NCBI GenBank assembly: GCA_963697065.1 | Contig: CAVOMQ010000001.1 | Location: 386,518-450,517 of the forward strand | Source: an uncultured Gemmatimonadales bacterium | Lineage (GTDB): Bacteria; Gemmatimonadota; Gemmatimonadetes; Gemmatimonadales; GWC2-71-9 | Reading direction: 5' to 3' | DNA: 64,000 nt | Part shown: positions 1 to 64,000 of the stretch, in pieces | Position numbering within the stretch: position 1 is the stretch's first letter | Layout: each line of letters begins with the position of its first letter | The notes under the pieces: generated by a model | The model's database searches: none | Told to the model about the DNA's origin: nothing | The model's input: the letters and a program-made list of their open reading frames with translations, nothing else | Program-made: the position numbers and the translations under genes

Positions 1-747
1 CAGGATCAGCACCGAGCTGATCACCACCGCGCCAGTGGTCGATTTGCCGACACCCTCGGCCCCCTGCCGCGTGGTGAAGCCCTGGTAGCACGACACCAGC
101 GAGATGGCGCCGGCGAAGAAGAAGCCCTTGATCACCGAATACCAGCCGTCAAAGGCGTGCCAGTAGGCCCGCGAGCCGTAGGTGAAATCCTGATTGGAGA
201 TGCCGATCGTGGACTTCGATGCGATCCACCCCGACCCGACCCCGATGACGTCGGCGAAGATCACCAGCATCGGGATCATCAGCAGGCAGGCAAGCACGCG
301 CGGGATGAGCAGGTAGCTGGCGGGCGAGCGCCCGAGCGATTCGAGCGCGTCGATCTGTTCGGTGACGCGCATCGTACCGAGTTCGGCGGCGTAGCGGGCG
401 CCGATCCGCCCGGCGAGGATCAGGCCGACCAGAACGGGACCGAGTTCCAGGATCAGCGACTCGGTGACCAGCGAGCCGACGACATAGACGGGCACGTTCC
501 CGGTGAACTGATAGCCTGCCTGCAGCGCGGTGACCGCGCCGGCGAACGACGAGATGAGGAAGACGATGAACAGCGAGCCGGCGCCGATGCTCCACGCCTC
601 GTCGAACGTGCGCGGCAACCAGACGCGCCATTCGGCCAGTCCGCGGATCATGTCGAAGACCATGTCGGCGAAGCGACCGATCGAGGCCAGACCGTCGAGC
701 GTGGCACGGCCCGCGCCGCCGGACAGGCGGGTGATCAGCGTCTCCAT
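1..747 (-). CDS. mlaE: MlaE-type ABC transporter permease (phospholipid/organic-solvent tolerance family); 3' end runs off the window
   Basis: Own translation of the minus strand from ATG (complement of 745-747): METLITRLSGG...SLFIVFLISSFAGAVTALQAGYQF...MRVTEQIDALESLG...KGFFFAGAISLVSCYQGF. It is absent from the ORF track because no stop lies inside the window. The EQIDAL motif and TM pattern are typical of MlaE. Confidence 0.8.
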   Translation of the reverse strand, partial: METLITRLSGGAGRATLDGLASIGRFADMVFDMIRGLAEWRVWLPRTFDEAWSIGAGSLFIVFLISSFAGAVTALQAGYQFTGNVPVYVVGSLVTESLILELGPVLVGLILAGRIGARYAAELGTMRVTEQIDALESLGRSPASYLLIPRVLACLLMIPMLVIFADVIGVGSGWIASKSTIGISNQDFTYGSRAYWHAFDGWYSVIKGFFFAGAISLVSCYQGFTTRQGAEGVGKSTTGAVVISSVLIL

Positions 748-774
748 TCTGCTCCTGCAACTCGACGGTCGGTC

Positions 775-1500
775 ATGGCGCCTCTATCTTGCCCGGCGGT
801 GACCCGGAAGTCCATCCCCGATGCGGCGCGGCGGCTCGCCTTCAGACGACGGCTCCTGGCCTGGTTCCGGCGTCACGGCCGCGATCTGCCCTGGCGCCGC
901 ACACGGGATCCCTATCACATCCTCGTTTCCGAGGTCATGCTCCAGCAGACGCAGGTGTCGCGCGTCACCGAGTACTGGCCCCGCTTTCTGGAGCGCTTTC
1001 CGACGCTGCGCGATCTCGCCGCCGCACCTGCTCCCCGCGTGCGTGAGGCGTGGAACGGCCTCGGCTACTATCGTCGCGCCGCCAATCTCCATCACCTCGC
1101 GCAACAGGTGGTGGCGGAGCACGACGGCGACCTGCCGCGCGACGCCGAACAGCTGCGGACTCTCCCCGGCGTCGGCCGTTACACGGCCGGTGCGGTGGCG
1201 AGCTTTGCCTGGGAACAGGCCGAGCCCGCGGTGGATACTAACGTGGCCCGCGTGCTGCGCCGTGCCTTTCATCCCCGCCTGGCCCGCGGCGCCCGCGGTG
1301 TGCGCACCCTCGACGCCACCGCCCGCTCGCTCCTCCCCCGCCCCGGCAGAACGGCCTGGGCCACGAATCAGGCCCTGATGGAACTCGGCGCCCTGATCTG
1401 CACCGCACGGGTGATGCGTTGTGACAAGTGCCCGGTACGCCCGGTGTGCCTGACGGGAAACAGGACGGTGCGCCGCGCAGGTTCCCGGCGCGCCGTCTAG
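775..1500 (+). CDS. mutY: HhH-GPD base-excision glycosylase, MutY-like (short form without the C-terminal Nudix-like domain)
   Basis: Internal ATG at 775 of ORF 157..1500. Contains LPWRRTRDPYHILVSEVMLQQTQV, the GLGYYRRA HhH region, and a 4Fe-4S ligand pattern C-x6-C-x2-C-x5-C (CTARVMRCDKCPVRPVC). Confidence 0.8.
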   Translation: MAPLSCPAVTRKSIPDAARRLAFRRRLLAWFRRHGRDLPWRRTRDPYHILVSEVMLQQTQVSRVTEYWPRFLERFPTLRDLAAAPAPRVREAWNGLGYYRRAANLHHLAQQVVAEHDGDLPRDAEQLRTLPGVGRYTAGAVASFAWEQAEPAVDTNVARVLRRAFHPRLARGARGVRTLDATARSLLPRPGRTAWATNQALMELGALICTARVMRCDKCPVRPVCLTGNRTVRRAGSRRAV

Positions 1501-1512
1501 TGGCACCGCCGG

Positions 1513-2760
1513 TCAGTCGACCGGAGCGTCGCGAAGCAGATCGATGGTGTGATCGACGTCGCGCTGCAGCACGTAGACGTGGGTGCTGAGGCGGAGGTAT
1601 TCGTAGCCGAACTCGGCGACTCTGCGGGTCCGGATCCGGAAGCGGCCGAGGTAACCCTGCAGATGTTCGGCGGTGGTTCCGTCCATCGTGAACGCCACCA
1701 TCGCCGAGCGGAGCGCCGCGTTGCGCGGCGAGACGAGACGCACCCGCGGCAGCTTCGCCAGGCCCTCGAAGAGCCGGGTGGCAAGACCGCGGTCGCGCTG
1801 CTCGATGACATCCTGCCCGATGGCGCGCTGAAACGCGACGGCCGCACGCAGCCCCTGGACCAGGGATTCGTTGCTGGTGCCGACGTGCTCGAAGCGTTCG
1901 ATGTTCTCCGCGGCCCAGTCACCGGAGGCGATCAGCGGCCAGGTGGTGGCGATGCGGTCGGGGTGCACCACGAGCAGACCGGTTCCCTTCGGCGCGAGCA
2001 GCCACTTGTGCGTCGACGTCGCGTAGAAATCAGCATCGAGCGCCTGCAGATCGACGTGCAGCATGCCCGGCGGATGCGCTCCGTCGATCACGGTGATGAT
2101 GCCGCGTTGCCGCGCAAGCCCCACCAGCTTCGCCACCGGCTGGATCATCCCGGTGGTGAACAGGACGTGCGAGATCGACAGCACCCTTGTGCGGGTCGTG
2201 ATCTGCGCCTCCCACGCGGCAACGAGTTCATCATCGTCGACCGGGTCGAGCGGCGGTGCGAACGTGCGGTACACCACGCCACGCCGTTTGGCGAGCAACT
2301 CCCAGCAACAGCGCCCGCCGATATGCTCGTGCGTGGTGGAGAGCACTTCGTCGCCGGGCTGGAGCTCGATGCCGGCGGCGGCATTGTTCATGGCCTCGGT
2401 GGTATTGCGCAGTACCGCCACGCTCCCCGGCCAGGCGTCGAGGAACGACTCGATCTCGACCTTGAAGGCCGGCCAGTCGACCGCTTCCTGTCCGATGATC
2501 CGCTCGAAAGCCCGCAGGTGCTGGATGGTGGCATCGAGCACCGGCAACGGGCACGCGCCATACGTGCCGGTGTTGAGGTGCAGTCCGTCGATCACGAACT
2601 GATCCTTGATCCGTTCCCAGCCGGCTTCGTCGAGCGGCCCCGCGATCGGCGACACCGCGCCGGACCCTGGCGGGTGGGTGGGAATGCGCCGCGCCAGCGT
2701 CCCGATGCCGGGGAACGCGGCGGCCAGCGCCAGCAGGTCGCGGCGCGAGATGTCGTTCAA
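1513..2760 (-). CDS. Class V aminotransferase-fold PLP enzyme (isopenicillin-N epimerase / cysteine desulfurase-like) with a twin-arginine signal
   Basis: C-terminal 415 codons of ORF 1513..3303. TTG start at complement of 2758-2760 overlaps the upstream stop. N-terminus NDISRRDLLALAAAFPGIG is Tat-like. ATSTHKWLLAPKG is a PLP-lysine motif. Confidence 0.75.
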   Translation of the reverse strand: MNDISRRDLLALAAAFPGIGTLARRIPTHPPGSGAVSPIAGPLDEAGWERIKDQFVIDGLHLNTGTYGACPLPVLDATIQHLRAFERIIGQEAVDWPAFKVEIESFLDAWPGSVAVLRNTTEAMNNAAAGIELQPGDEVLSTTHEHIGGRCCWELLAKRRGVVYRTFAPPLDPVDDDELVAAWEAQITTRTRVLSISHVLFTTGMIQPVAKLVGLARQRGIITVIDGAHPPGMLHVDLQALDADFYATSTHKWLLAPKGTGLLVVHPDRIATTWPLIASGDWAAENIERFEHVGTSNESLVQGLRAAVAFQRAIGQDVIEQRDRGLATRLFEGLAKLPRVRLVSPRNAALRSAMVAFTMDGTTAEHLQGYLGRFRIRTRRVAEFGYEYLRLSTHVYVLQRDVDHTIDLLRDAPVD

Positions 2761-3212
2761 TGCTTGTAGAGCGCGCCGGCGAGGAGTGCGATCAGCGCCA
2801 GCGTGCCCGCAATCGAGCTGACGATGCGGAGCCGGACGCGGAGTGCATCGAAGAGTGGCGCCTGCGGCCCCAGCGGTTCGAGGCGGGACAGCTTCGCCGC
2901 GATCGGCAGTGACCCGAGCAGCGAGACGAGAGCGCCCACCGCCCCGGCGCCTTCCATGGTGCCGAGCCACGGCCCGACGTACCCGGACATGGCACCCGGT
3001 GCACTGAGCGCCATGATGATGCCCGAGAAGAGGACGATGACGGCCCCCGGCGCGATCAGGCCGCGGTAGATGGCGCCCTGCACTTCGACGGCCGCGCCCC
3101 ACAGTGAGCGGTCGAGGCGGCGCATGGCCAGTGACGCGACGAATCCGGCCAGACCGCCGCCGATCCACGCGACGAACCCGAGATAGTGGATGAAATGCCA
3201 GAAGCCGTTCAT
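2757..3212 (-). CDS. Small polytopic membrane protein (DUF2269-like), function unknown
   Basis: ORF 2757..3212, four hydrophobic segments (FIHYLGFVAWIGGGLAGFV, GAVIVLFSGIIMAL, ...). 4-nt overlaps with both neighbours. Confidence 0.6.
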   Translation of the reverse strand: MNGFWHFIHYLGFVAWIGGGLAGFVASLAMRRLDRSLWGAAVEVQGAIYRGLIAPGAVIVLFSGIIMALSAPGAMSGYVGPWLGTMEGAGAVGALVSLLGSLPIAAKLSRLEPLGPQAPLFDALRVRLRIVSSIAGTLALIALLAGALYKH

Positions 3213-3637
3213 GACGTGGTGACCTCGAAGAGTTGTTCATCGACCGGCATCCGGCCCGCGAAACCGGTGTCGACCTCGTGCCAGTATTCGACGTGGTCCT
3301 CACCGTAACGCCAGCACAGAAGGACTTCGCGCCCGGCGATCAGCGCGGGATAATCGACCAATCCGGCGTCGAATCCCTTGAACAGACAGCCGATCTGGTC
3401 GAGCTCGTCGAGGCACGACTCGATTTCGCCCGCCAGTTGGCCGGCTTCGAGACGCGCGGCGCGGGCGGCGTCGGTCTCGGCGTCGGGCGTCGCCGCGACC
3501 TGTTCGGCTTCGAACGCCGCGACGGCGCGGCGCCAGCGGGGATGCAGCTCCTGCAGATCGCCGACGATACGTCGCACCAGCGGCAGCGTGGCATCGGCCT
3601 GCTCGGGGGTGAAGTAGCGGCGGGGGGAATCGGTCAT
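3209..3637 (-). CDS. DUF2203-like protein, function unknown
   Basis: Internal ATG (complement of 3635-3637) of ORF 3209..3817: MTDSPRRYFTPEQADATLPLVRRIV...LLCWRYGEDHVEYWHEVDTGFAGR. ATGA overlap with the upstream patatin stop. Confidence 0.6.
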   Translation of the reverse strand: MTDSPRRYFTPEQADATLPLVRRIVGDLQELHPRWRRAVAAFEAEQVAATPDAETDAARAARLEAGQLAGEIESCLDELDQIGCLFKGFDAGLVDYPALIAGREVLLCWRYGEDHVEYWHEVDTGFAGRMPVDEQLFEVTTS

Positions 3638-4461
3638 GTCCACTCCGTGAGCGCGTGCTGCATGGCACGATAACCGGCTTCGGCGTACTGCGCGGCCCGG
3701 TCGAGCGCGAACGTCGCGCCACGGTCGTGCACCGGGCGCAGCCACACCAGTGGCGGCGCACCGGGCCGGGCGGTCCAGCGCTCCCGCATCAGCGCCGCCG
3801 AATCGGCCATGAGCCACCCGATGGCGGCGTCGGAGAGCGCGATCAGCGGCGGCGGTACTTCCACGGGCGCGCCGGTTTCGTCAAACCCGGGACCGGTGTG
3901 CATCGCGATGACGAGGTCGCAGTCGATCCCCTCTGCCTGGCGGAGCGGCACCTGGCCGCGGGTGCCACCGTCGAAGTAGCGCCGGCCGTTGATGGTCACC
4001 GGTGGAAAGTAGGGCGGCAGCGCGCACGACGCCGCAAGGACGTCGAGCAGCGGCGCATCCGCGCCGGCGGTGCCGAAGGCCGTCTCCGCCCCGGTGGCAA
4101 CGTCGACGGCAGTGACGGTGCACGGCGCGCGAAGATCGGCAAAGCGTCTCGCCGCCACAACGGCCGCGATGGTGGCGCGGAGCGGCCCGGCCTTGAGCAC
4201 GTGGCGCGACCAGATGCCGCGCAACAACCCGATGCGGTCCGGCACCAGCACGTCAGGACGTTTGAGGCGCAGCATCCGTTCGAGAATCGATTCCGGCGCG
4301 TCGCCGGAGGCGAGCGCGACCGCCATGACGGCGCCCATCGATGTCCCGATCCAGCGGACCGGTGCGATCCCGGCCTCGGCCAGCGCGCGCGCCGCACCGA
4401 GATGCGCCGCGGTCTTGGCGCCACCACCACCCAGCACCATCACCACTCGCGGCGGGTTCAC
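3634..4461 (-). CDS. Patatin-like phospholipase
   Basis: GGGGAK oxyanion motif, GTSMG (GxSxG) nucleophile elbow and a downstream DGG motif. GTG start overlaps the upstream stop (GTGA). Confidence 0.85.
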   Translation of the reverse strand: MNPPRVVMVLGGGGAKTAAHLGAARALAEAGIAPVRWIGTSMGAVMAVALASGDAPESILERMLRLKRPDVLVPDRIGLLRGIWSRHVLKAGPLRATIAAVVAARRFADLRAPCTVTAVDVATGAETAFGTAGADAPLLDVLAASCALPPYFPPVTINGRRYFDGGTRGQVPLRQAEGIDCDLVIAMHTGPGFDETGAPVEVPPPLIALSDAAIGWLMADSAALMRERWTARPGAPPLVWLRPVHDRGATFALDRAAQYAEAGYRAMQHALTEWT

Positions 4462-4928
4462 CGACGGCCACGCTGCCGGCGGAATTCCTCGGCGGCAATG
4501 TACCGGGCGCGTTCCTCATCGGTCTCGGCGAGGAGGCGCGGCACCCGCTTGGGGCGCCCCGCTTCGTCGAGTGCCACGAACACCATGTGCGCCGTGTTGG
4601 TGTGACGCCGTTCGCCGGTGCTCGGCGTTTCGGCGTAGACCAGCACGGTAATGTCCATTGACGTGGTACCGACGAAGTCGACCGTCGACTGACACGTCAC
4701 GAGCGAGCCAAGCCGGATCCGCTCCCGGAAATCGACCTTGTCGATCGACACCGTCACCGCCGGGCCGCCGCAGTGACGGATGGCGGCCACCGCGGCCGCC
4801 TGGTCGACCAGCGCCATCAGTTCGCCGCCGAACATGTCGCCCAGGATGTTCGACATGTTGGGCATGACGAATGTCGAGACCTCACCGCGCGAATAGGACA
4901 TCGGCCGGGAGTCTGGCAGCGGATGCAT
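4458..4928 (-). CDS. Acyl-CoA thioesterase (hotdog fold, YciA-like)
   Basis: C-terminal part of ORF 4458..5582 from ATG at complement of 4926-4928: VMPNMSNILGDMFGGELMALVDQAAAVAA...VSIDKVDFRERIRLGS. Confidence 0.8.
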   Translation of the reverse strand: MHPLPDSRPMSYSRGEVSTFVMPNMSNILGDMFGGELMALVDQAAAVAAIRHCGGPAVTVSIDKVDFRERIRLGSLVTCQSTVDFVGTTSMDITVLVYAETPSTGERRHTNTAHMVFVALDEAGRPKRVPRLLAETDEERARYIAAEEFRRQRGRR

Positions 4929-4957
4929 GGCAACAGTCCGTCGGAGAATGGTGGACG

Positions 4958-6739
4958 TCAGTAATCGACCGGCCGGAGGTAATACTCGCCGATGGCGGTC
5001 TGCGAGACCATCGCGACACTGGGCAGGCGCCGCTTCCAGTGCGTGCCGTCGAGACGCTTCCGCACCCGGGCCACATCGGCGGCGTCGACGCCCGCGGCGA
5101 CGATCGCCTCGTCGGGATAGCCGGTGAGAAGCAGTTCGAGAATCGGATCCGCCGTGGCATACGAGACTCCGAAGTCTCCCTCGTCGGTCTGGCCGGCAAC
5201 GAGATCGGCGCTCGCCGGCTTGTCGATGATCTGCTGCGGCACACCGAGGTGCCGCGCCAGCGCCCACACCTGCGTCTTGTAGAGATCGCCGATGGGGTTG
5301 ACCGGCGGCGCGTCGTCGGCGTGCCACGTGTAATACCCGAGCAGCCGCTCGCTCTTGTTGCTGGTGCCGAGGGGCAGCGCGTCGCGCGCGGCGGAGCGAT
5401 CGAACAGGGCCACCATGCGGAGCCGGGCCATCACGTTGCCGAGGCGCGCGGGAGTCGAAGGCACACCCGAGGCCGCCACAAATCCGTCGACGGCGGCGGT
5501 GATGTCGACGGTGACCTCCTCGATGCCGAGTGCTTCGACGACGAGATGCGCGTCGGCCAGCGACACCGGATTCGAAGTGCAATACGGGAGCCGCATGGTA
5601 ATGACGTTGGCTGCTCCGAATGCCTCGGCGGCGAGGAATGCCACCACGGCGCTGTCGACACCGCCGGACAGACCGACGACGACACGGTGGAAGCGCCGCC
5701 GGCGGGTGACTTCGTCGCGAAGGAACTCGACCAGCCAGCGTGCCGTGAGCGCCGCGTCGATGCGCAGATCGGGAACGGGCGCCGCGCTCGGCCGGACTGG
5801 ACCCGGTGTCGGTGCAATAATCTCGACCGGCTCCGGTGCCTCGCCGGCCCGTTCGCGGCGTCGCGCCTGCAGCGCATCGATGAGATGCGGCAAGCGCATT
5901 TCAAGATCCGCCAACAACGGCGACTCGGCGCGCACGCGAACGATCTCGTCGGTGTCGATGGGGTGGACGACGAGTGCGTCTTCGAACAGCGGGGCCCGGG
6001 CAACGAGCTCACCCGCCGGATCCACCAGGATCGATCCGCCGGGAAATCCCTTTCCCCCCTCGAATCCCACCAGCTGCACGAGCGCCACGTACACGCCGTG
6101 CTCGGCTGCGATGTCGCGCGCCAGCCGCTCCCACCGCACCAGCGATTCCGGTTCACCCGGGTGCAGCGGATCGGGGGCCAGTCCGCGCGCCGGACTGGCT
6201 GCGACGATCGCGATGAGTTCGGCGCCGTCGACGGCCGCGATGGTTGCGGTCAGTGAGTGCCAGGCGTCTTCGCACACCAGCATCGCGGCACGGCCGAACC
6301 GGGTGTCGAAGGCGCGGACGTCGCGGCCGGCCTCGACGAAGCGCTCCTCGTCGAATACACCGTAGGTGGGAAGAAACACCTTGCGATGCACGTGGCGGAT
6401 GCCGGCGTCGCTGCCGCCGAGCGCTGCCCAGAGCGCGGAATTGTGGAGGCGGTCGTCGAAGAGCTCGTAGAATCCGACGCACACCTCGACGGGCGGCGCG
6501 CCGGCACGGGCGTGACGGGCGGCGAGGTCGATGAACAGCGCCTGGGCGGTACGGGCGTGCTCCCGCACGCCGCCCTCGAGGAAATAGCCGGTCAGAATCG
6601 CTTCGGGAAAGATGAGCACGCCCGGCGGAGCCGGGAGGGTGGCGATTTCGCGAAAGGTCTGTTCGATCCGGTCGAGATTCGCCGCCGGCGCGCCCTTGGT
6701 CGGGCGGAACTGGCAGAGGCCCACCGAGACGGCGCTCAT
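4958..6739 (-). CDS. nadE: Glutamine-dependent NAD+ synthetase (nitrilase domain + NAD synthase domain)
   Basis: Internal ATG at complement of 6737-6739. N-terminal CN-hydrolase domain (MLVCEDAWH). C-terminal SGGVDS P-loop of the N-type ATP pyrophosphatase, plus GTSNKSE and NPIGDLYKTQV. Confidence 0.9.
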   Translation of the reverse strand: MSAVSVGLCQFRPTKGAPAANLDRIEQTFREIATLPAPPGVLIFPEAILTGYFLEGGVREHARTAQALFIDLAARHARAGAPPVEVCVGFYELFDDRLHNSALWAALGGSDAGIRHVHRKVFLPTYGVFDEERFVEAGRDVRAFDTRFGRAAMLVCEDAWHSLTATIAAVDGAELIAIVAASPARGLAPDPLHPGEPESLVRWERLARDIAAEHGVYVALVQLVGFEGGKGFPGGSILVDPAGELVARAPLFEDALVVHPIDTDEIVRVRAESPLLADLEMRLPHLIDALQARRRERAGEAPEPVEIIAPTPGPVRPSAAPVPDLRIDAALTARWLVEFLRDEVTRRRRFHRVVVGLSGGVDSAVVAFLAAEAFGAANVITMRLPYCTSNPVSLADAHLVVEALGIEEVTVDITAAVDGFVAASGVPSTPARLGNVMARLRMVALFDRSAARDALPLGTSNKSERLLGYYTWHADDAPPVNPIGDLYKTQVWALARHLGVPQQIIDKPASADLVAGQTDEGDFGVSYATADPILELLLTGYPDEAIVAAGVDAADVARVRKRLDGTHWKRRLPSVAMVSQTAIGEYYLRPVDY

Positions 6740-6779
6740 GCGGATTAAGATACCCGGCACGTCAAAGCCGAGGAATGGA

Positions 6780-7250
6780 ATGTCATTGCGCCACTCGATG
6801 CCGAATCTGTTCAATGCCTCCGAAGCGCTGCCGTGGCTGGTGACATCCGGGCAGCCGGAACCGGACGATCTGCGCACCGCCAGGACCGCCGGAGTGAAGA
6901 ACATCATCGACGCTCGCGATCCGATGGAACCGCGCGGCTATGACGAGCCCGCGTTGGTGCGCGAGCTCGGCATGCAATACGAGCTCGCGCCGGTGGTGAC
7001 CGGCGCTCTGAGCGACGCCGTGATGGATCGGGTGTTGGGAGCGCTGCGCCGGCACGCCGGCACACCGACCGTGCTGCACTGCAGCAGCGCCAACCGCACC
7101 GGCGGCCCGCTGTTGGCCTACCTGCTGCTGGAAGAGAAGGTGGATGAGGCGGCCGCGATCGACATTGCGATGCGCGCCGGCCTGCGCAGTGTGGAAGTCA
7201 TGGAATGGGCACTGGACTATGCGCACCGCCACGGTGGCGCCGCCAGCTGA
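6780..7250 (+). CDS. DUF442 / protein-tyrosine-phosphatase-like protein (CX5R motif)
   Basis: Internal ATG at 6780 of ORF 6612..7250. HCSSANRTG matches the HCX5R(S/T) phosphatase P-loop. Confidence 0.65.
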   Translation: MSLRHSMPNLFNASEALPWLVTSGQPEPDDLRTARTAGVKNIIDARDPMEPRGYDEPALVRELGMQYELAPVVTGALSDAVMDRVLGALRRHAGTPTVLHCSSANRTGGPLLAYLLLEEKVDEAAAIDIAMRAGLRSVEVMEWALDYAHRHGGAAS

Positions 7251-7337
7251 TCCAGCAGTGGTCGTCCGGATAACCAGAACAGGGTGACGTCGCCGGGAGC
7301 GACGCCACCCTGTTCCGGGTCGGCCCGACGATCCGGG

Positions 7338-8753
7338 CTAGCGACCGCGGCCGTGCCCGCCTGTAGCACGGGGCGCCGGCGCGCGTGCTCCACCACCATG
7401 CGGCGCGGGGGCGGGAGCCGCACGGGGAGGAGCTGGCCGAGCCGAAGGCCGAACCTCGGGGGACGAGGGCCGGGCCTGCGGGGCCTGCTCAACGCGCGGT
7501 GGCTCGCGGTAAACCGGGCGCGCCTCACGTTGAGGTTCACTGCGAACCGCTGGCGACCCGTTCGAGACGCGCGGCGGCTCGCGGAAAACGGGACGCGCTT
7601 CGACGCCGCCGGCCTGAACCGACCGGCCCGGCATGAAACCACCGGGCGAAGCTGCACCGTGTCCGACGTCGAAGCTGTTCGGGCGCGGCCGCGCGCGCAC
7701 GCCAGTGCCGATGCCACGCGGGGCGGCGGGGCGCGACGACGGCGCGCTCACTCGCGGTTGGGGTTGCGACTGCGGTGCCATCGGCCGCGGACGACCGGCG
7801 TCCGGCCGACCGGTCGGCGCCACAGGAGAGGGCGTCCCGACACGGCCCACCGGGCCGCGGGCGCCACCGGCGAGCTGCGGCGTATAGCGCGGCCGCGCCC
7901 TGGTGCCGAAGCCCGCGACATCGAGACGGGTCCGAACTGGACGACCGCCGACGACCACCGGGGGGTACAACCCGGGATACCCGTAGTAGCCGCCGCCGTA
8001 GTAGCCGCCGTAGCCGTAATAGCCGTCGTACCACCACGGATCGAACAGGAACGGATCGTAGTAGGGGTCGAACCCTCCGTACCCGAGACCGACGTTGATG
8101 TTGAATCCGGCCCGCGGATACGCCCAGCCGCAACCGAGACACCGCCACGATGGGTTGTAGTAGGGATCGTAGTAACCCGGGTAGTACCCGTTTCCGATCT
8201 CATCGTCCGTTGTCGCGGCGGCGATCTGCTGCACACTGTAGCCCACGTCGTCGTAGTCGAACCGTTGCTGATCGGTCGTCTGACTGACGAGCAACGTCAG
8301 GTCGTGCTCGGGATCGGACGATGTGTCGTTGAGCCGGAGCGCGCCGTAATCCCAATGACCGTTCACCACGAAATGGCTGAAGTCGAGCGGCTGCTTCGAC
8401 ACCGCGGCGTAGATCAGCCCGCTGCCGGCGACGTCGTCCGCCTCGAACGCCGAACCCGCACCGCGGCCACGAACTTCATATTCCTTGCCGCCCTTGACGA
8501 ATGCGTCGTCGTTCGGATCGAGGGGGAAGAGCACCTGGATCTGCCGGTCGTCGTCGACCCGCAGCACCAGGATGTAGCCGTCATCGCGGGTCTGCACCCG
8601 AACGCCGACCTCGTCACCCGGAGAGTAGTCGCCGTCGCTGCGGTTGAGGGTCAGCTGGATTGCCGGCTGCTGAGGGGCCACGGGGGCCGCCGGACGAACC
8701 GGTGTTACCGCACCGGGCGCCGTGGCAAGCACGGTGGCAAGCATCATCAACAT
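7338..8753 (-). CDS. Exported DUF4384-domain protein with a Tyr/Gly/Pro-rich low-complexity region and a Pro/Arg-rich repeat tail
   Basis: ATG at complement of 8751-8753, preceded by GGAGG at 6 nt. Signal peptide MLMMLATVLATAPG. DUF4384-like YSPGDEVGVRVQTRDDGYILVLRVDDDRQIQVLFP. Then GYYPGYYDPYYNPSW...YGYGGYYGGGYYGYPGLYPP. Confidence 0.7.
   Translation of the reverse strand: MLMMLATVLATAPGAVTPVRPAAPVAPQQPAIQLTLNRSDGDYSPGDEVGVRVQTRDDGYILVLRVDDDRQIQVLFPLDPNDDAFVKGGKEYEVRGRGAGSAFEADDVAGSGLIYAAVSKQPLDFSHFVVNGHWDYGALRLNDTSSDPEHDLTLLVSQTTDQQRFDYDDVGYSVQQIAAATTDDEIGNGYYPGYYDPYYNPSWRCLGCGWAYPRAGFNINVGLGYGGFDPYYDPFLFDPWWYDGYYGYGGYYGGGYYGYPGLYPPVVVGGRPVRTRLDVAGFGTRARPRYTPQLAGGARGPVGRVGTPSPVAPTGRPDAGRPRPMAPQSQPQPRVSAPSSRPAAPRGIGTGVRARPRPNSFDVGHGAASPGGFMPGRSVQAGGVEARPVFREPPRVSNGSPAVRSEPQREARPVYREPPRVEQAPQARPSSPEVRPSARPAPPRAAPAPAPHGGGARAPAPRATGGHGRGR
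7491..7601 (-). repeat. Two copies of a 36-nt segment with 75-nt period, encoding EARPV(F/Y)REPPRV inside the DUF4384 gene tail
   Basis: Plus strand 7491-7526 aacgcgcggtggctcgcggtaaaccgggcgcgcctc versus 7566-7601 gacgcgcggcggctcgcggaaaacgggacgcgcttc. Confidence 0.6.
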
Positions 8754-8924
8754 GGGCACCTCCGATTGGTCAGTACGTCTCCACCAGATCACCGATATCT
8801 GTTACCAGATCCGTGCCATCGGTAAGTTGTTCATTTGCAATATCTTGGAAATTCGGCCCCGGGCCGGGGTGTCCCACCGGAGGGACAGATTTGACCTGTG
8901 GGAGGACGTTCGTGGCACTCGGAG

Positions 8925-9389
8925 TCAGGGGAGCGACGTTTCCCGTCCTCCGTTCCAGCGGTGCCAATACATCCGCAATTCGGTGATCCGCTCTCCATCG
9001 GTTTCAGCGAACAGCGCCCCGCGAGCGTCGACCCACTCGCCGGTGGTGCGACGGCGGAAGACCAGCTTGAACTCGGCGGCGAACCACGGTCCGGCGGTAA
9101 AGATCTCGCCGGTGGTGAAGGTCGCCTCGGACTGATAGTACGGGATGTCGCTGGCCCACTTGCGGATGGCGGCCTGGCCGGTGATCGGCTCGGAAAACGG
9201 CGTTTCGATGAACACCGCGTTCTCGCTGAAGGCGCCCGCGAGTTCCTCGACGCGACCTTTGCTCCAGCCGTGCGCCAGCGCGTCCGTCAGCTCGCGAGCG
9301 TGGCTCGCAAAGGTCGGCTTGTCGTCTCCTGCCGGTTCGGTCAACGCCCAGCTCCCGGTCGAAGGGCCATCAGCCCGCGCCGCGGCCAC
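8925..9389 (-). CDS. NTF2/SnoaL-like fold protein; start uncertain
   Basis: C-terminal part of ORF 8925..9740: ...ELAGAFSENAVFIETPFSEPITGQAAIRKWA...FRRRTTGEWVDARGALFAETDGERITELRMYW. GTG at complement of 9387-9389 was chosen because third-position GC favours this frame from there. An alternative TTG lies at 9344. Confidence 0.5.
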   Translation of the reverse strand: MAAARADGPSTGSWALTEPAGDDKPTFASHARELTDALAHGWSKGRVEELAGAFSENAVFIETPFSEPITGQAAIRKWASDIPYYQSEATFTTGEIFTAGPWFAAEFKLVFRRRTTGEWVDARGALFAETDGERITELRMYWHRWNGGRETSLP

Positions 9390-9414
9390 AGCGGCGGGCA
9401 GGGCAAATCTAGCG

Positions 9415-9849
9415 TCATGACCGGCGTCGACGCCTTCTCCGTGCGTCGCATCCAGGCGCCGATGCCGGTCGATCCTGACACGAGAGGGTAGGACAGCCTC
9501 CGCACCCGGATCGAGAACCCGGCGCCGGCGAATAGCTGGTCCGCGGCGTGATCGAGTCCGACACCGGCGAACGCGTCGACGGCGGGAACGAGTGACTGCG
9601 CTCCGGCTGATCGCCTCGAGCGCGGGTATAGGTGTAGCCGCTTTCGATCTGGATCCGCCCCGGCTCGACGCGTGCCGTGCAGTCGGTGAAGTCGGGGCGA
9701 TCAGTCGAGAGGACCGACGTGTCGGCCTGCTGGGCGGCAACGCGAGATGTCGGCGGGACCGCCGCGGCGAGACCCAGCGCGGCGCGAAGAAGACCCCGGA
9801 GGAGCCGACGCGACGCGGGCAACCGGATCACGACCCGACCCGCCGCCAC
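9415..9849 (-). pseudogene. Possible truncated/frameshifted outer-membrane channel fragment (MetA-pathway/transporter-family-like N-terminus)
   Basis: GTG start and signal peptide RLLRGLLRAALGLAAAVPPTSRVAAQQ, then STDRPDFTDCTARVEPGRIQIESGYTYTR, which resembles the first strands of that beta-barrel family. After about codon 85 the frame degenerates and third-position GC shifts to another frame. Only about 170 codons are available before the next gene. Confidence 0.3.
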
Positions 9850-10403
9850 TCAGCCAGGACGGGTGTCAGGATCCGTTCGGTCATTCCCCACAGCAGTCCC
9901 TGCGGCAGGCGATAGCCGTCGACCTCGCGCGTCCTGCCGCCGACATCGACGGTGTGGCGGCCGAAGATGCCGGGTGAGGCGAGTTGTTCCAGCGTGATCC
10001 ATTCGGCGGCGACGACCTCCGCGCTCGTCGCCGGGGGATACGCCCGCGGCGACTCGAAGGCGAACGGGCGCACCAAGATGCGCGGCACGGTTACGGTGAG
10101 CGGGGCCAGGTCGTCCAGTTCGGCGCGGTACCACGCCGAGTCGATGATGACGCCGGTCTCTTCTCGAGTTTCGCGGATGGCGGTGGTGAGTAGTCTTCCG
10201 TCAGACGGCTGGTATCGTCCCCCTGGCAGCGCGAGTTGTCCCGACCACGGATCGCCGCGGCGTTCGGCGCGACGGATGAGCAGCAGCCGATCAGGATCGG
10301 CCGTCAGTAGCAGTGCAACCGCGGCGCGGGATCTGTCCGGGTCGTCGACGCGGCGCGGCGGGCGGCGGGCGAGCGCGTGGAGGAGCGGCTCAAGCGCGCT
10401 CAA
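9828..10403 (-). CDS. NUDIX hydrolase (CoA pyrophosphatase-like)
   Basis: Nudix box GGRYQPSDGRLLTTAIRETREETGV. Confidence 0.8.
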   Translation of the reverse strand: MSALEPLLHALARRPPRRVDDPDRSRAAVALLLTADPDRLLLIRRAERRGDPWSGQLALPGGRYQPSDGRLLTTAIRETREETGVIIDSAWYRAELDDLAPLTVTVPRILVRPFAFESPRAYPPATSAEVVAAEWITLEQLASPGIFGRHTVDVGGRTREVDGYRLPQGLLWGMTERILTPVLAEWRRVGS

Positions 10404-10478
10404 TTGTCACGACACCACGGCTTGGGTTGCCCACCGTTCGTGATTACGATTGGGCTCACACCGGACAGGAGACGATGC

Positions 10479-11033
10479 GTGCGCTCGTCCCACCCGACAC
10501 AACTCGCGGCAGCCAAGGCCGCTCTCGACGCCCGCGATGCGATGGTCGCGGAATGGGCGGACTGGCTGGCGGACCGGGCCGGTTCCCACAGCATTCCGCG
10601 TCCCGTGGTGGAGCGGGAGTTTCGTCTCGTCATCGATTGCCTTGTCGAAATGCTGGGCCCGTTCCGGCGGGAGGCCAGGACGGTCTGGCAGCACGTCATG
10701 GAGCACTATGGCCGGATGGCCGCCGCGCGCGGCCTCGCCGCCGGCGAGGTGGTCGAGGAACTGCAGCAGCTCCGCGTGCTCCTCATCAAGTATATCGGCG
10801 CCTTCGTGGCGGCGATGCGCCCGCGCCGCGCCGTGGCGGTATTTCTGCGGCTCAACGCCATCGTCGACGGCGGCATCGCGGCGGCGGTCGTGGGCTACAC
10901 CGACGCGCTGGTGGCGTCGCTGCTGATGACCGACCGCACCACTCAGCCCCTCACCGAGGCGAACGCCGACGATGTCGCGCGTCAGCTCGACTCGCTGGAG
11001 AGCGAGTTGAGCGTCATCACGGTCCACAAATAG
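10479..11033 (+). CDS. Hypothetical all-helical cytoplasmic protein (possibly an RsbR-N-like sensor fold)
   Basis: GTG at 10479 within ORF 10377..11033, preceded by AGGAGA at about 7 nt. No diagnostic motif recognised. Confidence 0.5.
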   Translation: MRSSHPTQLAAAKAALDARDAMVAEWADWLADRAGSHSIPRPVVEREFRLVIDCLVEMLGPFRREARTVWQHVMEHYGRMAAARGLAAGEVVEELQQLRVLLIKYIGAFVAAMRPRRAVAVFLRLNAIVDGGIAAAVVGYTDALVASLLMTDRTTQPLTEANADDVARQLDSLESELSVITVHK

Positions 11034-11042
11034 CGGCCGGCG

Positions 11043-12170
11043 GTGGCGATCCCCTGGGCCGCGGGGCTGCCGTGGGCGCTGCCGTTGGCGTCGTTTCCGA
11101 TCCTCCGCCGCCGCACGCCTGACGTCACGAATGTCCCGCCGATCGGCGGCGTTCCGATCTCCGTCATCGTGCCGGCGCGCAACGAGTCGGCAACCATCGG
11201 AACGTTGACGCGCTCGCTGCTCGCGTCGGAGTATCATCCGTTCGAGATCATCGTCGTCGACGACCGTTCGAGCGACGATACCCGGGCGCAACTGTCACGT
11301 TTCGCCCGTGCCGATCCGAGGGTCCGGATCATCGACGGGACGGAACTTCCACCCGGCTGGCTGGGCAAACCGTGGGCCTGCGCGCAGGGTGCGGCGGCGG
11401 CCACCGGCACGCTTCTGGTATTCACGGACGCCGATACCGTTCACGCACCCGGGTTGCTTGGCCACGTCGCGGCGGCGATGACGGCCGACGACGTCGACCT
11501 CTTCACCCTGATGTCGCACCAGCAGTGCGTCACCTTCTGGGAACGGATCGTTCAGCCGCAGGTCTTCTTCATCCTGCTGCTCCGCTACCACCCGGCGCGG
11601 GTGAATCGCGCCCGGCGCACCGGCCAGGCAATTGCGAACGGACAGTTCCTGGCGGTCCGCCGCGATACCTACGAACGACTTGGCGGACACGGAGCGGTAC
11701 GCGGCGAGGTGGTGGAAGACCTGGCGATGGCGCAGCACTTCGTCCGGAACGGCGCCCGGCTGCGGCTGATGTTCAGCGGCTTGCTGCTCACGACGCGGAT
11801 GTACCGGTCGCTCGCGGATATCATCGAGGGATGGTCGAAGAATCTCTATATCGGCTCGCGGCGCTCGGCGCCCGATTCCACGCTGCTCCGCGCCCTGGCC
11901 CCGGCGGGGCTGATTGCAGGATTCGTCGTCTGGCTGATGCCGTGGCTGGCACTGCTGCTCCCGTCACTGCGCACAGCGGCGGCGGTGGCGATCGCGGCGT
12001 CACTGGCCTCGTGGTGCGCCATCTATTTCGCGATGGACCTGCCGCTGGTATATGCCGCAGGCTATCCACTCGGTGCTGCAACGGCGCTCTGGATCGCACT
12101 CCGCTCGACACTGCGCGGGCAGCGACGGATCGAATGGCGGGGACGGATCTATCGCGCTCCCGCCGATTGA
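11043..12170 (+). CDS. Family 2 glycosyltransferase, membrane-anchored
   Basis: ISVIVPARNESATIG...EIIVVDDRSSDDT (GT-A DxD region) and FTDADTV. C-terminal TM segments. Confidence 0.8.
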   Translation: MAIPWAAGLPWALPLASFPILRRRTPDVTNVPPIGGVPISVIVPARNESATIGTLTRSLLASEYHPFEIIVVDDRSSDDTRAQLSRFARADPRVRIIDGTELPPGWLGKPWACAQGAAAATGTLLVFTDADTVHAPGLLGHVAAAMTADDVDLFTLMSHQQCVTFWERIVQPQVFFILLLRYHPARVNRARRTGQAIANGQFLAVRRDTYERLGGHGAVRGEVVEDLAMAQHFVRNGARLRLMFSGLLLTTRMYRSLADIIEGWSKNLYIGSRRSAPDSTLLRALAPAGLIAGFVVWLMPWLALLLPSLRTAAAVAIAASLASWCAIYFAMDLPLVYAAGYPLGAATALWIALRSTLRGQRRIEWRGRIYRAPAD

Positions 12171-13090
12171 CCCGGAACGGTATGTCCGCCGAGCGCCTCG
12201 TCGATCAGCTGGCTCCAGATGGCCCGGACGAACGGGTCTGCCGGAATGGACTTGATCGTCCCGAGGACGGTGTCGCCGTACGCGGCCAGTCGCTGCGACA
12301 ATGACTTGAACCCCGAAACGGAGCCCCGCCGCTGGATTGTTTCGAGCCGTGCCACCATCCCGTCTACCGTATCCCGTTCGTCACCGAGCGCCCGCAGAGC
12401 CGAGTCGCTTCGGGCCATCCGCGCGAACCGGCCGCGACCCCCACGGGCGGTGTCGGGGAGAAACGGCGCCTGCGGCATGGCGAGCGACATGGCGAGCGCC
12501 GCGCCACGATACGTATCGCCGTCGAGCCAACCGGCCGGTGGAACCGGCAGCCCCCGTTCCAGGAACGACACGTCGGGATTGTCGTGCGCGAACGGGCCGA
12601 ATGGTGACGGAATGAACCAGACGTGCGTCATGACCAGCCGGTGTCCCGGGATCGCCAGCAGCGGGTGCTCGTGCCATATCGGGATGTTGTCGAACGCGTC
12701 GGGCGGTGCAGCATGCTGGTCGATCTCGTAGGCGTAGGCGACACCGATGAGCATCGGCACACCCCGTTCGTCGATGAACATGAGCACCGGAGGACGGTCG
12801 AGATCGAAGCGGTCCGCCATCACCAGCGAGCGGTTGACCCAGTGCTGGCCCTGCAGCGGCACGTCACCGAACAGCGGCCGGTATCCCGCGACCCTCGCCT
12901 TCTCGGGGGTATCGAATTGAGCGGCCGCGCGCTTCGCCTCGGCAATCTGTGCCCGAGCGCTGGCGGTGAGCGGGCGCGACATCATCGACCCCATCGACGC
13001 CGGATGTTGCGCCGTCAGGCGCGCGGCCGCGAGCAGCAGCGCCGAGCCGGCGATCGCCACGAAACGGACCGCCGATGAGCGGCGCGGCAC
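12149..13090 (-). CDS. Exported hypothetical protein
   Basis: GTG at complement of 13088-13090 gives signal peptide MPRRSSAVRFVAIAGSALLLAAARLTAQ. The remainder of ORF 12149..13498 has coding-like composition. No family recognised. Confidence 0.55.
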   Translation of the reverse strand: MPRRSSAVRFVAIAGSALLLAAARLTAQHPASMGSMMSRPLTASARAQIAEAKRAAAQFDTPEKARVAGYRPLFGDVPLQGQHWVNRSLVMADRFDLDRPPVLMFIDERGVPMLIGVAYAYEIDQHAAPPDAFDNIPIWHEHPLLAIPGHRLVMTHVWFIPSPFGPFAHDNPDVSFLERGLPVPPAGWLDGDTYRGAALAMSLAMPQAPFLPDTARGGRGRFARMARSDSALRALGDERDTVDGMVARLETIQRRGSVSGFKSLSQRLAAYGDTVLGTIKSIPADPFVRAIWSQLIDEALGGHTVPGQSAGAR

Positions 13091-13125
13091 CCGGATCCGG
13101 GCGCCGGACAGCGGTGTCTTCCTCG

Positions 13126-13449
13126 TCAATGCCAATGCCCCGGGACCCAGTAGTAGCCGCGGCGGGAGTGTTGCCAATGGCCGGTGGACCAGCGCGCCCT
13201 GGGGCGGGGCGGCCGGTCCCAGCGGCCGTCGACCCAAACGTAGGCATTGCTCTGCCAGCTCCAATAGCCGGCGATCCAGACGTAGCCGGCGCCCGGCGCC
13301 GTCCCGATGACTTCCACGCGGCGCGGCGGCGGCGACCCGGCGACCACCATGGCCCCGGGAGGCGGCAGCGGCGCGCAGGCAAGGATGGTTGCCGCCAGGA
13401 CGGGGACGGTACCCAACCAGATCCGACGACTCAGCAATGCGGTAGACAT
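13126..13449 (-). CDS. Small lipoprotein with YXWGXW-type Trp-rich repeats
   Basis: ATG at complement of 13447-13449 with GGAGAG upstream. Lipobox ILAC. Repeats GYVWIAGYWSW, YVWVDGRW, WSTGHW, YYWVPGHW. Confidence 0.65.
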   Translation of the reverse strand: MSTALLSRRIWLGTVPVLAATILACAPLPPPGAMVVAGSPPPRRVEVIGTAPGAGYVWIAGYWSWQSNAYVWVDGRWDRPPRPRARWSTGHWQHSRRGYYWVPGHWH

Positions 13450-13587
13450 CGCTCGCTCTCCTTGGTCGATGGCCGGGAAATGCCCTCCCCCGGGCCACCA
13501 GTTTGACCGCGTTCGCGCCCCGGCGTTAATGGTGGGCCTGGCTTCGGCACTTGCCCACCCATCCCCCGCGGCATCAGGATCCACCCG

Positions 13588-14622
13588 ATGTCCAATCTGA
13601 CGACCTCCGCACCGGCCAGAGGCACATCGGCTCCGCCGCCGCTGCGCTGGGGGGTGCTCGGGACCGCGAGCATCGCCACCCGCCAGGTGATTCCGGCCCT
13701 GGCGGCCGCCGACGGCGCGGTGCTGGCCGCGGTGGCGTCGCGTTCGCGCGACCGGGCCGCGGCGGCGGCGACCCGGTTCGGGTTTGCCCGGGCGCACGGA
13801 TCGTATCAGGAACTGCTCGACGACGACAGCGTCGACGCTGTGTACATCCCGTTGCCCAACCATCTCCACGTGCCGTGGTCGGTCAAGGCGTTGGAGGCGG
13901 GAAAACACGTGCTCTGCGAAAAACCGATCGCGCTCACCAGCACCGACCTCAAGCCGCTCCTGGCCGCATCGGCGGCACAGCCGCATCTCCGCGTGATGGA
14001 GGCGTTCATGTATCGCTGCCATCCGCGCTGGCGGGCGCTGGAAGGGCTGGTCCGCGACGGTGCAATCGGCGAAATCGGAGCGGTCAGCACGGCGTTCTCG
14101 TACTTCAACGTCGATGCCGAAGACGTCCGCAACCAGGGCGCGATCGGCGGTGGGGCGTTGCTGGACATCGGTTGCTACGGCGTGTCGGTGGCGCGCCTCC
14201 TCTTCGGTGGCGAGCCCGCCAAGGTGTCGGCCTCGATCCATCACGACGAGCGGTTCGACACCGACCGGCTGACCGGCATCCTGCTGGAATTTCCCGCCGG
14301 GTCGGCCACAGTGATCTGTTCCACGCAGCTTGCCGCGTTCCAGCGGGTCACCGTTTTCGGATCCGAGGGGTGGATCGACATCGACCAACCGTTCAATCCG
14401 CCCGCCGACCGACCGACCCTTCTGGTAATACACCGTCGGGACGGAGTGGAAGAACGTGCTTTTCCTCCATGCAACCAGTACGTGGAACAGGCGGACCGGT
14501 TCGCGCAAGCCGTCGCCGGCGGCACCCTGCCGGTGCCGCTCGCGGACAGCGCGGCCAACACCCGGGTGCTGGACGCGGTGCACGAGAGTGTCCGCTTCGG
14601 CGAAGCGATTCCCATTGTGTAG
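13588..14622 (+). CDS. Gfo/Idh/MocA family NAD(P)-dependent oxidoreductase
   Basis: LRWGVLGTASIA Rossmann N-terminus and the EKP motif (VLCEKPIAL). Confidence 0.85.
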   Translation: MSNLTTSAPARGTSAPPPLRWGVLGTASIATRQVIPALAAADGAVLAAVASRSRDRAAAAATRFGFARAHGSYQELLDDDSVDAVYIPLPNHLHVPWSVKALEAGKHVLCEKPIALTSTDLKPLLAASAAQPHLRVMEAFMYRCHPRWRALEGLVRDGAIGEIGAVSTAFSYFNVDAEDVRNQGAIGGGALLDIGCYGVSVARLLFGGEPAKVSASIHHDERFDTDRLTGILLEFPAGSATVICSTQLAAFQRVTVFGSEGWIDIDQPFNPPADRPTLLVIHRRDGVEERAFPPCNQYVEQADRFAQAVAGGTLPVPLADSAANTRVLDAVHESVRFGEAIPIV

Positions 14623-15562
14623 ACGCGCCGAGGCCGCGCTGGCCGCCGTACTGTTCGCCGCGGCGTGCGCGCCACCGGCACCGAAGCCACAGCCGAACCT
14701 CGCCGCCGAGCTGGTGACGGCGGCACGCGACGACTCGACGGGGCTGATCACCCGCCTGCTCGACGGCGGATTGCCGCCCGACACGGCGGCTTCCGACGGG
14801 AGCCGCGCGCTGGTAGAGGCGGCCCGCTTCGGGCACGCCGACGCCGTCGCCGTATTGCTCGCCGCCGATGCCGATCCGACGCTGGCGGACCACCAGGGGT
14901 GGCGGGCGATCGACTACGCCGTCGACAGCGCGAACACCGAGATCGCCGCGGCACTGACCATTCAGGCGGCACGGTTTGCGGGCGCAAGCGGCGACGCACT
15001 GACGTGGTTCGTGCGGGTCAAGGCCGACACCGGCGACTACCGCGACTGGTCGCATGCGCTGGACGGCGAACTGGCGTCGCTCGGCCTGCTCTATGCCACG
15101 CTGGTGCGGCGCCAGAGCGCCGTCGGCGCGCTCCGCCGCGCGGCGGGGATCGGCAACCGACTCGGGTACGCGCCGCTCGATATCGCGGCCCGTCTCGACG
15201 AACCGGAGGCCGTGGCGGCACTCCTTGCCGGCGGCGCCAATCCCGATCTCGAGACCACCGGTCCGCTCCACCGCACCGCGTTGATGGAGGCAGCGCGCGC
15301 CGGCAACGTCACCATCGGCAGAATGTTGCTCCGCGAAGGCGCCCGCGTGGATCACGCCGACGGGCACGGCGAGACCGCGCTGATTCGAGCCGCGCGTTGG
15401 GGCCACACGGCGTTCGTCCGGATGCTGCTCGACGCCGGCGCCGACCCGACGCTTACCAATCGAGCCGGTGAAACGGCGCTGCAAGCGGCGCAACAGACCA
15501 AGCGCGACGACTGCGTCAGGCTGCTTCGCGCCCACCCGGAACGCGAAACGGGCATGCTCTAG
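14615..15562 (+). CDS. Ankyrin-repeat lipoprotein
   Basis: TTG at 14615 in the frame of ORF 14456..15562, overlapping the upstream stop. Lipobox-like AVLFAAAC. Several ANK repeats (GSRALVEAARFGHADAVAVLLAADADP, HRTALMEAARAGNVTIGRMLLREGARVD, GETALIRAARWGHTAFVRMLLDAGADP). Confidence 0.75.
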   Translation: MCRRAEAALAAVLFAAACAPPAPKPQPNLAAELVTAARDDSTGLITRLLDGGLPPDTAASDGSRALVEAARFGHADAVAVLLAADADPTLADHQGWRAIDYAVDSANTEIAAALTIQAARFAGASGDALTWFVRVKADTGDYRDWSHALDGELASLGLLYATLVRRQSAVGALRRAAGIGNRLGYAPLDIAARLDEPEAVAALLAGGANPDLETTGPLHRTALMEAARAGNVTIGRMLLREGARVDHADGHGETALIRAARWGHTAFVRMLLDAGADPTLTNRAGETALQAAQQTKRDDCVRLLRAHPERETGML

Positions 15563-15760
15563 GCCCGCTCCGTCGTCGCAGTCCGTTGCCGATCCGGCCG
15601 GGCACGGCGGAGGGGGATCACGCGCCACCCGATCCTGCCGGGTCTGGTATACTCATGCGATCCGCCGTCGGTGACCAGCCGGAAATGACACCGCGTGTCG
15701 AGTGATGCTCGCGCGTCCGGACGCGCGACTCCGTTGGATACCAGCCGCCAGGACAACCAT

Positions 15761-16954
15761 GTGAAGTGGATGCCGACCGGAGTGTTGCTGGTGGTCGCAA
15801 TGAGCGCCCGGTGCGGCGCCGCGGCGGCGCAACGCTTCGACACCGTGGCCACGAGAGTCCTGGCGCCGGGAGTCGTCTACCGGCACCTGATCGCGCCGGA
15901 CGGGCCGTGGAGCATCAACGTCGTCACCGCTGACCTCCGCCACCCGGGCGTCCGGATCGAGGCACTCCGGGCACACGACCGGCTGCGCGGCCGCGAGACG
16001 GTCCGTTCGATGGTCCGCCGGCACGCCGGCGACTCGCTGCGGATCGTGGCCGCCGTCAACGCGGACTTCTTCAATCTCAAGACGGGCGAAAACGAGAACG
16101 AACAGGTCATCGATGACCGGATCTGGCGGGCGGAGCCGCTTACCGACGCGCCGCAGGAGCACGCCCGCTCGGTTCGCTCGCAGTTCGCGATCGACGCCGC
16201 CGGGCGACCGCGGATCGAGCAATTCGTCTTCCATGGGACCGTATCCGCACCGGGCGCGCCGCCGATCCGGGTCGACGCCGTCAATGTCATTCCGGACTCC
16301 GATGCCGTGGTGTGGTTCACGCCGCGTTTCGGCGACACGTTGCGTGGCGACACACTTCCCGGCCACGATTTCGCGCTGCCACTCACGCCGCTCGGTGCGC
16401 GCGGCGACACCCTGCGTTTCGCGTCCGGACCACCACATCGGCAGGACGCCGTGACCATTCCGGCCGGCGGCGTTCTCGCCGGTTTCGGGGCGGCTGCCGG
16501 AGCCATCGCCGCGCTGGCACGGCCCGACGAGCGGCTCACCATCGTCACGTCATTCGCTCCGGACCGGGGATCGCTCACCGTGCTCACTGGAGGCTGGGGC
16601 CGGCTGGTGGAAGACGGCCGCAACGTGGGAGACAGCACCGATCAGTGGGAGGGAACGCTGCCGAGCTTCTCGGTGGCGCAGCACCCGCGCACCGGCGTCG
16701 GCTTTTCGCGCGACAGCAACACGGTGGTGCTGGTCACGGTCGACGGGCGCCAGGAATCGAGTTCCGGAATGTCGCTGCACCAGTTCGGCGCGCTGATGCG
16801 CCAGCTCGGTGTCTTTCAGGGGATGAACCTCGACGGCGGCGGATCGACGACGATGGTCGTGGGAGACTCCGTGGTGAATCACCCATCCGACAGCGGCGGA
16901 GAGCGCGCGGTGGGCAGCGCGCTCGTCGTCACGATCCGCAGGAAGTCGCCGTGA
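15761..16954 (+). CDS. Exported phosphodiester glycosidase family protein (DUF2233 / NAGPA-like)
   Basis: GTG at 15761 (or ATG at 15770) gives signal VKWMPTGVLLVVAMSARCGAAAAQ. NADFF and NLDGGGSTTM motifs. Confidence 0.7.
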   Translation: MKWMPTGVLLVVAMSARCGAAAAQRFDTVATRVLAPGVVYRHLIAPDGPWSINVVTADLRHPGVRIEALRAHDRLRGRETVRSMVRRHAGDSLRIVAAVNADFFNLKTGENENEQVIDDRIWRAEPLTDAPQEHARSVRSQFAIDAAGRPRIEQFVFHGTVSAPGAPPIRVDAVNVIPDSDAVVWFTPRFGDTLRGDTLPGHDFALPLTPLGARGDTLRFASGPPHRQDAVTIPAGGVLAGFGAAAGAIAALARPDERLTIVTSFAPDRGSLTVLTGGWGRLVEDGRNVGDSTDQWEGTLPSFSVAQHPRTGVGFSRDSNTVVLVTVDGRQESSSGMSLHQFGALMRQLGVFQGMNLDGGGSTTMVVGDSVVNHPSDSGGERAVGSALVVTIRRKSP

Positions 16955-18066
16955 CAGCCACGCCGGTGTGGGAGGACGGCGCCGCGTTGCCACTCTCGTC
17001 GCTCACCGGGGAGGTCGAGGCCGATGTCTGCGTCGTCGGGCTGGGCGGTGCGGGGCTGGCGGCCACGCTCGAACTGCTGGCGCACGACAGAACCGTCGTG
17101 GGACTCGACGCCGGACCGATCGGCGGCAGCGCCTCGGGGCGCAACGGCGGCTTTCTCCTGGCCGGATTGCCCGCGTTCCATCACGACGCGGTGCGGGCGA
17201 TCGGCCGGGAACGGGCACGCCGTATCTACCGCCGGACGATCGAGGAACTCGACCGCATGACAGCGGAGACGCCGTCGATCATCCGACGTACCGGCTCGCT
17301 GCGCATCGCGGCCGACGAAAGGGAGGCGGCGGACTGTGAACGACAGCAAGCCGCGATGGTGGCCGACGGATTACCGGTGGAACCCTACCGCGGCCCGGAA
17401 GGCACGGGCCTGCTGGTCCCCACCGACGGCGTCTTCAACCCATTGCGGCGCTGCCGGACGCTGGCGGCACGAGCGGTGGAGCGCGGCGCGCGTCTGTTCG
17501 AACACTCGCGTGCCCGTGACATCAGCGCCACGACGGTCGCGACCGGAGACGGCACAGTTCACTGTGGCAACGTGATCGTCGCGATCGATGGCGGGCTGGG
17601 AACGGTGCTCCCGGAGCTGGCGCCGCGCGTGCGCACCGCCCGGCTGCAGATGCTCGCCACCGAGCCGCTGCCGGACGCGCGGTTCACGCGCCCGGTCTAC
17701 CGCCGCTGGAGCTACGACTACTGGCAGCAGCTTCCCGACGGCAGCATCGCGCTGGGCGGCGGCCGGGACCGCGGCGGCGAGAGTGAGTGGACGTCCGACG
17801 CCCGCACCACCGAGGCGGTTCAGCGCTATCTCGACATCACCCTCCGCGACATCGTCGGCGTCGATGCTCGCGTCGTTCGGCGCTGGGCCGCGATCGTCGG
17901 TTACTCCGGCGACGGCATGCCGGTGGTGACCGAAGTCAGGCCCGGCGTGTGGGCCGCCGGGGGCTACTGCGGAACCGGAAACATCCTCGGCGCGGTCTGC
18001 GGTCGTGGCATGGCGCAGCTGCTGGCGCGCGGCACGACCGATCTGCTGGCGGGGCTGCAGAGCTGA
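16951..18066 (+). CDS. FAD-dependent oxidoreductase (DAO family)
   Basis: GTG at 16951 overlaps the upstream stop (GTGA). Dinucleotide-binding VCVVGLGGAGLAATLEL. Confidence 0.8.
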   Translation: MTATPVWEDGAALPLSSLTGEVEADVCVVGLGGAGLAATLELLAHDRTVVGLDAGPIGGSASGRNGGFLLAGLPAFHHDAVRAIGRERARRIYRRTIEELDRMTAETPSIIRRTGSLRIAADEREAADCERQQAAMVADGLPVEPYRGPEGTGLLVPTDGVFNPLRRCRTLAARAVERGARLFEHSRARDISATTVATGDGTVHCGNVIVAIDGGLGTVLPELAPRVRTARLQMLATEPLPDARFTRPVYRRWSYDYWQQLPDGSIALGGGRDRGGESEWTSDARTTEAVQRYLDITLRDIVGVDARVVRRWAAIVGYSGDGMPVVTEVRPGVWAAGGYCGTGNILGAVCGRGMAQLLARGTTDLLAGLQS

Positions 18067-18162
18067 CCCGACGATGGTGGGCGATCTGGCGGCGCCGCGC
18101 ACCGGCGTTGATCTTTGCCGCCGGCAGACGACACTTGAATGACCCTCTACCGTGAGTGCGGC

Positions 18163-18387
18163 ATGTCCATCTTCTCGATTCGCTGGCTGACCGTCGCGGC
18201 CGCGGCTGGCGCGATCTCGTGTGCTGCGTCGCACCAACCGAAAGCGCCGCCGCCTACCGAACGCCAGGTGGACAGTGCCATCGGCCAGTCGCGCCTCCCC
18301 GGGGCGGCCGGCGTCCGGGGGGCGCTGCGCGTCGCCGACTCGGCGAAGGCGCGCAACGCCCGCCTCGATTCGCTGGGCGGCGACTAG
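18163..18387 (+). CDS. Small putative lipoprotein
   Basis: ATG at 18163. MSIFSIRWLTVAAAAGAISC lipobox-like. Its stop abuts the start of the next gene. Confidence 0.45.
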   Translation: MSIFSIRWLTVAAAAGAISCAASHQPKAPPPTERQVDSAIGQSRLPGAAGVRGALRVADSAKARNARLDSLGGD

Positions 18388-19464
18388 ATGCCGCTGGTAT
18401 TCCCGTTCGATCCGGACATCCGCCGCGCCGCCACCATTCCCTCGCGGCTCTATGTCGATCCGGTGTATCTCGAACTCGAACGCGAGCAGGTGTTCGGCCG
18501 CACCTGGCAACTGGTGGGGCGGACCGACCAGCTGCGCCAGACGGGCGACTTTCTCACCGCACACATCGGGCGCGAGGCCATCGTAGTCGTGCGTGACGGC
18601 GAGGCCCTGCGCAGCTTTCACAACGTCTGCCTGCACCGCGCCGGGCCCGTCGCCGAGGGCGGCGGACGGCGCCAGACGCTGCAGTGCCGGTATCACGGCT
18701 GGACGTACCGGCTGGACGGATCACTGCTCAAGGCCCCCGAAATGGAAGGGGCCGAGTTCTTCGATCCCGCCGACATGCATCTCCTCGCCGTCCAGGTGGC
18801 CACGTGGGGCCCGCTGGTGTTCGCCAATCTCGATCTCCGCGCGCCGGCACTGGAACACTTCCTCGAAGACATCCCGCAGCGCACCGCCCCGTTCGATCCC
18901 GAGGCGATGCGCTTCGTGACCCGCAAGAGCTGGACGATCGCGTGCAACTGGAAGGTCTACGTCGACAATTACCTCGAGGGATACCATCTGCCGGTGGTGC
19001 ATCCCGGCCTGTACAAGGAACTCGACTACGACGCATACCGCGTCGAACCCCATCGGTACTACTCGCTGCAGCATGCGCCGCTGCGCGAAGGTGGCGGCCC
19101 GGAGCGGAAGTACCGGGCGCGCCGTGACGGGGACAACGCCCAGTACTATTGGCTGTTTCCCAACACCATGGTGAACATCTACCTGGGCCAGATGCAGACC
19201 AATCAGGTGCTGCCGCTCGGCGCCGACCGGTGCGAAGTGATCTTCGAGTGGTTTGCGGCAGAGCCGCCGGCCGACCCGGCCGCGGAAGCGGCGTGGACCC
19301 GCCTGGTGGAGTTCAGCGATCAGATCCAGGACGAGGACATCGCCATCTGCGAGCGGGTCCAGATCAACCTGCAGTCGCGCTGGTACGACCGCGGGAGATA
19401 CTCTCCGGCCCGCGAGACGGGTGTGCACCATTTCCACGGCCTGCTGCACGAGTTCCTCACCTGA
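18388..19464 (+). CDS. Rieske [2Fe-2S] non-heme-iron oxygenase, alpha-subunit type
   Basis: Rieske ligands CLHRAGP...CRYHGWTY. C-terminal catalytic domain with NYLEGYHLPVVH. Confidence 0.85.
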   Translation: MPLVFPFDPDIRRAATIPSRLYVDPVYLELEREQVFGRTWQLVGRTDQLRQTGDFLTAHIGREAIVVVRDGEALRSFHNVCLHRAGPVAEGGGRRQTLQCRYHGWTYRLDGSLLKAPEMEGAEFFDPADMHLLAVQVATWGPLVFANLDLRAPALEHFLEDIPQRTAPFDPEAMRFVTRKSWTIACNWKVYVDNYLEGYHLPVVHPGLYKELDYDAYRVEPHRYYSLQHAPLREGGGPERKYRARRDGDNAQYYWLFPNTMVNIYLGQMQTNQVLPLGADRCEVIFEWFAAEPPADPAAEAAWTRLVEFSDQIQDEDIAICERVQINLQSRWYDRGRYSPARETGVHHFHGLLHEFLT

Positions 19465-19471
19465 CCGCCGG

Positions 19472-20617
19472 ATGCGCATCACACACGGCGTGCGCCGGGG
19501 GTGCAGGGGACTGATCTTCGCGGCGGCGACCGCATGCAACGGCGCGCCGGTGGGACTCGAACCCGCAAACGAGCCGCCGCCAGCGCCGATCGACGGCGGC
19601 GGCTACTCCGGTGCCGCGGTACCGGTCGACGCCGAGGTGATGCTGGACGTGCCCACGTACGACGGCTCGGGCCAGGCGGTGCATCCCGACGTGGTGGGGT
19701 TCGCCACCCCCTGGCACGGGTGGGAGTACTGGATGGCGTTCACGCCCTACCCATACGGCGAGGCGGGATTCGAGAACCCGTCGCTCGTGGTGAGCCACGA
19801 CGGCGCCCACTGGGAAGTCCCCCCTGGCGTGACCAATCCGCTCGTGCCCGAAGCGACTCGTGGCGCCTACAACTCCGATCCCGACCTGAGCTACGATGCC
19901 GGCCATGACCGGCTGGTGCTGCTCTATCGCCAGGTGTCTGGCGGGTTCAACGTGGTCTACTCACGGACGTCGAACGACGGTACCCACTGGGACGCGCCGC
20001 GCGAGGTCTTTCGCCGGCGCAATCACGGGATCATTTCTCCGACCATGACATCCGCCGCGCCGGGAACGGCGGCGATCTGGTATGTCGACGCCGGGCCGTA
20101 CGTCTGTCCGCAGCGAACCACCCGCGTGCTGGTCCAACGCACATTGTCCCCCGACGCCGTCGCGCCCAGGATCGCCGGGCGAGGATGGACCACGCCCGAG
20201 CCGACGGGCCTGGTGCAACCGGGGTATTCCATCTGGCACGTCGATGTCATCTGGGTCGCCGCACTGCACGAGTACTGGGCCGTCTATCCCGCGTTCCGGG
20301 AACATACCTGCGAGACGAACGACCTCTTCTTCGCCCGAAGCACCGACGGCATGCACTGGACGACGTATCCGATCCCGTTTCTCGCCCGCCACCCCGGACA
20401 ATGGAGTTCGGGTTCCCTGTACCGTTCGTCGCTGGTCTATGACGCGGAGCGGGACGTGATCCGGATCTATCTCTCGGGCCAGGGAGCGGCGTTCGATTGG
20501 CATCTCGGCTACGTGGCGTACCGGCGCGCCGAATTGCTGGCGTGGTTGCAGCGCGGCACGCCGGATCCGCGCGTAGCCACGGCCGGAGTGCTCTCACAGC
20601 GCGACGTCTTCCCCTGA
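19472..20617 (+). CDS. Lipoprotein with three BNR/Asp-box repeats (sialidase-like beta-propeller)
   Basis: ATG at 19472. Lipobox IFAAATAC. Asp-boxes SHDGAHW, SNDGTHW, STDGMHW. Confidence 0.6.
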
Positions 20618-20626
20618 CCTCCGGAG

Positions 20627-21862
20627 TCAGACGCCCCGCTGCAGGAGTTCCCTCACCACTTCGATCTGTCTGGAGGTCGGCAGTCCGGCCGTCTGCGCCC
20701 GCAATTCGTGCGCGCGTTTGAGCGTCCCGGGATCGAGGAGCAATTCCTCCCGCCGGGTACCGCTGGCGGCGACGTCGATGGCGGGAAAGACCCGGCGGTC
20801 AGCCAGTTCGCGGCTCAGGACGATTTCGGCGTTGCCGGTTCCCTTGAATTCCTCGAAGATGACTTCGTCGGCTTTCGAACCGGTATCCTTGAGCGCCGTG
20901 GCGATGATCGTGAGCGATCCGCCGGCGACCCGCGGATCGACGGCGCGGGCACTGCCGAAGAACCGCTTGGGCCGTTCCAGGGCCTCGGCGCCGATCCCAC
21001 CGGACAGCGTGCGTCCCGATCCGCGATCGATGTTGTTGTAGGCTCGCGCCAGACGCGTGAGCGAGTCGAGGATGATCACCACGTCCTCGCCCAGCTCGAC
21101 GCGACGGCGGGCGCGCTCCAACGTCATTTCCGCCACCGCGACGTGCCGTTCGGCGCCATGATCGAAGCTCGACGCGATCACCTCGCCGGCGTTGGCCATT
21201 TCCATCTCGGTCACTTCTTCGGGGCGCTCGTCGGCCAGCAGGATGTAGACCGTGGCGTCCGGCTGGTTGGCGATGATCCCGCGGGCGATGGCGGTGAGCA
21301 ACGTGGTCTTGCCGGCCTTGGCGGGCGCCACCAGCAGCGCCCGTTGTCCCTTGCCGAGGGGAATGAGGAGGTCGACTAGCGCCGGGGTGACGTCGCCGTT
21401 GCGGCCCGGTCCGCTTTCGGGACTGAGGCGAAGCATCTGCGTGGGGTGGATGGCCGGAAGCCGCTGGAAGTCGGGCCGTCCGTCGCACACCGCCGGATCG
21501 CGTCCGAAGATCGTCTGGACCGATTCCAGCACCGGTCCGCGTCCGCCGCGAGGCGGGGCCGCTTCGCCGGTGACTTCGTCGCCGGCGCGGAGTTTGGCAC
21601 GCTGGATCACCGACTGCGGCACGAAGACGTCGCCGTCACCGGCCAGATAGCTCGCGGCCCGCGAGCGCAGAAACCCGCCGCCGCGATCATTGAGCTCGAG
21701 CACGCCTTCGACGGCAACACGAGGACCGGATCCGTTGCCACCCTGCGGGATCTGTAGCGCCGCCGTCGTTCCCGACTGCTGCGCCGGATTGCCGTGGCCG
21801 CGACGGCGCCCCCGGCCGCGTCTTCCCCGGCGCCGCGGCGGGCGTCCCCCGGGCTGATTCAT
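20627..21862 (-). CDS. rho: Transcription termination factor Rho with an Arg/Gly-rich N-terminal tail
   Basis: CSD-like RNA-binding region ([14 protein letters not shown]), Walker [12 protein letters not shown], and conserved C-terminus [19 protein letters not shown]. Confidence 0.9.
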
Positions 21863-22428
21863 GCGTCACCCCGTCGAACGAGCGCGGCGCGCACCAGCGC
21901 GGCACCGTTGGGGAACCCGTTGCCTTCCGCGATGGCGAGCGGCGTGTAGCCGGCGCAGACGACCCTGGGGTCGGCGCCGCCATCGAGCAGCAGCGATGCC
22001 GCGGCGAGACTCTTGGCGGCGAGCGCCGCGTGCAACGGCGTGTTGGCCATGGCATTCCTGGAAACGGGAGACGGATTGGCGCCGCGGGACAGCAGCAGTG
22101 CCACCGCCCCGGGTGCCGCGAAGAAAGCCGCGAGGTGCAGCGGCGTCCAGCCATCAATGGAATACGTATCGACCGCCGCTGGATCTTCGGCAAGTCGCGC
22201 GGCCAACCGGCCGACATCGTCGACCGCCGCGGCTTCGTACACATCGCGCTGCCACGCTTGCGACCGCAGCCAGTTCGTCACGGCCTGGCTGCGGTGATAC
22301 AGCGCCGTGAGAAGTGGCGTCTCGCCGGTGTCGGCGTGCCGGGTCAGCAATGTGGGGTCGGCGGCGACGAGCGCACGAACGCGCTCCAAGTCGTCCCGCC
22401 GGCAAGCATCGAGCAAGTCGTCGAACAT
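21859..22428 (-). CDS. Ankyrin-repeat protein
   Basis: ANK repeats (GETPLLTALYHRS, GWTPLHLAAFFAAPGAVALLLSRGANP, NTPLHAALAAKSLAAASLLLDGGADP). Its stop overlaps the rho ATG (ATGA). Confidence 0.8.
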   Translation of the reverse strand: MFDDLLDACRRDDLERVRALVAADPTLLTRHADTGETPLLTALYHRSQAVTNWLRSQAWQRDVYEAAAVDDVGRLAARLAEDPAAVDTYSIDGWTPLHLAAFFAAPGAVALLLSRGANPSPVSRNAMANTPLHAALAAKSLAAASLLLDGGADPRVVCAGYTPLAIAEGNGFPNGAALVRAALVRRGDA

Positions 22429-22601
22429 CCGGGCCGGTCAAGGGAGGCCGCGGCAACCCCGGGTGGTCTGGGGCGCGGCTCGGTCAAATCAGGCGACATG
22501 TCCTCCATTTCGCCAGTCCCGCGCGCCGGGCGCTCCGCCACGGGGCACCATGACGGGGACGACGAAACCCGCTGCCGGGCACACCGCGCGCGGGCTGGCG
22601 C

Positions 22602-23999
22602 TCATTCGGGAGTGAGCAACGCCGTGCCCAACGGAGCGAATCGCGCCGTGAAATGCCGCAGCGCCGGCGGCTGTTCGACGATCCGCACACCCCCGATCCG
22701 CTGCCTGTTGGCGAACGCGTACAGCAACACCTCGCCGAGGTAGTCGACGTGCGACTGGGTATAGACGCGGCGGGGAAACGCCAGCCGCACCAGCTCCATC
22801 GGCGCCGGACGCTCGCTGCCGTCCGGCTGCCGGCCGAACATCACCGACCCGACTTCGACCGAACGCACGCCGCCGATGAGATAGAACGCGCACGACAGTG
22901 CCCATGCGGGGTACTGCGCCGCCGGGATGTGCGGCAGCATTCCGCGGGCGTCGATATACAGCGCGTGCCCGCCGGACGGCGTCACCATGGGCACGCCGGC
23001 GGCGGCGAGCCGATCGGCGAGGTACGCCACGGACCGCACCCGGTATCGGAGATAGTCCTCGTCGAGCGCTTCGTGGAGGCCGACGGCGATTGCCTCGAGG
23101 TCGTACCCCGCCAACCCGCCGTAGGTCACGAACCCTTCGGTCAGGATCAGGTTGTCGCTGCACCGCCGCGCCAGATCGTCGTCGTGCATCGCCAGAAAAC
23201 CGCCGATGTTGGCCATCCCGTCCTTCTTGGCGCTCATCGTCGCGCCGTCGACCTCGGCGAACATCGCCTGGGCGATCTCCAGCGGACGCTCGTGCTCGTG
23301 GCCCGCTTCGCGCTGCTTGATGAACCAGGAGTTTTCGGCAAACCGGCACGCGTCGAGAAAGAGCGGCACCCCGAAGCGCTGGCAGATGGCGCGGGCACCG
23401 CGGATGTTCTCGAGGCTGACCGGCTGTCCGCCGCCGGAGTTGTTGGTCACCGTCATCATCACCAGCGGCACCCGGCCGCGTCGCTCCGCGAGCACCCGCT
23501 CCAGCGCCTCGAGATCCATGTTGCCCTTGAAGGGATGCACCAGCGAAGGGTGGTGCGCTTCGGGAATCGGGATGTCGAGCGCTTCCGCACCCCGCGCCTC
23601 GATGTTGGCGCGGGTGGTGTCGAAATGCGTGTTGTTCGGCACGGTATCGCCGGCGTTGACCATCGTGCCGAACAGGATGCGTTCGGCGGCGCGTCCCTGG
23701 TGCGTGGGGATGACGTGACGGAAACGGGTGATCTGCCTGACCGCCGCCTCGAAACGATAGAACGACTCGGCACCGGCGTACGACTCGTCGCCGAGCATCA
23801 TCGCCGACCATTGGCGCGACGACATGGCGCCGGTGCCCGAATCGGTGAGCAGGTCCACGAGCACGTCGCGCGCAGCGAGCTGAAAGAGGTTGTAGTGCGC
23901 CGCGCCGAGCGCGGCAAGCCGCTCGGCGGGCGTGGTCTGGCGGATCGGTTCGACGCTCTTGATCCGGAACGGTTCGATGATGGTACGCGGCTGGAACAT
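22602..23999 (-). CDS. tnaA: Tryptophanase-type beta-eliminating lyase (PLP)
   Basis: EPFRIKSVEP, DLLTDSGTGAM, IPTHQGR, and PLP-lysine motif MSAKKDGMANIGGF (SAKKD as in tryptophanase rather than SGKKD of tyrosine phenol-lyase). C-terminal LRHFTARF. Confidence 0.85.
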   Translation of the reverse strand: MFQPRTIIEPFRIKSVEPIRQTTPAERLAALGAAHYNLFQLAARDVLVDLLTDSGTGAMSSRQWSAMMLGDESYAGAESFYRFEAAVRQITRFRHVIPTHQGRAAERILFGTMVNAGDTVPNNTHFDTTRANIEARGAEALDIPIPEAHHPSLVHPFKGNMDLEALERVLAERRGRVPLVMMTVTNNSGGGQPVSLENIRGARAICQRFGVPLFLDACRFAENSWFIKQREAGHEHERPLEIAQAMFAEVDGATMSAKKDGMANIGGFLAMHDDDLARRCSDNLILTEGFVTYGGLAGYDLEAIAVGLHEALDEDYLRYRVRSVAYLADRLAAAGVPMVTPSGGHALYIDARGMLPHIPAAQYPAWALSCAFYLIGGVRSVEVGSVMFGRQPDGSERPAPMELVRLAFPRRVYTQSHVDYLGEVLLYAFANRQRIGGVRIVEQPPALRHFTARFAPLGTALLTPE

Positions 24000-25325
24000 T
24001 CAGGTAACCGGCGCGAGAGCGCGCCACACGAGGAAGACCGGGACCCCGGCCAGCAGCAGCAACGCGCCCCGCAGGGCGTTGCCGGGGTTGGAGGCGATCG
24101 ATCCGATCACGACATACGCGGCGGCAAGGATGAAGGCTGATGTCGTCCACGGATGGAAGGGAATGCGGAACGGAATCGGCGCGGCACCGTCACGACGGCG
24201 CAGCACGAAGACACTCGCCGCCGCCAACGCAAAGAAGATCCAGTCGCCGAACACGACGTAGTCGAGCAGTTGGCCATAGGTCTTCGTGGCGAGCAGCAGG
24301 ATGGCGAGCAGGGCCTGCAGCACCAGCCCGTTGACCGGCGTGCGCCACCGGGGATCGAGCCGGGCGATCGCCGCGAAGAACAGCCCGTCGCGCGCCATCG
24401 CCTGGTAGACGCGCGGCGTCACCAGAATGACCAGATTGAGCCAGCCGAACGTCGAAACGACGATCCCCGCGGCCATCGCGCGCCGCCCGGCGTCGCCCGC
24501 CAGGACGGCCATCGTGTCCGCCGCCGGCGCGGTACTCGCGGCCAATCCACCAACGCCCAGTGCCTTGAGGTAGGCGAGGTTGACGGTAAGGTAGGCCACG
24601 ACGACCAGCAGTACGCCCAGCACCAGCGCGCGCGGTAGGTCCCGTTCGGGATGCACCAGTTCTTCGGCCACGAAATTCGTCTGCTGCCAGCCGCCGTAAG
24701 CGAACAACACCGGCACCAGCGCCGCGCCGAGGGCCAGCACCACGCCGCCCTTGAGCGCCGGCGGAGCCGCGGCGGCGACCGGATGCCACCGGGTGGCGAA
24801 CACGGCGATCACCAGCGCGGCGATGGCGAGCAGCTTGAGCACCGTCAGCGCGTTCTGCGTCCACGCCCCGGGACGGACGCCGACGATGTTGATGATCGTC
24901 GGCACCACGATCGCGCCCCCGGCGAGCCACGGCAGCACCGTCGGCGGCCAGCCCATGAGCGCCGCGGCGTACCCCGCGAACGTCATTGCCACCGCGGCGA
25001 TCGCGCCGGTCGCGATCACCAGCAGCAGCGCCCAGGCGTAGAGGAATCCCACCAGCGGACCGAACGCCTCGCGCAGGTAGGCATAGCCGCCGCCGGCCTT
25101 CGGCCGCCGGTGTGCCAGCTCCGCGAAGATGAACGCGCCGATCAGCGCGATGACGGCACCGAGTCCCCAGGCGAGCAGTGTGAGTGGAACGGTGGGGACC
25201 CGCGCGGCGACCACCGCCGGATTGAGGAAGATCCCGGCGCCGACGATACCGCCCACGACCATCATCGTGGCGGAGAACACGCCGAGACGGCGGGCGTAGG
25301 TCACCGGCTGCGGCGCGTCGTTCAC
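24000..25325 (-). CDS. APC-superfamily amino acid permease
   Basis: 12-TM pattern with ATMMVVGGIVGAGIF near the N-terminus. Its stop directly abuts the tnaA start. The start is ambiguous: GTG at 25325, TTG at 25349 or ATG at 25379. Confidence 0.8.
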   Translation of the reverse strand: MNDAPQPVTYARRLGVFSATMMVVGGIVGAGIFLNPAVVAARVPTVPLTLLAWGLGAVIALIGAFIFAELAHRRPKAGGGYAYLREAFGPLVGFLYAWALLLVIATGAIAAVAMTFAGYAAALMGWPPTVLPWLAGGAIVVPTIINIVGVRPGAWTQNALTVLKLLAIAALVIAVFATRWHPVAAAAPPALKGGVVLALGAALVPVLFAYGGWQQTNFVAEELVHPERDLPRALVLGVLLVVVAYLTVNLAYLKALGVGGLAASTAPAADTMAVLAGDAGRRAMAAGIVVSTFGWLNLVILVTPRVYQAMARDGLFFAAIARLDPRWRTPVNGLVLQALLAILLLATKTYGQLLDYVVFGDWIFFALAAASVFVLRRRDGAAPIPFRIPFHPWTTSAFILAAAYVVIGSIASNPGNALRGALLLLAGVPVFLVWRALAPVT

Positions 25326-25493
25326 CGCACCAGCCTGGTGCAATCGGTCATGGCATCTCCGGTTCCGGTGCGAGAGCATGCGGCGGGCCCGCTGGAGGAT
25401 CGCGTTTCCGCCCCGGTCGCGCAACCACTACCTTTCCGCCGTCCGACGCCGGACGGGTCGGGTTCACCAGCTCAACAGGAGGCGATCGCGTCG

Positions 25494-26459
25494 ATGATGC
25501 GGTCCGCACTGCTGTGGCTCTCACAGCGACAATCGATGGCGGCGTTCATCCGGCGGAACCCTCTCGCCAAACGGTTCGCCTCGCGGTTCGTGGCCGGCCA
25601 GGCGGTCGACGAGGCGATCGCGGCGGCCCGGGAACTCCAGCAACGCGGCATCACGGTGTCGCTCGACCTGCTCGGCGAGAGCGTGCATCAGCCCGATGCG
25701 GCGGAACGCGCCGGAGCCGCCTACGTCGCCATGCTGCAGGCGATGCGCGCGGCTTCATTGGAAGGCAACGTTTCGCTCAAACTGACGCAGATGGGGTTGG
25801 ACATCGACGAAGCGCTCTGCGAACGGAACGTCCGGGCCATTCTCGACGTGGCGCGCGCCAACGACGCGTTCGTGCGTCTCGACATGGAAGGGTCGGCCTA
25901 CACCCAGCGGACGCTCGACTTCTTCGAGCAGCGCCTCTTCCCGGCGTACGGCAGTCATGTCGGCGTGGTGATCCAGGCGGCCCTGAAGCGATCCACCGAT
26001 GACGTCGCCCGCCTCGTCAGGTCCGGCGCGCGGGTGCGACTCTGCAAGGGCGCCTATCTCGAACCACCCGACATCGCCTATGCCGACAAGCGCGACGTCG
26101 ACGCCCACTACATCCGCCTGATGGAACACCTCCTCGCCGGCGGCTACCACCCCGCGATCGCCACCCATGACGAGCACATCCAGGCGCTGGCGCGCGAGTT
26201 CGTCGCCGCGCACGGCATCCCGCCGGACCGGTTCGAATTCCAGATGCTCTATGGCATCAGGCGCGACCTCCAGGAAGACCTCGTTCGCAAGGGGTTCCGG
26301 GTGCGGGTCTACATCCCGTTCGGCACCGAGTGGTATCCCTACCTGATGCGACGCTTGGCCGAGCGCCCCGCCAACATCGCCTTCATTTTCGGCAGCGTCC
26401 TGAAAGAGAGCCTTCGCGTCCGGCGCCGCCTCCCCTCCGATCCGAGGCAACCGATGTGA
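25494..26459 (+). CDS. Proline dehydrogenase (monofunctional PutA-type PRODH)
   Basis: ATG at 25494 with CAGGAGG 10 nt upstream. VSLDLLGE, VRLDMEGS, RLCKGAY, ATHD and FEFQMLYGIR motifs. Confidence 0.85.
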   Translation: MMRSALLWLSQRQSMAAFIRRNPLAKRFASRFVAGQAVDEAIAAARELQQRGITVSLDLLGESVHQPDAAERAGAAYVAMLQAMRAASLEGNVSLKLTQMGLDIDEALCERNVRAILDVARANDAFVRLDMEGSAYTQRTLDFFEQRLFPAYGSHVGVVIQAALKRSTDDVARLVRSGARVRLCKGAYLEPPDIAYADKRDVDAHYIRLMEHLLAGGYHPAIATHDEHIQALAREFVAAHGIPPDRFEFQMLYGIRRDLQEDLVRKGFRVRVYIPFGTEWYPYLMRRLAERPANIAFIFGSVLKESLRVRRRLPSDPRQPM

Positions 26460-26773
26460 CCGAAGTGACGCTCGGCGGCTACTTCAGCGCCCACGAGCGG
26501 GCGCCGGCCTTCGGGGGAAGCGACGGCGCCGCCTATTCGGTGGCGATGTGGATCGACGACGAACCTGACGCGCGCGGCCGGTACGGGGGTGCGTTGCTCT
26601 TCATCCGCTGGACCCCGTCCGGCGACACCGTCGCGGGACATCTCGAAAGCGATTACCTCGCGTGGGGACGTACCCCCGACGAAGCGCGCGACCGCCTCGG
26701 CGCCCTCTCACTGTACGACGTCAAAGCCCAACTCGACCAACTGATCGCGCGCGGCAGGCCGGAGGATTTCTGA
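26456..26773 (+). CDS. Small hypothetical protein
   Basis: GTG at 26456 overlaps the PRODH ATG-TGA end. 105 codons with coding-like GC3. No family recognised. Confidence 0.45.
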   Translation: MTEVTLGGYFSAHERAPAFGGSDGAAYSVAMWIDDEPDARGRYGGALLFIRWTPSGDTVAGHLESDYLAWGRTPDEARDRLGALSLYDVKAQLDQLIARGRPEDF

Positions 26774-26781
26774 CGCCCTCC

Positions 26782-27675
26782 GTGGGCGTGGTGCTGGCGC
26801 GCGAAGGCGGCGGTCTCCGGGTGCTGCTCGACGGCCGGGAACGCGCCGCCGTGCTGCGCGGCAAGGCCAAACGCTCGTCGGACCGCGCCGTGGCCGGCGA
26901 CCGGGTACGCATCGATCCGACCACCATCGGCGATGCCGTGCTCGGCATCGACGGCGTCGAACCACGACACTCGGTACTTGCCCGCCGAATCCCCGGTGGG
27001 CGCGGCACGCGCGCGGTGGTCGCCAACGTCGATCAGGTCGTGGTCGTGACCGCCACGGTTTCCCCCGCACCGCTGCTGCAGTTGATCGATCGCCTGCTCG
27101 TGGTGGCCGAGGCCAACGACATCCCTCCGGCCGTGGTGATCAACAAGATCGATCTCCAGCCGGCGGATGCCGTCGTCTCGCATCTCCGCGCCGCCGGGTA
27201 CACCCTGGTCACGACGTCGGTCCGGGGCGGCATCGGAATCGACACGCTGCGCGAGCTGCTCGCGGGCAAGGAGTCGGTGCTTACCGGCGCGAGCGGCGTC
27301 GGCAAATCGTCGCTGCTCAACGCCCTCGAACCGGGATTGGGGCTTCGGATCGGTGAGATTTCGGCCAAGGTGATGCGCGGCACCCAGACCACCGTAGCCG
27401 CGGTACTGGTGCCGATTCCTGCCGGCGGATTCGTCGCCGACACCCCGGGAATCAGCGACGTCGGTGTCTGGGAGATCGATCCCCGGCAGTTGCCGCAGTG
27501 CTTTCCGGAATTCACGGCGGCGGAGACGTGTCGCTTCGCGGACTGTTCCCACCGCAGCGAACCCGGCTGCGCAGTCCGGGGCGCGGTCGAAACGGGAACC
27601 ATCCCCGCCAGCCGCTATGAGAGCTATGTCGCGATCCGGGCCGAACTCGAGGCGCTGCCCCGCGACTGGGAGTGA
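26782..27675 (+). CDS. rsgA: Ribosome small-subunit-dependent GTPase A
   Basis: Circularly permuted GTPase order: NKIDL (G4) before GASGVGKSSLLN (G1). C-terminal zinc knuckle CRFADCSHRSEPGC. The start was chosen among three close GTGs. Confidence 0.85.
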   Translation: MGVVLAREGGGLRVLLDGRERAAVLRGKAKRSSDRAVAGDRVRIDPTTIGDAVLGIDGVEPRHSVLARRIPGGRGTRAVVANVDQVVVVTATVSPAPLLQLIDRLLVVAEANDIPPAVVINKIDLQPADAVVSHLRAAGYTLVTTSVRGGIGIDTLRELLAGKESVLTGASGVGKSSLLNALEPGLGLRIGEISAKVMRGTQTTVAAVLVPIPAGGFVADTPGISDVGVWEIDPRQLPQCFPEFTAAETCRFADCSHRSEPGCAVRGAVETGTIPASRYESYVAIRAELEALPRDWE

Positions 27676-27681
27676 CTCCCG

Positions 27682-28962
27682 CTACTCGCCGGTCGGCAGC
27701 TCCGCGCCGCGCCGGCAATCCGCCTCGCCGTCCGTTCCCGCCTGCTTGCAGGCCGCCGCCCGCGCCGCCGGGTCGTTGACGTAGAGCACCGCGATCTCTT
27801 CCCCCACGGCGATGTAGCACTCCATCCGGCTGACACCGCGCGGCACCGCCGCGCAGAAGTCGAGTCCGTCCCGCGGCCGGCCGGTGACGTCGACGAAGTT
27901 CTTGGCGACCCCCTCGAAACAGAAGGGTTGATATCCCGGATCGCCATGGGAACAGTCCTGCACCGAGGCGCTGGTGTTGCGCATCGTCATGCCGCTGGCG
28001 TTGGTACCGAGCGAGAGATAGCACTGCGAACGGAGCAGCGGCGGTCCGACCCGGTCGCACACCGCCACCGCACGGGGAAAATCGCCATGGGTCCGTTCGA
28101 GGATGATCCCGCCCTGCAATTGATAGCACGCGAATTGATACACACTGTCGACCACCGAACAGGGATAGAGCGCGTCCGACGAGTCACGCATCCGGAACGT
28201 GATTTTCCCCGGGTCAGGCATCGGCATCCCCGCCATCGCGCCGCTGCCGCCTTCCATGTGCGCGGACGCGGTCAGCGCATCCATCGCCATGTGATGGCCA
28301 CCCGCCATCGACGCGACCTCGTTCTCCATGAATGCCCCGCCGTAGCACGACGACCGGTCCCACGAACTGTGCAACCAGTCGCACCCCCGCAGGGCACCGG
28401 GAAGATTCCACTGCATCGCCATGTCGAGACCATGCCCCAGGCCGTGCACGCACTGGAACCGCAGCCATCGGTCGGTATTGCCGGGAGCGATGGTGTCGCA
28501 CAGCCCGACCGCGTGCACCGAGTCGACCGAGCCGCCCTGGGTAAGAAAGGCCTGGATGACCCCGTGATAGCAGCCTGATTGGAACAGCCCGGTGCAGCTG
28601 CGGAAGATCGTCGCCACATCCGCGCCCGGCTGCCACGCGCGGATCCCGATCATGTGGGTATACCCGTGGCCGTCGAGCTCCACGTCGGGATGGTCGGCGG
28701 CGAGCACCGTGAGCGCGCCCAGGGCCACGTGCACCCGGTTGCTTCCCGCCAGTTGCACGAAATAGTCCTCGTAGCACGATTGCCGCGCGGAGTCGGCCAG
28801 CCGGCCGCACCGCGCCGCCGCGAACCGCGCCAACACCACCGTGTCCTTCCGGGCGGCAGCGGCGCCGATCTGGTCGGGCGTGGCGGTCTGCGGGCGGGCG
28901 CACGCGGCACCCGCCAGCAGCAACAGCGTCGCCGCGCGGGCACCCGTGCCGCGACGCGTCAT
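27682..28962 (-). CDS. Cysteine-repeat lipoprotein with a Met/His-rich loop, function unknown
   Basis: ATG at 28962 gives MTRRGTGARAATLLLLAGAAC (lipobox). About eight tandem modules of C-x(8-15)-C-[YFV]-x-[GSA]. Insert GGHHMAMDALTASAHMEGGSGAMAGMPMP. Confidence 0.7.
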   Translation of the reverse strand: MTRRGTGARAATLLLLAGAACARPQTATPDQIGAAAARKDTVVLARFAAARCGRLADSARQSCYEDYFVQLAGSNRVHVALGALTVLAADHPDVELDGHGYTHMIGIRAWQPGADVATIFRSCTGLFQSGCYHGVIQAFLTQGGSVDSVHAVGLCDTIAPGNTDRWLRFQCVHGLGHGLDMAMQWNLPGALRGCDWLHSSWDRSSCYGGAFMENEVASMAGGHHMAMDALTASAHMEGGSGAMAGMPMPDPGKITFRMRDSSDALYPCSVVDSVYQFACYQLQGGIILERTHGDFPRAVAVCDRVGPPLLRSQCYLSLGTNASGMTMRNTSASVQDCSHGDPGYQPFCFEGVAKNFVDVTGRPRDGLDFCAAVPRGVSRMECYIAVGEEIAVLYVNDPAARAAACKQAGTDGEADCRRGAELPTGE

Positions 28963-29276
28963 GTCTTGCGCGTCCACCGGTCGGCGTCGCGCACTTCGAT
29001 CTTGCGCATCATCCGGTCGAACGCCTCCTGCAGGTCGATTCCCTCGCGATTGGCGATGCAGATCAACACGAAGAGAACATCCGCGATTTCCAGCGCCATG
29101 TCACCGGGCGGTTCGTCCGGCTTCTTCGTCTTCTCACCGTACCGGTGATTGATTTCGCGCGCCAGCTCGCCGACCTCCTCGGTCAACCGGGCCAGGTTCG
29201 TGAGCGGCGGGAAGTACCCCGCCTCGAACTGGCCGATCCATGCGGCCACGCGCTCCTGCGCATCCGATAGCGACAT
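28959..29276 (-). CDS. MazG-type nucleotide pyrophosphohydrolase (small single-domain form)
   Basis: ATG at complement of 29274-29276. LTEEVGELAREI ... ALEIADVLFVLICIAN (EExxE/ExxD helices). Confidence 0.75.
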   Translation of the reverse strand: MSLSDAQERVAAWIGQFEAGYFPPLTNLARLTEEVGELAREINHRYGEKTKKPDEPPGDMALEIADVLFVLICIANREGIDLQEAFDRMMRKIEVRDADRWTRKT

Positions 29277-29425
29277 CTCAGGCGGTCCTGTTGCCAATGG
29301 AGACGGTGGGGACCGGGGTGGCGACGGCAAGCGGCATCATGGTTTCCGGTCAGGTCGCGGGAAGTGGCAATCCGTGTAGCTTTGGGCACCGGGTCGAAAC
29401 GTTCCAGCCGTCGAGGACTTCGTTC

Positions 29426-29674
29426 TTGCGCTCCAGAGACCGGATACTCAACAACCTCGAGCAAATCTATCGCGAGTCGTACGATCGCGCCCGTCAGGCC
29501 GACGACGCCGTGCGGATGGCCGACCTCGACAACTCCTATATGCGCGATCAGCTCATGCTCGAGATCCTGCTCGACATCCGCGACCTGTTCGCCGTCACCC
29601 CCGCCGCGCCCACCACCTCCGGCAAGACCGCACTCGAACAGCTGGCGGCCCTGAGGCGACTCGCCGGCCGCTGA
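29426..29674 (+). CDS. Small hypothetical protein (weak call)
   Basis: TTG at 29426 in ORF 29240..29674. The helical LNNLEQIYRESYDRARQADDAVRMADLDNSYMRDQLMLEILLDIRDLF looks protein-like. No family recognised and the start is uncertain. Confidence 0.3.
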   Translation: MRSRDRILNNLEQIYRESYDRARQADDAVRMADLDNSYMRDQLMLEILLDIRDLFAVTPAAPTTSGKTALEQLAALRRLAGR

Positions 29675-29812
29675 CCCCTCCCATCACCACCCCGAGGACG
29701 ACCCCCGGCCCTTCCCCGCCGACCGCTCCCGGGCCAGAGGGGTGCGCATGACGATCGTTGCAGGTAAGATCGTGTGGCGGAGGGACGTTACCGGCCCGAT
29801 CACGGAGCGACG

Positions 29813-31006
29813 ATGGCATTGAAGGCATTCCTGGGCGTGGCGGTCGTGCTGTCCACGCCCGTGGCGCTTGCTGCGCAGGGAAAAATCGATCTTCCCGTCT
29901 CACGAGCCGAACTCGAACACCGCGTCAAGGCCGATTCCAACGACGCCGCCGCGCACTACAACGTCGCCGTCGCGTACTGGAACGACCGGCGCTGGGCCGA
30001 CGTGGAACGTGAACTGCGCGCCGCCGTCACCCTCGACCCCCGGCTGGCCGTGGCCCACCTCGCGCTCTCGCAGGTGCCATTCGTGCGGGATCCGCAATTC
30101 GCGGAGAAGCTCAGCAGCGCCACCGGGGCCCGCGCCGATTCGCTCAGGCGCATCGTCGAAGACGTCGATCATGAATACCGGCTGGCGTTCCTGATCGATC
30201 CGCTTGTCGACATCCGGATTCTGGCGGCGGCCGTCTCCAATTCGGTTTCGGAGGCGGACGCGCGGGCCGCGCTCGGCCAGGCGTTCGGCGATTTCTACGG
30301 CGGACTGATCAACTGCTTCGAGGGACACTACACCGCCTGCGAATCCGGGCTGAACGCCTACCTGGCGGACGAGAACGGTGCCATGGGGCAGCCGTCCACG
30401 GAGGTCTACTGGTTCCTGGGACTCGCCGCCGCGCACGACCAGCACTACGACGACGCCATCCGGGACTTCCAGACCCTGATCGACCGGGAACAGAACGCGG
30501 CGAAGAAGACGGAGCAGAAGGACGTGGTCCGCGTCCCGCTGCGATCCAACGAGTACCGCTATTTCATCGCCGTCTTCGACCACGCCGCCGGCAATACCGA
30601 TGAGGCGTTGTCGATGTACCGGCAAGTGCTCCAGAACGACATCGGCCTGTTCATGGCCCACGTCCGCATGGCTGATATCTACGAAGCGCGTCACGACTAT
30701 GCCCATGCCGTCGAGGAACGGCGCAACGCCGTCAATGCCGATCCCGACGACGCCACCCTGCAGCGCGACCTCGGCGTGACGTTGGGCAAGTCAGGGGATT
30801 TCGCCGGTGCCGCCCAGGCGCTCCAGGCCGCCGTCATGGCATTGCCGCGCGACGCCGAGTCGTGGTTCTGGCTCGGTCTGGCGGACGAACAACTGGGAAA
30901 GAAGGCCGATGCCCGCGATGCCTATCGCAAGGTGATTGCGCTGGCGCCGAGCCGGCTGGTGGCACGCGTCGCCCAGGCAAGGCAGCATCTGGACGCCCTC
31001 AAGTGA
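29813..31006 (+). CDS. Exported tetratricopeptide (TPR) repeat protein
   Basis: ATG at 29813 with GGAG upstream. Signal MALKAFLGVAVVLSTPVALAAQ. Multiple TPR-like helices (AAAHYNVAVAYWNDRRWADVERELRAAVTLDP ...). Confidence 0.8.
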   Translation: MALKAFLGVAVVLSTPVALAAQGKIDLPVSRAELEHRVKADSNDAAAHYNVAVAYWNDRRWADVERELRAAVTLDPRLAVAHLALSQVPFVRDPQFAEKLSSATGARADSLRRIVEDVDHEYRLAFLIDPLVDIRILAAAVSNSVSEADARAALGQAFGDFYGGLINCFEGHYTACESGLNAYLADENGAMGQPSTEVYWFLGLAAAHDQHYDDAIRDFQTLIDREQNAAKKTEQKDVVRVPLRSNEYRYFIAVFDHAAGNTDEALSMYRQVLQNDIGLFMAHVRMADIYEARHDYAHAVEERRNAVNADPDDATLQRDLGVTLGKSGDFAGAAQALQAAVMALPRDAESWFWLGLADEQLGKKADARDAYRKVIALAPSRLVARVAQARQHLDALK

Positions 31007-32556
31007 AGACACGGACGCGGTGGATGGCGGCGGTGATACTCGCTGCGGCGACATCACGGGGCGCGCGCCTGACCGCGCAGACCTCGTCGTACGAAGACCT
31101 GCAGCGGTTCTCGGCGGTGCTCAACTTCATTCGCACCAACTACGTCGACTCGGTCACGTACCACACGCTGATACGCACCGCGATCGACGGGATGCTCAGC
31201 TCGCTCGACCCGCACAGCTGGTTCGCCTCGCAGGAAGATGCTGATCGGCTCACCGCCATCCAGCGCGGCGAAGTGGCGGTCACCGGTATTTCCGTCGAGA
31301 ATGTCGATGGCAGCGCGGTGGTTCTCGACGTCGTCGACGGCTCGTCCGCCGACCGAGCAGGCGTGCGGCCCGGCGATCGGCTGGTGACGCTCGATTCGCT
31401 GCCCACCGTCGGCATGACCGCGCAGGCCGTGGAACTGCGGCTCGCCGGGGAGCGCGGCAGCAAGGTCCGGGTGCACCTCGAACGCGGCACGCCACTCGAG
31501 CCCGACACGGTCACGGTCACGCTGAAGCGCGAAATGGCCAGACCGGTCTCGTCGGTTCGCATCACCCGGATGCTCGACAGCGTGACCGGCTACGTGAAGC
31601 TCGGCGAGTTCGGCGCCCGCTCGGCGCAGGAAGTCCACGACGCCATCAACCACCTGCGCGGCAAACACGCCAGGCAGCTCGTTCTCGACCTCCGCGGCAA
31701 TCCCGGCGGCATCGTGCAGCAGGCGGTCGACATGGCGTCGCAGTTCTTCCCCGCCCGGACCCTGGTGTTCACCACCAGGGGACGCCAGCCCTCGGCCAAC
31801 AAGGAGTACCGCACCACGGCGGACGGCGATTTCCGCGACTTGCCGCTGGTGGTCCTGGTCGACCAGGGAAGCGCCAGCGCCGCCGAAGCACTCACCGGCT
31901 CGCTGCAGGACCACGATCGCGCCATCGTCGCCGGCCGCAGAACGTTCGGCAAGGCGCTGATGCAGACCGAGTTCATCGTTCCTGACGGGATGATCATGCT
32001 CACCATCGGTCACGTGCTGTCACCCAGCGGACGCTACATCCAGCGTCCGTATACCGGACTGAAAGCGCAGCAGTATTACGCGTTCGCGGGCGACTCGGCG
32101 TGGCAGGACACCGGCCGCGCGTTCCACACTGATGACGGCCGCGTGGTCCGGGGCGGCGGCGGCATCGCACCCGACGTGCCGCTGCCCGCGCCGCCGTCCT
32201 TCCCACGCTGGCTCACCGTGGCCGTCGACAGTGGCTGGGATCGGGCCGTCGCCGACAGCGTCGCCGAGTCGATGGATTCGTCGTTGGCATCGCGCGCTTC
32301 GTGGATCGCCGGCAGCACGACATGGAACACACGCGTGTTGACCCCGCTTCTCGCGCGAATCCGGGGCAGGCTCCACCTCACCGCCGATGTCGACTCGGTG
32401 ACCGCCCGGTTCGCCGCGCGCCGTCTTGCGGCCGAGGCCGCCGCCGTGCGGTGGGGCGACGATGCGCGCGACGAACTGCTCCTCGTCTCCGATCCCGATC
32501 TCACCGCCGCCGTCGGTCTTTTCGCGCGGCACCGGGACATTCTCCGCAAGCCCTAG
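31003..32556 (+). CDS. S41 family C-terminal processing peptidase (PDZ domain)
   Basis: GTG at 31003 overlaps the upstream stop (GTGA). PDZ region GVRPGDRLVTLD. LVLDLRGNPGG and VDQGSASAAE (Ser nucleophile) motifs. Confidence 0.85.
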   Translation: MKTRTRWMAAVILAAATSRGARLTAQTSSYEDLQRFSAVLNFIRTNYVDSVTYHTLIRTAIDGMLSSLDPHSWFASQEDADRLTAIQRGEVAVTGISVENVDGSAVVLDVVDGSSADRAGVRPGDRLVTLDSLPTVGMTAQAVELRLAGERGSKVRVHLERGTPLEPDTVTVTLKREMARPVSSVRITRMLDSVTGYVKLGEFGARSAQEVHDAINHLRGKHARQLVLDLRGNPGGIVQQAVDMASQFFPARTLVFTTRGRQPSANKEYRTTADGDFRDLPLVVLVDQGSASAAEALTGSLQDHDRAIVAGRRTFGKALMQTEFIVPDGMIMLTIGHVLSPSGRYIQRPYTGLKAQQYYAFAGDSAWQDTGRAFHTDDGRVVRGGGGIAPDVPLPAPPSFPRWLTVAVDSGWDRAVADSVAESMDSSLASRASWIAGSTTWNTRVLTPLLARIRGRLHLTADVDSVTARFAARRLAAEAAAVRWGDDARDELLLVSDPDLTAAVGLFARHRDILRKP

Positions 32557-32619
32557 CACCGCGGCCGGGCCCGCCGCCGCTCTACCGCCGCACGCCATTC
32601 CGGGGCATCTTTGGCGATC

Positions 32620-34737
32620 ATGGCCACCCGGACCCAGACCCGCCCGAAGAGCGCCGCCAGGTTCGAAAAAGCGGACCTGCTCGAGATCTATCGGTTGATG
32701 CTCCTTTCCCGACGGATCGACGACAAGGAAATCCAGCTCAAGCGGCAGAACCGGATCTTCTTCCAGATTTCCAGTGCCGGACACGAGGCGGTGACAGTCG
32801 CCGCGTCCCGCGTCTTCCGCCCCGGCTACGACTGGTCCTACCTCTACTATCGTGATCGCGCCTACTGCCTGGGCCTCGGGATGACCGCCACCGAGCAGCT
32901 GCTCTCGGCGGTCGCGGCCGCCGACGACCCCAACTCCGGCGGCCGTCAGATGCCGTCGCACTGGGGGCACCAGGATCTCCGCATCGTCAGCACCTCGAGT
33001 CCCACCGGCACGCAATTCCTGCAGGCCGTCGGCGCTGCCGAGACCTGGCTCCGCGCCTCCGCCGACGAGCGCACCCGCGACCTCACCCCCGGCGACGAAG
33101 TCGTGCTCTGCACCGCGGGGGAAGGAACAACCAGCGAAGGCGAGTTCTGGGAGGCGCTGAATACGGCGTGCAATCTCGCGTTGCCGGTGGTCTTTCTGAT
33201 CGAAGACAACGGCTACGCCATTTCGGTCCCGGTCGAGGTCAACACCCCCGGTGGATCGATTTCGCATCTGGTGCGGTCGTTCCCGAATCTGCTGGTGCAG
33301 GAAGTCGACGGTTGCGATCCGCTGGCGTCGTACGACGTGATGTACCGGGCACACGAGTACGCCCGGCAGCGGAAGGGTCCGGCGTTCGTGCACGCCACCG
33401 TCATCCGCCCATATTCGCATTCGCTTTCCGACGACGAAGTGCAGTATCGGCCGCCCGCTGAACGCCAGGCCGACGCGGCACGCGATCCGCTCGTCACGTT
33501 TCCCCGCCGCCTCATCGAGCAGGGGATGGCCACCGAAGCGGAACTCGAACTCATTCGCGCCCAGGTCGACGAAGAAGTCGAGGTGGCCACGGGCGTGGCA
33601 CTCGCGGCGCCGCAGCCCACACCCGACACCATCTATCGCTACGTCTACTCGCCCGATGTCGACCCCACAGCCGAACCGTTCGATACTGAAGACGATCCCC
33701 AGTTCAGCGGCGACCCCACCACGATGGTCGACCTGCTCAACGCCTGCCTCCGCGACGAGCTCGCTCGCGATCCTCGCATCATGATCTTCGGCGAAGACAT
33801 CGCCGACGCTTCCCGCGAATCCAACCTCCCCGATGTGAAGGGCAAGGGCGGCGTATTCAAGGTCACTTGGGGACTGCAGCGGCAGTTCGGCGGCACGCGG
33901 GTCTTCAATTCGCCGCTGGCCGAGGCGAACATTGTCGGCCGCGCCATCGGGATGGCCACGCGAGGACTCAAGCCGGTGGTCGAGATCCAGTTTTTCGACT
34001 ACATCTGGCCGGCGTATATGCAGTTGCGCAACGAACTCCCCCTGGTGCGCTGGCGGTCGAACAACACGTTTTCGGCACCGGTCGTGGTCCGGGTCACCTA
34101 CGGCGGCTATCTCAAGGGCGGCGCCATCTACCACTCGCAGACCGGCGCGGTGATGTTCACCTCGATCCCGGGACTTCGCGTGGTCTGTCCGGCGACCGCG
34201 CTCGACGCCAACGGCCTCCTGCGCACCGCCATCCGCTGCGAGGATCCGGTCATCTTTCTCGAGCACAAACACCTCTACCGCCAGACCTACAACAAGTCGG
34301 CGTATCCCGGTCCCAACTTCATGATCCCGTTCGGCAAGGCACGGGTGGCGCACCCCGGGTCGGACGCGACGATCATCACCTACGGTGCGGTGGTGCAGCG
34401 CGCCGTCCAGGCGGCCAGGAACGTCGCGGCCGCCAGCGGCAAGAGCGCCGAAGTGATCGATCTCCGGTCGCTCAATCCGATCGACTGGGAAGCGATTGCC
34501 GAATCGGTGCGCCGGACCGGGCGGGTCATCGTGGCTTACGAGGATTCGCTGTCGTGGGGCTATGGCGCCGAGATCGCCGCGCGCATCGCCGGCGAACTGT
34601 TCGAGTGGCTCGACGCTCCGGTCCGCCGGGTGGCGTCGACCGACACGTTCGTGGCCTATGCCCCGGAACTCGAAGACGTCATCCTGCCGCAGGTAGGGAG
34701 CGTACAGACCGCGCTCGAGGAACTGTTGAGCTATTAG
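32620..34737 (+). CDS. Fused alpha/beta E1 component of a 2-oxoacid (branched-chain/pyruvate-type) dehydrogenase, ThDP-dependent
   Basis: N-terminal half has an E1-alpha ThDP motif ([17 protein letters not shown]...[12 protein letters not shown]). C-terminal half is E1-beta-like ([19 protein letters not shown], transketolase C-terminal domain). Confidence 0.85.
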
Positions 34738-34743
34738 CGGGCG

Positions 34744-36651
34744 CTACATCGTTTCCTTCAACTCGGCCGCCGCGCCGATGACGTGATCGACGTCACGGCT
34801 CAGGGCCCGCGCCTGTTGCGTGGCCTGGGTCAGGTTGTTCAGCACCGCGCCCACGCCACTCTGCCGCAACCGCATCAGGTCCAGCCGGACGTTCTGCATC
34901 GCCAGCAGGCAACTCTCGAAGCGCTCCGAGAACTGCACCCGCCGCGCGGTCAATTCGCGGCACGCGCGCAACTGCTGCTCCAGCAGCGTGATCTGGCGGT
35001 CGCGCTCTTCTCCCTCGGGACGCTGGCGCAATTCCGCCAGGCGCGCCTCGATACGGTCCGCATCCTCGATACCCAGCGACTCCATCGAATGCAGCGTCTG
35101 CGCCAGCTGCGAGGCGCGTTCGTAGAGCGCGTCGGTGGTCTGCGCCACGTCGGGCAGCAGCTCCTTGTCGGCCGGGCTCAACTGGTTCATCAGGCTGAGG
35201 ATCATCCCGCGATCGCGGTGGACCTGTTCCATCCGGTCGCGATAGCGCCCGAAGAGTTCCGCTGTCGGCGCTGCGATCTGCTTGACGCCCTTGGCGTTCT
35301 TTCCGCCTGGGCCGATCGCGTCGGGAGCCGGTGGCCGGTGAATCACGTCGCGCCACGAGTACCCCGCCTGCCACAGTTCCGAGTAACGCCGGAACATCGG
35401 AATCGCCATGAAGCCCGCGACGACCAGTGACCACGGGTTGTGCGGTCCGCCTGCGACCATCATGTTGACCGCGAACAGACCGCCGCTGAGCGCGGCCCAG
35501 CGCCCGAAGTCGCGCCGCAGCCGCACCACCATCTGCGGCTCGCCGGTATCGCGCAGCGGCGCCTCGTCCCGGTTGCGCCGCGCCAGGCGCTGGTCGCGCC
35601 GCAGGTCTCGGCGACTTGCGCGCGAGTCCGGGTTCGTGTTCCGCCGCGGCAGCGGCGGGCGACTCGGTGCGCCGGCGGGCGGCTGCCCCGGTCGTGTCCG
35701 GGCACGATCCGGCAGCGGACGCGGCCGTGTGGGATGGAGCGGCTCGCGGGTCTGCGCCCGCCAGCCAAGGCCTGTCGGCCGGTATCCCGAAACGTTCCTC
35801 GATTCCAGCGCCCGCCGCAGCGCATCGGCAGATGACCATCGATTGGCCGGATCCTTCTCCAGGCACCGTGCCACCGTCAACGACAGGTCTTCTGGGATGT
35901 CCGGAAATTTCTCGTGCAGGAGCGGCGCCGGCTCCGTGATGTGCTTCATCAGGATGCCGGCAACCGTCGGCGCGTTGAACGGCAGTTCCCCGGAGAGCAT
36001 CTGATACGCCACCACGCCCAGCGAATAGAGATCGCTGCGCCCGTCGATCTCGCGCTCACCGGCGGCCTGCTCGGGCGACATGTACGACGGCGTGCCGATC
36101 GCCATGCCGGCGCTCGTCAGCGTCGAACCGCTGGTCGACGAAATCGCCTTCGCGATGCCGAAGTCCGTGACGACGACCCGGCCCCGCGTCCCTTCCAGCA
36201 GGATGTTGTCGGGCTTGATGTCGCGGTGAATGACCGACACCGCATGGGCGGCCGACAGCGCGTCGGCCGTTTCGCGCATGATGCGCCGGGTCTCATCCGC
36301 CGACACGCGGCCCCGCCGCCTGATCCGGGCCGCGAGTGACTCGCCTTCGATCAGCCCCATCACGAAGTAGACGACGCCATTCCCTTCGCCGACGTCGTGG
36401 ATCGGAACGATATGGGGATGGGACAGGCGCGCCGCCGTCTGCGCCTCGCGGGTGAAGCGCTGTCGGATCTCCGACGAAAAAGCCAGTTCCGGTGGCAGCA
36501 CCTTCACCGCCACCCGCCGCTGCAGCCGCTCGTCCCGGGCCCGGTACACCACGCCCATGCCACCGCGGCCGATCTCGCCCTCGATAGTGTAGGCGTCGCC
36601 GAGCGCCTCCTTCAGGAGCGTGGGCAGGGAGCGCTGGCTCGGCTCGGTCAT
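34744..36651 (-). CDS. Ser/Thr protein kinase with a TM segment and a long coiled-coil C-terminal domain
   Basis: ATG at complement of 36649-36651. GRGGMGVVY...VAVK (subdomains I-II), HRDIKPDN, DFG and SPE motifs. Confidence 0.9.
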   Translation of the reverse strand: MTEPSQRSLPTLLKEALGDAYTIEGEIGRGGMGVVYRARDERLQRRVAVKVLPPELAFSSEIRQRFTREAQTAARLSHPHIVPIHDVGEGNGVVYFVMGLIEGESLAARIRRRGRVSADETRRIMRETADALSAAHAVSVIHRDIKPDNILLEGTRGRVVVTDFGIAKAISSTSGSTLTSAGMAIGTPSYMSPEQAAGEREIDGRSDLYSLGVVAYQMLSGELPFNAPTVAGILMKHITEPAPLLHEKFPDIPEDLSLTVARCLEKDPANRWSSADALRRALESRNVSGYRPTGLGWRAQTREPLHPTRPRPLPDRARTRPGQPPAGAPSRPPLPRRNTNPDSRASRRDLRRDQRLARRNRDEAPLRDTGEPQMVVRLRRDFGRWAALSGGLFAVNMMVAGGPHNPWSLVVAGFMAIPMFRRYSELWQAGYSWRDVIHRPPAPDAIGPGGKNAKGVKQIAAPTAELFGRYRDRMEQVHRDRGMILSLMNQLSPADKELLPDVAQTTDALYERASQLAQTLHSMESLGIEDADRIEARLAELRQRPEGEERDRQITLLEQQLRACRELTARRVQFSERFESCLLAMQNVRLDLMRLRQSGVGAVLNNLTQATQQARALSRDVDHVIGAAAELKETM

Positions 36652-36931
36652 TGCGATCCTGAGACGCGGAAGAGAGGCGTGGACTAAACCACGAATCTGC
36701 ACCGAGATGCGCCCGCGAGCAACGTGCCGCGAGCCCCTGCCGCCGCGACAGCCAATGCCGGTTCTGCGCTCTCGATCGTGCCCCTCTGGCGGGCCGCGTT
36801 CGTCTCCTCGGCCAGCCAGGCAGGCTTTTCGACCCGGCGTCTGGCATGGCGAATGCGCCATCTTTCGGCGGGTTCACAGGCCCCGCTCCATCCGGACGGG
36901 CCACCCGACCCAATGGAAGGAGTCAAGACTT

Positions 36932-38014
36932 GTGACTGACCGTATGACCATTCCGGTTCTCCCCCTGCGGGATGTCGTGCTGTTCCCCGGGGTGACCGCG
37001 CCGATCGGCGCGGGCCGGCCGATGACCATCAAGGCCATCGAAGCGGCCCTGGCCACCCCGGAAAAACTGGTGTTCGCCGTCGCGCAGCGTGAGAACGTCG
37101 AGTCGGTCAATCCTGACGGACTCTACGGCATAGGTACCATCGCCAAGATCGGGCAGCTGCAGCGCGGGTTGTCCGGCATGCAGCTGCTGCTGCACGGCGA
37201 GCGGCGCGCCATGACCCTGCACATTGCCGACGACCACGGGCATCTCACCGCGACCATTCGGCCGCTCGACGATCTCCCGCCGGTCGACGCCAACGACGCC
37301 GGCTTCGTGGCACTGCACCGCGAGCTGCGTGCCCGTTCCGCCGAGCTCGGCCAGAAATCCGGATTGCCGGAAGACGTCGTCCAGCAGGTGCTGAATGGCG
37401 TCGACGAACCGGGCCGGTTCGCTGATCTCGTCGCCGGGTATCTCGATCTCGAAACACCCCAACGGCAGGCGCTGCTCGAAACGCTCGCCGTCGACGACCG
37501 CCTCCGCCGCGTGCTGGTGCACGTGCAGCGGCAGATCGCCGTGCTCGACGCCCAGGAAGACATCAAGAACCAGGTGCAGGAAGAGCTGGGCGAGCGCCAG
37601 CGTGAGGTGTACCTCCGCGAGCAGCTCAAGACCATCCGGCGTGAACTCGGCGACGAGGACGAATCGAGCGACGTTGACGAACTGGAGCAGCGTCTGGCCA
37701 AACTCGAGCTTCCCGAAGAGGCCCGGAAGGAGATCGACCGCGAGCTCTCCCGCCTCCGGCGCACCAGCCGCGAGTCGATGGAAGCGCAGGTCATTCGCAC
37801 CTATCTGGAACACGTCGTGGAGCTTCCCTGGAACGAGCGCACGGCGGAGCGGCTCGATCTCCCCGAGGCGGCCAAGATTCTCGACGAGGATCACTACGCA
37901 CTGGGTGACGTGAAGGACCGCGTGCTGGAATTCCTGGCGGTGCGTGCCATGCGCGCCCGGCGGGACGAGGGCGCGGCGGCACCCGCCGATGCCGCCGTCA
38001 CAGGCCGCCGGTGA
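36932..38014 (+). CDS. lon: Lon protease, N-terminal (LON substrate-binding) segment; reading frame ends prematurely
   Basis: GTG at 36932, 9 nt after AAGGAG (ATG at 36944 is an alternative). [15 protein letters not shown], coiled-coil region, [27 protein letters not shown]. Stops at 38012-38014 just before the expected Walker A. Confidence 0.85.
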
Positions 38015-39452
38015 AGTCCCGTCCGAAGGGGGGACGCCGGGTTCGGCTGAGGTGCCGCCGCCCGCCGTCGACGACGCGGCCGAGGCCCGCAAGCACTCGC
38101 CGATTCTGCTCTTCGTCGGTCCGCCGGGCGTCGGCAAGACGTCGGTCGCCAAGAGCATCGCCCGCGCCATGGGACGCAAGTATGTCCGCATCTCGCTCGG
38201 CGGCGCGCGGGACGAAGCCGACATCCGCGGTCATCGCCGCACCTACGTCGGCGCGATGCCGGGACGCATCATCCAGGGGATGAAGCAGGCCGGCACCAAG
38301 AACCCGGTCTTCCTGCTCGACGAGGTCGACAAGCTCGGTGTCTCGTTCCAGGGAGATCCGGCGGCCGCGTTGCTCGAGGTGCTCGATCCGGCGCAGAACG
38401 ATTCGTTCACCGATCACTATCTCGGGATCCCGTTCGATCTCAGCGAAGTGCTGTTCATCGCCACGGCCAACCTGGCGCAGAACATCCCCGGACCGCTGCT
38501 CGACCGGATGGAGATGGTGGAATTCTCGGGTTACATCGAGGCCGAGAAGGTCGCCATCGCCGAACGGTACCTGGTGCCGCGCCAGGTCGAGGAAAACGGG
38601 TTGACGCCGGAGCGCATCAACTTCACCGGCCCCGCGCTGCTGGAACTGGTGCAGCGCTACACCCGCGAAGCGGGCGTGCGTCAACTGGAGCGCGAAATCG
38701 GCAAGGTGACGCGCAAGGTCGCGCGCCGGCTGGCCGACGGCAACGAAGGTCCGGTCGCGATCACCCCGGCGCTGATTCGCGAACTGCTCGGCCGGCCCAA
38801 GCTCCACCCGGAGGAAAAGGCCGGGGTCGACCAGGTCGGCGTGGCCACCGGCATGTACTACACGCCGATGGGCGGCGACATCATGTTCGTCGAGGCCTCC
38901 ACCATGCGTGGCAAGGGCGAACTGGTCCTCACCGGCCAGCTCGGCGACGTCATGAAGGAGTCGGCGCGCGCGGCGTGGTCGTACGCCCGCTCGCACGCGG
39001 CGGCGCTGCACATCAAGGACGAGATGTTCGACCGCGACGTCCACATCCACGTCCCCGCCGGCGCCATCCCGAAGGATGGCCCGAGCGCCGGTGTCACCAT
39101 GGCGACGGCGCTCGTGTCGGCGCTCTCGGGCCGCGACGTCCGCCACGACATCGCCATGACGGGCGAGGTGACGCTGCGGGGGCGGGTGCTGCCGATCGGC
39201 GGCGTCAAAGAGAAGCTGCTCGGGGCGCTCCGCGCCGGCATCTCGCGGGTGATCATCCCGAAGCAGAACGAGCCCGATCTCGACGACCTTCCCGAAGAGG
39301 CGCGGAAGCGGCTCGATGTGCACCTGGTGGAAGAACTCGGCGAAGTGCTGGCGCTGGCGCTGCGTGACGCGCGCTACAGCGAAGGCAAACTGCTCTTCGG
39401 CGACGAGAATCCGCACGACGTGGTCCCGCTGACCGTGCCGTACCGCCACTAG
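37944..39452 (+). CDS. lon: Lon protease, AAA+ ATPase and S16 protease segment (in a different frame from the N-terminal segment)
   Basis: Walker [10 protein letters not shown], Walker [10 protein letters not shown], catalytic [17 protein letters not shown] and [10 protein letters not shown]. The frame is open from 37944 and overlaps the end of the previous segment. Confidence 0.85.
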
Positions 39453-39469
39453 CACTGCCGTCAGCTGAC

Positions 39470-39507
39470 GCAGCGGGGACCGTTCCGATCGGGACGGTCC
39501 CCGCTGC
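39470..39507. terminator. GC-rich hairpin between convergent lon and GGDEF genes (bidirectional intrinsic terminator candidate)
   Basis: gcagcggggaccg (39470-39482) pairs with cggtccccgctgc (39495-39507). Followed by gtttcc on the plus strand. Confidence 0.6.
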
Positions 39508-39517
39508 GTTTCCGGGG

Positions 39518-41125
39518 CTACGCCATCTCGGTGCGGTCGCGGCCCGACGCCTTCGCGGCATACAGCGCGCGATCGGCCGCCGCCGCCAGTTCAGTAGCCG
39601 ACGTCGGCGTGCCGACGAACGTCGCCACTCCGATGCTCACGTGCTGCTGAATGAGGTCACCGTCGCCGATCGTCATCGGATTTTCCTTCAGTCCCTCGCG
39701 CAGCTTGTCGGCAACGGCGCGCCCCATCGAGGGCGCGCACTTCCGCAGGATGATCCCGAACTCCTCGCCGCCGTACCGTCCCAGCATGTCCGACGAGCGG
39801 ATCATCCCGCGGAAGATCGTGGCGGCGTGGAGCAACACCTGATCGCCGATCAGATGCCCGTAGGTGTCGTTCACCCGCTTGAAATGATCCAGATCCAGCA
39901 TCAGAAAGCAGAGCGGCTCACCGTGGCGCACGGAATAGGCCAGGGCATGTTCGAGTTCCGCCATCAGCGTGGCGTGGTTGAACACCCCGGTCAGTCCGTC
40001 GCGATGCACCAGCTCGCGGATGCGGCGGCCGCGTTCGGTTCGCGTCAGCACCACCTGCAGCAGATGATTGCGCTCCACCGGTTTCGCGATGAAATCGTCG
40101 CCACCGGCGCGCAATCCTTCCATTTCGTCCGCCAGGTCGTGCCGTACCGTCAGGAATACGATCGGCACCAGCGCCAAGCGCGGATCCTGTCGCATCAACC
40201 GCGCAATGGCGTAGCCCTCGACATCCGGCAGATCGACGTCGAGCAGCACCAGGTCGGGCGTCTCCTTGTTGAGCACGTCGCGCGCGGTCTGGGCGCTGGT
40301 CGTGAGCCTGACCCGCGCATTGAGGTGGCCGAGCCAGGCGGAGATCAGCTGCGCCTGTGATGGATCGTCCTCGACCACTATGACGGTCGGCGGTGGGGCG
40401 CCGACCTGCGCCAGCGCCCGGGCATAGTGAGCCAGTTCGTCGGGAAGTTCCGCCGGGCCGAAGACGGCATCAAGCCCCGCCGCCGCCGTGCGGAGGCGGT
40501 CGAAACGCTCGGCGGGATCGGCCAGGACTACCGCCCGCGGCCGGTCCGGCGTCGCCGCCGCCCAGTAGCGCGACACCCGCAATGCGTCGATCTCGCCGTC
40601 CGTTCCGATCACCACCAGATCGGGATGATCCGATGGCGCAATGTCCCACGGATCGACCGCGCTGCCGTGTACGTCGACTTCGAAGCCGACCTTCTGCAGG
40701 GCGCCAACCAGGCCGTCGCGCAACGGCGATGGCTCCATGATCAGCAGCGTGCGCCAGCCGAATCCCGCCATCCGGCCGAACGCCATCGGCACTTCGAGGT
40801 GCGTGGCGGCTTCGTCGAAGGCTGACTTCAGTTCGGCAATGGCGCGTTCGAATTGTTCCGATTCTTGCGGGGTCGGCGCCGGCGGCGTGAGAATGCGGTG
40901 CTCCATCGCGCGGCTGATGTCCGTGACCTGCGGAAAGCCGTATGAACCGCCCGATCCGGCCAGGCGATGAAAGCGCTGCCGCAACGACTCGAGTGCATCG
41001 GGCTCCCCGGCGCGCCAGGCCGCCAGATCCTTGCGCAATTCGGCCAGCCGTTCCGGCGCATCGCGAAGGTAGTCGCGCTGCAGCGCGGCGTACCCGTCGT
41101 CCTCTTCCGTTTCCGGCGCCGTCAT
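39518..41125 (-). CDS. Hpt - degenerate receiver - receiver - GGDEF diguanylate cyclase
   Basis: Hpt motif FHRLAGSGGSYG. Second REC domain with VIVVEDD...LLDVDLPDVEG...FIAKP. GGDEF active site RYGGEEFGI. Confidence 0.85.
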   Translation of the reverse strand: MTAPETEEDDGYAALQRDYLRDAPERLAELRKDLAAWRAGEPDALESLRQRFHRLAGSGGSYGFPQVTDISRAMEHRILTPPAPTPQESEQFERAIAELKSAFDEAATHLEVPMAFGRMAGFGWRTLLIMEPSPLRDGLVGALQKVGFEVDVHGSAVDPWDIAPSDHPDLVVIGTDGEIDALRVSRYWAAATPDRPRAVVLADPAERFDRLRTAAAGLDAVFGPAELPDELAHYARALAQVGAPPPTVIVVEDDPSQAQLISAWLGHLNARVRLTTSAQTARDVLNKETPDLVLLDVDLPDVEGYAIARLMRQDPRLALVPIVFLTVRHDLADEMEGLRAGGDDFIAKPVERNHLLQVVLTRTERGRRIRELVHRDGLTGVFNHATLMAELEHALAYSVRHGEPLCFLMLDLDHFKRVNDTYGHLIGDQVLLHAATIFRGMIRSSDMLGRYGGEEFGIILRKCAPSMGRAVADKLREGLKENPMTIGDGDLIQQHVSIGVATFVGTPTSATELAAAADRALYAAKASGRDRTEMA

Positions 41126-41808
41126 CGCGGTCCCACCAGCGCGGTGAAGGTCTCGCGCGCGGCGGCCACGAACGCCGGGCCACTCCCCCAGTGTCCCGCA
41201 AACCGTTCCCCATCCCGCCGCCCGATCAACGCCGCGCGGTCGTCGACGATCAGCAGCACCGGTTCACCGGGCCAGCTTGGGGCGGTAATCAGCTCGACCG
41301 CGATCGACCCCAGGGGAACCGGCGCTGTCGACGCCACCGTCAACGCGACGCCCGCCGTCGCAGCCCGTCGGAGATGCGGCGCCAGCGCCAGACATCCGTC
41401 AGGCGGCGCCAGCAGCTCGACGCGCGTCTTGGCGCGCGCAATCTCGTGACCCATGAGTTGCACCGCGCCGCGCGCCGAGGTGAGCTCCACCAACGTCGGC
41501 GTCTCCGGAGCCGCCAGCGTGGCCAGCGCCGCCGTCAAGTGGTCGATCGCTTCGCCCTGCCGGCCCACCAGGCGCGCGATCAGTGTCGCCGGGGGTTCCG
41601 GCCGGAACTGCCGCGGCCGCCCCTCTTCGACCCGGGCAGCACCTTTCGTGACCAGCCCTTCGAGCGCCGCGTACACGTTCGCGCGCGCCAGACCCGCGGC
41701 GCGAGCGACGGTGTATCCGGTCCCGGGGCCTCCGGTCAACAGGACTTCGTAGATCAAGCTCTCCGTCGGCGTGAAGCCGAAGGGCGTCAGATCGATGCGC
41801 CCCACCAT
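41122..41808 (-). CDS. TrmB-like winged-helix transcriptional regulator
   Basis: ATG at complement of 41806-41808. N-terminal LTPFGFTPTESLIYEVLLTGGPGTGYTVARAAGLARANVYAALEGLVTKGAA is a TrmB-type wHTH. ATGA overlap with the downstream GGDEF gene. Confidence 0.65.
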   Translation of the reverse strand: MVGRIDLTPFGFTPTESLIYEVLLTGGPGTGYTVARAAGLARANVYAALEGLVTKGAARVEEGRPRQFRPEPPATLIARLVGRQGEAIDHLTAALATLAAPETPTLVELTSARGAVQLMGHEIARAKTRVELLAPPDGCLALAPHLRRAATAGVALTVASTAPVPLGSIAVELITAPSWPGEPVLLIVDDRAALIGRRDGERFAGHWGSGPAFVAAARETFTALVGPR

Positions 41809-41809
41809 G

Positions 41810-42973
41810 TCATGAGTACTCGAGCCGCCAGCCAAGCCGTTTGGCGATCTTCGCCAGACGGAAGGTGATGTCGGCCTGTCGCGACGCCAGCTCGCCATCG
41901 TCCGGAGTGAGCGGCCAGCAATGATAGGTGATCGGCGTCGTCGGCTTCGGCTGGGAGCGCAGGTTCTTCGGATGCCAGACGCCATCGGCGTCGACGTCCT
42001 CCAGCAGCCGCAGCAGACCCTGCGATGCGCCCGGAGCAGTCGCGACGTACGACTGCCCGAATCCGGCGAGCAGTTCGATGTAATGCAAGGCCAGCGGAAT
42101 GTCTTTCGGCAGCCCTTTGAGCTTGCTGTCGAGTTCGATCGGATCGCCGAGAAGCATGTGCGTCGGCTTCATGGTGCGCCCACCGATGGCCACCATGTAG
42201 GAGCGACTCGGTGGCTGCAGCGCCAGGTACTGGGTCAACCGGTCGATGAACCCGGCCCGCTCGCGCTGCAGCGAGGGCATCGCCGACAGCATCGCCACCG
42301 ACCACCACGTCGGCGGTACCGCTTCCGGATTCAGCTGGTACCCGCCCCCCTTCTTCACGAACGGGTTCTCCGCCAGCGACGAACGGAGATAGCCGGAAAT
42401 GGCGCTGACCAGCTTGTGCGCCGCACCGCGCAACCGCGGATCGTCCTCGTGGCCGGCTTCGGCCAGCGCGGTGCACACCCCTTCGCGCAACAGCAGGCGG
42501 TATGCACCATCGGTCCGCGGATCGTCATCGACCGCGTCCTCGAACTCACCGAGCAGCACCGGATCGGGATCGCGCGACAACACCCGGAACAGCAATCGAT
42601 CCGTCACCCGGAACGGACGGGTCGTCGTGGGCACACCAAGCTGCAACAGCCGGCGATATTGGGCGACGGTGCCGACTTCTTCGATGTGATCGCGTTCCGA
42701 AGGCTGGAAGGCGAGGAAATTGTCGCCCCACATCCCGTTGTCCTGCTGACGGGTCGTGACGGCGGACACCTGGGGCGAAAGCACCAGGTCCTTCAAAGCC
42801 TGTTGCAGCACGGTCTGGTCGACGGCGCCTTCGGGAGCGAGTTCGGCCAGAGCGCGGTAGCGGATCGAGGGGCCACCGTGCTCGACGAGCCAGGTGAGGG
42901 GGATGCGGTGGGTGACGGGGAATTCCAGAGCGCAACTCCTGAAAAAGCCCTCGACCGAAGCAGCGGATGCCAC
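41810..42973 (-). CDS. Hypothetical protein, 387 aa (a single QxxDNGMWG motif reminiscent of prenyltransferase/squalene-cyclase QW repeats)
   Basis: ORF 41810..42973 with coding-like composition. Its stop is 1 nt from the TrmB-like start. No confident family assignment. Confidence 0.6.
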   Translation of the reverse strand: MASAASVEGFFRSCALEFPVTHRIPLTWLVEHGGPSIRYRALAELAPEGAVDQTVLQQALKDLVLSPQVSAVTTRQQDNGMWGDNFLAFQPSERDHIEEVGTVAQYRRLLQLGVPTTTRPFRVTDRLLFRVLSRDPDPVLLGEFEDAVDDDPRTDGAYRLLLREGVCTALAEAGHEDDPRLRGAAHKLVSAISGYLRSSLAENPFVKKGGGYQLNPEAVPPTWWSVAMLSAMPSLQRERAGFIDRLTQYLALQPPSRSYMVAIGGRTMKPTHMLLGDPIELDSKLKGLPKDIPLALHYIELLAGFGQSYVATAPGASQGLLRLLEDVDADGVWHPKNLRSQPKPTTPITYHCWPLTPDDGELASRQADITFRLAKIAKRLGWRLEYS

Positions 42974-43049
42974 TTGGCGCCACCCGATCAGCCCCGCGGT
43001 TCAACCCGGTTGGCTGCCCGGCGGCATGTACGGCAAAGCCATTGCCGCG

Positions 43050-43078
43050 CAATATATTACGGTTAGTTGTTGTTTCCA
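43050..43078 (-). promoter_or_regulatory. Sigma70-like promoter TTGGAA-N17-TATATT for the 42973..39518 operon
   Basis: On the minus strand: TTGGAA (complement of 43073-43078), a 17-nt spacer, then TATATT (complement of 43050-43055), in a locally AT-rich patch about 75 nt upstream of the ATG at 42973. An inverted repeat CGGCAA-N5-TTGCCG at 43030-43046 sits just downstream of the -10. Confidence 0.45.
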
Positions 43079-43123
43079 ATACCATTTCGGCGGACGCGCC
43101 GCAACCACGGCCCCAGGCCGACG

Positions 43124-44089
43124 CTACTGGTACTGGATGTAGAGCGGGACCGGCCGGAGCGCCAGGATCTCGGCGAACGACAGCATCGGCCTGTCGTTCT
43201 TGTAGAAGAGCTTGATGCCGGCGTATTGCACCGGGTTGTGGGTCACCACCACGTCGTAGATATGCTTCTTCAGGGCGGGCGCCCCGAACCCGTCCATGTC
43301 GATGACGACCTGGACGCGCGGGTCGGTGATGATGTCCCGGTAGCCGGTGAGCATCCGGTCGGTGAAGCGGTGCACCACCAGCACCTTCGGCGGCAGATGG
43401 TACTCGGTTACCAGCTGCGCCAGATAGCGGATGGCGAAATTCACCTGGCTGGCATTGAGCGTACCGATGTAGCGTCCGGGAACCCTGCCGCCCGTCATCG
43501 CGAATTCCGGATCGAGTGCGAGATGCACCCATGGCTTCCGCAGCCATGGCACCAGATGTGACAGTTCGTCCGGCACGGTGCTCTGCCCCACCTGCACGTC
43601 GAGAAACAGCAGCCATCCGCGTTCCTGGGCCCAATCGGCTACTTCGTCGATCAGCGAATCGGAGTCCCGGAGCCGGTATTTCGAATCTCGCCCCGGCTGA
43701 CCTTGCGCAACGGTGGCGATGAGATGCAGCGCCGGGCGGACCGGGCGCGTGCTGTCGGCAGCCGCCCATTCCGCCGCCGTGGTCTCCAGCTTGGCCATCA
43801 TCGCCCCGGGCGGGAGGGCGCCGAGGATGCCCATGTGTGTCGAGAGCGGATTGCCGTAGAACGCCACAATGCGTGTGGCCGGCAGCAGCGCCCCGGGCAG
43901 CACCGCAAGCGGCCGGACGGCGTATGGCGGCAGCGCTGTATCGGCGAACACCGGAGCGGCCACCGGGATCGCCAGATCGCCCATCCCGAACTGGCCGGCG
44001 GGATTCTGCTCCGCCAGCGCAGGAAGCGGCGCGGTCAGCGCCCCGCAGCACAACAGCAGCACACCGTGACGTCGCATCGAACGAAGCAT
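43124..44089 (-). CDS. Exported hypothetical protein
   Basis: ATG at complement of 44087-44089 gives signal MLRSMRRHGVLLLCCGALTAPLPALA. The upstream 103 codons of track ORF 43124..44398 are antisense to the SelW-like gene and are rejected. Confidence 0.6.
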   Translation of the reverse strand: MLRSMRRHGVLLLCCGALTAPLPALAEQNPAGQFGMGDLAIPVAAPVFADTALPPYAVRPLAVLPGALLPATRIVAFYGNPLSTHMGILGALPPGAMMAKLETTAAEWAAADSTRPVRPALHLIATVAQGQPGRDSKYRLRDSDSLIDEVADWAQERGWLLFLDVQVGQSTVPDELSHLVPWLRKPWVHLALDPEFAMTGGRVPGRYIGTLNASQVNFAIRYLAQLVTEYHLPPKVLVVHRFTDRMLTGYRDIITDPRVQVVIDMDGFGAPALKKHIYDVVVTHNPVQYAGIKLFYKNDRPMLSFAEILALRPVPLYIQYQ

Positions 44090-44170
44090 AATCACGGCGC
44101 GATCCCGTTGGTCGCTCCGCACGACTCCGTTATGATTGGTGGCGCTGCCAACATCGGGAACTCCGGCTTG

Positions 44171-44407
44171 ATGCGGATCGACATCACGTTCTGCGTTGTC
44201 TGAAACTACGAGCACCGGGCGACCAGTCTGGCCGCCGAGCTCGGTCGCGAATTCCCCGACGCGGATGTCCGGTTGCACCGGAGCCACGGCGGGGTCTTTG
44301 AGGTATCGGTGGATCGAACCGTGATCTTCTCCAAACACGCGCTCGGCCGGCATGCCCAGCCCGGCGAGGTGCTCCGCCTGCTCCGCCAACACTTGCACGC
44401 CTCGTGA
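44171..44407 (+). CDS. SelW/SelT/SelH (Rdx) family redox protein with an in-frame TGA at the CxxU position (predicted selenoprotein)
   Basis: Own translation: MRIDITFCVV-TGA-NYEHRATSLAAELGREFPDADVRLHRSHGGVFEVSVDRTVIFSKHALGRHAQPGEVLRLLRQHLHAS-stop. TGA at 44201-44203 lies exactly where Rdx proteins carry the second redox residue (CxxC/CxxU). The GGxFEVxVD...IFSK signature continues in frame after it. The terminal TGA overlaps the pfkA GTG (GTGA). Confidence 0.75.
44209..44243 (+). other. Candidate bacterial SECIS hairpin 6 nt downstream of the in-frame UGA
   Basis: cgagc (44209-13) pairs with gctcg (44239-43). Upper stem 44216-18/44235-37 and 44220-21/44233-34 with bulged G44219. 11-nt apical loop. 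Folded by eye only. Confidence 0.3.
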
Positions 44408-45483
44408 GAATCGCTATCTCCACCGGCGGCGGCGACGCGCCGGGGCTCAACGCCGTCATCCGTGCCGCCGTCCTCTCCGCGCACGACCGCGGCTGGGAGT
44501 GCATCGGGATCCGCCGCGGCTACCTCGGCATCTACGACGGCACCGGCCTGGTGCGCCTCGGCGTGGAACAGGTGCGCGGTATCACGCACCTCGGCGGAAC
44601 GATCCTCGGCGCCGCCACCCACGGCAATCCCCTCCGCTGGCCGCAATTGCAGCCCGACGGCCGCGTCGTCGAAGTCGACCGGTGCGACGAACTGCTCGCG
44701 GCGTTCCGGCGCGAACGGATCGACGCGCTGGTGACCATCGGAGGGGACGGCTCGCTCAGCATCGCCGCCGAATTGTGGCGCCGCGGCCTGCCCGTCGTCG
44801 GCGTACCGAAGACGATCGACAACGACGTCACCGGTACCGAAACCACGATGGGTTTCGACACCGCCGTCTCGACCGCCACCGAAGCGCTCGACAAGCTCCA
44901 CACCACCGCCGAGGCGCATGACCGCGTCATGGTGGTCGAGGTGATGGGGCGCAATACCGGCTGGATCGCGCTGCACACCGGCATCTCGGGAACGGCGGAC
45001 GTCATCCTCATTCCGGAAATTCCGTTCGAGATCGACCTGGTCTGCGACAAGATCCGCCAGCTGGAACAGACCGGACGGCATTACGGCATCGTGGTCGCCG
45101 CCGAGGGCGCCGTGCCGGTCGGCGGCCAGGCGATCGTGCGCGAACACCGCGCCGCGGGCGCCACCGAGCGACTGGGCGGGATCGGCGAGATGGTGGCGCG
45201 CGGAATCACCGAACGCACCGGCAAGGAAACACGATCACTGGTACTGGGACACCTGCAGCGGGGTGGGTCTCCCACCACATTCGACCGATTGCTGGCGCTC
45301 CGTCTCGGCTCGGCGGCGGTTCGCGCCGTCGCGGAAGGAGATTTCGGCGTGATGGTCGCCTACAACCCGCCCCACATCACCCGGGTTCCGCTCGCCGACG
45401 CGGTGGGTCGCCTCAAGATCGTTCCGCTCGATTCGGGTGTGATTCTCACCGCGAGACACCTCGGCATCAGCTTCGGCGCCTGA
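44404..45483 (+). CDS. pfkA: ATP-dependent 6-phosphofructokinase
   Basis: GGGDAPGLNA, IGGDGS, PKTIDND and MGR motifs. Confidence 0.9.
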   Translation: MRIAISTGGGDAPGLNAVIRAAVLSAHDRGWECIGIRRGYLGIYDGTGLVRLGVEQVRGITHLGGTILGAATHGNPLRWPQLQPDGRVVEVDRCDELLAAFRRERIDALVTIGGDGSLSIAAELWRRGLPVVGVPKTIDNDVTGTETTMGFDTAVSTATEALDKLHTTAEAHDRVMVVEVMGRNTGWIALHTGISGTADVILIPEIPFEIDLVCDKIRQLEQTGRHYGIVVAAEGAVPVGGQAIVREHRAAGATERLGGIGEMVARGITERTGKETRSLVLGHLQRGGSPTTFDRLLALRLGSAAVRAVAEGDFGVMVAYNPPHITRVPLADAVGRLKIVPLDSGVILTARHLGISFGA

Positions 45484-45498
45484 GCAACGCGAGGCGGG

Positions 45499-45852
45499 TC
45501 AGCGCGTGATCCAGCCGCTCTGCTGACCTTCCAGACCCGGAAACGCTCCCACCGGCTGCCACATGGCCACCGATTCGATCCGCTCGGCGAGCTGCGCGTC
45601 CTTTTCGGTGATGCCACCCGCTGAGTGCGTCTGCAGGCGCACGACCACCCGACTCCAATGCACTTCCAGGTCGGGATGATGATTTGCGGCCTCGGCCACG
45701 AACGCGATGGCGTTGACGAGCAGTATCGTCGAACGCCAACCATCGGTGGAAAATTCCCGCACCAGCCAGCCGCCTTCTTCGCGCCAGTTGGTGAGATGCT
45801 TCAGCCGCCCCCGAAGGGCGTCGCCCTGCAACAACGGTTCACTTGTCGGCAT
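45499..45852 (-). CDS. phhB: Pterin-4-alpha-carbinolamine dehydratase
   Basis: Family signature ...FVAEAANHHPDLEVHWSRVVVRLQTH; size 117 aa. Confidence 0.85.
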   Translation of the reverse strand: MPTSEPLLQGDALRGRLKHLTNWREEGGWLVREFSTDGWRSTILLVNAIAFVAEAANHHPDLEVHWSRVVVRLQTHSAGGITEKDAQLAERIESVAMWQPVGAFPGLEGQQSGWITR

Positions 45853-45879
45853 CGCCGCATCACCTCGTAGTCCGTCGCG

Positions 45880-46374
45880 TCATGAGCTCGTCGCTTCGGC
45901 GTACGTCGCCGACTGGCCCGCCGATTCCTCCACCTCCACGGCAACGTAACCGAGGTGTGCCCCTTCGGCGCGAAGATCGCGACTGACCTGACGCACCAGC
46001 CACTCCGCCAGCAATTCTGCGGTCGTGTTGGTAATGGGAAGCATCACGCAATCGCGCGCCGGGAACCGGTAAGCCGCCTGTCCGAAGTAGTCCACCTCGA
46101 CGGAGCCATCCGCTTCGTGGATCCGCAGCTTCGGATTCTCGGCCGGCAACAATACCCGGTGGTCCATCATCTCGACGTACTTCCGCAGGACCCGCTTCAG
46201 CACCGCAAAGTCCACCACGAACGAACATTCGGCGTCGATCGGCCCCTCGACCGCAATGCCGAGCCGGTAATTGTGCCCGTGAAGGGACTCGCAGGTGTGG
46301 CCCCGAAAAGTGAGAAAATGAGCGGCCGCGAACGAGAGATAGTCCTTGCTCACCGCGACGCGATAGGTGCCCAC
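45880..46374 (-). CDS. 6-pyruvoyl-tetrahydropterin / 6-carboxytetrahydropterin synthase family protein
   Basis: FAAAHFL...CESLHGHNY (Cys-x3-His-Gly-His zinc/catalytic motif) and DFAVLK. Confidence 0.85.
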   Translation of the reverse strand: MGTYRVAVSKDYLSFAAAHFLTFRGHTCESLHGHNYRLGIAVEGPIDAECSFVVDFAVLKRVLRKYVEMMDHRVLLPAENPKLRIHEADGSVEVDYFGQAAYRFPARDCVMLPITNTTAELLAEWLVRQVSRDLRAEGAHLGYVAVEVEESAGQSATYAEATSS

Positions 46375-46583
46375 TGTTCATCTCCCCGGAGGTCCGTATG
46401 CCGACGGGCACCAACTTACCATCGCGTGCGACGATGGGGAACGCGTCCCCGGGATGGGACAACTGTCCCTCCGGAAGGACACTCGCGGCACGGCTCGATT
46501 CTACCAAGTCATTGAAACAGAATATGTTACGCCGTGGCACGGAGCTCGCTTCACAAGGGTGCAACCGCCATTCGGAGGTTGTC

Positions 46584-46964
46584 ATGCGTTTCGTCCGACT
46601 TGCCGCAGTTCCGATGTTCGCCGCCCTGGCCGCGATGCCGGCCCAGGCACAGTTCGCAGTACACGCCCGCATCGACTTCCCCGTCGTACGCCGGGCACCG
46701 CCCGTGATCGTCGCCGGGCGTCCGGCGGCGCGCCCCCTCGCGGTGCTGTCGTACTCCGCACGCCGCATCGGCCCCTGGCAGCAGAGCTACGTGCAGTGGG
46801 AGCCGATCACCGTATTCGTCCTCGACGGGCGCTACTACGACGCACCGATTCCACGCGCCCGTCCCGTTGCCGCGTATCGCTATCGCGATCGCTACTTCTT
46901 CGCGCCTCACGATCGCGACTGGCGGGAGCGTTACCGCGACAGTCACGGCCGATGGGACCGGTAA
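46584..46964 (+). CDS. Small exported hypothetical protein, Arg/Tyr/Trp-rich
   Basis: ATG at 46584, 5 nt after GGAGG. Signal MRFVRLAAVPMFAALAAMPAQA. Confidence 0.5.
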   Translation: MRFVRLAAVPMFAALAAMPAQAQFAVHARIDFPVVRRAPPVIVAGRPAARPLAVLSYSARRIGPWQQSYVQWEPITVFVLDGRYYDAPIPRARPVAAYRYRDRYFFAPHDRDWRERYRDSHGRWDR

Positions 46965-47047
46965 GCCGCGGTGCACCGTAAACGGAAGCGGGGGGCCCGA
47001 TCGAGGCCCCCCGCTTTTCGTCGCGGCCGCGCACTGCTGCCGGGTCG

Positions 47048-47926
47048 TCACGACGCGATGATTTCTCCGGTGATCGTGACCGGCGGCAGTTCGCCTGTCA
47101 GACGCAGTGAGATGTTCCACAGTCGCGCGCTGATCACCGCGTCGTGCGAAAGAAGCGACGACGTGGCCGGCCTGCAATCCTTGAAGTACTTGCCGGTGAC
47201 ACCATCGACTTCGTCGGAGGTGGCGAGATAGACCACCGTTCTGGCGCCCTCATCCGGCGTCACCGCGCGTCGCCGCGCAAGCGGCCACGCCCACCTCAGC
47301 CACCAGCGATCGAACTCCCGTGCCAGCAGCTGCGTGTTCACCAGTCCCGGATCGCAGCAGTTGGCGGTCACGCCGGTCCCGGCCAACCGGTCGGCGAGAT
47401 CGTACGTGAACATCACGTTGGCCAGCTTCGAGCGCGCGTACGCGGTCAGCCCGCCGTACCCCTTGCGACTTTCCCAGTCTTCCGGATCGCTCACCCGCTG
47501 GTGGGCTTCGGACGCGACATTCACGATGCGCGCCGGCGCCGACGCCTTGAGCGTGTCGAGCAGTGTCGTCGTCAGAATGAACGGTGCCAGGTGATTCACT
47601 GCGAGTGTGGCTTCGACGTTGTCGACGGTCATCGTCCGGTGCATGAAGAATGCGCCCGCGTTGTTGATCAGCACGTCCAGGCGTGGATGCGCGGCGGCGA
47701 TCTCACTCGCCACCCGGCGAACGTCCGCCTGCACCATGAAATCGGCGATGAACAGCTCGACGACCGCACCGGGATGTGCCGCCTGCAATTCCGACCGCGC
47801 CTGCTCGCCCGCGGCGCGGTCGCGGCAGAGCATCAGGACACCGGCACCCTGGGCCGCGAGCATATCCGCGACGGCGCGACCGATGCCGCGATTGGCACCG
47901 GTGATCAGACAGACCTTCCCCCGCAT
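47048..47926 (-). CDS. Short-chain dehydrogenase/reductase (retinol-dehydrogenase-like SDR)
   Basis: TGANRGIG cofactor motif, NNAG, and YARSK catalytic YxxxK. Confidence 0.85.
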   Translation of the reverse strand: MRGKVCLITGANRGIGRAVADMLAAQGAGVLMLCRDRAAGEQARSELQAAHPGAVVELFIADFMVQADVRRVASEIAAAHPRLDVLINNAGAFFMHRTMTVDNVEATLAVNHLAPFILTTTLLDTLKASAPARIVNVASEAHQRVSDPEDWESRKGYGGLTAYARSKLANVMFTYDLADRLAGTGVTANCCDPGLVNTQLLAREFDRWWLRWAWPLARRRAVTPDEGARTVVYLATSDEVDGVTGKYFKDCRPATSSLLSHDAVISARLWNISLRLTGELPPVTITGEIIAS

Positions 47927-47999
47927 TCCTCCTCCTGCCGTTGGCCGGCAAACCCGCCGGGCGGACCAATATAGCCCAGCGGCCGTGTAAGTTGGTGCC

Positions 48000-50552
48000 G
48001 TGAAACCCGCCCGCGATCACGTTCTCCCGCCGGATCCCGCCGGCTATCGCCAGGCGCGCCCCGGTGGGCGGGTGATCGTGATCGCGCCGACCCGCGCCGC
48101 GTGCGAAACAATCGAGATCGCGCTCCAGACCCGGGTCGACACCGTCCTCGAACGGGAACACGGCCGCGAACTGCGTCAGTGGGCCGGCGACGGCAAGGGA
48201 TTCGGCATCGTCGCCGGCACCGGTACCGGCAAGACACTCGGCATCCGGCCCATTGCGGAGGTGATTCTCGGCGAGCCGCTCCAGGTCGACGTCGTCAATC
48301 GGGAACGAGAAGCCACTGCGGCGACCGCGCAGTGCAATGTCGTCATCGTCACCACCGGCATTGCCCGCCGCTGGCTGTGCGACGATCTGATCTCGGCGCA
48401 CGACACCATCGTCGTCGACGAGATCCATCAGACCTCGGCCGAACTCGAGTTGTGTCTCGCCCTTGGCAAGCGCATCGGCTGCCGTTTCATCTGGCTGTCG
48501 GCCACCGTCGACCCCGAGGTCTATCGCCGCTATCTCGCCAGCGACGAAGTCCTGCAGACGAGTGCGTTCGACCCGGACCTCAAGGCGTCCGTGACGATCA
48601 CGCCGCAGGCACCGGAACGGTTTCTCGACGACCACACCGTGCAGAAGTTCATCGCCGACCGCCGCGGTGTCGCGGTGTTCCTGCCCACACGCGCCGAAGT
48701 CGAACGCCTCGGTGCCGATCTCGGTGGCAGATTCCCTCGCCTCAACGCCGCGTTCTATCACGGCGGCGAACCGATCCGCGTGATCCGCCCGTTCCTCGAC
48801 GGCGAAGTCGCCAGGCCCTTCCTGCTGGCGATGACCGCTGCCGGTCAGTCCGCGCTCAACGTGCCGGGACTCGACACCGTGATCATCGAGGACGCACGCT
48901 ACGGCACCGTGGTCGATCACGGCCGCAACGTCCTCCACCGGCTGCACCTCGGCGCCAACGAGATCCTGCAGATGGCTGGCCGCGTCCACGGCCGCGTCGC
49001 CGGCGGCAAGGTGGTCATACTGTCGGATCGCCCGCTCGACTTCGCCTCGCTGCATCCCGGACCGCCGGAATTCCAGCTGGCCGGTGACGCCGAGCGCGTG
49101 GCGTTGACGTGCGCCGAACTGGGCGTCGATGCCACCGAACTGGATCTTCCCGTTCCACTCGACCGCGACGCCTACCGGCGCGCCGTCCGGACCCTGACCG
49201 ACCGCGGACTGATCGCCGCCGGCCGCCTGACGGACTATGGCCGACAAGTCGAAGCGATGCCGGTCGACCGCGCCTGGGGCGAATTGCTGGTGAACGCCAC
49301 CACCGACGAGTTGCCGCTGGTGGCCGGATCCAGCGGAATCGATTCGCTGCACCGGATGACGCGCGAAGACCGCGACCTGCGTGGCGCCGTGGTGCCCGGC
49401 AGCGATCATCTCACCACGTACAACCTGCTTGCCGAAGCCATCGAACACTGCGGCAGCATCGCCACGGTCCATGGGCTGCGCCGTCACGCGTTCGACGAGT
49501 CCGCGCTCGGGGAATGGGCCGAAGGACGCGGCGTGCTCGTGAAGGCGATCGAAGACGCCGCGCTCGGACTCGCCGCGGCGTACCGTGCCCTCGACGCCGA
49601 GCTCCCCGCCGAGCTGCCGCGCGTCACCCGCCGCGAACGCGGCATCTTCGTCGACCTGCTGGCACGGATCGAGCCCTTCGATCTCGTCATCGGGCAACAC
49701 ACCGCCGCTGGACAGGCGGTACGGGTTTCCAGGACGTCGGTGATCGACGACGGCTGGGCGGCGGTCGCGGGTACGATCCGCTACTTCGCTGATCGCTCCG
49801 GCACGCCGCGGGCGAGCATCGAGGGCACCGCGATTCCGGCAGGCGTCGTCCGCAAGTACGCCACCGCGGGACCACCGGCCGTCGTCCTCACCGGGCACCG
49901 GAATCACCAGGGGCTCGGGGTCTCGCGAACGCTCGCCTATTTCGGATTCGAATTGGAGCGGACCACCGAAAAGCTGCCGGGGACGATTCCGGAACCGCTG
50001 CGTGCCGCCGCGCGCGCCGTGCTGACCGACGCGCTGCTTCAGGGCGCCGCCGACCATCCGTCGCGAGCACGGCTGCTGCTCGCCGCCGAAGCACTCGACG
50101 AATATTGGCGCCGGTCCGGCGGCGGGCTGCGCGGCATCGACCCCGCCGGTCGCCGCAACCTCGTTGCGGCGCAGCTGGAAGACGTCGACTCGTGGGCCGC
50201 CTTTCAGGGCACGGCCGTTGCGCTCGACACGGCAGCACTCGTCCCCGCCGCGGAGCGCGCGCACCTCGACGCGCTGCCGGGCAGTGCCAGGATCCGCGGC
50301 GACGCCGCGCCGATCGTCTACGAAGTGCGCGACGGTCTGCCCCTCGCGCGTCTCGTGCTGCGCGAGGGCCAGGCCAGGCGGGTTCGCGACGACGAACTTC
50401 CGGTGCTGGACCGACCGCTCGCCTTTGCGGTCAGGCGCGGCGGCGACACCGTGCAGGCCGACTCACTCGCGCGTCTCCGTGAGCTGCTCCGCAATCGACC
50501 GGCCGAACGACGCCAGCCATCGCATCGCTCGAAAGACCGCCGTCACCGCTGA
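48000..50552 (+). CDS. DEAH-box (HrpA/HrpB-like) ATP-dependent helicase with a long uncharacterised C-terminal region
   Basis: Motif I GTGTGKT, motif II DEIH, motif III SAT, and motif VI QMAGRVHGR. About 400 C-terminal residues have no motif I recognise. Confidence 0.85.
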   Translation: MKPARDHVLPPDPAGYRQARPGGRVIVIAPTRAACETIEIALQTRVDTVLEREHGRELRQWAGDGKGFGIVAGTGTGKTLGIRPIAEVILGEPLQVDVVNREREATAATAQCNVVIVTTGIARRWLCDDLISAHDTIVVDEIHQTSAELELCLALGKRIGCRFIWLSATVDPEVYRRYLASDEVLQTSAFDPDLKASVTITPQAPERFLDDHTVQKFIADRRGVAVFLPTRAEVERLGADLGGRFPRLNAAFYHGGEPIRVIRPFLDGEVARPFLLAMTAAGQSALNVPGLDTVIIEDARYGTVVDHGRNVLHRLHLGANEILQMAGRVHGRVAGGKVVILSDRPLDFASLHPGPPEFQLAGDAERVALTCAELGVDATELDLPVPLDRDAYRRAVRTLTDRGLIAAGRLTDYGRQVEAMPVDRAWGELLVNATTDELPLVAGSSGIDSLHRMTREDRDLRGAVVPGSDHLTTYNLLAEAIEHCGSIATVHGLRRHAFDESALGEWAEGRGVLVKAIEDAALGLAAAYRALDAELPAELPRVTRRERGIFVDLLARIEPFDLVIGQHTAAGQAVRVSRTSVIDDGWAAVAGTIRYFADRSGTPRASIEGTAIPAGVVRKYATAGPPAVVLTGHRNHQGLGVSRTLAYFGFELERTTEKLPGTIPEPLRAAARAVLTDALLQGAADHPSRARLLLAAEALDEYWRRSGGGLRGIDPAGRRNLVAAQLEDVDSWAAFQGTAVALDTAALVPAAERAHLDALPGSARIRGDAAPIVYEVRDGLPLARLVLREGQARRVRDDELPVLDRPLAFAVRRGGDTVQADSLARLRELLRNRPAERRQPSHRSKDRRHR

Positions 50553-52579
50553 GCCGGTGGTTCTCCGGTGCGCTCCAGCGCTGCCCTGGCGCGTCCGATC
50601 GCGTCGAGATGCGCCGTCAGGTGGCGCGACAACAGCGTCCGTTCCTCCAGAAACCGATCCAACGCCGCCGTCAGATGCCGGTCGCGCTCGCCACGCCGCC
50701 GCGCCACCGCGTTCGCTTCGTCGACCGCCGGACCGAGTGATCGGGCCACGTCCTCGACCCGCCGCGCCGCTTCGGCCATGACGCGCGCCGCGTCTTCTCC
50801 CGATTCCGCTTCGCGGATCGCGGCCGCGAGCGCCTCGCGTACCGTCGCGAACACCTGACCGAGACCGGCGAGGTCCGCTTCCAGCGACGCCGTATGACCG
50901 CCGATCTCCGTCGACGTGGCGGCGGTGACATCGGCCAGCCGCCGGATCTCTTCGGCAATCACACCGAACGTGCGCCCGGCGTCGCCGGCCCGGCTCGCCT
51001 CGAGCGCCGCGTTGTTGGCAAGCAGATTGGTCCGGAACGCCACCCCGTTGACCGTATCGTTGCTCGCGGCAATCGCATCACCCCGACGGAGCAGGCGGTC
51101 GAGTTCGCGCCGCAGCGCGTCGAGGGAGTCGAGCGCGCGCGCCATGGCGTCGGACGCGCCGCGCGCGCGTTGCCGGGCCACCGCCGCCGCGTCGTCGAGG
51201 CCTTCGCCGTGCCGGCTCAACCCCGACACGCCCTCACTGAGTTGCGCCAGCACCGCGCTCGCGTCCACCGGTGGCGGCGTCGCCATGCCGTCGGTCGCGG
51301 GCGCCGCGGGTGCCGAGAGCACCGCGGCGGCAATGTCACCGGAAACCGTCGCCATCTGGCGCCGGAGTGCCGCGATCTGATCGCGGGCCACGCTCTCCCG
51401 CCGGCGGCTTCGCAGCGTCGATCCGATCGGACGCAGAAACGCGGCCAGCCAGTCACGTTCACGCTCACCGAACGCCCCGGCGAATTCGCCGACCAGTTGC
51501 AGCTCACCGAGCGGATCCCCGCTGCGTCCGATCGGCGCCGTCACCACCCGCTCGTCGTCGTTCGTCTCGATGTCGGGAGCCATGGCCGAGTCGGTGTCTG
51601 GCTCGGCGATCTCGCCAACACGGATGTGCACCGCGGGCGACACCAGGCGGAGCGAGCCACCTCGCGCCTCGAACAGCTGCCGCAGCTCGTCGAGCAGTCC
51701 CCGAAGGTCCGCCGAAAGGTCGTCGCTGTCCAGGAGCCGGAGTGCGAAGCGCTGCGCCGCAGCGTCGCGCCGCTCGCTGTCGGCGAACGGAACCGCCAAC
51801 AACGCGGCCACTCCGAACATCACCAGCAGCACCAATGCCGCCCGCCCTGGCGCGATCGGCCAGCCGAAGCCCGGGCCAAGCTCCGGAACGAACGTGCTCG
51901 CCGCGAGCGGCCCGAATCCGAGGACCACGGCGGCGAATCCCCAGGCCACCGCCCGCCGGTGAGAGCGGCGCCGATCCGACGAAATGAGTGCCAGCGCCAG
52001 CGCCAGCAGCGCCACCGCCGCCGCCGCCGGCTCGAGCACCCTGGCCCGGATCGTACCATCGGCAGCCTGAAGTACCGCCGCTTCACCGGTCAGCAGCCCG
52101 CTCGTTACCGCCAGGATCAATCCCAGCTCCGCCAGATACCACGCCGCCACCCATCCCTGCCATCGCTCCCGGCGGTGCGGCCATGCCACGATCAGGGAGA
52201 AATGAACGACCAGCGGGGCCAATGCGTATCGCCAAGGGGCGGTAAGAAGAAACGCCCCGATCGACGTTGCCACCGCGGGCCGGTCCAGCGGGGCCAGCGC
52301 CAGCAGAACCGCGATGCTTGCCGACAGTGCGGCGAATGGCAGAGCCAGCCGGACGCCATGAAACCGGTAGGCGATCACGGCCCCGCCGGCGATCGCGATC
52401 GCGGTGGCGGCCAGCCGGATGGTGAGATCGACCGGAGTTACCGCCGTTTCGCCCAGCCAGTCGACCAGCGGCAACCCCGCGGCGCACACGGCGAGGGCCA
52501 GAAACAGCGGCCAGGCCGATGACATCTGGAGGCGGGCGCCACCGGGTCCGGCGGAAGATGGCGACAAGAATTTGCTCAT
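50543..52579 (-). CDS. Polytopic membrane protein with a C-terminal methyl-accepting-chemotaxis-type signalling hairpin
   Basis: ATG at complement of 52577-52579 (alternative at 52525). About 8 N-terminal TM segments. Conserved MCP tip VAFRTNLLANNAALEASRAGDAGRTFGVIAEEIRRLA. Confidence 0.7.
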   Translation of the reverse strand: MSKFLSPSSAGPGGARLQMSSAWPLFLALAVCAAGLPLVDWLGETAVTPVDLTIRLAATAIAIAGGAVIAYRFHGVRLALPFAALSASIAVLLALAPLDRPAVATSIGAFLLTAPWRYALAPLVVHFSLIVAWPHRRERWQGWVAAWYLAELGLILAVTSGLLTGEAAVLQAADGTIRARVLEPAAAAVALLALALALISSDRRRSHRRAVAWGFAAVVLGFGPLAASTFVPELGPGFGWPIAPGRAALVLLVMFGVAALLAVPFADSERRDAAAQRFALRLLDSDDLSADLRGLLDELRQLFEARGGSLRLVSPAVHIRVGEIAEPDTDSAMAPDIETNDDERVVTAPIGRSGDPLGELQLVGEFAGAFGERERDWLAAFLRPIGSTLRSRRRESVARDQIAALRRQMATVSGDIAAAVLSAPAAPATDGMATPPPVDASAVLAQLSEGVSGLSRHGEGLDDAAAVARQRARGASDAMARALDSLDALRRELDRLLRRGDAIAASNDTVNGVAFRTNLLANNAALEASRAGDAGRTFGVIAEEIRRLADVTAATSTEIGGHTASLEADLAGLGQVFATVREALAAAIREAESGEDAARVMAEAARRVEDVARSLGPAVDEANAVARRRGERDRHLTAALDRFLEERTLLSRHLTAHLDAIGRARAALERTGEPPAQR

Positions 52580-52678
52580 GGATGACGTGTCAATATGGCG
52601 TGTGGACGCCTCGGGCGGTACATGCGGCGGCGCGTCGCCAATTGAAACCTCGAACCTCAACTCGGCGTACTTCCAACC

Positions 52679-53155
52679 ATGACGCAGCCGATGACCACTG
52701 CAACGGCACTTCCGTCAGTCTTTTCTCCGCTCGCCAAGGCGCTGCTCGATTCGTTCAGCGAAGGCGTGATCGTCTTCGACCAGCATGGGCGCATTCTCTA
52801 CCTCAATTCGGCCGGTCGGCAGGTGCTTGCCGACGCCGGTCTCGATCCGGGCGGTGACAAGGACGATCTCCTCCCGGAACTGGCCGGGATGGGCGGCCGG
52901 CTGGCGCCGCTCAAAGTGGGAAGTCTCGACCTCGGCGAGGCGATCTATCTACCTCACCACGACGGACCCACCACGCTGGCCGAGCGGGAGAGGGACGCCA
53001 TCGTCCGGTCGCTCGAGGCGCATGCGTGGCGTCTGGCGGAGACGGCCAAGACCCTCGGCATCTCCCGAACGACACTCTGGCGGCGTTTGCGGGCGTACGG
53101 CCTCCATCGTGACGGCCGGACGAAATGGGACCAGGAGCAGGCTGGTTCGCTCTGA
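52679..53155 (+). CDS. Small PAS-like plus Fis-type HTH DNA-binding protein
   Basis: SEGVIVFDQHGRILYLNSAG (PAS-like) and C-terminal ERDAIVRSLEAHAWRLAETAKTLGISRTTLWRRLRAYG (HTH_8/Fis type). No AAA+ domain. Confidence 0.65.
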   Translation: MTQPMTTATALPSVFSPLAKALLDSFSEGVIVFDQHGRILYLNSAGRQVLADAGLDPGGDKDDLLPELAGMGGRLAPLKVGSLDLGEAIYLPHHDGPTTLAERERDAIVRSLEAHAWRLAETAKTLGISRTTLWRRLRAYGLHRDGRTKWDQEQAGSL

Positions 53156-53219
53156 GTCACCCGCTCAGCGACGCACACGGCCATGACGCGGTGTTCGACG
53201 TCTTCTTCGGGGGGCGGCG

Positions 53220-53747
53220 ATGACGAGACGCTCCACGACCGCCGTCGTGGTGGTCGCTGCGATCCTTGCCGCCACCTGGTGGTACGGATTCGGTCCGGGT
53301 CGCGCCGCGCACGGAGCGCGCAAGGGTACCATCGCCTTCGATTGGCGTGGCACATTCAACGGCCGGGCCGTCCTGCCGGCGCGAGTGAGCTGGTGTCCGG
53401 TGACTCGCATCGGGGTCCTCGACGCCATCGCCGCTGATACCGGCGTCGAGATCGTCTTTTACGAGCACGATTCGCTGTCGGCCGGGACCCACGCGATCGT
53501 CGCCCCGTCGGACAGTGCCGCGATGCCGCGGCCGGGTGCCACGGTGGCCTTCCGCTGGTCGCCGGGCATCGACAGCCTCGAGGGGTTCCGGTCCGGCAGC
53601 GGCACCGCCGCACTGCGCTGGAGCGAAGGGACTCTCTCCGGAGTGGCCAACGCGCTTCTCCACGCCGCGATCGGATTCGACACGCTGCGATTCTCCGCCA
53701 CCTTCGACCACCTGCCCGTCACCGCCACCGCCACCGGCTGCAACTGA
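53220..53747 (+). CDS. Membrane-anchored hypothetical protein
   Basis: N-terminal anchor MTRRSTTAVVVVAAILAATWWYGF. No family recognised. Confidence 0.5.
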   Translation: MTRRSTTAVVVVAAILAATWWYGFGPGRAAHGARKGTIAFDWRGTFNGRAVLPARVSWCPVTRIGVLDAIAADTGVEIVFYEHDSLSAGTHAIVAPSDSAAMPRPGATVAFRWSPGIDSLEGFRSGSGTAALRWSEGTLSGVANALLHAAIGFDTLRFSATFDHLPVTATATGCN

Positions 53748-53767
53748 CCGGGCCTTATCTTCCTCCG

Positions 53768-54967
53768 ATGGACTCGACGTACTTCCGCCGCGGTTTCGGA
53801 CTCAAGACCGAAATCGAAGATCAGCGCTCGGCCGATTATCACAGCGCGGTGGTCGACGCGATGCGCGCCAACGGCAACGTCCTTACCGCCGGCCCGTTGA
53901 CGTTCCGGCTGGCCCAGGAATTCGGCTTCTGTTACGGCGTCGATCGCGCGGTCGATTATGCCTACGAGACGTGCGCCAAGTTTCCCGACCGACGCCGCTT
54001 CCTGGTGGGCGAGATCATCCATAATCCCTTCGTCAACGCGAAACTCGCCCGGATGGGGATCACCTTTCTGGCCCACCGCCCCGACGAAGATTTCGACTTC
54101 TCACAGCTCGTACCCGGCGACGTGGTGATCCTCCCCGCGTTCGGCGTGACGATGCGCGATTTCCAACGACTTCGCGACATCGGCTGCATCGTGGTCGATA
54201 CCACGTGCGGCTCGGTGCTCAATGTCTGGAAACGGGTCGAGAGCTACGCCCGTGACGGCTTCACCGCCGTGATCCATGGCAAACACTATCACGAAGAGAC
54301 GAAGGCCACCGCCAGCCAGGTGATGCGGTATCCATCGGGCCGCTATCTCATCGTCTTCGACATGGCCGAAGCCCGAATGGTCTGCGACTGGATCGAAGGA
54401 CGAGGCGACCCGGAAGCGCTCACCTCGTACTTCGCGCGCCGCTGTTCGCCAGGATTCGATTTCGCGAGCGACCTCGAACGGGTCGGCGTGGCCAACCAGA
54501 CCACGATGCTCTCGGGCGAGTCGCTGGCCATCGCCGCCGAATTCCGCCGCGCTCTCGCGGCCCGCTGGGGGGAAGAGCAGATCGCCGACCACTTCCGCTC
54601 GTTCGACACCATCTGCTCGGCGACCCAGGAGCGGCAGGACGCGGTCGTCGAACTGCTGGCGGAGCCGATCGACGTGATGCTCGTCGTCGGCGGGTACAAT
54701 TCGTCGAACACCTGCGCGCTCGCAGCCCTCGCGCTGAGCCGGGGTGTCCGCACCTACCATCTCGAAGACGCCCAGGCGGTCGATCCCGCTACCCGCACCC
54801 TCCGCCACCAGCCGATTCGCACCAAGGACGAAGCCATCGACCCGCATTGGCTCGACGGAGTCCGCACCATCGGGATCACGGCAGGTGCGTCGACGCCGAA
54901 CAACAAGATCGGTGAGACGATCTGCCGGGTATGCGAGACCGCTGGAATAGATATTGATATAAAGTAG
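53768..54967 (+). CDS. ispH: 4-hydroxy-3-methylbut-2-enyl diphosphate reductase (long form)
   Basis: FGFCYGVDRAV, DTTCGSVLNVW, HGKHYHEET, and ICSATQERQ (three cluster cysteines). Confidence 0.9.
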   Translation: MDSTYFRRGFGLKTEIEDQRSADYHSAVVDAMRANGNVLTAGPLTFRLAQEFGFCYGVDRAVDYAYETCAKFPDRRRFLVGEIIHNPFVNAKLARMGITFLAHRPDEDFDFSQLVPGDVVILPAFGVTMRDFQRLRDIGCIVVDTTCGSVLNVWKRVESYARDGFTAVIHGKHYHEETKATASQVMRYPSGRYLIVFDMAEARMVCDWIEGRGDPEALTSYFARRCSPGFDFASDLERVGVANQTTMLSGESLAIAAEFRRALAARWGEEQIADHFRSFDTICSATQERQDAVVELLAEPIDVMLVVGGYNSSNTCALAALALSRGVRTYHLEDAQAVDPATRTLRHQPIRTKDEAIDPHWLDGVRTIGITAGASTPNNKIGETICRVCETAGIDIDIK

Positions 54968-54982
54968 GCGATCGCCTACTTT
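54961..54982. terminator. Perfect 22-bp palindrome overlapping the ispH stop; hairpin/terminator candidate
   Basis: aaagtaggcgatcgcctacttt is its own reverse complement. Followed by attgttgt. Unusually AT-rich for this window. Confidence 0.5.
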
Positions 54983-54988
54983 ATTGTT

Positions 54989-55639
54989 GTGCCAAAGAAA
55001 CTAGCCGCCGGCGTCGCCCATGCGCCACTCGGCCTGATCCTTACCACACGAGCCAAGATCGCCATTCTCAGAGAGTTATGGCGCAGTGGTTCGCCCCTGT
55101 CCCGGCGCGAAATTGCCCGGCGAACGGACATGGCCTACCGCAGCATCGAGCAGGGGCTCGCCGATCTCCTCGTTTCCGGCGTGATCGAGGAGATCGGCGA
55201 GCATCCCCGCCGCCTGGCGCAACTCAACGCCGAACATCGGCTCGGACCGCCACTCGCGGCGCTGTTCCGTGGCGAGGGCGACTTCTTCCCGGCGCTCCGG
55301 ATCGCGCTGCGCGCCGCGGCCGGCCAGGCGCCGGCGCGTTTGATCTCGGTCGCCATCACCGGCGCGGTCGCCGGGGGATCCGAGGCCCCGGGCGAGCCGC
55401 TGGAGCTGGTCGTCGTTGCTGACGACGCCCCGGCGGCACGCCATTGGACTGCCCGCTACCAGGCGCACGCCGACGAAATCCGGCGGCGCTTCGGCGTGGA
55501 GCTCCGCCTGATCGTCTACGACCTGGATTCCGCCCGGAACATCTGGCGCAAGCGCACCCCCGCCGCCGAGCGCGTCGTCCACGACGCCGAGACCGTCGTT
55601 GGCGCTCCGCTCCTCGAGGTCTTGACCGGCGGCACATAG
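54989..55639 (+). CDS. Winged-helix (MarR/ArsR-like) protein with a C-terminal degenerate nucleotidyltransferase-like region
   Basis: GTG at 54989. AKIAILRELWRSGSPLSRREIARRTDMAYRSIEQGLADLLVSGVIEE is wHTH-like. The ISVAITGAVAGGSEAPGEPLELVVVADD layout resembles minimal NTases but lacks a clear GS...DxD. Confidence 0.5.
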   Translation: MPKKLAAGVAHAPLGLILTTRAKIAILRELWRSGSPLSRREIARRTDMAYRSIEQGLADLLVSGVIEEIGEHPRRLAQLNAEHRLGPPLAALFRGEGDFFPALRIALRAAAGQAPARLISVAITGAVAGGSEAPGEPLELVVVADDAPAARHWTARYQAHADEIRRRFGVELRLIVYDLDSARNIWRKRTPAAERVVHDAETVVGAPLLEVLTGGT

Positions 55640-55678
55640 CCGTTGGCGCCGACGCGGCGGGGTGGTACCGTTACCGCG

Positions 55679-56245
55679 ATGGCGCATTGGACGGCGGGTG
55701 CGGTGGGAACGGCAGCGCTGGCGTTGCTGCTGGCATGCCCGCTTGCCGGCCAGGACAGGCCGGCCGCCATTCCGGTCGATTCGCTGCAGACCGCGGCCAC
55801 CGCGGTGCTGAGCGATTCCGGGCTGGTGGTCGTGTTTCCCCGCGCCATGTCACCCGACTCGATCACCCAGAACGCGATAGTCCCGGATCTCTTTTCCGGC
55901 TATGAGTGGCGCGTCATCTTCCTGCGCCCGAACACCTCTCTGCTCGCCGCGTTCGTCATTCCGCCGGACGACACGCTGGCGATTCACCACTACGGCACCA
56001 TCGGCCAGGCGTACGACGCCGGCTCGCTGCGTACCTGCCGGCGCAACCTCCAGGTGCTGGACTGCGACCAACTGGCGCGCGGATTGGTGCGCGACGTCGA
56101 CGGCCGCCTCGAGATCGCGATCCTCGATCCGGATTGGTTGGGATTGGCGTTCAACGTCGGCACGCCGATGGTCCGCCTCGTCGTCAAGCGCGCGCAGCAG
56201 GTGTTGTGGGCGGAAGACGTGCCGGTGCTGGTCCGGCTGCCGTGA
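55679..56245 (+). CDS. Exported hypothetical protein
   Basis: ATG at 55679. Signal MAHWTAGAVGTAALALLLACPLAGQ. Confidence 0.5.
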   Translation: MAHWTAGAVGTAALALLLACPLAGQDRPAAIPVDSLQTAATAVLSDSGLVVVFPRAMSPDSITQNAIVPDLFSGYEWRVIFLRPNTSLLAAFVIPPDDTLAIHHYGTIGQAYDAGSLRTCRRNLQVLDCDQLARGLVRDVDGRLEIAILDPDWLGLAFNVGTPMVRLVVKRAQQVLWAEDVPVLVRLP

Positions 56246-56251
56246 GACCGG

Positions 56252-56932
56252 TTACTGCGCCGCGGCCGGGGCGGAAACCAGGTCGAAGTCGTATTCCAGC
56301 TTGATGTCGTCCACGATGCTCACCACCAGCATCAACCTCGGCTGCTCCATGTTGAAGTCACCGAACTTGATGTGCGTCGACGCCGTGCCGGTGAACACGC
56401 CGTTGTGCACCGTCGCCTGTGCCGGCCATGTGGTGCGCCGCGTCACGCCATGGATGGTGAGATCGCCGACGATGGTGAGCGACAACGTGCCGTTGGCCGG
56501 AATCGGGTCGGGAAGGCCCCGAACCTCGCGCACCATCAGTCGAGCGGTGGGAAACTGCGCCGTCTGCAGCGTCCGCTCCCTGATGTACTTGTCGCGGTTC
56601 GGCTTGTCGGTGTGGAGCGAGTCGAGCACGACCGTGAACTGCGATGCCGCGGTGTCGACGGAGCCATCGGCGCGGATCACCACAGCACCGGTCACCTGGT
56701 TCGTGGTGCCGACGGCGTCGTTCGGCAGCTCCGCGCTGAGCAGTTGCTCCCGGACCACGAACCGGGCAGTGTTCCCGGTGGGGGCGAGGACCAGCCGGAG
56801 CCGCGCCGCCGCGGGGCGCGGGAGCACGGACGGCGAATGCAACGAAGACTGCGCCGCAAGCAACCGGGGAAGAAGAGCGACACACACCATGACACGCGTC
56901 AGCAACATCGTCGACCGACTCCGGAAAGACAT
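56252..56932 (-). CDS. YceI-like periplasmic protein
   Basis: ATG at complement of 56930-56932 (alternative at 56908). Signal peptide. YceI-like SLHTDKPNRDKYIRE...LTIHGVTR. Confidence 0.75.
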   Translation of the reverse strand: MSFRSRSTMLLTRVMVCVALLPRLLAAQSSLHSPSVLPRPAAARLRLVLAPTGNTARFVVREQLLSAELPNDAVGTTNQVTGAVVIRADGSVDTAASQFTVVLDSLHTDKPNRDKYIRERTLQTAQFPTARLMVREVRGLPDPIPANGTLSLTIVGDLTIHGVTRRTTWPAQATVHNGVFTGTASTHIKFGDFNMEQPRLMLVVSIVDDIKLEYDFDLVSAPAAAQ

Positions 56933-57048
56933 TCTCGCACCGGCCGACATCAGCCGGTGATCACGATGGTTCATCGCCGAATTATACGACGATCCAGAGC
57001 CCGGCGTTGCCGGCCCGCGCCAGCGCCCACCCGGTCCGCGCCGGTCCG

Positions 57049-58017
57049 ATGCGCGCGCTGATCCACCCGTCGCCCGGCGTGACAACGCTGGTCACACGGC
57101 CCGATCCCGTGCCGGCACAAGGCGAATTGCTCGTCGAAGTGCTCGCCTCGGGAATGAATCGCGCCGACCTGCTGCAGCGGGACGGCCGCTATCCCGCGCC
57201 GCCGGGCTGGCCGGCGGATATCCCGGGACTCGAATTCGCGGGCCGGGTGCTCTCCTGTGGCGACGGTGTTCGCGAGTGGCAACGCGGCGATCGGGTGATG
57301 GGCCTGGTCGGTGGCGGCGCGCACGCGTCCCGCGCGCTCATCGCCGCCGACGCCGCGATGCCGATCCCGGCGGCACTGGATGAACCGGCGGCGGCCGCCA
57401 TCCCCGAAGCCTTCCTCACGGCCTGGGATGCGCTGATGCTCCGCGCCCGGGCCGTTCCGGGCGAGCGGGTGCTGGTTCACGCGGTCGGTAGCGGCATCGG
57501 AACCGCGGCGGTGCAGCTGGCCCGGATGCTGGGGCTCGAAGCGATCGGCACTTCGCGAACACCGTCGAAACTCGACCGCGCGGCCGCGCTCGGTGCGGCG
57601 CGCGGCGTGCTGACGACAGCCTCCGACTGGCCAGCCCGAGTGGGGCATGTCGACGTGATTCTCGACACGCTGGGCGCGGCGGTGTTCGAACAGAACATCG
57701 AGCTGCTCGCGCACCGTGGGCGTCTGGTGTTGATCGGCACCCTCACGGGCGGCACCGCGCACACCTTCGAACTCGGACAGGCGCTGCGCCGGCGGCTCGA
57801 GATCATCGGCACGGTAATGCGCTCACGGCCGGCCGCCGAGCGGGCACAGCTCGTGGCGCAATTCCGGCGGGACGTGCTCCCGGCATTCAGCAACGGAACG
57901 CTCGAACCAGTCATCGATACCGTCTTTCCCGCGTCGGAATTCGATGATGCCTACGACTGCCTCGCATCCAACCACACATTCGGCAAGGTGATCCTCAACT
58001 GGGCCGCTGAACGCTGA
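57049..58017 (+). CDS. qor: NADPH:quinone oxidoreductase (zeta-crystallin-type MDR)
   Basis: ATG at 57049. GMNRADLLQRDGRYP, PGLEFAGRV, and HAVGSGIGTAAVQLA. Confidence 0.85.
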   Translation: MRALIHPSPGVTTLVTRPDPVPAQGELLVEVLASGMNRADLLQRDGRYPAPPGWPADIPGLEFAGRVLSCGDGVREWQRGDRVMGLVGGGAHASRALIAADAAMPIPAALDEPAAAAIPEAFLTAWDALMLRARAVPGERVLVHAVGSGIGTAAVQLARMLGLEAIGTSRTPSKLDRAAALGAARGVLTTASDWPARVGHVDVILDTLGAAVFEQNIELLAHRGRLVLIGTLTGGTAHTFELGQALRRRLEIIGTVMRSRPAAERAQLVAQFRRDVLPAFSNGTLEPVIDTVFPASEFDDAYDCLASNHTFGKVILNWAAER

Positions 58018-58110
58018 CTCCGGACTAACGTTTTCCGGTCTGCGGCGACATCTTCGTCGATCGTAACGACGCGGCCGGCACGGCCGGTCATCTCTTTCCA
58101 TTGATCCGGA

Positions 58111-60339
58111 GTGGTTCCAGTGTCTCTGCTTCGCAGGATGTCACGTGTCGGTGCGCTGGCGGGCGGACTGGCGACCGTCGCCGCCGCCGGCGGCGCGGCG
58201 CAACAACCGCAGCTCAACCAGTACGGCAATCCGATGAAGCACGCGGCACAGCCCACGACCGCGGCGATCACCGTGGCCGACCTGCGCACGCGTCTCTACA
58301 TCTACTCCGACGACTCGATGCAGGGACGCCAGGTGGGAACGATCGGCAACTACAAGGCCACGAGCTATATCGCCGCCGAGTTGAAGAAACTCGGCATTCT
58401 TCCCGGCGGCGACAACGGCACGTATTTCCAGGATCTGCCGTACGTCCAGCACAAGTACACCGACAAGTCGACGCTCGCGGCGGCAGGCATGACACTGCGT
58501 TTCAATACCGACTTCGTGCCGGTACCGACCGGCCGCGCGCCGCGCCCCATCCGGAACGTGCCGGTGATCTACGGCGGTGTCGAAGGCGATACCACGCTGG
58601 AGATTTCTCCGGAACAGGCGGCGGGGAAGTTCGTCATCCTCTCCGCGGCTCCGCGTGCCGGGAACGCGGCTCGGACCGCACCGGCACCGGCGGCAACCGA
58701 TGCGCTGGGATGCCCGGTGGCGGGTGCCGGCCGCGGCGCGGGGGGATTTGCCGGACGGGGACGCGGCGGCTTCGGTGGCGGCGCGACGGCCCGATTCGCC
58801 GACGCCGTGGCGGTGGCGACGGTCGATCTCGACGGACTGAATCCGGCGGAGCGGGCGCTGCTGAACGATCCGCAGGCGATCATGGGACCACAGGCACCGG
58901 CAACGGTGGCGACCGGTGACATGGTCGTGGTTCGCGACGGACGGATTGGCGTGGTGCGCGACGGCCAGCTCATCTCCGGCACGCTCCCCGCCGGATGGAC
59001 CGGCGCCCGCGTCAAGTCGACGGCGGATTCGATGGACGCATTCTCCGCCGACTCGGTCGCACGCGCGGCGGCGCGCAGTGACACGCTTGCCGCGGCCGCC
59101 CGGCGCATGCTCGAGGCGCACCAATTCGGCGGCTCGGTTTCGTTCGACGGCGCCATGACGACCCTCGACAGCCAGCAGGTGATGACGCTCGGCTGTTCAG
59201 CAGGACGTGGAGCGGGACGCCGCGGCGGCCGCGGTGGCGCCGCAGGTGGTGCCCGCGGCGGGCGGGGAGCTGGCGGCGCCGGCGCCCCGGTCGAACCGGT
59301 GGCCGCGACGATCCGGCTCACCAGTTCCGCGGCGATGCGCCTCATGGGACACAGCCTGACCGGCCTCCAGGCCGGCGCGACCGGCGGCACCGTCGATGGC
59401 GCACTCGATTTCGTCGACATTCCCACCGACTGGGGCCGCAACGTCATCGGGATCATTCCCGGCAGCGATCCGGCGCTCAAGGGCGAGTACGTCGCCATCG
59501 GCGCCCACAACGATCACAACGGAATCCGGCCGCCGGTGGTGGATCACGATTCGCTCAAGGCCTACAACAACGCCGTCCTGAAGCTGGAAATGGCCGGCGG
59601 CGATCTGCACAGCATTTCCTCGGCGGAACGTGCGACGATTCACATCAACATGGATTCGATCCGCCGTATCCATCCGGTGGCCCGGCTCGATTCGATCCAG
59701 AATGGCGCCGACGACGACGGCTCAGGCTCGACGGGCGTGCTCGAGATCGCGGAATACGTGGCGCACATGCCGGTCAAGCCGAAGCGCTCGATCCTCTTCG
59801 TGTGGCATACTGGTGAGGAAGCGGGCGAACTCGGCTCGCGCTATTTCACGTCGCATCCGACCGTGCCGGTCGATTCGATCGTCGCACAGATCAACATCGA
59901 CATGATCGGCCGCGGGCGCGCCGAAGACGTGATCGGCGGCGGCGATTACTACGTCGGCGCGGTGGGTTCGAAGCGGTTGTCGACCGGCCTGTACCAGGAC
60001 ATGCTCGCCACCAACAACAAGCAGCCGCACCCGCTCGACCTCGATTATCGCTACGACGATCCCACGCTGGGCACCAGCGTCGACGGCAAGCCGGTGAGCT
60101 GGCCGGGTTACAACAACATCTACGGCCGCAGCGATCACACCAACTACGCCAACAAGTGCATCCCGATCGTGTTCTTCTTCACCGGGTTGCACGGCGACTA
60201 TCACCAGAACACCGACGAACCGCAGTATATCGACTATCCGCACTACGCGCGGATCGACAACTTCATCAAGGACCTGCTGGTCAACGTGGCCGACGGTTCG
60301 CAGCGGCCGGCGCTCGACAAGGTCTGCGTAAGGAAATAG
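58111..60339 (+). CDS. Exported M28-family metallopeptidase with a PA-like domain and two Gly/Arg-rich inserts
   Basis: Signal region. AHNDH, GADDDGSG, HTGEEAGELGS, and DYHQNTD (M28 zinc ligands). Inserts GAGRGAGGFAGRGRGGFGGG and GRGAGRRGGRGGAAGGARGGRGAGGAGA. Confidence 0.8.
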   Translation: MVPVSLLRRMSRVGALAGGLATVAAAGGAAQQPQLNQYGNPMKHAAQPTTAAITVADLRTRLYIYSDDSMQGRQVGTIGNYKATSYIAAELKKLGILPGGDNGTYFQDLPYVQHKYTDKSTLAAAGMTLRFNTDFVPVPTGRAPRPIRNVPVIYGGVEGDTTLEISPEQAAGKFVILSAAPRAGNAARTAPAPAATDALGCPVAGAGRGAGGFAGRGRGGFGGGATARFADAVAVATVDLDGLNPAERALLNDPQAIMGPQAPATVATGDMVVVRDGRIGVVRDGQLISGTLPAGWTGARVKSTADSMDAFSADSVARAAARSDTLAAAARRMLEAHQFGGSVSFDGAMTTLDSQQVMTLGCSAGRGAGRRGGRGGAAGGARGGRGAGGAGAPVEPVAATIRLTSSAAMRLMGHSLTGLQAGATGGTVDGALDFVDIPTDWGRNVIGIIPGSDPALKGEYVAIGAHNDHNGIRPPVVDHDSLKAYNNAVLKLEMAGGDLHSISSAERATIHINMDSIRRIHPVARLDSIQNGADDDGSGSTGVLEIAEYVAHMPVKPKRSILFVWHTGEEAGELGSRYFTSHPTVPVDSIVAQINIDMIGRGRAEDVIGGGDYYVGAVGSKRLSTGLYQDMLATNNKQPHPLDLDYRYDDPTLGTSVDGKPVSWPGYNNIYGRSDHTNYANKCIPIVFFFTGLHGDYHQNTDEPQYIDYPHYARIDNFIKDLLVNVADGSQRPALDKVCVRK

Positions 60340-60364
60340 ACCGGGCAGCCCGATCAGGCCAAGC

Positions 60365-60416
60365 ACGGCGAGACGCCATTTGCGTAATTTCAATACGTCA
60401 TTTGGCGTCTCGCCGT
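60365..60416. terminator. Long hairpin between the convergent M28 peptidase and radical SAM genes
   Basis: acggcgagacgcca (60365-78) pairs with tggcgtctcgccgt (60403-16). AT-rich 24-nt loop with an internal cgta/tacg pairing. Confidence 0.55.
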
Positions 60417-60435
60417 TCCATCGCGCCACGGATCC

Positions 60436-61476
60436 TCAGCCCGCGTCCCAGAGCGCGAGCTGCGCCGGTACCCGGGGGCCATCTTCCTGCCGCCGCTCGC
60501 CGCGACCGGCAAGCCCCACCTCGGAACGCAGCGCGTCGATCCGCGCCTGGAGCGCGCGCTGGTAGCTGTGTGACGTGTTGGATCGCGCCCCGAAGTGACG
60601 CTGATACCGCCGATGGAGATCAGGGCGGTTCTGCGCCAGCCATGGCAACAGCGTGCGGCGCGTCGCCGGCCCCATCCGGAGCGGCACCCCCGATGCCCAC
60701 GCCGCGCCCCCGGCTCGCGCCGCACGCAGCAGATCGCGTAACGCGGCGCGCCCGTCGGTCAGTCCGGGGAGAATCGGGGCAATCAACAGTCCGGTCTCGA
60801 TTCCAGCCTGCGTCAGACTCTCCAGCGCGCGGAGCCGGGCCTTGGGCGTCGGTGTTCGCGGTTCGAGCCGCCGCAGCAATGGTGCGTCGAGCGACGCCAG
60901 CGAGAGGTTGACCGTCAGCCGATGCTGGCCGGCGAGCACCTTGAGCACGTCGAGATCCCGGACGATGAGCGGTGACTTGGTGATGATGCCCAGCCGCAGC
61001 CCATGATACTGCCGGAGCAGTTCGAGGATCGAACGGGTCTGCCGGAAGCGCCGCTCCGCCGGCTGATAGGGATCGGTGGCGGTGCCGATGATCAGCGCAT
61101 GGCCCGCCAGGCGCGATGGGTCGAGCGTCCGTGCCAGCACCGCCGCCACCTCCTGCTTGACCAGGATGCGCCGCTCGAAGGCCTCTTCCGGCGGCAACCG
61201 CGAGGCCTCATGGGCTTCGTGGCTCGCCTCGAGCCGGGCGACGGCGCGCTCGACTGTCCAGCGGTGGGTCTCGCGGGCGTAGCAGTACGCGCATCCGAAC
61301 TCGCACCCGATGTAGGGATTGATCGACCAGAAGCCCATGCGCGTCGACGCCGGAGTGTTGAGGACGCCGTGCACGGGCAGCGCAATGAAGCGCGTCCCGC
61401 GGGCGCGGGCGTCGAGCGTCGACCACGCCGGCGCTTCCTCCACCACCGGCAATGCCTTCAGCCGCAGCGGGACCAT
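60436..61476 (-). CDS. Radical SAM protein (SplB / Rv2578c-like, COG1533 type)
   Basis: ATG at complement of 61474-61476 (alternative at 61530). Cluster motif CEFGCAYCYA (CxxxCxxC). Confidence 0.8.
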   Translation of the reverse strand: MVPLRLKALPVVEEAPAWSTLDARARGTRFIALPVHGVLNTPASTRMGFWSINPYIGCEFGCAYCYARETHRWTVERAVARLEASHEAHEASRLPPEEAFERRILVKQEVAAVLARTLDPSRLAGHALIIGTATDPYQPAERRFRQTRSILELLRQYHGLRLGIITKSPLIVRDLDVLKVLAGQHRLTVNLSLASLDAPLLRRLEPRTPTPKARLRALESLTQAGIETGLLIAPILPGLTDGRAALRDLLRAARAGGAAWASGVPLRMGPATRRTLLPWLAQNRPDLHRRYQRHFGARSNTSHSYQRALQARIDALRSEVGLAGRGERRQEDGPRVPAQLALWDAG

Positions 61477-61628
61477 CCGCAGGCCGGACAGGCAAGGCAG
61501 CCGGAACCGTGTACCACCGGCCCGCCGCATTCGGGGCAGTGACCGCCCCGGTCGCGCCGGGTCCCGGTCGGCTCTACTTCGGGGTCTGTTCGGCTCACAT
61601 CCCGAATATACGCCGAAGCTCGGCATCG

Positions 61629-62335
61629 TCAAACCAGCGGCGGAAGCCTACAGGGAGAACTCCCACGCAGCGCGATCGTGAAACAGACCAGGAAGGTCAC
61701 CGCCACGATGATCGCACCGTGCCAGTCGGCAGTGGTGAACGTGCCCAGATTCCAGAACGTGATGTTGCGGGCCTGCGGATCGCGCGCGATGTAGGAGAGG
61801 AATCCGGTTCCCGCGGCACAGACGGCGTTGACGGCGATGCCGGCCAGCAGCAGCGTGAAGACGTTCTCCTTGCCGAACGCCGTCGACACCCGGTAGACCA
61901 GCACCGTGGCGGCGAATCCGCCCGCAAACGCCATCACCGGCACGGCGGCCGAGCCGAGCGGAGCGGAGCGGTGAACGCCATCGTGGTGTGGCCGCCGAGG
62001 ACGAAGACGAGGGCCGCGCCGGCCGATGTTCCGGCGAGTCCCGGTTCGACGATCGGGTTGCGGAACAGCCCCTGCATCAGCGTGCCCGGGACGCCGAGCA
62101 CCGCCCCGGTGACGCTGCCGAGGAGTACGCGCGGCAGCCGCAGCTGCAGGAACACGTTGGGGTCGAGCGCGTCGGCGGCGGTGCGCGGCTCCAGATGGAG
62201 CGCCTGGGCCACGAACCGCGCCATTTCGCCCAGCGGGAACATGCAATCGCCGATCCCGGCCGACGCCAGCACGGCGCCGATCAGGGCCAGCGCCAGTACC
62301 AGGTGAAACTGCCGGTTGCTCAGTCGCCTCGGCAT
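61629..62335 (-). pseudogene. FecCD-family (HmuU/BtuC-like) ABC permease, frameshifted and 3'-truncated
   Basis: ORF 61934..62335 encodes the N-terminus (LRLPRVLLGSVTGAVLGVPGTLMQGLFRNPIVEPGLAGTSAGAAL). The continuation (MAFAGGFAATVLVYRV...LLLAGIAVNAVCAAGTGFL...NITFWNLGTF) lies in the frame of ORF 61629..62246. That frame ends after about 205 residues in total, versus about 330 expected. Confidence 0.75.
61951..61970. repeat. Pentanucleotide tandem repeat GAGCC-GAGCG-GAGCG-GAGCG at the permease frameshift site
   Basis: Read directly from the sequence. Removing one 5-nt unit makes the minus strand read ...TAPLGSAAVPVMAFAGGF... in one continuous frame. Confidence 0.7.
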
Positions 62336-62336
62336 C

Positions 62337-63224
62337 TCACTGGTGAACCATCCGCGCCAGCTCGCGCACCACGGCCGGGGTGCGCGGACCGAAGTACATG
62401 ATCTCCTGCTCGGTGATGCGATAGATGCGATTGTGCTGGCCGGCGGGGGTGAGGGCGACGCCGGGCAACGTCTTGAACTTCTCGACGCTGCCGTAGCGAT
62501 CGAAGCCGACGTCGGTGGCGATGATCACGTCCGGCGCGGCGCGGGCGATCAGTTCGGGGGTGAGCCGCGCCATGCCGCCTGCCGAGTCGATCGCGTTGTC
62601 GGCACCGGCCCAGTGCAGCATCGCATCGGCGGGACCGCCCCGCTTGAGCGCGAGATAGTCGTTGGCGATCTGGCCGAAGTGAATGATCAGCACGCGGGGA
62701 CGGGGTTTGCCGACCCACTGCGCGGTGTCGGCGAACACCGTGTCCATCCCCGCCTTCCATGCGGCCACGACGCTGTCGGCCTGCGCGTCGTGATGGAACA
62801 GCGCGCCGAGTCGCACCAGCATCGCTTCGGCGCTGTCGACGCTGCCGCCCGGGCGAAGCGTGAGTACCGGAATGCCGACCTTCTTGACCTGCTCCTCCAC
62901 CGCGTCGGGACCGAAATTGCCGTCGTTGAGGAACAGCGTCGGCTTCATCGCGATGATGCCTTCCGCATTGAGCGCGCGGTGGTAGCCCACCGACGGCAAC
63001 GCCGTGATCGCCGGTGGATAGATCGACGTCAGGTCCCGGGCGACGAGCAGGTCCTGCGCGCCGATGTCGTAGAGGTACTCGTTGAGCTGCTTCGAGACGC
63101 AGACCACCCGCTGGCCGCCGGCGCCCGCCGGGCCCGACCGCTGACACGCGGCCGCGGCCACCAGCAGCCACGCCGCCCGCCAGGCGGGCCGTTTTCGCCG
63201 CCGGGCCGCTGTCGCACTGATCAT
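62337..63224 (-). CDS. Periplasmic substrate-binding lipoprotein of a heme/siderophore/B12-type ABC transporter (HmuT-like)
   Basis: ATG at complement of 63222-63224. Signal/lipobox RAAWLLVAAAAC. PF01497-like layout (VVCVSKQLNEYLYDIGAQDLLVA...PDVIIATD). Confidence 0.8.
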   Translation of the reverse strand: MISATAARRRKRPAWRAAWLLVAAAACQRSGPAGAGGQRVVCVSKQLNEYLYDIGAQDLLVARDLTSIYPPAITALPSVGYHRALNAEGIIAMKPTLFLNDGNFGPDAVEEQVKKVGIPVLTLRPGGSVDSAEAMLVRLGALFHHDAQADSVVAAWKAGMDTVFADTAQWVGKPRPRVLIIHFGQIANDYLALKRGGPADAMLHWAGADNAIDSAGGMARLTPELIARAAPDVIIATDVGFDRYGSVEKFKTLPGVALTPAGQHNRIYRITEQEIMYFGPRTPAVVRELARMVHQ

Positions 63225-63332
63225 CTCGATCACTCCCGAGCAGATGAAATTCCGGGGAGGCTCAAGTGTATCAGCCGCCATCTGGCGGCGCCACGACTAG
63301 TTTCAGAGGCGAACGACGCATCGGAGAGCGAA

Positions 63333-63923
63333 GTGAACGTGTACGCCCTGAGCACCATCCTGGGTGCGGCGGGCTTCGGCTTCATGGCGCTGGGCGGCGT
63401 CGGACATCACGCGCACCCGGGTCCCGGCGTTCGTGGCCACGCCGGCGGCGTCCATCACGGGCACGCCGGCAGCAGCCTGACGCACGGGGCGACCCGTACG
63501 GTTCTGGCGCTGATGTCGCCGCGGGTTCTGTTCGCCTTCCTGCTCGGATTCGGCGTGATCGGCCTCGCGGCACACAGCCTCGTCGGCGGAACGGTGCTAC
63601 TGCTCGTGGCGCTGGCCGGCGGCATCGCGGCCGAACGGCTGGTGGTGCGTCCGGTCTGGAATCTGGCGCTCCGCTTCGCGTCCAACCCCGCGCTCACCCT
63701 GGAGAGCGCCGTCACCGCCGAAGGGACCGCCGTCACCACGTTCGACGCCGACGGGCACGGCATCGTGTCGCTGGAGGTGGATGGGCAGATCGTACAGTTG
63801 CTGGGAAGCATTCCGGCCGGCGACCGCGACCGCACCCCGCGGATCCGCGCCGGCGACCGGGTGCGGATAGAGGACGTCGACACGGCGCGGAATCGCTGCA
63901 CCGTGTCGGTGCCCCTGGTCTGA
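63333..63923 (+). CDS. NfeD-like membrane protein (His/Gly-rich loop, C-terminal OB-like domain)
   Basis: GTG at 63333 (or 63339) after GGAGAG. TM segments. C-terminal GTAVTTFDADGHGIVSLEVDGQIVQLLG...GDRVRIEDVD is typical of NfeD C-terminal domains. Confidence 0.6.
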   Translation: MNVYALSTILGAAGFGFMALGGVGHHAHPGPGVRGHAGGVHHGHAGSSLTHGATRTVLALMSPRVLFAFLLGFGVIGLAAHSLVGGTVLLLVALAGGIAAERLVVRPVWNLALRFASNPALTLESAVTAEGTAVTTFDADGHGIVSLEVDGQIVQLLGSIPAGDRDRTPRIRAGDRVRIEDVDTARNRCTVSVPLV

Positions 63924-63938
63924 ACAAGGAGCTGGAAA

Positions 63939-64000
63939 TGCTGGGCTCGGTCGGAATACTGATTCTGGGTGCCGTGGTGTTCGTCGTGGTCGTCATCCCG
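63939..64000 (+). CDS. Start of a membrane protein, probably the flotillin/SPFH partner of the NfeD-like gene (5' fragment only)
   Basis: ATG at 63939, 7 nt after AAGGAG. MLGSVGILILGAVVFVVVVIP is an N-terminal TM segment. The assignment rests only on the common NfeD-SPFH gene pairing. Confidence 0.35.

Follow-up and report, generated by a model that had tools for sequence, protein, structure and literature searches.

A probable SelW-like selenoprotein gene with a SECIS-like hairpin, overlapping a phosphofructokinase gene in a Gemmatimonadales bacterium

Within the window, the whole 64,000-nucleotide (64-kb) stretch of DNA that was analysed, positions 44171-44407 are very probably a real gene for a SelW-like selenoprotein, in which a hairpin behind an in-frame UGA would serve as SECIS element and which would form one unit with the 6-phosphofructokinase gene (pfk) that follows it (Table 1). 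The gene is a further member of the established bacterial family of SelW-like selenoproteins, and the operon with phosphofructokinase, which is unreported as far as our searches go, is its one mildly new element.

Table 1 Features of the selenoprotein-pfk locus, in window positions, and nucleotide diversity by region
Feature	Position	Strand	Details
Divergent upstream gene	43124..44089	-	321-aa hypothetical protein with a signal-peptide-like N-terminus; from the ORF list
Divergent intergenic region, 81 nt	44090..44170	.	by position only, the place where the promoter of the two-gene unit has to lie
SelW-like (Rdx family) selenoprotein CDS	44171..44407	+	77 residues including Sec11; stop TGA 44405-44407
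Redox motif Cys8-Val9-Val10-Sec11 (CxxU)	44192..44203	+	end of strand beta1; aligns with CxxC of 2fa8 and 3dex and with CVGC of P0001
In-frame UGA, presumably read as selenocysteine	44201..44203	+	TGA in 81/81 sequences (best 80 of 441 loci plus window)
Full hairpin of the earlier note	44209..44243	+	in the minimum-free-energy fold; lower stem 44209-13/44239-43 particular to the window
Conserved SECIS-like upper stem-loop	44218..44236	+	5' arm 44218-44225, loop G-U-C 44226-44228, 3' arm 44229-44236
6-phosphofructokinase gene (pfk)	44404..45483	+	359 aa; PF00365 E 6e-98; NF002872 355.9 bits, cut-off 253
Nucleotide diversity, codon positions 1/2/3	5' leader		0.70/0.70/0.71 (best 80 of 441 loci plus window)
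Nucleotide diversity, codon positions 1/2/3	ten codons before TGA		0.23/0.18/0.38 (best 80 of 441 loci plus window)
Nucleotide diversity, codon positions 1/2/3	codons +11 to +60		0.28/0.18/0.53 (best 80 of 441 loci plus window)

When the plus strand is read from the ATG at 44171, MRIDITFCVV is followed by the TGA at 44201-44203 and then, in the same frame, by NYEHRATSLAAELGREFPDADVRLHRSHGGVFEVSVDRTVIFSKHALGRHAQPGEVLRLLRQHLHAS, so that 67 sense codons lie between this TGA and the terminal TGA at 44405-44407. The mechanical ORF list contains no plus-strand ORF across 44171-44407; the long ORFs there are antisense, the plus-strand ORF 43703..44203 stops at the TGA and the first in-frame start past it is a TTG at 44273, which gives an ORF of only 44 amino acids (44273..44407). 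This confirms the earlier note, which had described a plus-strand gene that is hidden from the ORF track and spanned by antisense ORFs only. The note had also taken the antisense ORF 43124..44398 for a spurious 5' extension, and this view is upheld: the 424-aa form, which reaches 44398, extends spuriously across the selenoprotein gene, the best reading being a 321-residue gene with its start at 44089, and the only orthologue of the 321-aa protein among the best 80 of 441 loci (in L011) aligns from residue 11, ends short of the selenoprotein start and fits the shorter form. The 321-aa protein itself has no Pfam or NCBIfam match. A promoter and terminator scan of 43900-45700 returned nothing, with no sigma-70 consensus in 44090..44170, and the 60 nt 5' of the selenoprotein start are unconstrained, with a diversity of ~0.70 at all three positions in the best 80 of 441 loci plus the window.

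Profile searches were done with a query of 78 residues in which U was replaced by C; the gene encodes 77. Pfam PF10262 (Rdx) was matched over profile positions 1-74 of 74 with an E-value of 3.3e-19 and 69.3 bits (threshold 22.6), and NCBIfam TIGR02174 (CXXU_selWTH) with 51 bits (cut-off 34.2). The best-scoring NCBIfam model was NF041051 (SelTWH_Campy), which was matched over positions 1-69 of 70 with 80.6 bits, but since the curated cut-off is 88 the window protein is not filed under this equivalog. Sequence matches in the PDB were the SelW-related entries 2fa8, 3dex, 2oka, 2obk, 2p0g and 2ojl as well as human MIEN1, and the CxxC of these homologues lies in the same column as the CVVU of the window protein. 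A Cys-form orthologue, P0001, is 63% identical to the window protein and has CVGC as its motif; the TGA thus takes the place of the second redox Cys of the homologues, just as the earlier note had placed it. The thioredoxin-like fold was judged by proxy, on the AlphaFold model of the 63%-identical P0001. The model (pLDDT 72.5) has the expected order strand-helix-strand-strand-strand-helix, with a strand at 18-24, then a helix at 30-43 and the redox motif between them, and it superposes on bacterial SelW-related structures with TM-scores of 0.73-0.86 and rmsd values of 1.2-1.9 Å, next on mouse SelW and then on thioredoxins. As judged from sequence, the window protein is a member of the Rdx/SelW-like family and a presumed thiol/selenol redox protein, and the SelW/Rdx membership that had been proposed from length and signature is borne out by the full-length PF10262 match, a TIGR02174 score above the cut-off and the CxxC of the PDB entries in register.

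Genomes were scanned with each species represented once, and 441 relatives were confirmed; the 80 best by tblastn were retained, and large contigs such as CP070666.1, CAVWRM010000001.1 and QHUK01000010.1 are among those with the orthologue. Nearly all of the 80 loci are labelled Gemmatimonadales, Gemmatimonadota, Gemmatimonadetes or Gemmatimonas, and one short contig is labelled Methylomirabilota. Together with the window, the best 80 of 441 have TGA and never TAA or TAG as codon at the Sec column (81/81), and in all 81 it stands in the pattern C-x-x-TGA-N-Y. The terminal stops of the same 81 genes (best 80 of 441 plus the window) are TGA in 66 and TAG in 15 cases, and a start codon lies exactly 10 codons before the Sec column, ATG in 71, GTG in nine and TTG in one of them. 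Judged by nucleotide diversity at the three codon positions (Table 1), the constraint is of the coding type before as well as after the TGA and follows a single frame, which agrees with the statement of the earlier note that the family signature goes on in frame past it. TGA is the commonest ordinary stop among the ORFs of the window (33/53), so that the codon has not been reassigned throughout the genome and the recoding would be local. At the Cys-form orthologue locus L082 the Sec column carries TGC, so that relatives have either TGA (81/81, best 80 of 441 plus the window) or, in L082, a Cys codon there.

The protein search yielded 46 relatives, nearly all of which are 55-64 residues long and begin past the Sec column, at annotated internal starts that vary by locus (L, V or M, in different columns). 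Such N-terminally truncated database entries of 55-64 aa bear out the prediction that standard gene callers miss the gene. Among the 46 relatives, P0001 is a full-length Cys form (CVGC) and P0002 has Trp at the Sec column. P0002 is encoded on a metagenome contig (L086 757-1106, JGI Ga0070694_100200319) with the same TGA, the same hairpin and a downstream pfk, and since this gene call also continues past the real stop codon, a TGA, a wrong code table (TGA = Trp) had been applied to the contig.

The hairpin 44209-44243, which according to the earlier note lies where a bacterial SECIS element is expected, was indeed recovered in the minimum-free-energy fold, but the 66-nt stretch of this DNA (68% GC) is no more stable than its shuffles (z = -0.36; 69 of 200 shuffles fold as well), and therefore the hairpin counts as evidence only via comparison. 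To this end, alignment A2 was used, which comprises 81 sequences (best 80 of 441 plus the window) and in which column 1 is the T of the TGA. Columns 18-25 pair with columns 29-36 in 96.3% of cells, both sides have changed in four of the eight pairs of this upper helix and the covariation score amounted to 0.212, compared to 0.128 in shuffles, 0 of 500 of which reached 0.212 (all in A2, best 80 of 441 plus the window). Slid controls, in which the partner was moved by one to three columns, gave a covariation of at most 0.088. The pair 18-36 is G-C in 52, A-U in 19 and C-G in four sequences of A2 (best 80 of 441 plus the window), and because it joins the third bases of an Arg and an Ala codon, where these changes are synonymous, protein coding cannot explain the covariation. 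Mapping of this pair on a neighbour-joining tree, which was built from the coding sequence around the hairpin and is rough, gave at least ~16 state changes, a count that is approximate since the tree rests on only 165 nt. In the same set (best 80 of 441 plus the window) the G of the loop (column 26) is invariant and the following U is present in 79/81; the loop codon is GGT in 53 and AGT in 26 sequences, both of which are rare in the codon usage of the window (GGT 14.5% of Gly codons, AGT 4.9% of Ser codons), and the third-position diversity of codons +1 to +10 is 0.24 as compared to 0.53 further on.

In the window, the stem of the conserved hairpin 44218-44236 begins 14 nt past the UGA, and 22 nt lie between the UGA and the loop. 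The stem includes an A.C mismatch at 44222/44232, a position that is unpaired in 17/81 sequences (best 80 of 441 plus the window). For the lower helix (44209-13/44239-43) the share of paired cells is only 59% (best 80 of 441 plus the window). Thus, of the hairpin proposed earlier only the upper 19 nt are conserved and covarying, and the lower part is not. In the Cys-form locus L082 the loop codon is GCG, by which the G-U is lost, and the pair 19-35, which is otherwise invariant, is broken; this single example would look like relaxation of a SECIS element. Rfam gave no relevant match, neither for the whole window at the gathering threshold nor for 43900-44700 at the E-value threshold, and a pattern scan of the 64-kb window revealed no second TGA-plus-hairpin site in a coding-like context. 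In its arrangement, the hairpin 44218-44236 matches a bacterial SECIS element and is a candidate SelB-binding site. From the family, the column, the conservation of the codon and the covarying SECIS-like element we infer that selenocysteine is inserted at the UGA 44201-44203.

The UGA stands where the catalytic Cys or Sec of the family is found, a family for which selenoproteins are documented in bacteria (PMC1088965, PMC1794560), and the hairpin has the hallmarks of a SECIS element, i.e. the right distance and a small apical loop with an invariant G followed by U (PMC8659212). These features leave a slim chance that the UGA is instead recoded to Cys or Trp by near-cognate read-through, with the hairpin stimulating it without SelB in a lineage without a Sec pathway. 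This explanation draws on the Sec machinery, none of which was found in the 64-kb window: ARAGORN detected 0 tRNA genes in the window and no tRNA-Sec in the window or in 60 flanking loci, and a Pfam survey of ~50 ORFs revealed no selA, selB or selD in the window. It also draws on the one JGI gene call with Trp at the codon (P0002), but this Trp stems from the wrong code table, since the true terminal TGA was read through as well. If the TGA were a true stop, the locus would encode a 10-residue peptide and, from an internal start, an N-terminally truncated Rdx fragment, as is suggested by the annotation of the orthologues (55-64 aa, starting past the TGA) and by TGA being the stop codon that this genome normally uses. 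We regard this as very improbable, since the 44 aa that would start at TTG 44273 lack strand beta1, helix alpha1 and redox motif, the annotated internal starts differ between loci (L, V or M), the 10 codons that precede the TGA are conserved in the manner of coding sequence and begin with a conserved start codon and the occurrence of TGA, never TAA or TAG, in 81/81 sequences (best 80 of 441 plus the window) would be left unexplained. A pseudogene or a sequencing error, in which TGC or TGT was mutated to or misread as TGA, can practically be dismissed, although TGA is one base away from both and the Cys-form orthologue P0001 exists, because the same TGA is found in 80 independently assembled genomes (best 80 of 441) and in the metagenome contig L086 and selection is purifying before and after the TGA, with a covarying hairpin in addition.

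With selenocysteine as the preferred reading of the UGA, the selenoprotein gene is joined to pfk as follows. The selenoprotein stop and the GTG start of pfk at 44404 form a 4-nt overlap with the sequence GTGA (44404-44407), and the overlap reported earlier is indeed present. pfk lies directly downstream and on the same strand in 67/80 loci (best 80 of 441), and it is also found downstream in the Cys-form locus L082 and on the metagenome contig L086; the upstream and far-downstream neighbours vary among the best 80 of 441 loci, pfk is kept. Since the linkage recurs across loci, it is a conserved two-gene module of the clade and not an oddity of the window, so the pairing with a glycolytic kinase, which the earlier note had regarded as unusual, is not peculiar to this stretch (67/80, best 80 of 441). 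A 4-nt NTGA overlap is present in 24/81 sequences, i.e. in 23 loci and the window, and pfk, where it is present (68 sequences), has its start between a 10-nt overlap and a 7-nt gap in 51 cases (both for the best 80 of 441 plus the window). In this set (best 80 of 441 plus the window) the start of pfk is often TTG or GTG and mostly has no purine-rich motif upstream, but Shine-Dalgarno-like motifs are missing upstream of the selenoprotein gene too, and therefore their absence before pfk is no proof of coupling. The geometry suggests translational coupling from the selenoprotein gene to pfk, and the recurrent pairing may reflect a functional or biochemical link between the SelW-like protein and phosphofructokinase. 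The literature searched contained no report of SelW or Rdx with phosphofructokinase.

Thirteen Gemmatimonadales loci (L008, L010, L012, L015, L022, L026, L029, L031, L035, L039, L042, L067 and L078) have no pfk within 3 kb downstream. All of them carry the Sec-form gene and encode very similar proteins with the N-terminus MRVTIEYCVV or a close variant, and similar sequences elsewhere retain pfk, with a TTG start that overlaps the stop. In L040 (3001-4164, QHUC01000110.1; Gemmatimonadetes) the SelW-like ORF lacks a stop and continues in the frame of pfk, from about pfk residue 49 onwards; the two genes have been fused or a deletion has occurred. In L085 (5850-7016, JGI Ga0556625_000425), an unrelated contig, a SelW-like gene that is more distant has C-V-P-TGA-N-Y upstream of an annotated 69-aa fragment, and the next gene downstream, which it overlaps by 4 nt, encodes a GNAT acetyltransferase instead of phosphofructokinase; NucS and CHAD are neighbours on this contig. 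Downstream of pfk in the window, adjacent genes for a pterin-4a-carbinolamine dehydratase and a 6-pyruvoyl-tetrahydropterin synthase (45499-46374, minus strand) are oriented convergently to it, a pair that follows pfk in only two of the best 80 of 441 loci, L001 and L020.

The kinase of the window (44404-45483, plus strand) combines GGDGS with PKTIDND and scored 417.7 with TIGR02483 ('PFK_mixed'), just under the cut-off of 430.55. GGDGS is as in ATP-dependent enzymes and the Lys of PKTIDND as in pyrophosphate-dependent enzymes, so that, with the TIGR02483 score below the cut-off, the phosphoryl donor of the kinase is uncertain. Cys214 is the one well-conserved cysteine of the linked kinases (88%). 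A disulfide switch in these kinases was considered but would be mere speculation, since a conserved cysteine pair was looked for and only Cys214 is well conserved.

Elsewhere in the window, a Lon protease appears to be divided between two overlapping ORFs in different frames (36620-39452, plus strand): the first (36620-38014) comprises the substrate-binding domain and ends at the TGA at 38012-38014, the second (37944-39452) comprises the AAA+, lid and protease domains. This split may be real or may stem from a frameshift or an assembly error. The ORF 1513-3303 on the minus strand (596 aa) matches the class-V aminotransferase domain, a fold to which cysteine desulfurases and selenocysteine lyases belong; since the match begins only at residue 283, the true start is probably later. 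By itself, this ORF is not evidence of selenium metabolism.

We propose the following model for the expression of the two genes. When the ribosome arrives at the UGA 44201-44203, the stem-loop 44218-44236 with its apical G-U would act as bacterial SECIS element and would recruit SelB carrying Sec-tRNA(Sec), selenocysteine would be inserted and translation would run on to the stop at 44405-44407. Since the selenoprotein stop overlaps the GTG of pfk, both genes would be one transcription unit, and translation of pfk would probably be started by ribosomes that finish the selenoprotein. A more far-reaching version, in which phosphofructokinase synthesis depends on ribosomes that decode the UGA as selenocysteine 67 codons upstream and in which the SelW-like protein might act on the kinase, perhaps via Cys214, is speculative and in our view rather unlikely. 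It is suggested by most pfk genes of the clade, whose start lies a few nucleotides from the selenoprotein stop, is often a weak TTG or GTG and has no visible ribosome-binding motif, owing to which pfk synthesis may depend on Sec decoding; if true, the dose of a glycolytic kinase would respond to selenium supply or to Sec-decoding capacity. No report of such a selenium-gated translational coupling was found in the literature searched.

These findings correct the annotation of a gene that is absent from ORF lists and whose orthologues are public as truncated 'hypothetical' or 'selenoprotein W-related' entries of 55-64 aa or as translations under a wrong code table. With the pattern C-x-x-TGA-N-Y and the hairpin GCCGCC-GGUCU-GGCGGC, the complete gene can be retrieved from at least 80 genomes, which with few exceptions are labelled Gemmatimonadota or subgroups thereof. 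The gene would imply selenocysteine decoding in this common soil group; no mention of Gemmatimonadetes or Gemmatimonas with selenocysteine or selenoproteins was found in the literature searched. The recurrent tight operon with phosphofructokinase is a testable lead to the partner or pathway of bacterial SelW-like proteins.

CXXU SelW-like proteins are an established and abundant family of bacterial selenoproteins (PMC1088965, PMC1794560) that occurs in several bacterial phyla (PMC1794560); in the Sargasso Sea data, no other selenoprotein family was as abundant (48 genes; PMC1088965). The window gene is like these in the HMM family, the length of ~75-80 residues, the CxxU after strand beta1 and an in-frame UGA followed directly by a SECIS-like hairpin in the coding region with a G in a small apical loop; it differs from them in that it recurrently forms a tight pair with the gene of a phosphofructokinase. 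The Cys-type Rdx proteins Atu0228 (2fa8), SAV_2001 (3dex) and those of P. fluorescens (2obk) and V. cholerae (2p0g) were matched with E-values from 1.6e-6 to 0.03 and with the motif in register, but they are only ~25-30% identical and have CxxC instead of CxxU, so no recoding is needed. Mouse SelW (2npb) and MIEN1 (2ljk) share the predicted fold and the position of CxxU/CxxC, whereas the identity is only ~21%, there is no operon context and the eukaryotic SECIS element is located in the 3' UTR and has another structure.

Bacterial SECIS elements lie within the coding sequence just past the UGA and have a small apical loop with a G (PMC1088965). In fdhF of E. coli the functional part is likewise a stem-loop inside the coding sequence, i.e. 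an upper stem-loop 11 nt past the UGA with the essential loop bases G23/U24 as apical G-U (PMC8659212). In contrast, the upper stem in the window begins 14 nt past the UGA and not 11, so that the loop G-U is at +26/+27 instead of +23/+24, one codon further than in fdhF. The hairpin form that is most frequent in the relatives has the sequence GGUCUG in common with fdhF; the window has AGUCUG. The hairpin of the window has a loop of 3 nt, or of 5 nt with the G.U/A-U closing pair open, and, unlike fdhF with its U17, no bulged U.
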